Origin: Escherichia coli
GTDB lineage: Bacteria > Pseudomonadota > Gammaproteobacteria > Enterobacterales > Enterobacteriaceae
NCBI RefSeq assembly: GCF_003334255.1
Contig: NZ_QOWU01000005.1
Direction: 5' to 3' (one strand)
DNA: 64,000 nt
Part shown: positions 1-64,000 of the stretch, piece after piece
Position numbering within the stretch: the first letter of the stretch is position 1
Layout of the letters: every line of letters starts with the position of its first letter
Made by a program: the position numbers and the translations under genes
The notes under the pieces: generated by a model
Databases searched by the model: none
The model's input: the letters and a program-made list of their open reading frames with translations, nothing else
Told to the model about the DNA's origin: nothing

Positions 1-10904: not shown

Positions 10905-11037
10905 GAAATAATCCCCATGCCGGTGAAGAAGGGGCGTGACTTTAGCGAAATGTTGCCGTCGCGACAACCGGAATATGAAAGCAAAGCGCAGCGTCTGAAT
11001 AACGTTTATGCTGAAAGCGGATGAATAAGGAGATGCG

Positions 11038-11886
11038 ATGTATACCCTGAACTGGCAGCCGCCGTATGACTGGTCGTGGATGTTGGGATTTCTCGCCGCC
11101 CGTGCGGTGAGCAGTGTGGAAACGGTCGCGGACAGTTATTATGCCCGTAGTCTGGCGGTGGGCGAATATCGCGGCGTGGTGACTGCTATTCCGGATATAG
11201 CCCGCCATACTCTGCACATAAATTTAAGTGCAGGTTTAGAACCTGTTGCCGCAGAGTGTCTGGCGAAAATGAGCCGCCTGTTTGATCTGCAATGTAACCC
11301 ACAAATTGTTAACGGTGCGTTGGGCAGGTTAGGCGCGGCGCGGCCCGGATTGCGTTTACCCGGCTGTGTTGATGCTTTTGAGCAGGGCGTGCGGGCGATT
11401 TTAGGCCAACTGGTGAGCGTGGCGATGGCGGCAAAATTGACCGCCAGAGTGGCACAGCTTTATGGCGAACGGCTGGATGATTTTCCGGAGTATATCTGCT
11501 TCCCGACGCCTCAGCGGCTGGCAGCAGCAGACCCGCAGGCATTAAAAGCGTTAGGTATGCCGTTGAAACGGGCAGAGGCGCTGATTCATCTGGCAAATGC
11601 GGCGCTGGAGGGCACCTTACCAATGACAATACCGGGCGATGTGGAGCAGGCGATGAAAACGCTGCAAACTTTTCCGGGTATCGGGCGCTGGACGGCGAAT
11701 TATTTTGCTTTGCGTGGCTGGCAGGCGAAAGATGTTTTCCTGCCGGATGATTATCTGATTAAACAGCGATTTCCGGGAATGACACCGGCGCAAATCCGCC
11801 GTTATGCCGAGCGCTGGAAGCCCTGGCGTTCTTATGCGCTGTTGCATATCTGGTATACGGAAGGCTGGCAACCAGACGAAGCATGA
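11038..11886 (+). CDS. alkA: 3-methyladenine DNA glycosylase II AlkA (282 aa)
   Basis: 282-aa ORF, length and position as for AlkA; HhH-GPD family sequence. Confidence 0.93.
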   Translation: MYTLNWQPPYDWSWMLGFLAARAVSSVETVADSYYARSLAVGEYRGVVTAIPDIARHTLHINLSAGLEPVAAECLAKMSRLFDLQCNPQIVNGALGRLGAARPGLRLPGCVDAFEQGVRAILGQLVSVAMAAKLTARVAQLYGERLDDFPEYICFPTPQRLAAADPQALKALGMPLKRAEALIHLANAALEGTLPMTIPGDVEQAMKTLQTFPGIGRWTANYFALRGWQAKDVFLPDDYLIKQRFPGMTPAQIRRYAERWKPWRSYALLHIWYTEGWQPDEA

Positions 11887-11892
11887 CGTTGG

Positions 11893-11980
11893 TCGCCGGA
11901 TGCGGTGCGAGCGCCTTATCCGGCCTGGGGAATGAGCGATTTGTAGGCATGATAAGACGCGTTAGCGTCGCATCAGGCGA
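11893..11980. repeat. REP (repetitive extragenic palindrome) pair between convergent alkA and yegE
   Basis: gccggatgcggtgcgagcgccttatccggcc and gcatgataagacgcgttagcgtcgcatcaggc palindromic units. Confidence 0.7.
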
Positions 11981-11994
11981 TGGGGAAGCACGCC

Positions 11995-14900
11995 TCAGTT
12001 AATCGCGAAATAACTACTATTCACCAGCAAATCCAGCGGTTGGGCATCGGCAATCACCTCACCATAAATCAGATCGACGCCGATGCCAGAAAGCGTATCC
12101 ATCACTAAGGGTAAAACGACTGGCCCGGCGATGGTTTTCATCCCGAGTCGCTGAGCGTGCCCCTGAATAATCGTAATCAGCATCTTATCCATCAAATTAC
12201 CCTGCACGTTGGCGCATAACTCACCATCAAGTAGCAGGTAATCTGCCATATTCGCTTTCAGCGAGTTGAAGATTTGCAGATCGCGGCCCACCTGGCTGAG
12301 CACTATCCGACATCCCGCCAGCCGCAGTTTTTGCACGCTTTCTGCGTGATCTAAAATCGCTTCAGCCGGAATAATCAGATGTAATAACCGTGGTGGTAGA
12401 GGGCTATTTTCCAGCTGCTCAAGCAGATCATTCACCAGCGTGGAGCTACTCAAACCGGCAACGGAAAGGGGGAGGGAGATGCTTATGCCTTTACTGGCAA
12501 CCGCTTTTGCGGCCTGCTGGAAAAATTCGTGGAATACCCGGCGGTCAAGAGCATGGCTAAGCGCCGGATCGCTGAAGCTACGACGAAATGTTTGTTCATC
12601 AATAATCTCGCCTTCGCAACTCCAGAGCTTAAGTGAAATCAGCCACAAATTACGCGCTTCCGGGATCCGTGGCGAAGCGACACCGTGGGCGAGCATCATC
12701 AACTGATTCTCTTTAATCATCCGCCACTGTTCATCAAGCGACATCGCCGCCCGTTCGCTATGTGCGGCAGCTTGCTGCGGTTCGTAAACCGTCACCCGGC
12801 CCCGGCCACCATTTTTGGAGGCATAACAGGCGATATCAGCCTGCGACATCACTTCTGCCGCCTGATGATTGTTGTCATCAATCAAGGTAATCCCGGCACT
12901 GGCACCTACCCGATGCACACGGCCTTCCCATATAAAGTGATAGTCATTCACGGCACTGATAATGCGTGTAGCGATAAAACGCGCGCTTTCAACATTACAG
13001 TCTGGTAGCAGCAGACCAAATTCATCCCCACCGAGTCGCGCCAGCACGTCGCTGGAACGCAGCATACTCAGCATTAACGACGCCAGTTCGCGCAGCAAAG
13101 CGTCACCCGCCGCATGCCCGGCGCTGTCATTCACCGCTTTAAAGCGATCAAGATCGATAAACACCAGGGCATGTCGCTGATGTGTACTGTTTACCGTTTG
13201 CAGCAGGATACGCAGTTGTTTCTCAAAACTGGCGCGGTTGGCGAGATGCGTCAGTGCATCATGGGAGGCGCTGTAGCTCAGCTGGCGCAGCATTTTGCGT
13301 GATTCGGTAACGTCCTGAATCACCAGAACCGAACCAATATTGCTGCCGTCCAGAGTACTTAACGGCGTAATACTGTAATGCACGTCGTAACTGCCGCCGC
13401 TCCGACAGTGCAACACCACATCTTGCTCGATCGCGGAACGTGAGGTGTCGGCACTGTAAATGTTCTCCATTAATGGTCCGTTGTCGCCAAAAGTAATATG
13501 CAACACCGTCAGGAGCGGAACACCTAACGCTTCTTCCTGCGTCCAGCCGCTCATCTTCTCCGCCACTGGATTCATAAAGGTAATTTTCATCGCCATATCA
13601 ATACAGACCACGGCTTCACCGATGGAATCAAGCGTAATGTGCAGGCGCTCTTTTTCCTGAAACAATGCCTCGTTAAGCTGTTTCACTTCGGTCATATCCA
13701 TATTGATGCCGAGGAGACGTTCGACTTCGCCTTCTTTATTCAGTACCCGGTTGGCGAGGGCGCGGATATGGCGAATACCGTCTTTTACGGTAATGCGAAA
13801 TTCCAGTTTAAAGGGCGAGCGTGATTGCAACGAATCACGAATCACTTTTTCGGCATGCTGGCGATCTTCCGGCAGCACGCACTCGTACCACACCTGCCAG
13901 TTCGGTTTGATATGTGGAGGAATTTCATACAGCTCGAACATCCGCTTATCCCAGCTAAAAATATTCGGCTTCAACTCCCACTCCCAGGTGCCAATCCCGC
14001 CCGCTTCGTTAGCCAGAGTGATGCGCTCCATCAGTTGCTGATTGACCTGTTCGGTGCGTTTTAGCTCGTTAATGTCTTCAATCTGAGCGATAAAATAGAG
14101 CGGCGTGCCATCCGTGTGGCGCACCAGTGAGACGGCAAGCAACGCCCAGACAACATCGCCATTGCGGTTGTAGTAGCGTTTTTCCATTGAATAGGTGTTT
14201 ATTTCACCGCTTATCAGCTTTTCAACCTGTTGGAGATCTTTATTGAGATCCTCCGGCCAGGTCAGTTGCTGAAAGGTGAGTCCGCGCAGCTCTTCCTGAC
14301 TGTACCCGAGAAACTGGCAGAGCGCTTTGTTGGTTTGCAGCCATTGTCCCTCGGTGCCCACTAACGCCATACCGATAGCGGAATATTCCATCGCGTTCCG
14401 AAAGTGGGTTTCGCTTTCGGAAATGTGTTTGCGTTCCGCACGAAAGGCATACATCACCATGGTCATGATGTTGGCGGGCAGCAGGATCAGCAAAAACGGT
14501 AGCCACGGCATATGGCTCATCAGGTACGTACGCGGCGTAGCAAGCAGGGAGGGATCCGCGGCCATCATCAGCGACACCATCATCACCGTGGTAAGGAAGA
14601 TCAAAAAGGCTTCCATTCGTGGCAGACGCACGGCGCTCCACATCAACAGCACAATAATGAAAGTAAAAGGCCACGGCAGATACAGCATCGAAAGCCAGCT
14701 TAACGTCAGTGTGATGGCTAACGTGAGCAGCGACTCAAAAAGCAACCGTGGGTTGCGATGGCGCAGCAGATAGTGTGGTTTAAATAACAATCCCAGCGGC
14801 ACCAGTGCCAGAGCGCCGATGGATTCTGACAGTACCCATATCAAAAATGCCCTGAGAGGATCGTCTCCGGGCGTCAGCAGGACAACCAGAACACCCCCCA

Positions 14901-15312
14901 ACAGAGGCGGAACAATGGCGCTGCCGAGTGCCAGACGCAGCCAGTCAGCCAGATTTTGCAAGGGGTTATACCACGGCAGCAATTTACGTAGCAGCACTGC
15001 CCCGACCACGGCTTCAACAATATTGATGGTCGTCCAGGTCATGTTCAGCGAGCTGGTGGAAAAAAGCAGGATGGATGCGGCGATATTTCCCAGCGAACAG
15101 CTCAGCGCAATTCCCGGCCACATGCGCCCGGCATGGCGATAAAACGCCACCATCATGATGGACGTCGGGAACCACAGTGGGGCGAGTTGGGTGCCAAACT
15201 GCGAAAGCTCAAGCGAGAAAAGGGTAAAGATAAACGAGACTAAACCTAAACTGACCAGGTGAAGCAGCGGGTGGGGCAGGGCAATTAATACATGCTGTGA
15301 TTGTTTGCTCAT
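11995..15312 (-). CDS. dgcE: Diguanylate cyclase DgcE/YegE (MASE1-PAS-GGDEF-EAL, 1105 aa)
   Basis: 1105-aa ORF; N-terminal multi-TM region, PAS repeats, GGDEF motif (RLGGDEFGLL), C-terminal EAL-like domain. Confidence 0.92.
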   Translation of the reverse strand: MSKQSQHVLIALPHPLLHLVSLGLVSFIFTLFSLELSQFGTQLAPLWFPTSIMMVAFYRHAGRMWPGIALSCSLGNIAASILLFSTSSLNMTWTTINIVEAVVGAVLLRKLLPWYNPLQNLADWLRLALGSAIVPPLLGGVLVVLLTPGDDPLRAFLIWVLSESIGALALVPLGLLFKPHYLLRHRNPRLLFESLLTLAITLTLSWLSMLYLPWPFTFIIVLLMWSAVRLPRMEAFLIFLTTVMMVSLMMAADPSLLATPRTYLMSHMPWLPFLLILLPANIMTMVMYAFRAERKHISESETHFRNAMEYSAIGMALVGTEGQWLQTNKALCQFLGYSQEELRGLTFQQLTWPEDLNKDLQQVEKLISGEINTYSMEKRYYNRNGDVVWALLAVSLVRHTDGTPLYFIAQIEDINELKRTEQVNQQLMERITLANEAGGIGTWEWELKPNIFSWDKRMFELYEIPPHIKPNWQVWYECVLPEDRQHAEKVIRDSLQSRSPFKLEFRITVKDGIRHIRALANRVLNKEGEVERLLGINMDMTEVKQLNEALFQEKERLHITLDSIGEAVVCIDMAMKITFMNPVAEKMSGWTQEEALGVPLLTVLHITFGDNGPLMENIYSADTSRSAIEQDVVLHCRSGGSYDVHYSITPLSTLDGSNIGSVLVIQDVTESRKMLRQLSYSASHDALTHLANRASFEKQLRILLQTVNSTHQRHALVFIDLDRFKAVNDSAGHAAGDALLRELASLMLSMLRSSDVLARLGGDEFGLLLPDCNVESARFIATRIISAVNDYHFIWEGRVHRVGASAGITLIDDNNHQAAEVMSQADIACYASKNGGRGRVTVYEPQQAAAHSERAAMSLDEQWRMIKENQLMMLAHGVASPRIPEARNLWLISLKLWSCEGEIIDEQTFRRSFSDPALSHALDRRVFHEFFQQAAKAVASKGISISLPLSVAGLSSSTLVNDLLEQLENSPLPPRLLHLIIPAEAILDHAESVQKLRLAGCRIVLSQVGRDLQIFNSLKANMADYLLLDGELCANVQGNLMDKMLITIIQGHAQRLGMKTIAGPVVLPLVMDTLSGIGVDLIYGEVIADAQPLDLLVNSSYFAIN

Positions 15313-15629
15313 TACCGCTTTATCCGCAAGACCTGGTCGCCAGTATTCGTTTCTGTGTTTATGCTAGTACAAAAGTTTTACATTTTATATGCGAATTGCT
15401 CATAAAGTGACGTAAAGGCGGATAATTTGCGCAACTGCGTATAACATTTTTTACCTTACATAAAACTGATCAACGTAATTTGCCCCCGGGAATTCTTTGT
15501 CAACAATTAACTCTGAGCGCGCGGCAACGCTATTCGACTGGTATCAGACGGATGAAATCCCTATAATTGCCGCGTTTGGCGCTTCGTCGCCCCCTTCCTA
15601 ACATCCAGGTTAATCAGGTCGCTAAATAT

Positions 15630-16271
15630 ATGACTGATCAGTCTCATCAGTGCGTCATTATCGGTATCGCTGGCGCATCGGCTTCCGGCAAGAGTCTTAT
15701 TGCCAGTACCCTTTATCGTGAATTGCGTGAGCAAGTCGGTGATGAACACATCGGCGTAATTCCCGAAGACTGCTATTACAAAGATCAAAGCCATCTGTCG
15801 ATGGAAGAACGCGTTAAGACCAACTACGACCATCCCAGCGCGATGGATCACAGTCTGCTGCTTGAGCATTTACAAGCGTTGAAACGCGGCTCGGCAATTG
15901 ACCTGCCGGTTTACAGCTATGTTGAACATACGCGTATGAAAGAAACGGTGACGGTTGAGCCGAAGAAGGTCATCATTCTCGAAGGCATTTTGTTGCTGAC
16001 GGATGCGCGTTTGCGTGACGAACTTAACTTCTCCATTTTCGTTGATACCCCGCTGGATATCTGCCTGATGCGCCGCATCAAGCGTGACGTTAACGAGCGT
16101 GGGCGTTCAATGGATTCAGTGATGGCGCAATATCAAAAAACCGTGCGCCCGATGTTCCTGCAATTCATTGAGCCTTCTAAACAATATGCGGACATTATCG
16201 TGCCGCGCGGCGGGAAAAACCGCATCGCGATCGATATATTGAAAGCGAAAATAAGTCAGTTCTTTGAATAA
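15630..16271 (+). CDS. udk: Uridine/cytidine kinase Udk (213 aa)
   Basis: Trimmed from the 234-aa ORF to the ATG giving [25 protein letters not shown] (P-loop); canonical length. Confidence 0.93.
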
Positions 16272-16362
16272 GCTTGATAAATTGTGTACCGTTCAGTGAT
16301 AACCTGGTATGCCCTTGACGTAATTGGCGTTAAGGGAGTGATGCGCGAAAGGAGAAAATGCC

Positions 16363-16944
16363 ATGCGTCTGTGTGACCGAGATATTGAAGCCTGGCTTGA
16401 TGAAGGCCGTTTGTCGATCAACCCACGTCCGCCAGTGGAGCGTATTAACGGCGCGACGGTGGATGTACGCCTGGGCAATAAATTTCGTACCTTCCGTGGT
16501 CACACGGCAGCGTTTATCGATCTGAGCGGTCCCAAAGATGAAGTGAGCGCCGCGCTTGACCGCGTGATGAGCGATGAGATCGTTCTCGACGAGGGCGAGG
16601 CGTTCTATCTTCACCCAGGAGAGCTGGCGCTGGCGGTGACGCTGGAGTCGGTGACGCTGCCAGCCGATCTGGTGGGCTGGCTGGACGGGCGTTCCTCACT
16701 GGCGCGTCTGGGGCTGATGGTGCACGTCACCGCGCACCGCATCGATCCGGGCTGGTCTGGTTGCATTGTGCTGGAGTTCTACAACTCCGGTAAGCTGCCG
16801 CTGGCGCTGCGTCCGGGCATGTTAATTGGTGCGCTGAGCTTTGAGCCGCTTTCCGGCCCGGCGGCGCGACCTTACAACCGCCGTGAAGATGCGAAATATC
16901 GCAACCAGCAGGGCGCGGTAGCCAGCCGAATCGATAAAGACTAA
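16363..16944 (+). CDS. dcd: dCTP deaminase Dcd (193 aa)
   Basis: 193-aa ORF beginning [17 protein letters not shown]; dUTPase-fold deaminase. Confidence 0.95.
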
Positions 16945-16965
16945 TTCAGGCCCATTGAGGATACC

Positions 16966-18819
16966 ATGAGACGATTTCTGACGACGCTGATGATACTCCT
17001 GGTCGTGCTGGTGGCCGGGTTATCTGCGTTAGTGTTGCTGGTGAATCCGAATGATTTCCGCGACTATATGGTCAAGCAAGTTGCTGCACGTAGCGGTTAT
17101 CAATTGCAGCTCGACGGGCCACTGCGTTGGCACGTCTGGCCGCAGCTTAGTATCCTCTCCGGGCGAATGTCTCTCACCGCCCAGGGCGCAAGCCAGCCAC
17201 TGGTTCGCGCCGACAACATGCGTCTGGACGTGGCGCTTTTACCACTACTGAGTCATCAACTGAGCGTTAAGCAGGTGATGCTAAAAGGGGCAGTGATCCA
17301 ACTGACGCCGCAGACGGAAGCGGTGCGCAGTGAAGACGCTCCGGTTGCACCGCGCGACAATACCTTGCCGGATCTGTCAGACGATCGCGGATGGTCGTTT
17401 GATATATCCAGTCTTAAGGTGGCGGACAGCGTGCTGGTGTTCCAGCATGAAGATGACGAGCAGGTGACAATCCGCAATATTCGCCTGCAAATGGAACAAG
17501 ATCCCCAACATCGTGGTTCATTTGAGTTCTCCGGGCGGGTTAATCGCGATCAGCGCGATCTCACGATATCCCTTAACGGTACGGTAGATGCTTCTGATTA
17601 TCCGCATGATTTAACGGCGGCTATTGAACAAATTAACTGGCAGTTGCAGGGTGCCGATTTACCAAAACAAGGTATTCAGGGGCAGGGGAGTTTCCAGGCC
17701 CAGTGGCAGGAGTCACATAAACGCCTTTCATTTAACCAAATTAGTTTGACCGCCAATGATAGTACGCTAAGCGGGCAAGCACAGGTTACGCTGACAGAGA
17801 AACCGGAATGGCAGCTGAGGCTGCAATTCCCGCAACTGAATCTTGACAACCTCATCCCGCTTAATGAAACCGCGAATGGTGAAAACGGTGCCGCGCAGCA
17901 GGGGCAGAGCCAATCAACGTTGCCGCGCCCGGTCATTTCTTCGCGTATTGATGAACCGGCCTATCAGGGACTGCAAGGCTTTACGGCTGATATTTTGTTG
18001 CAGGCCAGTAACGTGCGCTGGCGCGGAATGAATTTTACAGATGTTGCCACGCAAATGACCAACAAGTCGGGTTTGCTGGAAATTACTCAACTGCAGGGCA
18101 AACTTAACGGTGGACAGGTTTCACTGCCGGGCACGCTGGACGCGACATCAATAAATCCGCGGATAAACTTCCAGCCAGGGCTGGAAAACGTTGAGATTGG
18201 TACCATTCTGAAGGCGTTTAACTATCCGATTTCGTTGACCGGAAAAATGTCACTGGCTGGTGATTTCTCCGGTGCTGACATAGATGCCGACGCATTCCGC
18301 CACAACTGGCAAGGACAGGCACATGTCGAAATGACCGACACGCGCATGGAAGGGATGAACTTCCAGCAGATGATTCAGCAAGCGGTAGAGCGTAATGGCG
18401 GTGATGTGAAGGCCGCTGAAAACTTTGATAACGTGACGCGGCTTGACCGCTTTACCACCGATTTGACGTTGAAGGATGGCGTCGTGACGTTAAACGACAT
18501 GCAAGGTCAATCGCCTGTGCTGGCGCTGACAGGGGAAGGCATGTTGAATCTGGCAGATCAAACCTGCGACACCCAGTTTGATATTCGGGTCGTGGGTGGC
18601 TGGAACGGGGAAAGCAAACTGATTGATTTCCTGAAAGAAACGCCAGTACCGCTGCGGGTTTATGGCAACTGGCAGCAACTCAATTACAGCCTGCAAGTGG
18701 ATCAGTTACTGCGCAAACATCTACAGGACGAAGCGAAACGTCGCCTGAATGACTGGGCCGAGCGGAATAAAGATTCCCGTAATGGCAAAGATGTGAAGAA
18801 GTTGCTGGAGAAGATGTAG
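16966..18819 (+). CDS. asmA: Outer-membrane assembly protein AsmA (617 aa)
   Basis: 617-aa ORF with N-terminal membrane anchor; follows dcd. Confidence 0.93.
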   Translation: MRRFLTTLMILLVVLVAGLSALVLLVNPNDFRDYMVKQVAARSGYQLQLDGPLRWHVWPQLSILSGRMSLTAQGASQPLVRADNMRLDVALLPLLSHQLSVKQVMLKGAVIQLTPQTEAVRSEDAPVAPRDNTLPDLSDDRGWSFDISSLKVADSVLVFQHEDDEQVTIRNIRLQMEQDPQHRGSFEFSGRVNRDQRDLTISLNGTVDASDYPHDLTAAIEQINWQLQGADLPKQGIQGQGSFQAQWQESHKRLSFNQISLTANDSTLSGQAQVTLTEKPEWQLRLQFPQLNLDNLIPLNETANGENGAAQQGQSQSTLPRPVISSRIDEPAYQGLQGFTADILLQASNVRWRGMNFTDVATQMTNKSGLLEITQLQGKLNGGQVSLPGTLDATSINPRINFQPGLENVEIGTILKAFNYPISLTGKMSLAGDFSGADIDADAFRHNWQGQAHVEMTDTRMEGMNFQQMIQQAVERNGGDVKAAENFDNVTRLDRFTTDLTLKDGVVTLNDMQGQSPVLALTGEGMLNLADQTCDTQFDIRVVGGWNGESKLIDFLKETPVPLRVYGNWQQLNYSLQVDQLLRKHLQDEAKRRLNDWAERNKDSRNGKDVKKLLEKM

Positions 18820-18834
18820 GTTACCAGGTGACCA

Positions 18835-18880
18835 GTCCTGTAGGCCTGATAAGACGCGTAAAGCGTCGCATCAGGCGTTC
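18835..18880. repeat. REP element downstream of asmA
   Basis: cctgtaggcctgataagacgcgtaaagcgtcgcatcaggcg. Confidence 0.7.
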
Positions 18881-19092
18881 GTGGCGGCATCATTATATTC
18901 TGAATATGTAAGATCGAAGGCTGTTCCGTTCACTTGATGTTCCTCGCTACTATGGAACGCTCAAGCCGGTGAACGTGCCAGGGTGGCTCAATCTCCACCA
19001 CCCTGGCAACCCGGGCTCCCGGCGGTAAATCGCCGATGGCGCGGTTCCCTCATCTTATTCCTTTCGGCTATTGGGTAAAATGACCGATACCA

Positions 19093-20676
19093 TCACACCT
19101 CGTACTCCATCTCGCCATCCTTACGCAGCGGTATAATCTGCACCTTCTGCACGCGATGGCTTTCTACCTGCAACGTTTTAAGCAAATAATCCCCCACCTG
19201 AACTTCTTCGCCAGGTTTTGGAATACGCTGCAAATACTCCATCAACAGCCCGGCAATGGTGTGATATTCACGTTTTTCATCCAGCGGCAGCGGCACATAT
19301 TGCACCAGATCCTCCAGCGGCATATGACCATTCGCCGTCCAGGAACCGTCCGCATTCTTCTGAATATCATGGCGGGCGTCGATCTCTTCCACTTCGTTCG
19401 GTAAGTTACCGGCAATGGTTTCAGTGACGTCACTTAATGTCACAATCCCTTCCACCGAGCCAAACTCATCCACCACAAAAGCAAAGTGCGTGCGGGCATT
19501 ACGGAACTGCTCCAGGGCAGGTAACAACGGCAAGGTTTCCGGGAACACCAGCGGCTGGCGAATCAACACCCGCAGGTTGAGCGGTTCGCCGCGCAGAGAC
19601 TGTTGTAGCAGGTCGATAACGTGAACAACACCGAGCAAATCTTCTGCGTCATCACCGTCGGTAACCACCAGCCGCGTATGCTGATTTCGCTCCAGCAACT
19701 GGCGGATTTCTTCTTCCGGCGCGTTGAGATCGATATGCTCAATATCGTGGCGCGACGTCATAATGCTGCTGACGGTACGCTGGTTAAGATTAAGTACCCG
19801 CTCAATCATCCGCCGTTCCTGCGGATTAAAGATCTGCTGGTTACCATGATCCACCAGCATGGACGCGGTTTCGGCGTCCAGTTCCGCATCTTCTTTTTGC
19901 CCGCTAAGCAGGCGCATTACCGCTTCGGTAGTCCGCTGGCGCAGCGTCTGGTTAGCGGAAAGAAAACGTCGCCGGTTAAAGATAGCCAACTGATTGAGCG
20001 CCTCGATCATCACCGAGAAACCAATGGCAGCGTACAGGTAGCCTTTCGGAATGACGAAGCCGAAACCTTCTGCCACCAGGCTAAAGCCAATCATCAACAG
20101 GAAGCTTAAGCAGAGAATAACGATCGTCGGGTGACTGTTAACAAATTGCGTTAACGGCTTGCTGGCCATCAACATCAGGCTGATAGCGATAACCACGGCG
20201 GCCATCATGACCAGTAAATGGTCGACCATCCCGACGGCGGTAATCACTGAGTCGAGTGAGAAAATGGCGTCCAGTACCACAATTTGCGTCACCACGCCCC
20301 AGAACTTCGCACCTTTGCGTTGTGTGGGATTATTGCTGTCTTTCCCTTCCAGCCGTTCGTTCAGCTCCATCGTGGCTTTGAACAACAGGAAGAAACCACC
20401 AAACAGCATGATTAAGTCGCGGGCGCTAAAGGTAAACGAGCGGAAGCTGAACAGCGGTTGAGTCAGGGTGACCAGCCAGGAGATTGACGCCAGCAGTAAC
20501 AGGCGCATTAACATTGCCAGCAGCAGCCCGGTAACCCGTGCGCGGTCACGCTGCTTCGGCGGTAGTTTTTCGGCGAGGATGGCAATAAAGACCAGGTTAT
20601 CAATGCCGAGGACCAGTTCGATCACAATCAGCGTGATTAACCCGGCCCAGATAGACGGATCGGCAATCCATTCCAT
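19093..20676 (-). CDS. yegH: TerC-family membrane protein with CBS and CorC domains, YegH (527 aa)
   Basis: Trimmed from the 549-aa ORF to the ATG giving [30 protein letters not shown]; multi-TM N-terminal half plus cytoplasmic CBS region. Confidence 0.9.
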
Positions 20677-20742
20677 AGTAAGTACAAAACCTATTCGTTG
20701 TATGACAAATGTCACAATTCGATCATGGATAAATCGGGGCAA

Positions 20743-21334
20743 AAATGCAATGTTGCAGCACTATTTATCTCATATTATTTGAGGGTAATAACCTCACATT
20801 ATCCCTGAATTAAAAGTGGTAATAATAAAACATTATTTAAGAAATATCGCATGTGGAGACACTATATTAAATATTGTCAACCTAAAGAAACTCCTAAAAA
20901 CCATATTGAATGACACTTAATATAATTCTTAAAAATAGCCAATTACCGAATTGTTATCTTGCCTGCTATTCCGTTAGCTGTAACACTTCCTCCTGCATTA
21001 TTGGAAAGCCAATATTCAATTACCATAATGTCACCTTATATTCGGAAGTTAATTTCCGTAATAACCCTTTCTCATCAACGACTGCATGCTGAGAGGGTGT
21101 GAAAAATTAAACTAAATCAGTGTATTGGTAGCTAAAAAGCCAGGGGCGGTAGCGTGTCTGGATGCCTGAAAGACCAGTCTGAATTATTCTGTCAATAGCC
21201 TGCGGATGAAATCAATTTTTTTAGGACTGATGCCAGTTAAATTTTTATTCAATTAACTGCAAGGTAAATGTGCATGGCGACATTGCTATTAATAGTGCAC
21301 AGGATAATTACTCTGCCAAAGTGATAAATAAACA
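20743..21334 (+). promoter_or_regulatory. cps (colanic acid) promoter and long 5' leader; RcsAB-dependent promoter expected here, exact box not resolved
   Basis: About 590-bp AT-rich non-coding region upstream of wza containing the JUMPstart/ops element; an RcsAB-box-like sequence taagaaatatcgca lies near 20836-20849 (tentative). Confidence 0.5.
21118..21155 (+). promoter_or_regulatory. JUMPstart element with ops (RfaH recruitment) site GGCGGTAGCGTG at 21144-21155
   Basis: cagtgtattggtagctaaaaagccaggggcggtagcgtg matches the 39-bp JUMPstart consensus; ops 12-mer present. Confidence 0.85.
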
Positions 21335-22474
21335 ATGATGAAATCCAAAATGAAATTGATGCCATTATTGGTGTCAGTAACCTTGATAAGCGGTTGCACA
21401 GTACTTCCGGGCAGCAATATGTCGACGATGGGCAAAGACGTCATCAAACAGCAGGACGCTGATTTCGATCTCGACAAAATGGTGAATGTTTATCCGCTGA
21501 CCCCGCGCCTGATTGACCAATTACGCCCACGCCCGAATGTAGCGCGCCCCAATATGACGCTGGAAAGTGAGATCGCGAATTACCAGTATCGCGTCGGGCC
21601 GGGGGACGTTCTTAATGTCACCGTCTGGGATCACCCGGAACTCACCACGCCAGCCGGTCAGTACCGCAGCTCCAGCGACACCGGCAACTGGGTACAGCCT
21701 GACGGCACTATGTTTTACCCGTATATCGGCAAGGTCCACGTAGTCGGGAAAACGCTCGCTGAAATCCGCAGTGATATTACCGGGCGCTTAGCGACGTACA
21801 TCGCTGACCCGCAGGTGGACGTTAATATCGCCGCCTTCCGCTCACAAAAGGCCTATATCTCCGGTCAGGTGAATAAATCCGGTCAACAGGCGATCACCAA
21901 CGTGCCACTGACTATTCTCGACGCCATCAACGCCGCAGGTGGCCTGACCGACACCGCTGACTGGCGCAACGTGGTGCTAACACACAATGGTCGTGAAGAG
22001 CGCATTTCTTTGCAGGCGCTGATGCAAAACGGCGACCTCAACCAGAATCGCCTGCTTTACCCCGGCGATATTCTCTACGTGCCACGTAATGATGATCTGA
22101 AAGTATTTGTGATGGGTGAAGTGAAGAAACAGAGCACCCTGAAAATGGACTTTAGCGGCATGACCCTGACTGAAGCCCTGGGCAATGCTGAAGGCATCGA
22201 CATGACCACCTCCAACGCCAGCGGCATCTTTGTCATTCGTCCGCTGAAAGGCGAGGGCGGGCGTAACGGCAAGATTGCCAATATCTACCAGCTGGATATG
22301 TCCGATGCCACGTCGCTGGTGATGGCGACAGAATTCCGCCTGCAACCTTATGACGTGGTGTATGTCACCACCGCCCCGGTTTCCCGCTGGAACCGTCTGA
22401 TCAATCAGTTGCTGCCAACTATTAGCGGTGTCCGTTACATGACGGATACAGCCAGCGACATTCATAACTGGTAA
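21335..22474 (+). CDS. wza: Outer-membrane polysaccharide export lipoprotein Wza (379 aa)
   Basis: 379-aa ORF with lipoprotein signal (LISGC lipobox); first gene of the colanic acid operon. Confidence 0.95.
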
Positions 22475-22479
22475 TCGTC

Positions 22480-22923
22480 ATGTTTAACAACATCTTAGTT
22501 GTCTGTGTCGGCAATATTTGCCGTTCCCCGACGGCGGAACGCTTACTGCAACGTTATCACCCGGAGCTGAAAGTGGAGTCCGCTGGACTCGGCGCGCTGG
22601 TCGGTAAGGGCGCTGATCCTACCGCTATCAGCGTCGCCGCAGAACATCAACTGTCTCTGGAAGGTCACTGTGCCCGTCAAATCAGCCGCCGTCTGTGTCG
22701 CAACTACGACCTGATTTTGACCATGGAAAAGCGCCATATCGAACGCTTATGCGAGATGGCACCGGAGATGCGCGGCAAAGTGATGCTGTTTGGTCACTGG
22801 GATAACGAATGTGAAATCCCCGATCCGTATCGCAAAAGCCGGGAAACGTTTGCAGCGGTGTACACATTACTTGAACGGTCTGCCCGCCAGTGGGCGCAGG
22901 CATTGAACGCAGAGCAGGTATAA
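22480..22923 (+). CDS. wzb: Low-molecular-weight protein-tyrosine phosphatase Wzb (147 aa)
   Basis: 147-aa ORF with CVGNICRSP active-site motif. Confidence 0.95.
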   Translation: MFNNILVVCVGNICRSPTAERLLQRYHPELKVESAGLGALVGKGADPTAISVAAEHQLSLEGHCARQISRRLCRNYDLILTMEKRHIERLCEMAPEMRGKVMLFGHWDNECEIPDPYRKSRETFAAVYTLLERSARQWAQALNAEQV

Positions 22924-22925
22924 GA

Positions 22926-25088
22926 ATGACAGAAAAAGTAAAACAACATGCCGCTCCGGTAACGGGCAGTGATGAAATCGATATTGGTCGCCTGGTCGGC
23001 ACCGTCATTGAAGCGCGCTGGTGGGTGATTGGCATCACCACCGTATTCGCCCTCTGTGCCGTGGTTTACACCTTCTTCGCCACGCCGATTTATAGTGCCG
23101 ACGCACTGGTACAAATCGAGCAAAACAGCGGCAATTCGTTAGTGCAGGACATTGGTTCGGCATTAGCCAACAAACCGCCTGCATCGGACGCCGAGATCCA
23201 GTTGATTCGTTCGCGTCTGGTGCTTGGTAAAACGGTGGACGATCTCGACCTCGATATTGCAGTGAGCAAAAACACGTTCCCGATTTTCGGTGCGGGCTGG
23301 GATCGCCTGATGGGACGTCAGAACGAGACGGTGAAAGTGACCACCTTTAACCGCCCGAAAGAGATGGCGGATCAGGTGTTTACGCTTAATGTGCTGGACA
23401 ACAAAAACTACACCCTGAGCAGCGACGGCGGCTTTAGCGCCCGGGGGCAAGCGGGCCAGATGCTGAAAAAAGAAGGCGTCACGCTGATGGTTGAAGCCAT
23501 TCACGCCAGCCCGGGCAGTGAGTTTACCGTCACCAAATACTCCACGCTGGGGATGATCAACCAACTGCAAAACAGCCTGACGGTAACGGAGAACGGCAAA
23601 GACGCTGGCGTTTTGAGCCTGACTTATACCGGTGAAGATCGTGAACAGATCCGCGACATTCTTAACAGCATCGCCCGTAACTATCAGGAACAAAATATTG
23701 AGCGCAAATCGGCGGAAGCGTCGAAAAGCCTCGCCTTCCTCGCGCAACAGTTACCGGAAGTACGTAGCCGCTTGGATGTTGCCGAAAACAAACTGAATGC
23801 CTTCCGTCAGGATAAAGATTCTGTTGATCTGCCGCTGGAAGCGAAAGCGGTGCTCGATTCGATGGTGAACATCGACGCCCAGTTGAACGAACTGACCTTT
23901 AAAGAGGCGGAAATCTCCAAGCTGTACACCAAAGTTCACCCGGCGTACCGCACGCTGCTGGAGAAACGTCAGGCGCTGGAAGACGAAAAAGCCAAACTTA
24001 ACGGTCGCGTAACGGCGATGCCGAAAACCCAGCAGGAGATTGTCCGTCTGACCCGCGATGTCGAGTCTGGTCAGCAGGTCTATATGCAACTGCTGAATAA
24101 AGAGCAGGAGCTGAAAATCACCGAAGCCAGCACCGTCGGCGATGTGCGCATTGTTGACCCGGCAATCACTCAGCCTGGTGTGCTAAAACCGAAGAAAGGG
24201 CTGATTATCCTTGGGGCGATTATTCTTGGCCTGATGCTCTCTATCGTGGGTGTGCTGCTGCGCTCGTTGTTTAATCGCGGCATCGAAAGCCCGCAGGTGC
24301 TGGAAGAACACGGTATCAGCGTCTATGCCAGCATCCCGTTGTCGGAATGGCAGAAAGCGCGCGATAGCGTCAAAACCATCAAAGGGATTAAACGCTATAA
24401 ACAGAGCCAGCTACTGGCGGTGGGGAATCCAACCGATCTGGCGATTGAAGCCATCCGCAGTCTGCGTACCAGTCTGCACTTCGCGATGATGCAGGCGCAG
24501 AACAATGTGTTGATGATGACCGGGGTTAGCCCGTCAATCGGTAAAACCTTTGTCTGCGCCAACCTGGCGGCGGTGATCAGCCAGACCAATAAACGCGTGT
24601 TGTTGATCGACTGCGATATGCGCAAAGGCTACACCCACGAGCTGTTGGGCACCAATAACGTCAATGGCCTGTCGGAAATTCTGATTGGTCAGGGCGATAT
24701 TACTACCGCAGCTAAACCGACCTCTATTGCCAAATTTGACCTGATCCCGCGCGGTCAGGTGCCGCCAAATCCTTCTGAACTGTTGATGAGCGAACGCTTT
24801 GCCGAACTGGTGAACTGGGCGAGTAAAAACTATGACCTGGTGTTGATTGATACGCCGCCGATTCTGGCAGTGACCGATGCGGCAATTGTTGGTCGTCATG
24901 TCGGAACCACATTAATGGTGGCGCGTTATGCGGTCAACACATTGAAAGAAGTGGAAACCAGTCTGAGCCGCTTTGAGCAAAACGGTATTCCGGTGAAAGG
25001 GGTGATTCTGAACTCCATCTTCCGCCGCGCCAGCGCGTATCAGGATTATGGCTATTACGAATACGAATATAAGTCGGATGCGAAATAA
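22926..25088 (+). CDS. wzc: Tyrosine autokinase / polysaccharide co-polymerase Wzc (720 aa)
   Basis: Trimmed from the 732-aa ORF to MTEKVKQHAAP; Walker A motif and C-terminal tyrosine-rich tail YGYYEYEYKSDAK. Confidence 0.93.
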   Translation: MTEKVKQHAAPVTGSDEIDIGRLVGTVIEARWWVIGITTVFALCAVVYTFFATPIYSADALVQIEQNSGNSLVQDIGSALANKPPASDAEIQLIRSRLVLGKTVDDLDLDIAVSKNTFPIFGAGWDRLMGRQNETVKVTTFNRPKEMADQVFTLNVLDNKNYTLSSDGGFSARGQAGQMLKKEGVTLMVEAIHASPGSEFTVTKYSTLGMINQLQNSLTVTENGKDAGVLSLTYTGEDREQIRDILNSIARNYQEQNIERKSAEASKSLAFLAQQLPEVRSRLDVAENKLNAFRQDKDSVDLPLEAKAVLDSMVNIDAQLNELTFKEAEISKLYTKVHPAYRTLLEKRQALEDEKAKLNGRVTAMPKTQQEIVRLTRDVESGQQVYMQLLNKEQELKITEASTVGDVRIVDPAITQPGVLKPKKGLIILGAIILGLMLSIVGVLLRSLFNRGIESPQVLEEHGISVYASIPLSEWQKARDSVKTIKGIKRYKQSQLLAVGNPTDLAIEAIRSLRTSLHFAMMQAQNNVLMMTGVSPSIGKTFVCANLAAVISQTNKRVLLIDCDMRKGYTHELLGTNNVNGLSEILIGQGDITTAAKPTSIAKFDLIPRGQVPPNPSELLMSERFAELVNWASKNYDLVLIDTPPILAVTDAAIVGRHVGTTLMVARYAVNTLKEVETSLSRFEQNGIPVKGVILNSIFRRASAYQDYGYYEYEYKSDAK

Positions 25089-25092
25089 CGAC

Positions 25093-25150
25093 GCCTGCAT
25101 TCGCACCGCCCCGTAGGCCGGATAAGGCGTTCACGCCGCATCCGGCAAGC
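25093..25150. repeat. REP element between wzc and wcaA
   Basis: gcctgcattcgcaccgccccgtaggccggataaggcgttcacgccgcatccggc. Confidence 0.65.
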
Positions 25151-25180
25151 AAACCAGCTCATAAGCCGGGAGAACAACCT

Positions 25181-26020
25181 ATGAAAGACAATCCGCTGAT
25201 CTCAATCTATATGCCGACCTGGAACCGCCAACAACTGGCGATTCGGGCGATAAAATCGGTCTTGCGCCAGGACTACAGCAACTGGGAGATGATCATCGTG
25301 GATGATTGCTCCAACTCCTGGGAACAACTGCAACAGTACGTCACCGCCCTCAACGATCCGCGTATTACCTACATTCACAACGACATTAACAGCGGGGCGT
25401 GCGCGGTACGTAACCTGGCGATTATGCTGGCGCAAGGGGAATATATCACCGGGATCGATGATGATGATGAATGGACACCCAACCGTCTGAGCGTCTTCCT
25501 CGCCCATAAACAGCAACTGGTCACACACGCCTTTTTGTACGCTAACGACTACGTTTGCCAGGGCGAAGTCTATTCCCAACCAGCAAGTTTGCCACTGTAT
25601 CCCAAATCGCCGTACTCACGCCGCCTGTTCTATAAACGCAATATCATTGGCAATCAGGTTTTTACCTGGGCGTGGCGTTTCAAAGAGTGTTTGTTCGATA
25701 CCGAACTGAAAGCGGCACAGGATTACGACATCTTCCTGCGGATGGTGGTGGAGTACGGCGAACCGTGGAAAGTAGAAGAGGCGACGCAGATCCTGCATAT
25801 CAATCACGGTGAAATGCAGATCACCTCGTCACCGAAAAAATTCTCCGGGTACTTCCACTTTTACCGCAAGCACAAAGACAAATTCGACCGCGCCAGCAAA
25901 AAATATCAGCTGTTTACCCTCTACCAGATCCGCAATAAACGTATGACCTGGCGCACTTTGCTGACGCTGCTGTCGGTGCGTAACGGCAAACGTCTGGCTG
26001 ATGGTATTCGGGGGCGCTAA
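25181..26020 (+). CDS. wcaA: Colanic acid glycosyltransferase WcaA (GT2, 279 aa)
   Basis: 279-aa ORF; GT2 signature (ISIYMPTWNR...DDDD); operon position. Confidence 0.9.
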   Translation: MKDNPLISIYMPTWNRQQLAIRAIKSVLRQDYSNWEMIIVDDCSNSWEQLQQYVTALNDPRITYIHNDINSGACAVRNLAIMLAQGEYITGIDDDDEWTPNRLSVFLAHKQQLVTHAFLYANDYVCQGEVYSQPASLPLYPKSPYSRRLFYKRNIIGNQVFTWAWRFKECLFDTELKAAQDYDIFLRMVVEYGEPWKVEEATQILHINHGEMQITSSPKKFSGYFHFYRKHKDKFDRASKKYQLFTLYQIRNKRMTWRTLLTLLSVRNGKRLADGIRGR

Positions 26021-26022
26021 AG

Positions 26023-26511
26023 ATGCTGGAAGATCTGCGTGCCAACAGCTGGAGTTTACGCCCGTGCTGCATGGTTCTTGCCTATCGTGTTGCTCATTTT
26101 TGTTCGGTGTGGCGCAAAAAGAACGTCCTCAACAATATTTGGGCGGCCCCTCTGCTGGTGCTGTATCGCATTATCACCGAATGCTTTTTCGGTTATGAAA
26201 TCCAGGCTGCCGCGACCATTGGCCGCCGCTTTACTATCCATCACGGTTACGCCGTAGTGATCAATAAAAACGTGGTGGCGGGGGATGATTTCACCATTCG
26301 CCACGGCGTCACTATCGGCAATCGTGGTGCCGATAACATGGCATGTCCACATATTGGCAACGGCGTCGAACTCGGTGCCAACGTTATTATTCTTGGTGAT
26401 ATCACGCTTGGTAACAACGTCACCGTGGGTGCGGGCAGCGTGGTGCTCGACTCTGTCCCGGACAACGCGCTGGTGGTGGGAGAAAAAGCGCGAGTGAAGG
26501 TAATTAAATGA
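26023..26511 (+). CDS. wcaB: Colanic acid O-acetyltransferase WcaB (162 aa, hexapeptide-repeat family)
   Basis: 162-aa ORF with left-handed beta-helix hexapeptide repeats. Confidence 0.9.
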   Translation: MLEDLRANSWSLRPCCMVLAYRVAHFCSVWRKKNVLNNIWAAPLLVLYRIITECFFGYEIQAAATIGRRFTIHHGYAVVINKNVVAGDDFTIRHGVTIGNRGADNMACPHIGNGVELGANVIILGDITLGNNVTVGAGSVVLDSVPDNALVVGEKARVKVIK

Positions 26512-27725
26512 ATATTTTGCAATTTAATGTGCGACTGGCGGAAGGCGGGGCAGCAGGTGTGGCGTTAGATCTCCACCAGCGTGCGCTGCAACAGGGGCTA
26601 GCGTCACATTTTGTCTACGGTTACGGCAAAGGCGGCAAAGAGAGCGTCAGCCATCAAAACTATCCGCAGGTCATCAAACATACGCCGCGGATGACTGCAA
26701 TGGCGAATATTGTCCTGTTTCGTCTGTTTAATCGCGATCTGTTTGGCAATTTCAATGAGTTATATCGCACCATTACTCGTACACCGGGTCCGGTGGTCCT
26801 GCATTTTCATGTGCTGCACAGCTACTGGCTAAATCTTAAGAGCGTGGTGCGCTTTTGCGAAAAGGTGAAAAACCATAAACCGGACGTCACTCTGGTCTGG
26901 ACGCTGCACGACCACTGGAGCGTTACCGGACGCTGCGCCTTTACCGACGGTTGCGAAGGCTGGAAAACAGGCTGCCAGAAATGCCCGACCTTAAATAACT
27001 ATCCGCCGGTGAAGATTGATCGGGCACACCAGCTGGTGGCGGGCAAACGCCAGTTATTCCGCGAGATGCTGGCACTGGGCTGTCAGTTTATTTCCCCCAG
27101 CCAGCATGTGGCTGACGCTTTCAATAGTCTGTACGGTCCAGGGCGTTGCCGGATTATCAATAACGGTATTGATATGGCAACCGAAGCGATTCTGGCGGAT
27201 CTGCCTCCGGTGCGCGAAACCCAGGGTAAGCCGAAAATCGCGGTGGTGGCGCATGACCTGCGTTACGACGGCAAAACTAACCAGCAACTGGTGCGTGAGA
27301 TGATGGCGCTGGGCGACAAAATCGAACTGCATACCTTTGGTAAGTTCTCGCCGTTCACCGCTGGCAACGTGGTTAATCACGGCTTTGAAACCGACAAACG
27401 TAAGCTGATGAGCGCGCTCAATCAGATGGATGCGCTGGTATTCAGTTCTCGCGTCGATAACTACCCGCTGATTTTGTGTGAGGCGCTATCGATTGGCGTG
27501 CCGGTGATTGCCACCCATAGCGATGCGGCGCGGGAAGTGTTGCAAAAATCCGGCGGTAAAACCGTCAGCGAAGAAGAGGTGCTGCAACTGGTGCAGTTAA
27601 GCAAACCGGAAATCGCGCAGGCGATATTTGGTACCACGCTGGCTGAGTTCAGCCAACGCAGCCGCGCCGCCTACAGTGGACAACAGATGCTGGAGGAGTA
27701 TGTCAACTTCTATCAGAATCTGTAG
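26508..27725 (+). CDS. wcaC: Colanic acid glycosyltransferase WcaC (405 aa)
   Basis: 405-aa ORF overlapping the wcaB stop; GT4-like. Confidence 0.9.
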   Translation: MNILQFNVRLAEGGAAGVALDLHQRALQQGLASHFVYGYGKGGKESVSHQNYPQVIKHTPRMTAMANIVLFRLFNRDLFGNFNELYRTITRTPGPVVLHFHVLHSYWLNLKSVVRFCEKVKNHKPDVTLVWTLHDHWSVTGRCAFTDGCEGWKTGCQKCPTLNNYPPVKIDRAHQLVAGKRQLFREMLALGCQFISPSQHVADAFNSLYGPGRCRIINNGIDMATEAILADLPPVRETQGKPKIAVVAHDLRYDGKTNQQLVREMMALGDKIELHTFGKFSPFTAGNVVNHGFETDKRKLMSALNQMDALVFSSRVDNYPLILCEALSIGVPVIATHSDAAREVLQKSGGKTVSEEEVLQLVQLSKPEIAQAIFGTTLAEFSQRSRAAYSGQQMLEEYVNFYQNL

Positions 27726-28917
27726 CTACCTGTTGCTGCCGCTGATTTATCTGCTGGTTAACGTCAAAATCGCCCAGCTTGGCGAAAGTTTCCCCATCAC
27801 CATCGTCACTTTTTTACCTGTCTTGTTACTGCTGTTTTTAGAACGCATCAGCGTTAAAAAATTGATGATTGCCTTAGGGATTGGCGCGGGACTCACGGCG
27901 TTTAACTATCTGTTTGGTCAGTCGCTGGATGCCAGTAAATACGTCACTTCAACTATGCTGTTTGTCTATATTGTGATCATTATTGGCATGGTGTGGAGTA
28001 TTCGTTTTAAAACAATTTCGCCACACAACCATCGCAAGATATTACGTTTCTTTTATCTGGTGGTCGGGCTGGTGGTGGCGCTGGCGGCGGTGGAGATGGC
28101 ACAAATTATCCTCACCGGTGGCAGCAGTATTATGGAGTCGATTTCGAAATATCTGATTTACAGCAACAGCTATGTGCTGAATTTCATTAAATTCGGCGGC
28201 AAGCGCACGACAGCACTTTATTTCGAACCGGCATTTTTCGCTCTGGCATTAATCTCAATTTGGCTCAGCATCAAACAGTTTGGTATCAAAACGCCTAAAA
28301 CAGATGCTATGATTCTCGCAGGGATAATATTATCCGGATCGTTTTCAGGGGTTATGACCTTTATCCTGTTTTATTTGCTGGAGTGGGCATTTCAATATCT
28401 GAATAAAGAGGCGATTAAGAAAAAGTTACCGTTAGCATTGATTTCTCTGGCTGTATTCCTGGTTGGTGTGGTAATCGCGTTTCCTTATATTTCCACCCGT
28501 CTGGGCGATTTAGGTACGGAAGGATCGTCATCATATTATCGTATTGTCGGTCCGCTGGTGATGGTCGGTTATTCTTTGACCCATATTGACGGTGTAGTCA
28601 GATTTGGCTCACTTTATGAATATGTCGCATCATTCGGAATATTTAACGGTGCGGATGTCGGAAAAACCATAGACAATGGTTTGTATCTGCTGATTATTTA
28701 TTTTTCCTGGTTCGCGGTGTTTTTATCACTGTGGTACATGGGGAAAGTGATAAAAATGATGATCAACGCTTTTGGTGATAACCGCAATTTTCGCGTGCAA
28801 TTATATCTTTTTACTCCGGTATCGCTGTTTTTTACCGGTTCGATATTTAGCCCGGAATATGCATTTTTAATCGTCTGTCCGTTTATTTTGCGAAAAGCGT
28901 TAAATATTACGAGGTAA
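27700..28917 (+). CDS. wcaD: Colanic acid polymerase WcaD (Wzy-like, 405 aa)
   Basis: Trimmed from the 429-aa ORF to [19 protein letters not shown]; polytopic membrane protein. Confidence 0.88.
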
Positions 28918-28927
28918 GAATAAGAAC

Positions 28928-29674
28928 ATGTTGCTTAGCATAATCACTGTCGCGTTTCGTAACCTCGAAGGGATAGTCAAAACACACGCCTCTCTGGCGC
29001 ATCTGGCGCAGGCGGACGATATCAGCTTCGAATGGATTGTTGTCGATGGCGGTTCCAATGACGGCACCCGTGAGTATCTGGAAAATCTCAATGGTATCTT
29101 TAACCTACGCTTTGTCAGCGAGCCAGATAACGGTATCTACGACGCCATGAACAAAGGCATTGCGATGGCACAAGGCAAGTTCGCGTTGTTTCTCAACTCG
29201 GGCGATATTTTTCATCAGGATGCCGCAAATTTTGTCCGTAAGTTAAAAATGCAAAAAGATAACGTGATGATCACCGGCGATGCGCTGCTGGATTTTGGCG
29301 ACGGGCATAAAATTAAACGTAGCGCCAAACCAGGTTGGTATATTTATCACAGCCTGCCCGCCAGTCATCAGGCGATATTTTTCCCGGTATCCGGCTTGAA
29401 AAAATGGCGTTATGACCTGGAATATAAAGTTTCTTCCGATTACGCGCTGGCGGCTAAAATGTATAAAGCCGGTTATGCATTTAAAAAACTCAATGGCCTG
29501 GTGTCTGAATTTTCCATGGGTGGGGTATCAACCACCAATAATATGGAATTGTGTGCTGACGCCAAAAAAGTCCAACGGCAAATATTACATGTACCTGGCT
29601 TCTGGGCAGAATTATCCTGGCATTTACGCCAACGTACTACCTCAAAGACGAAAGCCTTATATAACAAAAGCTGA
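28928..29674 (+). CDS. wcaE: Colanic acid glycosyltransferase WcaE (GT2, 248 aa)
   Basis: 248-aa ORF; GT2-like N-terminus; operon position. Confidence 0.9.
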
Positions 29675-29689
29675 ATATAAGGGAAAACG

Positions 29690-30238
29690 ATGCAAGATTT
29701 AAGCGGTTTCTCGGTGCCGAAAGGGTTCCGGGGCGGCAACGCTATTAAAGTGCAATTGTGGTGGGCAGTACAGGCAACAATATTTGCCTGGTCGCCACAA
29801 GTATTGTATCGCTGGCGGGCATTTTTATTACGTTTATTCGGCGCAAAAATAGGAAAAAACGTAGTTATTCGTCCGTCAGTAAAAATTACCTATCCGTGGA
29901 AATTAACCTTAGGTGATTACGCGTGGGTCGGCGATGACGTCAATTTATATACCCTCGGTGAAATAACCATTGGCGCACATTCGGTGATATCGCAAAAAAG
30001 TTATTTATGCACCGGTAGCCACGACCATGCAAGTCAACATTTCACCATTAACGCCACGCCTATTGTGATTGGCGAGAAATGCTGGCTGGCGACAGATGTT
30101 TTTGTTGCCCCTGGCGTCACGATTGGCGACGGCACCGTCGTGGGTGCACGAAGCAGTGTTTTTAAATCGCTTCCGGCAAATGTGGTTTGCCGGGGGAATC
30201 CCGCAGTGGTGATACGCGAACGCGTTGAAACTGAATAA
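29690..30238 (+). CDS. wcaF: Colanic acid acetyltransferase WcaF (182 aa)
   Basis: 182-aa ORF with hexapeptide-repeat acyltransferase sequence. Confidence 0.9.
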   Translation: MQDLSGFSVPKGFRGGNAIKVQLWWAVQATIFAWSPQVLYRWRAFLLRLFGAKIGKNVVIRPSVKITYPWKLTLGDYAWVGDDVNLYTLGEITIGAHSVISQKSYLCTGSHDHASQHFTINATPIVIGEKCWLATDVFVAPGVTIGDGTVVGARSSVFKSLPANVVCRGNPAVVIRERVETE

Positions 30239-30264
30239 ATTCAAAAAATACAGAGGAATAAGAC

Positions 30265-31386
30265 ATGTCAAAAGTCGCTCTCATCACCGGTGTAACCGGA
30301 CAAGACGGTTCTTACCTGGCAGAGTTTCTGCTGGAAAAAGGTTACGAGGTGCATGGTATTAAGCGTCGTGCATCGTCATTCAACACCGAGCGCGTGGATC
30401 ACATTTATCAGGATCCGCACACCTGCAACCCGAAATTCCATCTGCATTATGGCGACCTGAGTGATACCTCCAACCTGACGCGCATTTTGCGTGAAGTGCA
30501 GCCGGATGAAGTGTACAACCTGGGCGCAATGAGCCACGTTGCGGTTTCTTTTGAGTCACCGGAATATACCGCAGACGTCGATGCGATGGGTACGCTGCGC
30601 CTGCTGGAGGCGATCCGCTTCCTCGGTCTGGAAAAGAAAACTCGTTTCTATCAGGCTTCCACTTCTGAACTGTACGGTCTGGTGCAGGAAATTCCGCAGA
30701 AAGAGACCACGCCGTTCTACCCGCGATCTCCGTATGCGGTCGCCAAACTGTACGCCTACTGGATCACTGTTAACTACCGCGAATCCTACGGCATGTACGC
30801 CTGTAACGGTATTCTCTTCAACCATGAATCCCCGCGCCGTGGCGAAACCTTCGTTACCCGCAAAATCACCCGCGCAATCGCCAACATCGCCCAGGGGCTG
30901 GAGTCGTGCCTGTACCTCGGCAATATGGATTCCCTGCGTGACTGGGGCCATGCCAAAGACTACGTAAAAATGCAGTGGATGATGCTGCAACAGGAACAGC
31001 CAGAAGATTTCGTTATCGCGACCGGCGTTCAGTACTCCGTACGTCAGTTCGTGGAAATGGCGGCAGCACAGCTGGGCATCAAACTGCGCTTTGAAGGCAC
31101 GGGTGTTGAAGAGAAGGGCATTGTGGTTTCCGTCACCGGGCATGACGCGCCGGGCGTTAAACCGGGCGATGTGATTATCGCCGTTGACCCGCGTTACTTC
31201 CGTCCGGCAGAAGTTGAAACGCTGCTCGGCGACCCGACCAAAGCGCACGAAAAACTGGGCTGGAAACCGGAAATCACCCTCAGAGAGATGGTGTCTGAAA
31301 TGGTGGCTAATGACCTCGAAGCGGCGAAAAAACACTCTCTGCTGAAATCTCACGGCTACGACGTGGCGATCGCGCTGGAGTCATAA
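30265..31386 (+). CDS. gmd: GDP-mannose 4,6-dehydratase Gmd (373 aa)
   Basis: 373-aa ORF, SDR fold ([22 protein letters not shown]). Confidence 0.95.
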
Positions 31387-31388
31387 GC

Positions 31389-32354
31389 ATGAGTAAACAA
31401 CGCATTTTTATCGCTGGCCATCGTGGGATGGTCGGTTCTGCCATCAGGCGGCAGCTCGAACAGCGCGGTGATGTGGAACTGGTATTACGCACCCGCGACG
31501 AGCTGAACCTGCTGGACAGCCGCGCGGTGCATGATTTCTTTGCCAGCGAACGCATTGACCAGGTCTATCTGGCGGCGGCGAAAGTGGGCGGCATTGTTGC
31601 CAACAACACCTATCCGGCGGATTTCATCTACCAGAACATGATGATTGAGAGCAACATCATTCACGCCGCGCATCAGAACGACGTGAACAAACTGCTGTTT
31701 CTTGGATCGTCCTGTATCTACCCGAAACTGGCAAAACAGCCGATGGCAGAAAGCGAGTTATTGCAGGGCACGCTGGAGCCGACCAACGAGCCTTACGCCA
31801 TTGCCAAAATCGCCGGGATCAAACTGTGCGAATCATACAACCGCCAGTACGGACGCGATTACCGCTCAGTCATGCCGACCAACCTGTATGGCCCGCATGA
31901 CAACTTCCACCCGAGTAATTCGCATGTGATCCCTGCATTGCTGCGTCGCTTCCACGAGGCGACGGCACAGAATGCACCGGACGTGGTGGTATGGGGCAGC
32001 GGTACACCGATGCGTGAATTCCTGCACGTCGATGATATGGCGGCGGCGAGCATTCATGTCATGGAGCTGGCGCACGAAGTCTGGCTGGAGAACACCCAGC
32101 CGATGCTGTCGCACATTAACGTCGGCACGGGCGTTGACTGCACTATCCGCGAGCTGGCGCAAACCATCGCCAAAGTGGTGGGTTACAAAGGTCGGGTGGT
32201 TTTTGATGCCAGCAAACCGGATGGTACGCCGCGCAAACTGCTGGATGTGACGCGCCTGCATCAGCTTGGCTGGTATCACGAAATCTCACTGGAAGCGGGG
32301 CTTGCCAGCACTTACCAGTGGTTCCTTGAGAATCAAGACCGCTTTCGGGGGTAA
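31389..32354 (+). CDS. fcl: GDP-L-fucose synthase Fcl/WcaG (321 aa)
   Basis: 321-aa ORF, SDR epimerase/reductase ([12 protein letters not shown]). Confidence 0.95.
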
Positions 32355-32356
32355 TG

Positions 32357-32836
32357 ATGTTTTTACGTCAGGAAGACTTTGCCACGGTAGTGCGCTCCAC
32401 CCCGCTTGTCTCTCTCGACTTTATTGTCGAGAACAGTCGCGGCGAGTTTCTGCTTGGCAAAAGAACCAACCGCCCGGCGCAGGGTTACTGGTTTGTGCCG
32501 GGAGGGCGCGTGCAGAAAGACGAAACGCTGGAGGCCGCATTTGAGCGGCTGACGATGGCGGAACTGGGGCTGCGTCTGCCGATAACAGCAGGCCAGTTTT
32601 ACGGTGTCTGGCAGCACTTTTATGACGATAACTTCTCTGGCACGGATTTCACCACTCACTATGTGGTGCTCGGTTTTCGCTTCACGGTAGCGGAAGAAGA
32701 GCTGTTACTGCCGGATGAGCAGCATGACGATTACCGCTGGCTGACGTCGGACGCGCTGCTCGCCAGTGATAATGTTCATGCTAACAGCCGCGCCTATTTT
32801 CTCGCTGAGAAGCGTACCGGAGTACCCGGATTATGA
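32357..32836 (+). CDS. gmm: GDP-mannose mannosyl hydrolase Gmm/NudD (Nudix, 159 aa)
   Basis: [12 protein letters not shown]...; Nudix-like; start taken at the second in-frame ATG. Confidence 0.9.
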
Positions 32837-34056
32837 AAATACTGGTCTACGGCATTAACTACTCGCCGGAGTTAACCGGCATCGGCAAATACACCGGCGA
32901 GATGGTGGAATGGCTGGCGGCACAAGGTCATGAGGTGCGGGTTATTACCGCACCGCCTTACTACCCGCAATGGCAGGTGGGCGAGAACTATTCCGCCTGG
33001 CGGTACAAACGAGAAGAGGGGGCCGCCACGGTGTGGCGCTGCCCGCTGTACGTGCCAAAACAGCCGAGCACCCTGAAACGCCTGTTACATCTCGGCAGTT
33101 TTGCCGTCAGCAGTTTCTTTCCTCTGATGGCGCAACGTCGCTGGAAGCCGAATCGCATTATCGGCGTGGTGCCAACGCTGTTTTGCACGCCGGGAATGCG
33201 CCTGCTGGCGAAACTCTCTGGTGCGCGTACCGTGCTGCATATTCAGGATTACGAAGTGGACGCCATGCTGGGGCTGGGCCTTGCCGGAAAAGGCAAAGGC
33301 GGCAAAGTGGCGCAGCTGGCGACGGCGTTCGAACGTAGCGGACTGCATAACGTCGATAACGTCTCCACGATTTCGCGTTCGATGATGAATAAAGCCATCG
33401 AAAAAGGCGTGGCGGCGGATAACATCATTTTCTTCCCCAACTGGTCGGAAATCGCCCGTTTTCAGCATGTTGCAGACGCCGATGTTGATGCCCTTCGTAA
33501 CCAGCTTGGCCTGCCGGATAACAAAAAAATCATTCTTTACTCCGGCAATATTGGTGAAAAGCAGGGGCTGGAAAACGTTATTGAAGCTGCCGATCTCCTG
33601 CGCGATGAACCGCTGATTTTTGCCATTGTCGGGCAGGGCGGCGGCAAAGCGCGGCTGGAAAAAATGGCGCAACAGCGTGGTCTGCGCAACATGCAATTTT
33701 TTCCGCTGCAATCGTATGACGCTTTACCCGCACTGCTGAAGATTGGCGATTGCCATCTGGTGGTGCAAAAACGCGGCGCGGCAGATGCCGTATTGCCGTC
33801 GAAACTGACCAATATTCTGGCGGTAGGCGGTAACGCGGTGATTACTGCAGAAGCCCACACAGAACTGGGACAGCTTTGCGAAACCTTTCCGGGCATTGCG
33901 GTTTGCGTTGAACCGGAATCGGTCGAGGCGCTGGTGGCGGGGATTCGTCAGGCGCTCCTGCTGCCCAAACACAACACGGTGGCACGTGAATATGCCGAAC
34001 GCACGCTCGATAAAGAGAACGTGTTACGTCAATTTATAAATGATATTCGGGGATAA
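32833..34056 (+). CDS. wcaI: Colanic acid glycosyltransferase WcaI (GT4, 407 aa)
   Basis: 407-aa ORF; operon position. Confidence 0.9.
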
Positions 34057-34058
34057 TT

Positions 34059-35495
34059 ATGGCGCAGTCGAAACTCTATCCAGTTGTGATGGCAGGTGGC
34101 TCCGGTAGCCGCTTATGGCCGCTTTCCCGCGTACTTTACCCCAAGCAGTTTTTATGCCTGAAAGGCGATCTCACCATGCTGCAAACCACCATCTGCCGCC
34201 TGAAAGGCGTAGAGTGCGAAAGCCCGGTGGTGATTTGCAATGAGCAGCACCGCTTTATTGTCGCGGAACAGCTGCGCCAACTGAACAAACTCACCGAGAA
34301 CATTATTCTCGAACCGGCAGGGCGTAACACTGCACCAGCCATTGCGCTGGCGGCGCTGGCGGCAACACGTCATAGTCCGGAGAGCGACCCGTTAATGCTG
34401 GTGCTGGCGGCGGATCATGTGATTGCCGATGAAGACGCGTTCCGTGCCGCCGTGCGTAATGCCATACCGTATGCCGAAGCGGGCAAGCTGGTGACCTTTG
34501 GCATTGTGCCGGATCTACCTGAAATCGGTTATGGCTATATTCGTCGCGGTGAAGTGTCTGCGGGTGAGCAGGATACGGTGGCCTTTGAAGTGGCGCAGTT
34601 TGTCGAAAAACCGAATCTGGAAACCGCTCAGGCCTATGTGGCAAGTGGCGAATATTACTGGAACAGCGGCATGTTCCTGTTCCGCGCCGGACGCTATCTC
34701 GAAGAACTGAAAAAATATCGCCCGGATATTCTCGATGCCTGTGAAAAAGCGATGAGCGCCGTCGATCCGGATCTCGATTTTATTCGCGTGGATGAAGAAG
34801 TGTTTCTCGCCTGCCCGGAAGAGTCGGTGGATTACGCGGTCATGGAACGTACGGCAGATGCTGTTGTGGTGCCGATGGATGCGGGCTGGAGCGATGTCGG
34901 CTCCTGGTCCTCATTATGGGAAATTAGCGCCCACACCGCCGAGGGCAACGTTTGCCACGGCGATGTGATTAATCACAAAACCGAAAACAGCTATGTGTAT
35001 GCCGAATCTGGCCTGGTCACCACCGTCGGGGTGAAAGATTTGGTGGTAGTGCAGACCAAAGATGCGGTGCTGATTGCCGACCGTAACGCGGTGCAGGATG
35101 TGAAAAAAGTGGTCGAGCAGATCAAAGCCGATGGTCGCCATGAGCATCGGGTGCATCGCGAAGTGTATCGTCCGTGGGGCAAATATGACTCTATCGACGC
35201 GGGCGACCGCTACCAGGTGAAACGCATCACCGTGAAACCGGGCGAGGGCTTGTCGGTACAGATGCACCATCACCGCGCGGAACACTGGGTAGTGGTAGCG
35301 GGAACGGCAAAAGTCACCATTGACGGTGATATCAAACTGCTTGGTGAAAACGAGTCCATTTATATTCCGCTGGGGGCGACGCACTGCCTGGAAAACCCGG
35401 GGAAAATTCCGCTCGATTTAATTGAAGTGCGCTCCGGCTCTTATCTCGAAGAGGATGATGTGGTGCGCTTCGCGGATCGCTACGGACGGGTGTAA
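34059..35495 (+). CDS. cpsB: Mannose-1-phosphate guanylyltransferase CpsB/ManC (478 aa)
   Basis: 478-aa ORF; nucleotidyltransferase N-terminus ([16 protein letters not shown]) and C-terminal cupin. Confidence 0.95.
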
Positions 35496-35686
<191 letters not shown>

Positions 35687-35775
35687 ATGAATGCGAAACC
35701 GCGGTGTAAATAATGACAAAAACAAAATTGGCCGTTTCGGTCAGGGCCAACTATTGCCTGAAAAAGGGTAACGAC

Positions 35776-37146
35776 ATGAAAAAATTAACCTGCTTTAAAG
35801 CCTATGATATTCGCGGGAAATTAGGCGAAGAACTGAATGAAGATATTGCCTGGCGCATTGGTCGCGCCTATGGCGAATTTCTCAAACCGAAAACCATTGT
35901 GTTAGGCGGTGATGTCCGTCTCACCAGCGAAACCTTAAAACTGGCGCTGGCAAAAGGTTTACAGGATGCGGGCGTTGACGTGCTGGATATCGGTATGTCC
36001 GGCACCGAAGAGATCTATTTCGCCACGTTCCATCTCGGCGTGGATGGCGGCATCGAAGTTACCGCCAGCCATAACCCGATGGATTATAACGGCATGAAAC
36101 TGGTGCGCGAAGGGGCTCGCCCGATCAGCGGTGATACCGGACTGCGCGATGTCCAGCGCCTGGCTGAAGCCAACGACTTTCCTCCCGTCGATGAAACCAA
36201 ACGCGGTCGCTATCAGCAAATCAACCTGCGTGACGCTTACGTTGATCACCTGTTCGGTTATATCAATGTCAAAAACCTCACGCCGCTCAAGCTGGTGATT
36301 AACTCCGGGAATGGCGCAGCGGGTCCGGTGGTGGACGCCATCGAAGCCCGCTTTAAAGCCCTCGGCGCACCCGTGGAATTAATCAAAGTGCACAACACAC
36401 CGGACGGCAATTTCCCCAACGGTATTCCTAACCCGCTGCTGCCGGAATGCCGCGACGACACCCGCAATGCGGTCATCAAACACGGCGCGGATATGGGCAT
36501 TGCCTTTGACGGTGATTTTGATCGCTGTTTCCTGTTTGACGAAAAAGGGCAGTTTATCGAGGGCTACTACATTGTCGGCCTGTTGGCAGAAGCATTCCTC
36601 GAAAAAAATCCCGGCGCGAAGATCATCCACGATCCTCGTCTCTCCTGGAATACCGTTGATGTGGTGACTGCCGCAGGTGGCACCCCGGTAATGTCGAAAA
36701 CCGGACACGCCTTTATTAAAGAACGTATGCGCAAGGAAGACGCCATCTACGGTGGCGAAATGAGCGCCCACCATTACTTCCGTGATTTCGCTTACTGCGA
36801 CAGCGGCATGATCCCATGGCTGCTGGTCGCCGAACTGGTGTGCCTGAAAGGAAAAACGCTGGGCGAACTGGTGCGCGACCGGATGGCGGCGTTTCCGGCA
36901 AGCGGTGAGATCAACAGCAAACTGGCGCAACCCGTTGAGGCGATTAACCGCGTGGAACAGCACTTTAGCCGTGAGGCGCTGGCGGTGGATCGCACCGATG
37001 GCATCAGCATGACCTTTGCCGACTGGCGCTTTAATCTGCGCTCCTCCAACACCGAACCGGTGGTGCGGTTGAATGTGGAATCACGCGGTGATGTGCCGCT
37101 GATGGAAGCGCGAACGCGAACTCTGCTGACGTTGCTGAACGAGTAA
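35776..37146 (+). CDS. cpsG: Phosphomannomutase CpsG/ManB (456 aa)
   Basis: Trimmed from the 477-aa ORF to [15 protein letters not shown]; active-site TASHNP motif. Confidence 0.93.
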
Positions 37147-37200
37147 TGTCGGATCTTCCCTTACCCCACTGCGGGTAAGGGGCTAATAACAGGAACAACG

Positions 37201-38595
37201 ATGACAAATCTAAAAAAGCGCGAGCGAGCGAAAACCAATGCATCGTTAATCTCTATGGTGCAACGCTTTTCAGATATCACCATCATGTTTGCCGGACTAT
37301 GGCTGGTTTGCGAAGTGAGCGGACTGTCATTCCTCTACATGCACCTGTTGGTGGCGTTGATTACGCTGGTGGTGTTCCAGATGCTGGGCGGCATCACCGA
37401 TTTTTATCGCTCATGGCGCGGTGTTCGGGCAGCGACAGAATTTGCCCTGTTGCTACAAAACTGGACGTTAAGCGTGATTTTCAGCGCCGGACTGGTGGCG
37501 TTCAATAATGATTTCGACACGCAACTGAAAATCTGGCTGGCGTGGTATGCGCTGACCAGTATCGGACTGGTGGTTTGCCGTTCGTGTATTCGCATTGGAG
37601 CGGGCTGGTTGCGTAATCATGGCTATAACAAGCGCATGGTCGCGGTGGCGGGGGATTTAGCCGCCGGACAAATGCTGATGGAGAGTTTCCGTAATCAGCC
37701 GTGGTTAGGGTTTGAAGTGGTGGGCGTTTACCACGACCCGAAACCGGGCGGCGTTTCTAACGACTGGGCGGGTAACCTGCAACAGCTGGTCGAGGATGCA
37801 AAAGCGGGCAAGATTCATAACGTCTATATCGCGATGCAAATGTGCGACGGCGCACGAGTGAAAAAACTGGTCCATCAACTGGCGGATACCACCTGTTCGG
37901 TGCTGCTGATCCCTGATGTCTTTACTTTCAACATTCTCCATTCCCGTATCGAAGAGATGAACGGCGTACCGGTGGTACCGCTATACGACACGCCGCTTTC
38001 CGGGGTAAACCGCCTGCTCAAACGTGCGGAAGATATTGTGCTGGCGACGCTTATTCTGCTGCTGATCTCCCCGGTGCTGTGCTGTATTGCGCTGGCGGTG
38101 AAACTCAGTTCGCCAGGGCCGGTTATTTTCCGCCAGACTCGCTATGGCATGGATGGCAAGCCGATCAAAGTGTGGAAGTTCCGTTCCATGAAAGTGATGG
38201 AGAACGACAAAGTGGTGACCCAGGCGACGCAGAACGATCCGCGCGTCACCAAAGTGGGGAACTTTCTGCGCCGCACCTCGCTGGACGAATTGCCGCAGTT
38301 TATCAATGTGCTGACTGGCGGGATGTCGATTGTCGGTCCGCGTCCGCATGCGGTGGCGCATAACGAACAGTATCGACAGCTCATTGAAGGCTACATGCTG
38401 CGCCATAAGGTGAAACCGGGCATTACCGGCTGGGCGCAGATTAACGGCTGGCGCGGCGAAACGGACACACTGGAGAAAATGGAAAAACGCGTCGAGTTCG
38501 ACCTTGAGTACATCCGCGAATGGAGCGTCTGGTTCGATATCAAAATCGTTTTCCTGACGGTATTCAAAGGCTTCGTTAACAAAGCGGCATATTGA
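37201..38595 (+). CDS. wcaJ: Undecaprenyl-phosphate glucose-1-phosphate transferase WcaJ (464 aa)
   Basis: 464-aa ORF; polytopic N-terminus and C-terminal sugar-transferase domain. Confidence 0.93.
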   Translation: MTNLKKRERAKTNASLISMVQRFSDITIMFAGLWLVCEVSGLSFLYMHLLVALITLVVFQMLGGITDFYRSWRGVRAATEFALLLQNWTLSVIFSAGLVAFNNDFDTQLKIWLAWYALTSIGLVVCRSCIRIGAGWLRNHGYNKRMVAVAGDLAAGQMLMESFRNQPWLGFEVVGVYHDPKPGGVSNDWAGNLQQLVEDAKAGKIHNVYIAMQMCDGARVKKLVHQLADTTCSVLLIPDVFTFNILHSRIEEMNGVPVVPLYDTPLSGVNRLLKRAEDIVLATLILLLISPVLCCIALAVKLSSPGPVIFRQTRYGMDGKPIKVWKFRSMKVMENDKVVTQATQNDPRVTKVGNFLRRTSLDELPQFINVLTGGMSIVGPRPHAVAHNEQYRQLIEGYMLRHKVKPGITGWAQINGWRGETDTLEKMEKRVEFDLEYIREWSVWFDIKIVFLTVFKGFVNKAAY

Positions 38596-38596
38596 T

Positions 38597-40075
38597 ATGA
38601 GCTTACGTGAAAAAACCATCAGCGGCGCGAAGTGGTCGGCGATTGCTACGGTGATCATCATCGGCCTCGGGCTGGTGCAGATGACCGTGCTGGCGCGGAT
38701 TATCGACAACCACCAGTTCGGTTTGCTTACCGTGTCGCTGGTGATCATCGCGCTGGCAGATACGCTTTCTGACTTCGGTATCGCTAACTCGATTATTCAG
38801 CGAAAAGAAATCAGTCACCTTGAACTCACCACGTTGTACTGGCTGAACGTCGGGCTGGGGATCGTGGTGTGCGTGGCGGTGTTTTTGTTGAGTGATCTCA
38901 TCGGCGACGTGCTGAATAACCCGGACCTGGCACCGTTGATTAAAACATTGTCGCTGGCGTTTGTGGTAATCCCCCACGGGCAACAGTTCCGCGCGTTGAT
39001 GCAGAAGGAGCTGGAGTTCAACAAAATCGGCATGATCGAAACCAGCGCGGTACTGGCGGGCTTCACTTTTACGGTGGTTAGCGCCCATTTCTGGCCGCTG
39101 GCGATGACCGCGATCCTCGGTTATCTGGTCAATAGTGCGGTGAGAACGCTGCTGTTTGGCTACTTTGGACGCAAAATTTATCGCCCCGGTCTGCATTTCT
39201 CGCTGGCGTCGGTGGCACCGAACTTACGCTTTGGTGCCTGGCTGACGGCGGACAGCATCATCAACTATCTCAACACCAACCTTTCAACGCTGGTGCTGGC
39301 GCGTATTCTCGGCGCGGGCGTGGCAGGGGGATACAACCTGGCGTACAACGTGGCCGTTGTGCCACCGATGAAGCTGAACCCGATCATCACCCGTGTGTTG
39401 TTTCCGGCGTTTGCCAAAATTCAGGACGACACCGAAAAGCTGCGCGTTAACTTCTACAAGCTGCTGTCGGTGGTGGGGATTATCAATTTTCCGGCGCTGC
39501 TGGGGCTGATGGTGGTGTCGAATAACTTTGTACCGCTGGTCTTTGGCGAAAAGTGGAACAGCATAATTCCGGTGCTGCAATTGCTGTGTATTGTGGGGCT
39601 ACTGCGCTCAGTGGGTAACCCGATTGGCTCGCTGCTGATGGCGAAAGCGCGGGTCGATATCAGCTTTAAATTCAACGTATTCAAAACCTTTCTGTTTATT
39701 CCGGCGATTGTTATTGGTGGGCAGATGGCGGGTGCAATCGGCGTCACGCTTGGTTTCCTGCTGGTGCAGATTATCAACACCATTCTGAGTTATTTCGTGA
39801 TGATTAAACCGGTGCTCGGTTCCAGTTATCGCCAGTACATCCTGAGTTTATGGCTGCCGTTTTATCTCTCGCTGCCGACGCTGGTGGTTAGTTATGCGCT
39901 GGGCATTGTGCTGAAAGGGCAACTGGTGCTGGGGATGCTGCTGGCGGTGCAAATAGCCACAGGCGTGCTGGCGTTTGTGGTGATGATTGTGTTGTCGCGC
40001 CATCCGCTGGTGGTGGAAGTGAAGCGTCAGTTTTGTCGCAGCGAAAAAATGAAAATGCTTTTGCGGGCCGGGTGA
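38597..40075 (+). CDS. wzxC: Colanic acid repeat-unit flippase WzxC (492 aa)
   Basis: 492-aa highly hydrophobic multi-TM ORF directly after wcaJ. Confidence 0.93.
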   Translation: MSLREKTISGAKWSAIATVIIIGLGLVQMTVLARIIDNHQFGLLTVSLVIIALADTLSDFGIANSIIQRKEISHLELTTLYWLNVGLGIVVCVAVFLLSDLIGDVLNNPDLAPLIKTLSLAFVVIPHGQQFRALMQKELEFNKIGMIETSAVLAGFTFTVVSAHFWPLAMTAILGYLVNSAVRTLLFGYFGRKIYRPGLHFSLASVAPNLRFGAWLTADSIINYLNTNLSTLVLARILGAGVAGGYNLAYNVAVVPPMKLNPIITRVLFPAFAKIQDDTEKLRVNFYKLLSVVGIINFPALLGLMVVSNNFVPLVFGEKWNSIIPVLQLLCIVGLLRSVGNPIGSLLMAKARVDISFKFNVFKTFLFIPAIVIGGQMAGAIGVTLGFLLVQIINTILSYFVMIKPVLGSSYRQYILSLWLPFYLSLPTLVVSYALGIVLKGQLVLGMLLAVQIATGVLAFVVMIVLSRHPLVVEVKRQFCRSEKMKMLLRAG

Positions 40076-40103
40076 ATGGTTGTTTTCGGTTCCGGCAATA
40101 GTT

Positions 40104-40370
40104 GCCGGATGCGGCGTGAACGCCTTATCCGGCCTACGGCTCTGTGCTCGGGTCTTGTAGGTCTGATAAGACGCGTCAGCGTCGCATCAGGCACTGAATG
40201 CCGGATGCTGAATAAACGCCTTATCCGGCCTACGGTTCTGTGCTCGGGACTTGTAGGCCTGATAAGACGCGCCAGCGTCGCATCAGGCACTGAATGCCGG
40301 ATGCGGCGTGAACGCCTTATCAGTCCTACGGTTCTGTGCTCGGACCTTGTAGGCCTGATAAGACGCGCCA
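40104..40370. repeat. BIME: three tandem REP-containing units between wzxC and wcaK
   Basis: Three near-identical units gccggatgcggcgtgaacgccttatccggcctacggttctgtgctcgg..cttgtaggcctgataagacgcg.cagcgtcgcatcaggcactgaat. Confidence 0.8.
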
Positions 40371-40434
40371 GGCAAAAAGCGGCAACGAACACAACAAACA
40401 CAGCCTCACCTGACATCAAATTTATGAGGAAAAA

Positions 40435-41715
40435 ATGAAATTACTGATTCTGGGCAACCACACTTGCGGCAATCGCGGCGACAGCGCCATCTTGCGCGGC
40501 TTACTTGATGCCATCAACATCCTCAATCCACACGCCGAAGTGGACGTAATGAGCCGCTATCCGGTCAGTTCTTCCTGGCTGCTCAACCGTCCGGTAATGG
40601 GCGATCCGCTGTTCCTGCAAATGAAACAACACAACAGCGCGGCGGGCGTTGTCGGGCGCGTTAAAAAAGTCCTCCGTCGCCGCTATCAGCACCAGGTATT
40701 GCTCTCGCGCGTCACCGACACTGGCAAGCTGCGTAATATCGCCATCGCCCAGGGATTCACCGACTTCGTGCGCTTGCTGTCAGGCTACGACGCCATTATT
40801 CAGGTCGGCGGATCGTTTTTTGTCGATCTCTATGGCGTGCCACAGTTTGAACATGCGCTTTGCACATTTATGGCGAAAAAGCCGCTGTTTATGATTGGTC
40901 ACAGCGTCGGTCCATTCCAGAATGAGCAATTTAACCAACTGGCGAACTACGTTTTTGGTCACTGCGACGCGCTGATCCTGCGCGAATCGGTCAGCCTTGA
41001 TTTGATGAAACGCAGCAATATCACTACCGCAAAAGTCGAACATGGCGTCGATACCGCGTGGCTGGTCGATCACCACACCGAAGATTTCACCGCCAGCTAT
41101 GCCGTTCAACACTGGCTGGACGTTGCCGCACAACAGAAAACGGTGGCCATTACCCTGCGCGAACTGGCACCGTTCGACAAACGTCTCGGCACCACTCAAC
41201 AAGCGTATGAAAAAGCCTTTGCCGGGGTGGTCAATCGCATTCTCGACGAAGGCTATCAGGTTATTGCGCTCTCCACCTGTACGGGTATCGACAGCTATAA
41301 CAAAGACGACCGCATGGTGGCGCTCAACCTGCGCCAGCACATCAGTGATCCTGCCCGTTATCACGTAGTGATGGATGAACTTAACGATCTGGAAATGGGC
41401 AAAATTCTCGGTGCCTGTGAACTCACCGTCGGTACGCGCCTGCACTCTGCCATTATCTCGATGAATTTTGCCACTCCGGCAATTGCCATCAACTACGAAC
41501 ATAAATCCGCCGGGATTATGCAACAGTTGGGACTGCCAGAGATGGCAATTGATATCCGTCATTTATTAGACGGCAGCCTGCAAGCGATGGTTGCGGATAC
41601 CTTAGGCCAGCTTCCGGCGCTGAATGCGCGACTTAGTGAAGCCGTCAGTCGTGAGCGTCAGACAGGAATGCAGATGGTGCAGTCTGTGCTTGAGCGCATC
41701 GGGGAGGTGAAATGA
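40435..41715 (+). CDS. wcaK: Colanic acid pyruvyl transferase WcaK (426 aa)
   Basis: 426-aa ORF; operon position. Confidence 0.9.
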   Translation: MKLLILGNHTCGNRGDSAILRGLLDAINILNPHAEVDVMSRYPVSSSWLLNRPVMGDPLFLQMKQHNSAAGVVGRVKKVLRRRYQHQVLLSRVTDTGKLRNIAIAQGFTDFVRLLSGYDAIIQVGGSFFVDLYGVPQFEHALCTFMAKKPLFMIGHSVGPFQNEQFNQLANYVFGHCDALILRESVSLDLMKRSNITTAKVEHGVDTAWLVDHHTEDFTASYAVQHWLDVAAQQKTVAITLRELAPFDKRLGTTQQAYEKAFAGVVNRILDEGYQVIALSTCTGIDSYNKDDRMVALNLRQHISDPARYHVVMDELNDLEMGKILGACELTVGTRLHSAIISMNFATPAIAINYEHKSAGIMQQLGLPEMAIDIRHLLDGSLQAMVADTLGQLPALNARLSEAVSRERQTGMQMVQSVLERIGEVK

Positions 41716-42932
41716 AGGTCGGCTTCTTTTTACTGAAATTCCCGCTGTCGTCGGAAACCTTCGTTCTCAACCAAATTACCGCGTTTATTGATATGGGCTT
41801 TGAGGTGAAGATTGTCGCGCTGCAAAAAGGCGACACCCAGAATACCCACGCGGCATGGACGAAATACAACCTTGCCGCCAGAACCCGCTGGTTACAGGAC
41901 GAACCTACGGGCAAAATAGCGAAACTGCGCCACCGCGCCAGCCAGACCTTACGCGGCATTCATCGTAAAAATACCTGGCAGGCGCTCAACCTCAAACGCT
42001 ATGGTGCCGAGTCGCGGAACCTGATTTTGTCTGCCATTTGTGGTCAGGTCGCAACACCGTTACATGCCGATGTCTTTATCGCTCATTTTGGTCCAGCGGG
42101 GGTAACCGCAGCAAAACTACGCGAACTGGGTGTCATTCGCGGCAAAATTGCCACTATCTTTCACGGTATTGATATCTCCAGTCGGGAAGTTCTCAACCAC
42201 TACACTCCCGAATATCAACAACTGTTTCGCCGTGGCGACCTGATGTTACCGATAAGCGATCTGTGGGCCGGAAGGCTGCAAAAAATGGGCTGCCCCAGAG
42301 AAAAAATCGCCGTATCGCGCATGGGCGTAGATATGACGCGCTTTAGCCCGCGTCCCGTGAAAGCGCCCGCAACACCGCTGGAGATTATTTCCGTCGCACG
42401 CTTAACCGAGAAAAAAGGCCTGCATGTGGCGATCGAAGCCTGCCGGCAGTTGAAAGAGCAGGGCGTGGCATTTCGCTATCGCATCCTCGGCATTGGCCCG
42501 TGGGAACGACGCCTGCGCACGCTCATCGAACAATATCAACTGGAAGATGTGGTGGAGATGCCGGGCTTTAAACCGAGCCATGAAGTGAAAGCGATGCTCG
42601 ACGACGCGGATGTCTTCCTGTTGCCATCGGTAACGGGCGCGGATGGCGATATGGAAGGCATTCCGGTAGCGCTGATGGAAGCGATGGCGGTCGGCATTCC
42701 GGTGGTTTCTACTCTGCATAGCGGAATACCGGAACTGGTGGAGGCCGATAAATCCGGCTGGCTGGTGCCTGAGAACGATGCTCGCGCACTGGCGCAACGA
42801 CTGGCGGCGTTTAGCCAACTGGACACCGACGAACTGGCTCCTGTCGTCAAACGTGCGCGCGAAAAAGTCGAACACGATTTTAACCAGCAGGTGATTAATC
42901 GAGAACTCGCCAGATTGCTGCAGGCTTTATAG
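41712..42932 (+). CDS. wcaL: Colanic acid glycosyltransferase WcaL (GT4, 406 aa)
   Basis: 406-aa ORF overlapping the wcaK stop. Confidence 0.9.
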
Positions 42933-42942
42933 AGGAGAACGT

Positions 42943-44337
42943 ATGCCATTTAAAAAACTCTCCCGACGCACCTTCCTGACGGCAAGCTCCGCGCTTGCCT
43001 TCCTCCATACCCCTTTCGCTCGCGCACTTCCCGCCCGACAAAGCGTTAACATTAACGACTACAACCCTCACGACTGGATCGCCTCATTTAAACAAGCCTT
43101 CAGCGAAGGGCAAACGGTCTTCGTGCCTGACGGATTGGTTTGTGACAATATCAACACCGGCATCTTTATCCCTCCCGGTAAAACGTTACACATTCTTGGA
43201 AACTTGCGCGGCAACGGCAGAGGGCGATTTGTCTTACAGGACGGCAGCCAGGTGACAGGGGAGGAGGGCGGCAGTATGCATAACATCACCCTGGATGTGC
43301 GCGGCTCTGACTGCACCATCAAAGGTCTGGCGATGAGCGGCTTTAGCCCGGTAACGCAGATTTATATCGGCGGCAAAAACAAACGGGTCATGCGCAACCT
43401 GACCATCGATAACCTCACTGTCAGCCACGCTAATTACGCCATCTTACGCCAGGGATTTCATAATCAGATTATCGGTGCCAACATCACCAACTGTAAGTTC
43501 AGCGACTTACAGGGCGACGCCATCGAATGGAACGTGGCGATTAACGACAGTGATATTTTGATATCTGACCATGTCATCGAGCGCATCAACTGTACCAACG
43601 GCAAAATCAACTGGGGAATCGGCATAGGCCTTGCAGGAAGCACTTACGATAATAATTACCCGGAAGACCAGGCAGTGAAAAACTTTGTCGTGGCGAATAT
43701 CACGGGATCGGATTGTCGGCAGTTGATCCATGTTGAAAATGGCAAACATTTTGTTATCCGTAATATCAAAGCCCGCAATATCACGCCGGATTTCAGTAAG
43801 AAAGCAGGCATTGATAACGCGACAGTTGCTATTTACGGTTGTGACAATTTCGTGATTGATAATATTGAAATGATTAATAGCGCCGGGATGTTAATCGGCT
43901 ATGGGGTAATTAAAGGCAAATATCTCTCGATACCGCAAAATTTCCGAGTGAATAATATTCAACTGGATAATACCCACCTTGCTTACAAATTGCGCGGTAT
44001 CCAAATCTCCGCCGGGAATGCTGTCTCCTTTGTGGCGCTGACTAACATTGAGATGAAGCGTGCGTCGCTGGAGTTACACAACAAGCCGCAACACCTTTTT
44101 ATGCGTAATATCAAGGTAATGCAGGAATCCTCTGTTGGACCAGCATTGAGCATGAACTTTGACATGCGCAAAGACGTTCGCGGCGTCTTTATGGCGAAAA
44201 AAGAAACACTGCTGTCTCTTGCAAATGTTCATGCGGTGAATGAAAAAGGGCAAAGCTCCGTCGATATCGACAGGATAAATCACCATATTGTTAATGTGGA
44301 AAAGATTAACTTTAGATTGCCGGAACGGAGGGAGTAG
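42943..44337 (+). CDS. wcaM: Colanic acid biosynthesis protein WcaM (464 aa, Tat-type signal, beta-helix)
   Basis: 464-aa ORF with twin-arginine-like N-terminus [14 protein letters not shown]. Confidence 0.9.
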
Positions 44338-44511
44338 ATTTGCGACCATTCCTGGAAAAATGGAGCCATACTTAGGAACAATGCTACTGCAATCCACAAC
44401 GAAGCGGCGTAACATCACAAGTAATTCAGTAATCAATTCAGGGTAATTAATGCTGGCGAAAAAAATCGAACAAGCTATAATTCAGCAACCATTTTACAGG
44501 TGGATGAAATA

Positions 44512-45405
44512 ATGACGAATTTAAAAGCAGTTATTCCTGTGGCGGGTCTTGGGATGCATATGTTGCCTGCCACTAAGGCGATTCCCAAAGAGATGCTACC
44601 GATCGTCGACAAGCCAATGATTCAGTACATTGTTGACGAGATTGTGGCTGCAGGGATCAAAGAAATCCTCCTGGTAACTCACGCGTCCAAGAACGCGGTC
44701 GAAAACCACTTCGACACCTCTTATGAATTAGAATCTCTCCTTGAACAGCGCGTGAAGCGTCAACTACTGGCGGAAGTGCAGTCCATCTGTCCGCCGGGCG
44801 TGACCATTATGAACGTGCGTCAGGGCGAACCTTTAGGTTTGGGCCACTCCATTTTGTGTGCACGACCTGCCATTGGTGACAACCCATTTGTCGTGGTGCT
44901 GCCAGACGTTGTGATCGATGACGCCAGCGCCGACCCGCTGCGCTACAATCTTGCTGCCATGATTGCGCGCTTCAACGAAACGGGCCGCAGCCAGGTGCTG
45001 GCAAAACGTATGCCGGGTGACCTCTCTGAATACTCCGTCATTCAGACCAAAGAACCGCTGGATCGTGAAGGTAAAGTCAGCCGCATTGTTGAATTTATCG
45101 AAAAACCGGATCAGCCGCAGACGCTGGACTCAGATATTATGGCCGTTGGTCGCTATGTGCTTTCTGCCGATATTTGGCCGGAACTTGAACGTACTCAGCC
45201 TGGTGCATGGGGGCGTATTCAGCTGACTGATGCCATTGCCGAACTGGCGAAAAAACAGTCCGTTGATGCAATGCTGATGACTGGTGACAGCTACGACTGC
45301 GGTAAAAAAATGGGCTATATGCAGGCGTTTGTGAAGTATGGACTGCGCAACCTGAAAGAAGGGGCGAAGTTCCGTAAAGGTATTGAAAAGCTGTTAAGCG
45401 AATAA
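44512..45405 (+). CDS. galF: UTP-glucose-1-phosphate uridylyltransferase paralogue GalF (297 aa)
   Basis: Trimmed from the 301-aa ORF to [30 protein letters not shown]. Confidence 0.93.
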
Positions 45406-45663
45406 TGAAAATCTGACCGAATGTAACGGTTGATAAGAAAATTATAACGGCGGTGAAGATTCGTGGCGAAAGTAATTTGTTGCGAATATTCCTGCCGTTA
45501 TTTTATATAAACAATCAGAATAACAACGAGTTAGCAATAGGATTTTAGTCAAAGTTTTCCAGGATTTTCCTTGTTTCCGTAGCTGATTGGTAAGACAATT
45601 AGTGTTTGAATTTTTCAGGTTTAGCGCGAGTGGGTAACGCTCGTCACATCGTAGGCATGCATG

Positions 45664-45702
45664 CAGTGCTCTGGTAGCTGTAAAGCCAGGGGCGGTAGCG
45701 TG
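45664..45702 (+). promoter_or_regulatory. JUMPstart element with ops site GGCGGTAGCGTG (45691-45702) upstream of the O-antigen operon
   Basis: cagtgctctggtagctgtaaagccaggggcggtagcgtg; near-identical to the copy upstream of wza. Confidence 0.85.
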
Positions 45703-45871
45703 TCTAGGGCAGGGAAAGATCACGTGGTGCTGCTTTTTTGTACTAAACAATTTGCATTTTATGTTCAATAATTGAGACATTCCTTATTACCTAAAACTGT
45801 TTTTCATTGCTTATACATGAGCAAATACTCCTTACATAATTAAGGAGAACAAAATTGAACTTAAAAAATTG

Positions 45872-46339
45872 ATGGAACATATTTCTATTATCCTCGATTA
45901 TAGACAAGCTAGGAAAGTGAAACATAAATTGTTTGATATTCTACTGTTGACTATTTGCGCACTTATTTCTGGTGCAGAAGGCTGAAAAGATATAGATGGT
46001 TTTTGGGAAACGCATCTTGATTTTTTTAACAATATCGTGATTTTGAAAATGGTATTCCTATTCACTATACCATTGCCAGAGTTGTATCCTGTATCAGTTC
46101 TACAAAATTTCATGAGTGTTTTATTAACTGGATGCGTGATTGTCATTCTTAAGATGATAAAGACGTCATTGCAATTGATGGAAAAACGCTCCGGCATTCT
46201 TATGACAAGAGTCGTCGCAGGAGAGCGATTCATGTCATTGGTGCATTCTCAACTATGCACAGTCTGGTCATCGGACAGATCAAGACGGATGAACAGAAAC
46301 TACCTAGCGTCAGTCCTTGCGGGGAGCGGGCTTTCGTAA
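45872..46339 (+). mobile_element. Truncated and disrupted H-repeat (ISAs1-family) transposase remnant
   Basis: Translation [37 protein letters not shown](stop)KDIDGFWETHLDFF... resembles the H-repeat protein N-terminus with an in-frame stop and frame disruptions; a C-terminal-like fragment [16 protein letters not shown] ends at 46339. Confidence 0.7.
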
Positions 46340-46413
46340 TCTTGCCTGTAGCGTTATTTGTTTTCGAGAATAAATATATAATACTCCATGTGGATATTTA
46401 GTTAAAAGAGGAT

Positions 46414-64000: not shown

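Follow-up and report, generated by a model that had tools for sequence, protein, structure and literature searches.

A truncated copy of a dispersed enterobacterial repeat in the asmA-yegH spacer of Escherichia coli K-12 carries a stem-loop that probably determines where both convergent transcripts end

Introduction

Rho-dependent transcripts were reported by Dar and Sorek in 2018 to end precisely just past stable stem-loops without U-rich tails; these U-less stems guard the transcripts against PNPase and RNase II, and just beyond the terminal stem-loops lie rut sites (PMC6061677). According to Adams et al., Rho-terminated RNAs are trimmed by 3'-5' exonucleases (PMC7815308). REP and BIME sequences are dispersed intergenic repeats downstream of genes, which form hairpins and can fix the 3' ends of mRNAs or make these ends more stable. 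BoxC, ERIC/IRU and RSA are low-copy enterobacterial intergenic repeats with palindromic parts. The RSA repeat measures 150/151 bp and occurs in 6 copies in K-12 (PMC5172473, Table 1). TwoAYGGAY (RF01731), in which two AYGGAY-type loop hairpins are enclosed by a long helix, has been proposed to bind CsrA (PMC4333381).

Here we compare the spacer between asmA and yegH of Escherichia coli K-12 with these systems. Its main hairpin is like the stems of Dar and Sorek in being stable and U-less, with a 3' end a few nucleotides past it and a bicyclomycin-sensitive, C-rich region beyond, and unlike them in that one stem is common to two convergent transcripts and comes from the relic of a repeat, not from unique sequence. 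The repeat family to which the spacer belongs shares with REP and BIME elements the dispersed intergenic position downstream of genes, the hairpins and the association with mRNA 3' ends. Its sequence is nevertheless unrelated to theirs; its unit is a multi-helix structure of ~300-465 nt, compared with ~35 nt for REP, and a genome holds from a few copies to around twelve, compared with hundreds for REP. The family is also like BoxC, ERIC/IRU and RSA in being a low-copy intergenic repeat with palindromic parts. ERIC is an imperfect single palindrome, which the asmA-yegH family is not, and BoxC is found as a flanking motif only, in the Enterobacter subfamily, and is missing from the K-12 copy.

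Results

The hairpin segment between asmA and yegH

The window, that is, the whole 64,000-nt stretch of E. coli DNA that was analysed, corresponds to the udk-dcd-asmA / yegH / wza region of E. coli K-12. Over 873 nt surrounding the hairpin site, identity with the MG1655 and DH5alpha records was 100%. The two convergent genes end at 18819 (asmA) and 19093 (yegH), and the intergenic region between them measures 273 nt. It is framed by the following features.

16966..18819, + strand: asmA coding sequence, a 617-aa ORF, as in the annotation of the identical RefSeq loci
18844..18876, no strand assigned: REP palindrome 3' of asmA, with 14-nt arms that are 86% complementary
19093..20676, - strand: yegH coding sequence, TerC family, convergent to asmA, from the RefSeq annotation of the identical loci and the ORF list

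An earlier note on this DNA had described a non-coding stretch of about 200 bp between the two genes with no convincing ORF, and a strong hairpin in it that neither a REP element nor terminator features accounted for. The description of the spacer was borne out: the sole ORF inside the segment has 31 codons and a GTG start (18983-19078), for which reason coding potential was rejected. No RefSeq annotation was present at the segment across thousands of genomes. A literature match for yegH, which dealt with host microRNAs, proved unrelated.

The covariance-model search that the note had proposed was run as a permissive Rfam search of the window, and returned no match to the hairpin and no TwoAYGGAY match in the K-12 segment. 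A sub-threshold naRNA4/REP match (18843-18915) was obtained only beside the segment. A scan prompted by the cloverleaf-like fold of the segment found neither a tRNA nor a tmRNA. A scan of 18700-19250 found neither a sigma-70-like promoter nor, to either side of the hairpin, any T-run-bearing site resembling a terminator.

The segment 18880-19095 folded better than its shuffles on both strands (z -3.7 and -4.0). The predicted fold comprises three hairpins within a closing stem.

18927..18975, no strand assigned: hairpin 1, an inverted repeat with the base stem CGTTCAC / GTGAACG (18927-18933 with 18969-18975)
18976..19008, no strand assigned: hairpin 2, the inverted repeat singled out by the earlier note, with an 11-bp stem and an 11-nt loop
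19011..19044, no strand assigned: local hairpin 3 of the K-12 copy, from predicted folds, with the core CGGCG GTAAAT CGCCG

The base stem of hairpin 1 is conserved and its upper part variable. The U-tract-less inverted repeat of the note is present and extends to the 11-bp perfect inverted repeat of hairpin 2, whose arms TGCCAGGGTGG and CCACCCTGGCA lie at 18976-18986 and 18998-19008. A perfect inverted repeat of 11 bp was reached by only 2 of 2000 shuffles of 18890-19092. The predicted stability of hairpin 2 is -22.0 kcal/mol in the asmA sense and -24.4 kcal/mol in the yegH sense. Hairpin 2 thus has the G+C-rich stem-loop of an intrinsic terminator, but its tails, CAACCCGGG on the + strand and CGUUCACCGG on the - strand, hold no U run 3' of the stem, and it was rejected as a canonical intrinsic terminator because it lacks a U tract. 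It was also rejected as a REP element, since it has no match to the REP consensus and its paralogues belong to a different family. On both counts the note had been right.

A dispersed repeat family in Enterobacteriaceae

The 171-nt core of the segment was searched sensitively against 5,426 complete E. coli genomes. Besides the orthologous locus, the search recovered matches of 60-80% identity elsewhere in E. coli, in the intergenic regions ygaY(MFS)-proX, mmuM-tauA and lysO-aqpZ. A further paralogue lies at yohP-dusC, and aligned paralogues at other E. coli loci show 75-86% identity. An E. coli genome holds a median of 3 family places and a maximum of 10. MG1655 has 3 blastn-detectable copies, namely the truncated one at asmA-yegH and full-length ones at lysO-aqpZ and yohP-dusC, and the two full-length K-12 copies carry no annotation. 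The three stand at K-12 coordinates 2139501-2139681, 915033-915282 and 2229121-2229370. An nhmmer profile of the family matched 19077-18922 at model positions 99-255 of 255 (E 2.7e-35), and similarity of the left flank to other family copies reaches about 18897.

~18897..19077, - strand: truncated repeat copy, from the nhmmer family profile, the paralogues and the left-flank similarity

The strand given is the best-folding strand of the family, which is yegH-sense. What the earlier note had called unassigned is one truncated member of a dispersed repeat family, which explains both the sequence and its hairpin. The RSA repeat, the first candidate for the identity of this repeat, fits poorly by length and copy number, the two properties that were compared: K-12 has 3 unequal copies of the family (~157 and ~250 matched nt), as against 6 RSA copies of 150/151 bp.

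A conserved 20-base motif of the family, scanned for in a single genome of each bacterial species, gave at least 120 loci, of which all but a few were in Enterobacteriaceae or in MAG contigs carrying the element. The genera among the listed matches were Enterobacter, Lelliottia, Silvania, Kluyvera, Citrobacter, Atlantibacter, Kosakonia, Pseudescherichia and Superficieibacter, together with Escherichia (E. albertii, E. whittamii and cryptic Escherichia clades); related family copies were found in Klebsiella too. Among these listed matches, genomes of Enterobacter, Lelliottia and Silvania held 5-13 or more copies each, with 5-11 or more in Enterobacter and at least 13 in Lelliottia. The conserved unit is generally ~290-330 nt long and ~465 nt in the Enterobacter subfamily.

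By crude ORF gene calls, on which placement and orientation rest, the family prefers the ends of convergent genes, where 43 of its 82 classified copies stand, and shuns divergent promoter regions, with 3 of 82; copies between tandem genes are sense in 14 cases and antisense in 22. The 14 sense and 22 antisense tandem copies lend no support to a sense-specific RNA role deduced from orientation bias. No associated transposase or recurrent neighbour gene was found for the family copies; the neighbours that do recur are orthologous flanks such as lysO, dusC and asmA. An association with plasmids was rejected, as the family matches were chromosomal or stood in mislabelled records.

Stop-free ORFs ~100-190 codons long cross the G+C-rich element at 43 of the family loci (e.g. 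L012 8966-9347). They were judged spurious as genes in view of the covarying stems and the frame-breaking 1-2-nt indels between copies, and they could be mis-annotated as hypothetical proteins.

Truncation and allelic variation at asmA-yegH

Alignment with E. coli SE15 (phylogroup B2) and E. albertii revealed that K-12 is without exactly 178 nt that are present in both. In the full-length allele the 8-mer ATTGGGTA stands at both ends of the segment missing from K-12, and K-12 keeps one of the two.

19070..19077, no strand assigned: deletion junction ATTGGGTA, from alignment with E. coli SE15 and E. albertii

The lost domain adjoins yegH. It includes the closing-helix strand CGGCGATTT, the partner of AAATCGCCG at 19027-19035, and holds both CA(N)GGA(N)G hairpin loops, so that no such motif is left in the K-12 relic. 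In the consensus structure of full-length copies, AAATCGCCG pairs with the distant CGGCGATTT instead of forming hairpin 3. A 178-nt deletion between the 8-nt direct repeats in the K-12 lineage removed this yegH-side domain.

The full-length asmA-yegH allele was present in about 1,502 E. coli genomes and the K-12-type deletion in roughly 2,700, the latter figure being what is left of the 4,193 genomes with at least 80% coverage of the flank-to-flank query once the full-length allele is taken away. In about a fifth of E. coli genomes the element is absent from this place or replaced. The element is dispensable at asmA-yegH, because the locus is polymorphic in E. coli.

The spacer (18820-19092; loci L131, L132 and L133) has at least 4 alleles in E. 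coli. A REP-only spacer of 67 nt was found in strain A32, O157:H7 and others carry a RelE/ParE toxin and HTH antitoxin gene pair in the spacer, and the remaining genomes have further arrangements. In two cryptic-clade Escherichia genomes (L035 8672-9122; L107 242-695) the element is inverted relative to asmA and yegH. REP sequence stands at both borders of these inverted copies, which suggests that the inversion was REP-mediated.

The note had also proposed a conservation analysis. At the asmA-yegH locus, conservation did not exceed neutral expectation, and it was found at the level of the family instead: the core is mostly 95-99% identical across E. coli, which is not above the flanking gene ends, and the hairpin 2 stem has uncompensated mismatches in the orthologous copies of several Escherichia lineages. 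Because of these mismatches, and because the element is missing in about one fifth of the genomes, selection on it at asmA-yegH is weak at best.

Covarying helices and GGA loops of the family

We folded 69 representatives with at most 92% mutual identity with RNAalifold. The consensus contains 51 pairs, and 27 of them show compensatory changes among the 69 copies. A covariation test, limited to the two helices that K-12 retains (the base of hairpin 1 and hairpin 2), was then carried out on an alignment of 67 sequences with the K-12 copy included. The base of hairpin 1 had compensatory changes at 3 of its 7 pairs, with 98.7% of cells paired, and hairpin 2 at 8 of its 11 pairs. Together this amounts to 11/18 pairs and 148 cells with double changes. 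Standard pairs filled 95.1% of the cells of the two helices, versus 36-47% when the 3' partners were slid by 1-3 columns, and the covariation score was matched by 0 of 500 shuffles. The subfamilies have CCAGGGTGG/CCACCCTGG, CAGGGGGCGG/CCGCCCCCTG or TTAAGGGGG/CCCCCTTAA at the position of hairpin 2. Hairpin 2 is a conserved helix of the repeat family.

The family consensus folds at -67 kcal/mol in the yegH sense versus -44 kcal/mol on the opposite strand, and among pairs predicted on both strands G-U outnumbers A-C by 24 to 6. The better yegH-sense fold and the excess of G-U over A-C suggest, in a test that is not decisive, that the structure matters in one single strand, which may be RNA or single-stranded DNA.

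Full-length copies (e.g. L131 507-650 (-), L134 1534-1783 (+), L135 3371-3122 (-)) have a 5' domain in which two GGA-loop hairpins stand in a long helix. The loops of full-length copies read CAUGGAUG or CAGGGAUG with an invariant GGA, and a pair of CA(N)GGA(N)G motifs at a distance of 28 nt occurs in 64 of the 67 full-length copies. We take the CAUGGAUG and CAGGGAUG loops to be near the SELEX-type site of CsrA.

TwoAYGGAY (RF01731) matched full-length copies over the whole length of the model on the yegH-sense strand with 31.5-33.8 bits, below the gathering score of 43, and such sub-threshold matches recur on five independent family copies. Full-length members thus resemble TwoAYGGAY in having two AYGGAY-type loop hairpins enclosed by a long helix. 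They differ from it by further helices 3' of the two-loop domain, and the K-12 asmA-yegH copy differs in being without that domain. The segment was rejected as a TwoAYGGAY member, because the matches are below the gathering threshold and the domain is deleted in K-12.

We tentatively propose, as one joint reading that could well turn out to be wrong, that the parent family may constitute a structured element of Enterobacteriaceae that is mobile, RNA-like and as yet undescribed. The 5' domain of such an element would be TwoAYGGAY-like, its two GGA loops being of the CsrA type and near the consensus, and three further covarying helices would follow. The element would spread into 3' intergenic regions, often beside BoxC or REP, and on decay would leave 3'-end stem-loops behind, like the one at asmA-yegH. 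If this were true, the copies at lysO-aqpZ and yohP-dusC in K-12 and at asmA-yegH in B2 strains would be expressed RNAs binding CsrA or another protein.

The same observations bear on whether the K-12 copy still performs the function of its family, for example as a CsrA-binding TwoAYGGAY-like RNA or as a structure acting at the DNA level or in transposition, with the RNA ends at the locus being incidental. The strong family covariation, the one-sided G-U to A-C ratio (24 vs 6), the paired CA(N)GGA(N)G loops at 28-nt distance (64/67) and the recurrence of TwoAYGGAY similarity on independent copies would all agree with such a role. The K-12 deletion, however, took exactly the domain with both GGA loops together with one strand of the closing helix, uncompensated changes accumulate in the orthologous stems, and element-less alleles are common. 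We therefore give a retained family function at this locus very little credence.

RNA 3' ends at the hairpin

The Term-seq data of Adams et al. (2021) for MG1655 list two 'orphan' 3' ends in the spacer (PMC7815308, Supplementary file 1). Coordinates were converted as window = 2158578 - K-12 coordinate, which was checked at both gene ends.

19012 (K-12 2139566, minus strand), + strand: steady-state RNA 3' end in the asmA sense, from Term-seq (PMC7815308)
18971 (K-12 2139607, plus strand), - strand: steady-state RNA 3' end in the yegH sense, from Term-seq (PMC7815308)
19040..19140, + strand: C-rich, G-poor stretch (C:G = 33:17) that includes 19102, a candidate Rho loading region

The asmA-sense end lies 4 nt past the base of hairpin 2 and the yegH-sense end 5 nt past it, and the printed flanking sequences agree at both. 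The asmA-sense end has average reads of 42362.8 and 31838.4 in two entries (PMC7815308), which appear to be the LB OD 0.4 and M63 tabs. The yegH-sense end has reads of 2740, 2875 and 4207 in three entries, which fits one per condition tab (PMC7815308). The check for a transcript signal that the note had suggested thus placed the 3' ends of both convergent transcripts at the hairpin.

In the same study a bicyclomycin-dependent Rho termination region was called at K-12 2139476 (-) with a score of 7.69 and p 1.1e-18 (PMC7815308, Supplementary file 2). This corresponds to window position 19102 (+), 90 nt downstream of the asmA-sense end, a coarse position since such regions were called with 800-nt windows. 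The table has no entry for a Rho termination region on the yegH-sense strand. Both strands accordingly show a precise 3' end just past a U-less stem, and the asmA strand shows in addition Rho-dependent read-through with C-rich, G-poor sequence downstream. The asmA-sense data fit the description in PMC6061677 point for point, and the yegH-sense fit is one of position relative to the stem only.

Homology, covariation and the deletion are shown directly, as are both mapped 3' ends and the bicyclomycin-sensitive region. We conclude that the ~180 nt between the REP element and yegH are a decaying truncated repeat whose hairpin is likely to serve as the U-less stem that sets the 3' ends of asmA and yegH. 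After the loss of the yegH-side domain, the strong stem-loop that remained would be common to both convergent transcription units. Transcripts of asmA would read through the REP element and the hairpin, be terminated by Rho at least ~90 nt further on, at the yegH end or within it, and be trimmed by 3'-5' exonucleases back to 19012, 4 nt past the stem. Transcripts of yegH, which run on the opposite strand, end at 18971, 5 nt beyond this stem. Exonuclease trimming would thus be the source of the 3' ends, and the hairpin probably protects the asmA and yegH mRNAs, the element itself being presumably a relic without further function of its own. The Term-seq tables have no ends at the hairpin-2 homologues of the other two K-12 copies (PMC7815308), which argues that the 3'-end role depends on context and needs transcription into the element.

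The mapped ends could alternatively be true termination points, with the hairpin acting as a non-canonical, U-less, bidirectional intrinsic terminator. Ends on both strands 4-5 nt past one very stable stem between convergent genes are what such a terminator would leave. Against this, both sides of the stem are without a T run and the consensus scan was empty; polymerase passes the hairpin, because a strong bicyclomycin-dependent read-through signal lies ~90 nt downstream on the asmA strand; and U-less stems mark the processed ends of Rho-terminated RNAs (PMC6061677). We consider bidirectional intrinsic termination unlikely.

3'UTR-derived sRNAs are common in E. coli. A discrete regulatory sRNA whose 3' end is formed by the hairpin, whether transcribed on its own or cut out of the 3' UTR of asmA or of yegH, would be in keeping with that frequency, with the defined and fairly abundant RNA 3' ends and with the strongly structured region. 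Yet the spacer has no promoter-like site and no U-rich tail as used by Hfq-dependent sRNAs. The accessible parts of the supplements to a RIL-seq-based sRNA prediction and to an Hfq-CLASH study contain no asmA 3'UTR or asmA-yegH intergenic entry, and in those of the former asmA appears as a CDS entry only, with a very low score. The decaying repeat copy is moreover deleted, inverted or replaced in many strains. As neither a promoter nor a U-tailed terminator was found, nor any recovery in the accessible parts of these Hfq interactome sources, an Hfq-dependent sRNA gene was rejected, and a discrete sRNA of any kind seems to us highly unlikely. The note had suggested that the segment 'could hold a small RNA or a structured 3' UTR': the structured 3' UTR stands, with both ends 4-5 nt past the hairpin, and the discrete sRNA gene is not supported.

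Under the reading of a decaying repeat with a protective stem, the annotation gap at asmA-yegH in K-12 is closed, its 200 bp being a repeat relic. The 'orphan' ends of Adams et al. become assignable to an asmA 3' UTR of 193 nt and a yegH 3' UTR of 122 nt with one common protective stem. The locus would then exemplify how convergent genes terminated by Rho make use of a decaying repeat as their 3'-end structure. Both 3' ends already stand in published tables, and the K-12 finding is an ordinary one. The by-product may matter more, namely a repeat family that is widespread, of low copy number and strongly covarying, whose GGA loops are invariant and which is missing from Rfam.

Neighbouring repeats and insertions at other family copies

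At ygaY-proX the family element and BIMEs are alternative alleles. The element is present there in 544 E. coli genomes (L003/L004 3861-4312, compared with L129 and L130), and most strains have one or two REP/BIME units. The ygaY-proX element is a replacement and not a clean insertion. No clean MITE-type pair of filled and empty sites was found, given that the element replaces BIMEs at ygaY-proX and that the flanks differ at asmA-yegH.

The Enterobacter units of ~465 nt (L011-L014, L032, L057-L067, L095-L103) are bracketed by inverted BoxC-like palindromes, CCCTCTCCC-nnn-GGGCTGAGGGATCCCCA ... TGGGGAACCCTCAGCCC-nnn-GGGAGAGGG, whose 3-4-nt loops often match. One outer side of these units often runs into the classical BoxC tail GGGTGAGGGCATCAGGCCGCA. 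The family element may insert into BoxC or be mobilised together with it. The K-12 copy is without BoxC-like terminal palindromes.

In three family copies, L018, L020 (about 1176-1521) and L021 (Enterobacter sp. MGH 24), an insertion sits precisely within the loop of the hairpin-2 homologue, and ATC is duplicated. The insertion in L020 is a 55-nt remnant with the ends TGCACTGAACC and GGTTCAGTGCA; those in L018 and L021 are longer, IS-like sequences that have an end in common with this remnant. These loop insertions are reminiscent of IS elements that target REP loops. In Atlantibacter subterranea (L115-L120), 2-3 tandem GTGGAATTGTTCCGTTCG repeats stand at the end of the element that matches window position ~18920. 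In Citrobacter gillenii, a match to the C4 antisense RNA with its a1/b1 target and an isrK-like match, as in the immunity region of P1/P7-type prophages, were found at L093 1189-1373, ~500 nt from a family copy.

Follow-up and report, generated by a model that had tools for sequence, protein, structure and literature searches.

REP arrays of the BIME-2 class consist, as a review (PMC3333891) describes them, of alternating y and z2 units whose number of copies at the same locus varies between strains. The review also presents REPs as stabilisers of upstream mRNA and attenuators of transcription. An earlier note on the DNA analysed here had invoked this mechanism in general terms, and it is indeed documented, experimentally so for the closest paralogous array, REP325, which lies between yjdM and yjdN and from which naRNA4 originates. 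Deletion of REP325 shifts the yjdM/yjdN ratio from 35 to 1, the attenuation being partly Rho-dependent and the upstream mRNA being stabilised by the array; shorter fragments of REP325, with 2-4 hairpins, showed no sensitivity to Rho. Genome-wide, tandem gene pairs that contain REPs are biased toward the upstream gene (median log ratio 0.96 vs -0.09). In the colanic acid operon, as in group 1 capsule operons, a stem-loop attenuator is described downstream of wzc that is overcome by RfaH-type antitermination, and Iguchi et al. 2011 reported REP indels at wcaK-wzxC, cpsG-cpsB and wcaA-wzc. With this report and the annotation of REP144 in K-12, both arrays treated below and their indels between strains are already known. 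A further likeness is to the REPIN/RAYT system, in which an inverted REP doublet is amplified and its presence and copy number vary between strains.

The window, i.e., the whole 64-kb stretch of E. coli DNA under analysis, carries the colanic acid operon on the + strand from wza to wcaM, a length of roughly 23 kb, and the RefSeq annotation of matching genomes confirms the operon gene names, including those given in the earlier note to the genes that flank the arrays. Over the 64 kb, Tandem Repeats Finder detects no more than two large tandem arrays, one in the cpsB-cpsG gap (site A) and one in the wzxC-wcaK gap (site B), 14 and 19 kb into the operon (Table 1). The expectation of REP/BIME arrays in two gaps of one operon is thereby borne out with nearly exact coordinates, and the expected two to three tandem units agree with the 2.1 and 2.8 copies found, but each unit is a REP pair made of a forward Y and an inverted Z2. 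Likewise, both REP gaps in the operon are real, but a third site, occupied by one REP in the wzc-wcaA gap, had been missed. All REP copies lie between annotated genes, and the array gaps are two of the few junctions of the operon without translational coupling.

The Y and Z2 consensus sequences used in the search, which we take to be those of the two types, agree with the units of REP325. The Y-REP core GGATGCGGCGTGAACGCCTTATCC has 6 matches in the window vs 0.00 expected and the Z2 half GTAGGCCTGATAAGACGCG has 7 vs 0.02 expected; with 0-1 mismatches, the Y core occurs at 35520, 35608, 40107 and 40299 and the Z2 half at 35562, 35650, 40157, 40253 and 40349. A chance origin of the REP matches is excluded. 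The two gaps also fold far more stably than their dinucleotide shuffles (z = -9.5 and z = -6.2), and megablast with the array gives matches in 5426/5426 genomes, the median number of matching places being 37 per genome.

Table 1. Repeat units and neighbouring elements of the colanic acid operon in the window (free energies refer to the hairpin of the unit)
Feature	Position	Strand	Remarks
JUMPstart element, operon leader	21118..21156	+	ops GGCGGTAGCGTG at 21145-21156, RfaH loading site
Single inverted Y-type REP, wzc-wcaA gap	25113..25146	-	third REP site in operon
cpsB-cpsG gap (site A)	35496-35775		4 complete REPs plus a half
Array A repeat	35497-35685		period 88, 2.1 copies, 98% matches (Tandem Repeats Finder)
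Truncated Z2 REP, 3' arm only, CGTCGCATCAGGC	35497..35509	+	begins 1 nt past cpsB stop
Array A Y-type REP 1	35517..35550	+	-19.2 kcal/mol
Array A Z2-type REP 1, inverted	35562..35597	-	GTAGG... on + strand; -20.5 kcal/mol
Array A Y-type REP 2	35605..35638	+	-19.2 kcal/mol
Array A Z2-type REP 2, inverted	35650..35685	-	-20.5 kcal/mol
algC RNA motif RF02929	35722..35771	+	directly 5' of cpsG start codon
wzxC-wcaK gap (site B)	40076-40434		5 REPs plus truncated one
8-bp direct repeat flanking array B, left copy CGGCAATA	40092..40099	+	right copy 40381-40388
Array B repeat	40103-40371		period 96, 2.8 copies, 90% matches (Tandem Repeats Finder)
Array B Y-type REP 1	40104..40137	+	intact, -21.3 kcal/mol; 28 nt past wzxC stop
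Array B Z2-type REP 1, inverted	40157..40192	-	-17.8 kcal/mol
Array B Y-type REP 2	40200..40233	+	inner stem and loop mutated GCTGAATAAACGCC; -11.4 kcal/mol
Array B Z2-type REP 2, inverted	40253..40288	-	-20.5 kcal/mol
Array B Y-type REP 3	40296..40329	+	3' arm mutated (TCAGTC); -9.5 kcal/mol
Array B Z2-type REP 3, inverted	40349..40371	-	truncated

Array A begins with a 13-nt half Z2, which is followed by Y, Z2, Y and Z2 units with linkers of 7 nt (head-to-head) and 11 nt (tail-to-tail). The hairpins of its four complete REPs are all intact, and the first Y unit is a variant (GTCGGA...TCCGAC) in which the stem change is compensated. The algC motif stands 36 nt downstream of this array, outside the repeat. 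Array B has the order Y, Z2, Y, Z2, Y and truncated Z2 with linkers of 7 nt head-to-head and 19 nt tail-to-tail, and its third Z2 unit can form no hairpin because an internal deletion of ~11 nt has removed the 3' arm. The left copy of the 8-bp repeat that flanks array B reads CGGCAACG in other alleles, and the empty allele of site B retains a single copy, CGGCAACG, which matches a REP end. The long untranslated gap is followed by an A/C-rich, G-poor tail of 63 nt (A30 C16 G10 T7).

The units are imperfect Y/Z2 palindromes of 34-36 nt with a GTAG/CTAC end tag, are extragenic and have many genomic copies, as is characteristic of REPs, and their intact hairpins have energies of -18 to -21 kcal/mol. 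Both arrays are of the BIME-2 type, with Y> Z2< Y> Z2< alternation, and share with BIME-2 elements and REP144 the tandem copies, the extragenic location and the strain-variable number. Their linkers are short too; BIME-2 elements are described with a short S linker joining REP and iREP and with flanking motifs of type s, l or r. The wzxC-wcaK array occupies the same genomic position as REP144 of K-12 and differs from it in having three pairs rather than two, in the decay of its units and in the truncation of its last Z2. For the cpsB-cpsG array, K-12 has no complete REP as a counterpart, and the 13-nt half Z2 is the sole REP remnant at that junction. Assignment to BIME-1, in which one y unit and one z1 unit form a single-copy pair around a long L linker with an IHF site, was rejected, as the partner of Y is Z2 (GCCTGATAAGACGCG...CGTCGCATCAGGC) with no Z1, the linkers measure 7-19 nt and the units are in tandem; matches to Z1 are artefacts of a permissive fuzzy search and overlap palindromic Y units. 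REP325 is likewise an intra-operon array of the Y/Z2 BIME-2 class with tandem units of ~100 nt, but it contains about 11-12 REPs with a period of 100, compared with 4-6 REPs and a period of 88 or 96 in the cps arrays, and its orientation along transcription is the opposite one (Z2> Y< in REP325, Y> Z2< in the cps arrays). Furthermore, an RfaH/ops leader precedes the cps operon and none is reported for yjdMN.

The Rfam family naRNA4 (RF02564) matches both arrays above its gathering score of 59.5, on the minus strand in each case (75.1 bits for 35565-35635, 67.7 bits for 40256-40326). These scores would fit nucleoid-associated RNAs like naRNA4 that are made from the arrays, bind HU and contribute to chromosome organisation, an idea to which we give almost no credence, as both matches fall on the antisense strand of the operon, no sigma-70 consensus internal promoter was found in the gaps on either strand, and the proposed function of naRNA4 is itself disputed by a 2026 study of REP325. 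The matches mirror the Y/Z2 sequence held in common with REP325, and a distinct naRNA4 gene was rejected for this reason and for their antisense orientation.

The comparison of REP copy number across strains that the earlier note had called for was run on 59 E. coli genomes per site. The wzxC-wcaK gap contains 0-6 Y/Z2 pairs, its length falling into classes of 70-72, 179, 274-276, 359-371, 468, 563-565 and 661 bp, and the cpsB-cpsG gap contains 0-3 pairs, with none in K-12 and length classes of 100-104, 192, 280 and 368 bp; checked by sequence, the length classes correspond to 0-6 Y/Z2 pairs. Natural alleles with 0, 1, 2, 3 and 6 pairs at wzxC-wcaK occur in GF130, P4, K-12, ES6 and PBP5. The array is missing from 8/59 genomes at site B and from 19/59 at site A. 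Hairpin integrity across alleles was followed by substitution-only matching, which misses units shifted by 1-nt indels and is used qualitatively. Within clones the wzxC-wcaK gap is constant, measuring 275 bp in all K-12 derivatives, 179 bp in all O157:H7 genomes and 468 bp in all ST131-type genomes. In 4/59 genomes a foreign-type allele (L005) replaces both the BIME and the ribosome-binding region of wcaK.

The foreign-type allele would suit a role of the arrays as recombination hot spots, that is, as junctions where strains swap the segment of O-antigen and distal colanic acid genes by homologous exchange, as would the observations of Iguchi et al. 2011 that positions of REP indels, including those in the wcaK-wzxC gap, coincide with changes in sequence similarity and that the phylogeny of wcaKLM disagrees with phylogroup. 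We nevertheless regard such a role as distinctly unlikely, given that the flanks of array B in the window belong to the same rare haplotype, that divergence from K-12 is smooth per gene with no step at either array, and that the mosaic boundary with respect to strain 214-4 is located at about 38470 within wcaJ, 1.6 kb off the array. For the genome of the window, a recombination breakpoint at array B was rejected on these three grounds.

The empty alleles also bear on a possible role at the DNA level, in which gyrase is recruited to the arrays and removes the positive supercoils that accumulate in front of RNA polymerase, so that the arrays serve as topological relief points or insulators. BIME-2 is the class reported to be bound and cleaved by gyrase in vivo (Espeli and Boccard 1997), and the operon is long, strongly inducible and codes for membrane proteins, with the arrays at 14 and 19 kb from its start. 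Any such function would however be dispensable in the many E. coli genomes that have no array and in most other genera, and the 2026 REP325 study reports that deletion of that array was without chromosome-level effect, which makes a topological role doubtful.

In other enterobacterial species the wzxC-wcaK gap has a median length of 30.5 bp and is <=40 bp, with nothing inserted, in 47/76, and in several genera the junction has been colonised independently by different palindromic families. The junction after cpsB shows a different pattern, as 62/69 other species have a REP-type hairpin directly after the gene vs 43% of shuffled controls. These post-cpsB (manC) hairpins of other species are located upstream of the conserved algC motif, and the REP family that occupies such sites differs between genera, with unrelated palindromic families at wzxC-wcaK and cpsG-wcaJ in different lineages. 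An Enterobacter-type REP, presumably multi-copy in its genomes, was found by blastn-short only in the cpsB-cpsG gaps of mostly coding 15-kb loci.

Where the hairpin follows the stop codon closely it could act on translation, by stalling the ribosome near the stop and causing mRNA cleavage with less CpsB or WzxC as a result. REPs <16 nt from a stop codon are reported, in work cited by PMC12306157, to lower translation, and 46/62 of the post-cpsB hairpins of other genera begin <=15 nt from the stop. In the window, in contrast, the first complete hairpin begins 21 nt past the cpsB stop (35517 vs 35495), and at site B the first hairpin begins 28 nt past the wzxC stop (40104 vs 40075), both beyond the reported range, and the sequence that abuts the cpsB stop is a half REP unable to form a hairpin. 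A translation-stalling REP was rejected because the spacing at cpsB and wzxC is wider than the rule of <16 nt allows, and control of translation by the arrays is very improbable.

The third REP site differs from the arrays in its constancy. The wzc-wcaA REP is present in all sampled E. coli genomes and is never lost, it sits at the position given in the literature for the stem-loop attenuator that follows wzc, and the post-wzc hairpin in the window is itself a Y-type REP. Like this attenuator, the two arrays put stable hairpins where neighbouring genes of the operon are not coupled, but after wzc there is only one hairpin unit, retained by every sampled E. coli genome, whereas the arrays are multi-copy and often absent. 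Together with the prevalence of post-cpsB hairpins, the constant wzc-wcaA REP hints that a hairpin at some junctions may be selected. It is conceivable, if improbable, and in keeping also with the turnover of palindromic families at these sites between genera, that REP-type hairpins are selected at particular junctions and that the E. coli arrays are expanded, variable descendants of a functional segment boundary. If so, the boundary would act as an exonuclease barrier or a ribosome-stall site that splits the 23-kb mRNA into stability modules, and copy number would be a heritable dial for capsule gene dosage.

Another possibility is that the arrays are regulatory, i.e., that they protect the upstream mRNA and partly terminate transcription and thereby keep the distal genes (cpsG onward, wcaK-L-M) at a set lower level. 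REP325, an intra-operon array of the Y/Z2 class, acts in exactly this manner, the upstream bias of REP-containing tandem pairs is genome-wide, and a long untranslated gap with an A/C-rich, G-poor tail could expose the RNA to Rho. However, REP325 fragments with a hairpin number of 2-4 are insensitive to Rho, and the cps arrays are inverted relative to REP325. Moreover, no intrinsic terminator was found in or beside either array in a scan of 34800-41200, and no T-run follows any REP hairpin of either array. Neither array is an intrinsic terminator, as the U-tract is absent. RfaH-modified polymerase resists Rho-dependent termination, and the leader of the operon contains an ops element at which RfaH loads. 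Occupancy of RfaH over wza-wcaM has been demonstrated by ChIP, and the only Rho-binding peak that Harris 2026 lists as touching REP144 is antisense.

Expression of the induced operon bears on the regulatory reading as well. In K-12 under Rcs induction, with its two wzxC-wcaK pairs, expression falls along the operon from a log2FC of 7.2 at wcaD-F to 2.7 at wcaM, but the values on the two sides of the array are 4.45 and 4.45, without a step, and steeper falls are seen further down, where the junctions have no REP (wcaL 3.63, wcaM 2.71). These data are fold changes from a microarray of one strain and are compatible with a modest (<2-fold) effect or an effect on half-life; a literature search for a second expression dataset of the induced operon found none beyond this colicin M array. 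Uninduced counts of 36 for wzxC vs 91 for wcaK likewise give no upstream bias. As copy number varies down to zero at both sites and the wzxC-wcaK junction is empty in most other genera, a set lower level of the distal genes is unlikely. The genome-wide upstream bias of REP gene pairs is a counterpoint that makes some effect plausible.

The more specific proposal of the earlier note, that the arrays may set the stoichiometry between the precursor genes and wcaK-L-M, finds no support. A fixed role of this kind is at odds with a copy number of 0-6 or 0-3 pairs and with other genera that are mostly without the insert. It is equally at odds with the lack of a U-tract or promoter, the presence of ops/RfaH and the absence of a step in K-12, and with the decay of several hairpins of array B. 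What the arrays may do is modulate expression from strain to strain.

Taken together, the data make it probable that the arrays are tolerated, semi-selfish BIME-2 repeats that exert a small, lineage-variable modulation and provide no stoichiometry set-point. A REP doublet would have taken up residence at each junction, and the resulting unit of 88 or 96 nt would expand and contract through recombination between copies or through slippage, possibly with the aid of the REP-associated transposase TnpA_REP. This differs from a strict REPIN/RAYT system in that the window contains no transposase gene, and the arrays are also compatible with slippage or unequal recombination. Empty alleles would arise by deletion between short direct repeats, leaving REP-end scars. 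With transcription starting at the wza promoter, hairpins of -18 to -21 kcal/mol would form at every intact unit, and their most likely effect on the RNA would be to block 3'-to-5' exonucleases, so that decay intermediates ending in the array would shield the upstream segment. Read-through into cpsG or wcaK would be only weakly attenuated, as expected from the missing U-tract, from the modification of the polymerase by RfaH at ops and from the lack of a step in K-12.

On their own the arrays matter little, as REP144 is annotated and the strain indels are published. They do provide a natural series of alleles (0-6 and 0-3 pairs) against a similar operon background with RfaH antitermination, which could be used to assess the effect of REP copy number on upstream and downstream expression, a question reopened by the work on REP325. 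Being clone-stable and lineage-variable, the gaps can also serve as typing markers, and collapse of the repeats is possible in short-read assemblies. In addition, mechanical ORF callers place spurious ORFs of 120-130 aa across the arrays.

The cpsB-cpsG gap (site A) and the wzxC-wcaK gap (site B) of the colanic acid operon hold the only two substantial tandem arrays that Tandem Repeats Finder detects in the 64 kb. The repeat calls, the REP core counts (6 and 7 occurrences in the window versus 0.00 and 0.02 expected from shuffles) and the folding of the two gaps, which is more stable than that of shuffles (z = -9.5 and -6.2), confirm the REP/BIME arrays placed in both gaps by the earlier note, whose coordinates are accurate. 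Its count of two to three tandem units agrees with the 2.1 and 2.8 copies found, but each unit is a REP pair and not a single REP, with a forward Y (GCCGGATGCGGCGTGAACGCCTTATCCGGCCTAC) followed tail-to-tail by an inverted Z2 (GTAGGCCTGATAAGACGCG..CGTCGCATCAGGC). At site A, a 13-nt half Z2 that begins 1 nt past the cpsB stop codon precedes Y, Z2, Y and Z2; all four hairpins are intact (-19 to -20.5 kcal/mol), the two units are 98% identical, and the Y of this site is a variant in which a stem change is compensated (GTCGGA...TCCGAC). The order at site B is Y, Z2, Y, Z2, Y and truncated Z2. This site is partly decayed, as the second Y is mutated in its inner stem and loop (-11.4 kcal/mol), the third Y is mutated in its 3' arm (-9.5 kcal/mol) and about 11 nt are missing from the final Z2. 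Stalling of ribosomes by a REP hairpin near a stop codon is unlikely at either site, since the rule as cited in PMC12306157 concerns REPs whose distance to the stop codon is under 16 nt and the first full hairpins begin 21 nt (cpsB) and 28 nt (wzxC) past theirs. Mechanical ORF calling places one ORF of 120 aa and one of 130 aa essentially inside array B; both are artefacts of the repeats and carry no PGAP annotation in the matching genome.

Positions of repeats, RNA motifs and related features in the window
Feature	Position	Strand	Description
SIB RNA genes, two adjacent	4827-4969, 5156-5304	-	Rfam RF00113, 140 and 150 bits
REPs outside operon	11893-11978		Y + Z2 pair
REP outside operon	18837-18876		single Z2
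JUMPstart 1	21118-21156	+	wza leader; ops GGCGGTAGCGTG at 21145-21156
wzc-wcaA gap	25089-25180		
Third operon REP	25113-25146	-	single inverted Y in wzc-wcaA gap, -21.6 kcal/mol
cpsB-cpsG gap	cpsB end 35495, cpsG start 35776	+	280 bp
Array A	35497-35685		period 88, 2.1 copies, 98% matches (Tandem Repeats Finder)
algC RNA motif	35722-35771	+	Rfam RF02929, 78 bits; directly 5' of cpsG start codon, 36 nt downstream of array A
wzxC-wcaK gap	wzxC end 40075, wcaK start 40435	+	359 bp
Array B	40103-40371		period 96, 2.8 copies, 90% matches (Tandem Repeats Finder)
8-bp direct repeat flanking array B	40092-40099, 40381-40388		CGGCAACG in most alleles
120-aa and 130-aa ORFs (in that order)	40076-40438, 40027-40419	+, -	mechanical ORFs
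JUMPstart 2	45664-45702	+	upstream of O167-type O-antigen genes

Both arrays fit the layout of BIME-2, defined by y and z2 with short linkers in multiple tandem copies of strain-variable number (PMC3333891); BIME-1 does not fit. Rfam also reports naRNA4 above threshold in both arrays, but they are unlikely to be naRNA4, as the matches fall on the minus strand. Direct sequence comparison shows that REP325, the naRNA4 source in the K-12 yjdM-yjdN operon, runs Z2> Y< along its operon whereas the cps arrays run Y> Z2<, so that the element class is shared, the orientation is opposite and the minus-strand call follows from the inversion. REP arrays at these junctions have been described before: REPs in the wcaK-wzxC, cpsG-cpsB and wcaA-wzc gaps, together with strain-to-strain REP indels, were listed by Iguchi et al. 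2011 (PMC3158064), and the K-12 wzxC-wcaK array is annotated as REP144 in the supplement to the Harris et al. 2026 preprint. The operon carries a third, single REP in the wzc-wcaA gap, absent from the earlier note, which was kept by all strains of Iguchi et al. 2011 (PMC3158064); this gap measures 92, 95, 128 or 177 bp and is never REP-free in the 59 sampled E. coli genomes. This REP is placed where the literature puts a 'stem-loop attenuator' directly after wzc.

Comparison of REP copy number across strains, as the earlier note had proposed, gives 0-6 pairs at wzxC-wcaK and 0-3 pairs at cpsB-cpsG in 59 genomes per site, evenly spaced down each match ranking and retrieved with flanking coding sequence only as query. 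The wzxC-wcaK ladder is one of Y/Z2 pairs by sequence, with one genome fetched per length class, and its length is constant within clones (275 bp in all K-12 derivatives, 179 bp in all O157:H7 and 468 bp in all ST131-type genomes). The 'empty' K-12 allele of site A retains the 13-nt half Z2, and the empty site-B allele has one copy of the 8-bp repeat CGGCAACG, which looks like the terminus of an inverted Y REP and flanks array B on both sides. The half-Z2 scar and the single repeat suggest that the 'empty' alleles may have arisen by secondary deletion between short direct repeats; the empty site-B allele may be a deletion scar rather than a virgin site.

Gap length classes among E. coli genomes, 59 per site
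Gap	Length (bp)	Genomes	Content
wzxC-wcaK	70-72	8	empty
wzxC-wcaK	145	1	single unit, partly deleted
wzxC-wcaK	161	4	unrelated non-REP sequence
wzxC-wcaK	179	9	one pair
wzxC-wcaK	274-276	20	two pairs (K-12)
wzxC-wcaK	359	1	the window
wzxC-wcaK	371	2	three pairs
wzxC-wcaK	468	5	four pairs
wzxC-wcaK	563-565	7	five pairs
wzxC-wcaK	661	2	six pairs (12 REPs)
cpsB-cpsG	100-104	19	without complete REP (K-12 included)
cpsB-cpsG	192	33	one pair
cpsB-cpsG	280	5	two pairs (the window)
cpsB-cpsG	368	2	three pairs

The region finds megablast matches in 5426 of 5426 complete E. coli genomes, and RefSeq annotation of the matching genomes identifies the flanking genes as cpsB and cpsG for array A and wzxC and wcaK for array B. 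The coding flanks of these junctions have no match in about 760-780 of the 5426, which indicates that roughly 14% of E. coli genomes lack the distal colanic acid genes or have others in their place. In the best-matching genome, strain 214-4, the colanic acid operon is complete (wza to wcaM, + strand), and galF and an O167-type O-antigen cluster come after it; this strain has one pair at site A versus two in the window. A role of the arrays as recombination hot spots has published support in other strains (Iguchi et al. 2011, PMC3158064), but is quite improbable here: both flanks of array B belong to one rare haplotype, divergence from K-12 is smooth in the window, and the mosaic recombination boundary with strain 214-4 lies at about 38470, inside wcaJ and not at a REP array, with divergence of about 3% as far as 38469 and near-identity beyond it (9 mismatches over 22 kb, O-antigen cluster included).

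The proposal that the arrays set the stoichiometry between precursor genes and wcaK-L-M rests on a mechanism that is plausible from REP325, whose deletion leaves less transcript of the upstream gene yjdM and more of the downstream yjdN, taking their ratio from 35 down to 1. On plasmids REP325 lowers read-through about 8-fold, bicyclomycin raises its read-through from 23% to 39%, and fragments with 2-4 hairpins only are not Rho-sensitive. Together with the upstream bias in expression of REP-separated tandem gene pairs genome-wide, these data make a stabiliser or attenuator mechanism legitimate in general. For the two arrays, the ops element in the leader and the RfaH ChIP signal reported across wza-wcaM (PMC9765446) imply a termination-resistant elongation complex, and neither a U-tract terminator nor a consensus promoter is found in 34800-41200. 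In colicin-M-induced MG1655 (PMC3599342), log2 fold changes are 5.10 for cpsB, 5.15 for cpsG, 4.82 for wcaJ, 4.45 for wzxC, 4.45 for wcaK, 3.63 for wcaL and 2.71 for wcaM, so that no step occurs across the two-pair REP144 and bigger drops fall at REP-free junctions. In the Harris et al. 2026 supplement, uninduced counts are 36 for wzxC and 91 for wcaK, and the sole Rho-binding peak at REP144 is antisense. Taken with the hypervariable, often zero copy number and the absence of the site-B array from most genera, these observations argue that any effect of the two arrays is small and without a fixed set-point; the setting of stoichiometry is unsupported, and a regulatory set-point is unlikely. 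A DNA-level role in gyrase action or topology would suit the BIME-2 class and a long inducible operon, but empty alleles would make it dispensable and it appears similarly doubtful. The arrays are most probably tolerated BIME-2 repeats, growing and shrinking at non-coupled junctions; their identity, anatomy and distribution are shown, and their effects on RNA are inferred. Their most probable effect at the RNA level would be as exonuclease barriers shielding upstream decay intermediates, with read-through attenuation presumably weak and hidden by RfaH.

Scanning with WcaK gave 80 loci in some 25 genera of enterobacteria. The median wzxC-wcaK gap outside E. coli is 30.5 bp (at most 40 bp in 47 of 76); large gaps usually carry another palindromic family, CCCTCTCCC...GGGAGAGGG in Enterobacter, Lelliottia and Pluralibacter relatives, and the Citrobacter gap a distinct REP. 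These short or differently filled gaps indicate that the E. coli site-B array is a lineage-specific insertion. The foreign family is often also at the cpsG-wcaJ junction, which in E. coli is only 54 bp. An unrelated, G+C-rich, box-C-like family (CCCTCACCCTAACCCTCTCCCC...GGGGAGAGGG) occupies the wzxC-wcaK gaps of seven loci (L016, L021, L023, L033, L052, L069 and L082) and, in many loci, a position about 3 kb upstream of wcaK at the cpsG-wcaJ junction, with both junctions occupied in some genera; different lineages have been colonised at different junctions of the operon. In E. coli SF-166, which represents the 161-bp allele of 4 of the 59 genomes, a box-C-like palindrome stands in place of the BIME and the ribosome-binding region GAGGTCATA is different and resembles that of other genera. 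The sequence suggests that the wcaK-side segment of this allele may have been imported.

The site A gap in other genera is typically about 109 bp, with a conserved algC-motif region and a hairpin just past cpsB that we take to be REP-like and from the respective genome's own family. At -12 kcal/mol or better this hairpin is present in 62 of 69 species (loci L013-L090) versus 43% of shuffled controls, and at -15 kcal/mol in 74% versus 19%; the species are phylogenetically non-independent, which makes the comparison a lead rather than a result. It begins at most 15 nt from the stop codon in 46 of the 62 and suggests a conserved position with turnover of the REP family. Positional selection of a hairpin after cpsB and after wzc across Enterobacteriaceae, despite such turnover, is a tentative and rather improbable extension. 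Nearly all other genera examined also keep the algC motif sequence itself between cpsB and cpsG. Elsewhere in the window, two adjacent SIB RNA genes encode RNA antitoxins belonging to type I toxin-antitoxin loci of the Ibs/Sib kind.

Follow-up and report, generated by a model that had tools for sequence, protein, structure and literature searches.

Two long operons for surface polysaccharides lie within the 64-kb stretch of Escherichia coli DNA analysed here (henceforth the window): one for colanic acid, the other for the O-antigen. The original prediction placed a JUMPstart/ops element at the head of each and noted that the second is separated from wzx, the first O-antigen gene, by the remains of an insertion sequence (IS). 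The locus raises a simple question: are both elements genuine loading sites for RfaH, and if so what becomes of transcription where a decayed transposable element stands between the loading site and the genes?

JUMPstart has been known since 1994 (the report is said to be that of Hobbs & Reeves, 1994), and the connection of ops with RfaH since 1996-97; the JUMPstart/ops leader of the cps operon was reportedly the subject of Stout 1996, and ChIP-seq at these loci dates from 2022. At ops the polymerase pauses and the exposed non-template strand recruits RfaH, which displaces NusG. RfaH then lowers pausing and Rho-dependent termination and couples the ribosome to the transcribing polymerase.

The window runs from mdtABC through ibs/sib, yegL...asmA and yegH to wza-wzb-wzc-wcaA...wcaM, galF, an ISAs1 pseudogene and wzx-glf-GTs-wzy-GTs; the O-antigen genes are followed by gnd, ugd, a uronate epimerase gene, wzzB and hisIE.... 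The gene rfaH is located outside it. Overall identity to strain 214-4 is 99.5%; strain 23AR1101, compared in two short stretches (45650-45800 and 46300-47700), is 100% identical there; and the locus is syntenic with the annotated E. coli order wza...wcaM-galF-(ISAs1 pseudogene)-wzx.... On the basis of open reading frames and the 214-4 annotation, the wza-wzb-wzc-wcaA...wcaM colanic-acid operon, target of the first ops, occupies 21336-44337 (+ strand, 52.7% GC). The O-antigen genes, target of the second, occupy 46414-56112 (+ strand, 30.7% GC) in the order wzx, glf, GT4, ATP-grasp amidoligase, GT, wzy, GT, GT, GT2, after which comes gnd (56165-57571).

These genes appear to be of O167 type. PGAP, in the 214-4 annotation, uses the name 'O167 family' for wzx as well as wzy, and the set of genes present (glf, ATP-grasp amidoligase, uronate epimerase) fits O167 chemistry (L-alanine amide, Galf); the O167 O-antigen structure, including its amide-linked L-alanine, has been published (PMC7685785). 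No NCBIfam profile scored above cutoff on wzx or wzy. The O-antigen gene set is rare, being present in three of 5,426 complete E. coli genomes, and a search of the same 5,426 for mosaic partners of the O-antigen genes matched these three alone. All three carry the window's wzx behind the same arrangement of JUMPstart and IS remnant; the isolates are human and pig. One of the three (NZ_CP025840, NZ_CM132250 and NZ_CP062824) bears the record label O169:H41, against O167, and one of the two serotype labels is probably wrong. The source strain is probably an O167-type E. coli of enterotoxigenic lineage.

The two elements themselves are readily identified. The ops 12-mer, GGCGGTAGCGTG, occurs exactly, on the + strand, at 21145-21156 and 45691-45702, and these are its only copies in the window; even with one mismatch allowed there is no third site in the 64 kb (0.30 expected by chance). 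Each 12-mer forms the 3′ end of a match to the Rfam JUMPstart family (RF01707; gathering score 35), the covariance model of which (38/39 nt) includes a short CUGGU/GCCAG stem. In the colanic-acid (cps/wca) leader the match lies at 21118-21156 (+ strand, 57.3 bits, E 1.6e-10) and reads CAGTGTATTGGTAGCTAAAAAGCCAGGGGCGGTAGCGTG; in the O-antigen leader, between galF and wzx, it lies at 45664-45702 (+ strand, 60 bits, E 2.6e-11) and reads CAGTGCTCTGGTAGCTGTAAAGCCAGGGGCGGTAGCGTG. With an exact ops 12-mer in each leader, confirmed on re-inspection, and scores far above the gathering score, both predicted elements are real. The coordinates first given for the O-antigen copy were correct, but the colanic-acid copy ends at 21156 rather than at 21155.

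The two copies had also been described as near-identical, and alignment qualifies that description: the 39-mers agree at 34/39 positions. The 3′ 21 nt of both, together with the next 3 nt (TCT), show no differences, but the 5′ half contains five. According to the covariance-model alignment the 5-bp stem is intact in the O-antigen copy; in the wza copy a U replaces the C at the first stem position and still pairs with G. Both copies are therefore members of the family, stem included.

The RfaH loading site was defined as the 12-mer GGCGGTAGnnTG, with the 8-nt core GGCGGTAG, at the 3′ end of JUMPstart. Both sites conform exactly, and both are positioned as a loading site should be: on the + (sense, non-template) strand, in an intergenic 5′ leader, with a long operon downstream. 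From the cps copy to the wza ATG (21336) the distance is 179 nt, and from the O-antigen copy to the start of wzx it is 711 nt. Elsewhere in the window there are five 8-mer cores (GGCGGTAG), all in coding DNA and none a full ops 12-mer. A core is found inside wcaI (GGCGGTAGGCGG, 33819-33830, + strand), on the sense strand of the cps coding region; it is not expected to recruit RfaH, since ops-like sites in coding regions of strain CFT073 are not RfaH-bound (PMC9765446).

CFT073 also provides the closest evidence on function. ChIP-seq of RfaH in that strain gives signal at the orthologous wza-wcaM and wzx (O-antigen) ops leaders, and deletion of rfaH abolishes the signal at both; RfaH moreover counters elongation silencing by H-NS/StpA (PMC9765446). 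Transcription of cps has itself been described as JUMPstart/RfaH antitermination, citing Stout 1996 (PMC9976346). The claim of RfaH-type antitermination for both operons is upheld by this combination of bona fide sense-strand JUMPstart/ops elements, RfaH-bound orthologues and a published account of cps. By analogy with the orthologous CFT073 sites, RfaH would be expected to bind in the window as well.

What, then, lies behind the second ops? Three lines of evidence agree that the H-repeat remnant predicted between ops and wzx exists: PGAP annotates an ISAs1-family transposase pseudogene at this spot in a 99.9%-identical genome; tblastn with the ISEc1 transposase of strain SE11 gives 79-88% identity over aa 1-148 and 359-378; and the conceptual transposase product scores 115 bits against NCBIfam transpos_ISAs1 (cutoff 70), which places it in that family. 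In SE11 an intact ISEc1 occupies the same intergenic region. Alignment with this copy, and with four independent ISAs1 copies from other loci, set the termini of the remnant: it is an internally deleted ISAs1/ISEc1 (H-repeat) element of 638 bp at 45711-46348 (+ strand), co-oriented with the operon. The terminal inverted repeats of the ISAs1 family are found at both ends, the left, AGGGAAAGATCACG, at 45711-45724 forming the 5′ terminus and the right, CGTAATCTTGCCTG, at 46335-46348 forming the 3′ terminus.

Identity between the remnant and the SE11 element is 91.3% over 45710-46292 and 94.8% over 46289-46346, with ∼646 bp of interior deleted at 46292/46293. The transposase pseudogene (45854-46296, + strand, defined by tblastn with the SE11 ISEc1 transposase) covers codons 1-148 of 378 and is damaged three times over: the start ATG has become ATT (45854), a TGA stands at 45983-45985, and there is a frameshift near 46021. 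The last 20 codons of the transposase survive at 46277-46336. There is no intact transposase ORF; the element is a non-autonomous remnant. The 'transposase scar' of the original prediction is thus an IS relic, as claimed, but it is not one-ended: it is a two-ended, internally deleted ISAs1 that begins 8 nt past ops.

Alignment of several H-repeat copies at their left ends places these 8 nt (TCTAGGGC, 45703-45710, + strand) between ops and the inverted repeat; some of them may be part of a longer IS terminus. No target-site duplication surrounds the remnant, the flanks GTGTCTAGGGC and TAGCGTTATTT showing no match; an 11-bp direct repeat does flank one reference copy (L004). One candidate duplication was considered: GTAGCGT, which constitutes ops positions 5-11, occurs again at 46348-46354, past the right end, as though the element had inserted into ops. 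It was dismissed on two grounds: the repeat does not abut the left inverted repeat, and other junction classes lack it. To the right of the remnant, the serotype-specific leader is 65 nt long (46349-46413, + strand) and has a GAGG Shine-Dalgarno at 46408-46411. The start of wzx is ambiguous: the GTG at 46414 (PGAP and the ORF list) is only 2 nt past the GAGG, and an alternative in-frame GTG at 46417 has the more usual spacing of 5 nt.

Whether polymerase could cross the remnant depends on what it would meet there. No intrinsic terminator is predicted on the + strand between 45380 and 46480; the T-run at 45734-45739 was examined as a possible terminator within the remnant and dismissed, having no stable hairpin before it. 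Folds of the leader are no more stable than those of shuffled sequences. The 711-nt leader is stop-rich in all frames, AT-rich and largely untranslated, and contains a C>G stretch at 45729-45860 (C/G 1.6-2.1) that could be a Rho loading site. Given the lack of a sense-strand intrinsic terminator, any barrier added by the remnant would be of the Rho or H-NS type, which is the kind that RfaH suppresses. At 30.7% GC, as against 52.7% for cps, the O-antigen genes belong to the composition class on which H-NS and Rho act, and even if the remnant were absent the operon would require RfaH.

Promoters are less clearly marked than the loading sites. The O-antigen promoter is expected in the galF-JUMPstart intergenic region (45406-45663, + strand), which the SE11 alignment shows to be near-identical to other E. 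coli; a promoter scan of this region returned no strong candidate on the + strand. Upstream of the cps JUMPstart a consensus scan picked out the promoter-like TTGGAA-17-CATAAT at 21001-21029 (+ strand). This is a weak candidate only, since the scan near the cps JUMPstart gave fewer promoter-like sites than shuffled sequence.

We hold with good confidence that the two elements are the standard RfaH-loading JUMPstart/ops sites of the colanic-acid and O-antigen operons, and that this, together with a passenger remnant behind the second, is the best explanation of the locus. Polymerase would start at an upstream promoter, transcribe ops and pause there, whereupon ops DNA of the non-template strand would recruit RfaH in place of NusG. 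RfaH would suppress pausing, Rho-dependent termination and H-NS/StpA roadblocks and would couple the ribosome, allowing the long operon to be completed. In this O-type the native leader past ops would have been replaced by an old, deleted, co-oriented ISAs1 lying 8 nt after ops: a decaying passenger that stretches the leader to 711 nt and that the RfaH-modified polymerase would cross on its way into wzx. That polymerase would read through the remnant is suggested by two features, its position downstream of the loading point and its lack of a sense-strand intrinsic terminator; on such sequence evidence both the read-through and its dependence on RfaH are plausible. In other O-types, for example in an O15:H18 strain, up to ∼2.7 kb of co-oriented ISAs1 DNA lies between ops and wzx.

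The age of the arrangement can be gauged from a metagenome contig, OJNQ01013183.1, in which JUMPstart, deleted IS and wzx form one continuous alignment with the window (45651-48254). The JUMPstart is identical at 39/39 positions and the 8-nt spacer at 8/8 (47/47 for the two together); the IS remnant is 97.8% identical (14 substitutions in 638), the 65-nt leader from IS to wzx matches at 64/65, and wzx, its ORF intact, is 99.6% identical with two amino acid changes. Every inactivating lesion of the IS is common to the two copies, and the remnant is therefore older than their split. It decays at about five times the rate of wzx, as expected of neutral DNA, and the invariance of ops and spacer is compatible with constraint, 47 nt being too short for proof. 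The arrangement is, on this comparison, old and compatible with a maintained wzx. The first 575 nt of glf are 82.5% identical. Because the module is 98-100% identical and glf is not, a recombination breakpoint is placed at or near the wzx/glf boundary: the JUMPstart-IS-wzx module is shared with an O-antigen cluster of different composition.

These data bear on a rival reading in which the O-antigen genes are transcribed mainly from a promoter in or just after the remnant, the remnant is polar or irrelevant, and the second ops contributes little. A perfect -10 hexamer (TATAAT, 46377-46382) does precede the wzx start by 32 nt, but the -35 that goes with it is a poor one (2/6), and the site went uncalled in the + strand promoter scan. 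The left end of the IS holds promoter-like transposase sites at 45744-45772 and 45812-45840, and Rho could plausibly act on the leader, which is long, untranslated and has a C>G stretch. However, transcripts begun past ops would be without RfaH and would have to cross ∼9.7 kb of 30.7%-GC DNA unaided. In addition, diverged copies show no difference in ops or the 8-nt spacer while their IS carries 2.2% substitutions, a contrast that at 47 nt is statistically not decisive. Taking both sides together we judge a promoter downstream of ops to be a quite improbable main source of O-antigen transcripts.

That the remnant instead crippled O-antigen expression, leaving a rough or semi-rough strain in which the second ops is a relic before a silenced operon, is scarcely credible: all O-antigen ORFs in the window are intact, the arrangement is fixed in three complete genomes from human and pig isolates, the diverged lineage retains an intact wzx with two changes in 421 aa, and serotyped O15 and O176 strains have still more IS DNA at the same place.

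Among known systems the closest are the E. coli leaders with JUMPstart/ops, those of the cps (wza-wcaM) operon and of the O-antigen (rfb/wzx) operon, which have the same 39-bp element in the same positions and orientation, ahead of the same kind of long polysaccharide operon. From the known cps leader the window's cps copy shows no difference; from known O-antigen leaders the window departs in that a deleted ISAs1 takes the place of serotype-specific sequence past ops and brings the leader to 711 nt. The hlyCABD, kps, waaQ/rfaQ and F tra operons likewise have ops in the non-template strand of a 5′ leader, and likewise place a long, AT-rich, horizontally acquired operon under post-initiation control; their cargo is different, and from the evidence gathered an IS directly after ops is not known there. 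A decayed H-repeat at a junction between DNA of different origin, without target-site duplication, also occurs in Salmonella group D2 (Xiang et al. 1994, discussed in PMC3715488). The D2 remnant is situated mid-cluster, whereas the window's remnant occupies the very 5′ end of the cluster, 8 nt past ops, and has kept both termini round the deletion.

Both elements are thus textbook regulatory sites, the biology of which is already known, and they serve annotation as markers of the 5′ limits of two surface-polysaccharide operons in O167-type E. coli and of their RfaH dependence. The one strain-specific feature is the old, decayed IS remnant that starts 8 nt past the second ops. What is new is anatomical: a two-ended, deleted ISAs1, old and neutrally decaying, and the recurrence of H-repeat junctions close to ops.

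This recurrence emerged from a query composed of JUMPstart and the IS left end, which was covered to at least 80% in 108 of 5,426 genomes. Representatives of the 108 were fetched, the design of the query biasing the sample towards close junctions. Among the representatives sampled, H-repeat left ends are found 3-11 nt past the O-antigen ops and define at least three junction sequences; in the fetched loci they are positioned at L007:2542-2575, L009:2542, L002:4292 and, in L012, L013 and L014, at ∼4042. The junction of the window (45703-45711), GTG-TCTAGGG(G)C-AGGGAAAGAT with 8-9 nt, is shared with ATCC 8739/NCTC86 and an O15:H18 ST69 strain; within this class the H-repeat interiors are of different subtypes. 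In an O176:H45 strain the junction is GTG-CCA-AGGAAAGATCACG (3 nt), in CP131 and B379 it is GTG-GGGGAATTCTC-AGGGAAAGATCACG (11 nt), and in Z1323CEC0013 and SLK172 it is GTG-TCTAGGGG-AAGATCATCG, with a truncated left end. SE11 has 330 nt of native leader between ops and IS. All of these elements point in the direction of the operon and have serotype-specific DNA to their right. Judging from a ydcC copy (GGGGCAGATTC-AGGG), the IS terminus may extend ∼11 nt further left, in which event it would begin 0-4 nt from ops.

H-repeats are known as recombination junctions in O-antigen clusters (PMC3715488), and IS elements drive change in O-antigen gene clusters (PMC4379981). A published description of an H-repeat adjoining JUMPstart was not found in the literature searched, subscription journals being outside its coverage. 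One speculative interpretation of the recurrent junctions, which we consider rather unlikely, is that the 3′ edge of ops is a preferred point of ISAs1 insertion or recombination, JUMPstart and H-repeat together forming a portable adaptor for the swapping of O-antigen cassettes. Other explanations are possible: IS-mediated deletions may have been trimmed to a selected boundary, or a single old junction may have been reshaped by gene conversion and small indels. If the recurrence reflects targeting or selection rather than shared ancestry, then O-antigen diversification by IS-mediated cassette exchange would be tied to RfaH-antiterminated expression; and if the adaptor interpretation were true, complete O-antigen cassettes would be exchanged downstream of an RfaH loading site, which would guarantee that they are expressed.

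Wider scans extended the search for such junctions. Among 100,044 species-representative genomes scanned for GGCGGTAGCGTGTCTAGGG there was one match only, in Nitrincola tibetensis (L011:4853-4871): the sequence is exact, lies in an intergenic leader and is followed after ∼300 nt by three large ORFs in the same orientation (759, 441 and 734 aa). As an H-repeat junction this site was discarded, there being no H-repeat, no JUMPstart 5′ half and no Rfam match, and it is most simply put down to chance; it may nonetheless be an RfaH-type ops in a distant gammaproteobacterium. A scan of metagenomes with GGCGGTAGCGTGN{0,30}GGAAAGAT returned 42 matches, of which 39 were chance ops-like sequences and three were true junctions, with no new class among them.

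Two of the sampled strains have peculiarities of their own. In SLK172 the O-antigen ops (L008:2541-2552) reads GGCGGTAGCGTA, with G12 changed to A at the base after the pause site; this variant ops lies upstream of ISAs1 genes and a GT4 gene. The O15:H18 ST69 strain has ∼2.7 kb of IS DNA before wzx, and within it (L012:4396-6640) is an apparently intact ISAs1 transposase gene of 378 aa. As the first ORF past the O-antigen ops, this transposase gene would belong to the O-antigen transcript and be read by RfaH-modified polymerase.

Several RNA features were observed elsewhere in the window. The known sibA/sibB locus, between mdtA and yegL, has two genes for Sib antitoxin sRNAs at 4827-4969 and 5156-5304 (- strand; RF00113, 140 and 150 bits), both opposite ORFs for ibs type I toxins. 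Within the colanic-acid operon, the cpsB-cpsG gap holds an algC RNA motif (RF02929, 78 bits) at 35722-35771 (+ strand), and REP-derived naRNA4 matches on the - strand are present both in that gap (35565-35635) and in the wzxC-wcaK gap (40256-40326).

Follow-up and report, generated by a model that had tools for sequence, protein, structure and literature searches.

What separates wzx, the gene with which the O167 O-antigen cluster opens, from the JUMPstart/ops element upstream of it, and does the DNA in between mark the point at which this cluster was joined to the chromosome? An earlier sequence-only reading of the window (the whole 64-kb stretch of Escherichia coli DNA analysed here, to which all positions refer unless another locus is named) had proposed that this gap holds the degraded remnant of an H-repeat (ISAs1-family) transposase, located at 45872–46339, and that the remnant may be the scar of a cluster acquisition. 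We examined the element by comparison with intact insertion sequences, with other O167-type loci and with other O-antigen clusters carrying ISAs1 elements in the same place. The comparisons argue strongly for an ISEc1-like insertion sequence that survives only as a non-functional fossil in the leader of the O167 operon, an explanation in which we have high confidence.

Extent and identity of the element

At the left of the locus, galF (44500–45405) is followed by JUMPstart on the plus strand (45664–45702; Rfam RF01707, 60 bits compared to a gathering score of 35 bits, E = 4.4e-13), which includes the ops sequence GGCGGTAGCGTG (45691–45702). The last base of ops is also the last base of the homology that is found species-wide. 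A 7-bp spacer reading TCTAGGG (45703–45709, plus strand) then leads to the left end of an ISEc1-like (ISAs1-family, "H-repeat") relic of 639 bp and 36.6% GC (45710–46348, plus strand), the limits of which were set by blastn against intact ISEc1 and the orientation of which is that of the O-antigen operon. No other IS copy is homologous past 46348, and the DNA beyond is serogroup-specific: an O167-specific leader of 65 bp (46349–46413, plus strand), beginning with TAGCGT (a repeat of the 3′ part of ops), extends up to wzx (46414–47679, with a GTG start at 46414), after which glf follows. At the identical locus of strain 214-4, RefSeq uses the names "O167 family O-antigen flippase" and "O167 family O-antigen polymerase". 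A minus-strand ORF of 112 aa (45442–45780), which spans the galF–wzx intergenic region, JUMPstart and the left end of the IS, is almost certainly spurious.

The identity of the relic was established against an intact 1,292-bp ISEc1 copy taken from an Rhs region in a different E. coli strain. blastn aligned positions 45709–46292 with this copy at 534/586 identities (91%, E = 0), and positions 46289–46346 with its extreme right end at 55/58 identities (95%, E = 3e-22). The frame-repaired translation of the relic scored 138.7 bits with the NCBIfam model NF033564 "ISAs1 family transposase" (curated cut-off of 70 bits), with the match confined to positions 1–121 of the 314 in the profile, and it matched the Pfam domain DDE_Tnp_1_assoc (PF13808) at E = 8e-27 over model positions 2–88 of 88. 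It was 81% identical to the intact transposase across 154 aa. The DDE domain itself (PF01609) was reduced to a stub (model positions 3–56, or 54/200; E = 0.017), and the relic does not encode a complete DDE domain in a single ORF of ~378 aa. Judged by these matches, the relic is the remnant of an ISAs1 family member and not a functional member. As such it is already known, since it belongs to a well-known class and RefSeq has a pseudogene entry at the identical locus of strain 214-4, named "ISAs1 family transposase" (incomplete, frameshifted and with an internal stop). The body of literature searched contained no paper on the O167 relic specifically. H-repeat remnants within O-antigen loci have been under discussion since the 1990s.

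The insertion sequence still has both of its terminal inverted repeats and its 5′ untranslated part, together with ~147 codons from the N-terminal side of the transposase gene and the ~15 codons at its very end. The left inverted repeat, CAGGGAAAGATCACG (45710–45724, plus strand), lines up with the same end of intact copies. Against the right end, read as its reverse complement (CAGG-CAAGATTACG), it pairs at 12/14 aligned positions with one 1-nt gap. The right inverted repeat, ending in TCGTAATCTTGCCTG (46334–46348, plus strand), has one C fewer than that of intact copies (CTTGCCCTG). Between them, translation and alignment to intact copies placed codons 1 to ~58 of the transposase pseudogene at 45854–46029 (plus strand) and codons ~59–147 in a second segment at 46030–46292 (plus strand), which ends in IGQIKTD and aligns with residues 60–147 of the intact protein. 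This second segment runs into a deletion junction (46289–46292, plus strand), where both blastn alignments share 4 nt (subject positions 635 and 1282). The last 15 transposase codons and the stop codon follow out of frame (46292–46339, plus strand), with 15/22 identities to intact residues 357–378.

These results confirm what had been noticed from the letters alone. The peptide of 37 residues ending at a TGA is present at 45872–45985 (within a 38-aa ORF at 45869–45985), the C-terminal-like fragment of 15 residues is joined on at 46292–46339, the similarity to ISAs1 transposases is clear at both the nucleotide and the protein level, the whole lies between JUMPstart/ops and wzx, and the terminal inverted repeats that the reading had suggested looking for are both there. 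Two points called for refinement. The span 45872–46339 lies inside the element but is shorter than the true 45710–46348, because it left out 162 bp of mostly non-coding IS left end in front of the ATG chosen by the reader, as well as both inverted repeats. Likewise, the N-terminal part of the transposase is recognisable, but it extends over ~147 codons, of which only 37 had been noticed because a 1-bp deletion at 46029/46030 moves the continuation into another frame.

Compared to ISEc1/H-repeat elements (H-rpt; YhhI-type transposase), the relic therefore shows 91–95% nucleotide identity over both its ends, the same terminal repeats starting with CAGGG, and the same N-terminal DDE_Tnp_1_assoc domain. 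It differs from them in its length (639 bp versus ~1,292 bp), in the deleted DDE core, in its lost start codon, two stop codons and frameshift, and in being without a target-site duplication. It also sits in an O-antigen leader, whereas the intact reference copy sits in an Rhs element.

Inactivation and inheritance with the O167 cluster

The alignments revealed that the transposase gene has been inactivated several times over. Its start codon has changed from ATG to ATT (45854–45856), nonsense codons have replaced TGG (now TGA, 45983–45985) and TCA (now TAA, 46150–46152), and a single base pair has been deleted between 46029 and 46030, leaving the following ~88 codons in another frame. The largest lesion is an out-of-frame deletion of 650 bp (approximately IS positions 586–1235, codons ~148–364), with which the DDE catalytic core has gone, and the junction of which shows a microhomology of 3–4 nt at most (ATGA versus ATGG). 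The right inverted repeat, in addition, has lost 1 bp. No evidence contradicting the pseudogene reading was found, and it belongs to the same strongly favoured explanation that the relic encodes nothing functional and cannot move.

The substitutions tell a similar story of decay. Within 583 bp, 31 substitutions are private to the relic, 23 of them from GC to AT and 4 from AT to GC, and those in the coding part fall on codon positions 1, 2 and 3 in the numbers 12, 3 and 13. This excess of GC-to-AT changes, together with their spread across codon positions, points to unconstrained, AT-biased neutral decay and not to selection acting on a transposase. The relic is 88–91% identical to every other copy with which it was compared, while those copies reach up to 96–97% identity among themselves. 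With a distinct ISEc1 sublineage as its source, however, part of the ~9% divergence may be older than the inactivation, and the divergence is therefore no direct measure of the relic's age. Stripped of its private changes, the relic would resemble an ordinary enterobacterial ISEc1 lineage more than a foreign ISAs1 element.

The distribution of the relic was followed in 5,426 complete E. coli genomes. Its right junction together with the leader occurred in only three of these (strains 214-4, 23AR1101 and Res13-Lact-PER13-34), in all cases between galF and wzx(O167). Five further contigs from NCBI assemblies and metagenomes encode an identical Wzx and carry the 36-mer across the deletion junction, so that every other O167-type locus examined (the 3/5,426 genomes and these five contigs) has the same relic and the same deletion junction; the 36-mer was present in all seven of the other O167-type loci having an upstream flank. 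The protein cluster of this Wzx also includes records named Shigella boydii. At no other locus in the 5,426 E. coli genomes was the deletion junction found, and the 36-mer was absent from the GTDB representative genomes. The occurrence of the same junction at all O167 loci and at no other locus indicates that the relic is immobile and has become fixed with the cluster. Moreover, the alleles of all three genomes have every lesion in common, that of Res13-Lact-PER13-34 differing from that of 214-4 at 8 other sites, and lesions common to the known O167 alleles indicate that the relic was dead before those alleles diverged. Since the junction is common to all known alleles, it also indicates a single origin of the cluster in Escherichia, and it can serve as a clean marker that is unique to the cluster, whether in O167 or under the name Shigella boydii.

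Taken together, these observations point to a history in which the untranslated leader of the O167 operon would originally have held an intact copy of ~1.29 kb, 7 bp after ops and oriented with the operon. As read from the alignments, its inactivation involved the illegitimate 650-bp deletion of the DDE core, the loss of the start codon, the two nonsense codons and the 1-bp frameshift. AT-biased neutral substitutions accumulated, and the right terminal repeat lost its 1 bp. The resulting relic is now a fixed component of the O167 cluster and is passed on with it, both in E. coli and in the records named Shigella boydii.

The element as a possible recombination seam

A further question is whether the insertion sequence took part in bringing the O167 genes to their present place, as the left crossover or joining point at which the O167 gene set was attached to the galF–JUMPstart backbone, either by homologous recombination between two IS copies or by an IS-mediated cointegrate or deletion. 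We regard this as a possible but rather improbable origin, and hold an active role of the IS in assembling or importing the O167 cluster to be similarly doubtful. The position of the relic is certainly suggestive. The homology of the backbone ends at 45702, the last base of ops, and across 2,558 matching E. coli genomes, taken as a spread sample, almost every JUMPstart match stops at query position 83, which corresponds to window position 45702. On the other side, O167-specific DNA begins exactly at the right end of the IS (46349), so that the relic lies precisely at the border of two differing DNA segments, as at a D2-type junction. The GC content steps down accordingly, from 48% (wcaM–galF) over 37% (relic) to 31% (cluster).

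The flanks of the relic also show no target-site duplication (GTGTCTAGGG versus TAGCGTTATT). As a positive control, an ISEc1 copy nested in another in strain ATCC 8739 has a perfect 10-bp duplication, ACAAGCCTGG, on both of its sides, indicating that the element does make duplications on transposing. ISAs1 elements in the same slot and orientation in O15, O3 and CP131 clusters are likewise without duplications. For the O167 relic, however, a missing duplication could also be explained by later turnover of the flanks. An IS1 in the same gap of an O23 locus suggests that the site simply tolerates insertions.

Precedents for such a role exist. An H-repeat has been proposed as the recombination agent in the Salmonella group D2 cluster, where it lies at a recombination junction (PMC3715488), and IS-associated gene replacement has been reported within E. 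coli O-antigen clusters (PMC4379981). In the Salmonella enterica D2 case (the Xiang, Hobbs and Reeves model, in the summary given by PMC3715488), a degraded H-repeat remnant at the D1/E junction likewise stands between segments of differing history. There, however, the remnant is inside the cluster and the two parents of that cluster are known, whereas the O167 relic is at the extreme 5′ edge of its cluster, beside ops, and no parental clusters for it were found. Specifically, the 5,426 genomes yielded neither a parental cluster nor an IS-free O167 allele in Escherichia. A second ISEc1-homologous stretch or remnant, as would be the sign of a composite transposon, was not present elsewhere in the 64-kb window. 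The IS bodies of the O167, O15, O3 and CP131 clusters, finally, stand in a star-like relation and are not specific relatives.

The only relative of the cluster that was found is diverged and free of IS. This cluster of Edwardsiella tarda (L019/L020, positions 7838–17263) is syntenic with that of O167, in the order wzx–glf–GT4–ATP-grasp–GT2–(a gene giving no Pfam hit)–GT1–GT2–GT2, thus sharing glf and the ATP-grasp amidoligase, and its Wzx is 69% identical to that of O167. It lies behind a JUMPstart of its own (54.5 bits) beside udk–dcd–asmA, and has a leader of 124 nt between JUMPstart and wzx without an IS, an observation in favour of the seam. The similarity between the O167 and E. tarda leaders is nevertheless not significant (z = 1.9). 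Marine Vibrio, Shewanella and Photobacterium account for most of the more distant Wzx relatives.

The 7-mer GTAGCGT, from the 3′ part of ops, occurs at 45695–45701 and again at 46348–46354, where it straddles the right end of the IS and the wzx leader; this recurrence could be due to chance or be the vestige of a second ops. The right flank of the O167 element, which begins with TAGCGT, resembles the E. tarda sequence GGCGG followed by TAGCTTTTCTTG at 9/12 positions, the overall leader alignment being the non-significant one given above. A vestigial second ops, sought by comparing the right-flank leader with that of E. tarda starting at ops, was considered and rejected: only the region of the ribosome-binding site aligns convincingly, and the overall score is not significant (25/500 shuffles). 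The element may thus be the scar of an acquisition boundary, a reading that is compatible with the homology borders and the missing duplication, and against which stand the absence of a second IS from the window and of a parental cluster from the Escherichia genomes searched.

Related insertions behind ops and the O167 leader

The junction between JUMPstart and an IS left end was covered in 108/5,426 complete E. coli genomes, and ISAs1 elements were found just after ops in at least three other clusters. In O15, the ISAs1/ISEc1 element is intact in strain ERP001 (L006, 3581–4880) and in strain 4238, while ATCC 8739 (L003, 3581–6180) and UID2309220041 carry a nested pair. Corresponding ISAs1/ISEc1 elements lie in the O3 locus of strain GF4-3 (L004, 3580–4900) and in the CP131 cluster (L005, 3583–4870). 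All of these elements start 7–10 bp after ops (~92 bp in O3), are oriented with the operon and have serogroup-specific DNA at their right end. They share the slot and orientation of the O167 relic and, like it, have no target-site duplication; unlike it, they are of full length or nearly so, and with 88–91% identity to the relic they are not its specific relatives. A single ancestral copy behind the O167, O15 and O3 elements was therefore considered but found unsupported, as both the pairwise identities and the informative sites are star-like.

In ATCC 8739 (L003, ~3785–5100) and in L007, the nested pair consists of one ISEc1 inside another ISEc1, upstream of the O15 wzx, the inserted copy being flanked by the duplication ACAAGCCTGG. 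The spacer TCTAGGG (with or without one G) also occurs in the O15 loci, and TCTAGGG follows ops in O3, while the CP131 spacer differs (GGGGAATTCT). As a marker linked to the IS, TCTAGGG is weakened by the occurrence of TCTAG after ops in an O23 locus without ISAs1. In the O3 locus of GF4-3 (L004, 3575–3665), an extra 85 bp separate TCTAGGG from the left end of the IS. Together with the preceding CTAGGG, this extra stretch reads CTAGGGGAAGATCATCG, which is like an ISAs1 left repeat and could be what is left of an earlier element. The O23 locus of strain UID2309220033 (L008, 3590–4500) carries an IS1B in the gap between JUMPstart and the first gene, on the opposite strand, by which the gap seems tolerant of more than one IS family.

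This recurrence of ISAs1 just after ops in several unrelated clusters is a mildly interesting by-product of the analysis. It might suggest that ISAs1/H-repeats act as a portable homology "adaptor" for exchanging entire O-antigen cassettes downstream of a JUMPstart that stays in place, with the O167 relic as a fossil of such a swap and TAGCGT as the vestige of the ops of the incoming cluster, although we consider this unlikely. The O167 locus together with the O15, O3 and CP131 loci offers a small comparative set for weighing a tolerated ISAs1 against cassette exchange. The relic itself, as a dead and already annotated insertion sequence, is of little importance.

For the preferred reading of a dead fossil, the remaining matter is how the operon would live with it. 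In operons controlled by ops and RfaH, RfaH acts at ops to modify the polymerase, which then transcribes through the sequences downstream. By analogy, polymerase starting upstream of JUMPstart and modified by RfaH at ops would probably read through the relic into wzx, and the relic would be transcribed passively as 639 extra nt of the operon leader. A scan of the sequence found no terminator-like site on the plus strand inside the relic. The insertion would presumably be tolerated because it disrupts no gene, contains no such plus-strand terminator and lies downstream of ops, and an insertion tolerated at such a position can drift to fixation with its cluster.

It is very unlikely that the relic has instead been exapted as a regulatory leader, in which it would lend a promoter, RNA or leader function to wzx and the downstream genes. 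Such a role could account for the same orientation of the element in all four serogroups that have it in this slot and for its being kept in every O167 locus seen, but a neutral insert in a cluster inherited as a block would be expected to persist anyway. Weak sigma-70-like matches are present on the plus strand (45744–45772, 45812–45840 and 45901–45930), yet promoter-like sites in the relic are no commoner than in shuffled sequence (6 compared to an expected 3.4 ± 1.8). The substitution pattern moreover looks neutral, and the homologous E. tarda cluster does without any such element.

That the relic could be a MITE-like non-autonomous element, mobilised in trans by intact ISEc1 transposases, would be in line with its two retained inverted repeats and with a median of ~5 ISAs1-matching places per E. 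coli genome, but its right repeat is short of one base, it has no target-site duplication, and its restriction to the single O167 locus among the 5,426 genomes, with none in the GTDB representatives, effectively refutes this reading.

One of the three complete genomes with the relic, that of Res13-Lact-PER13-34 (NZ_CP062824.1; L010), is labelled O169:H41, yet has a wzx, wzy and cluster of the O167 family. An O167:H41 clade of ST182 has been described (PMC8454413), which this genome fits, and its serotype label appears to be wrong.
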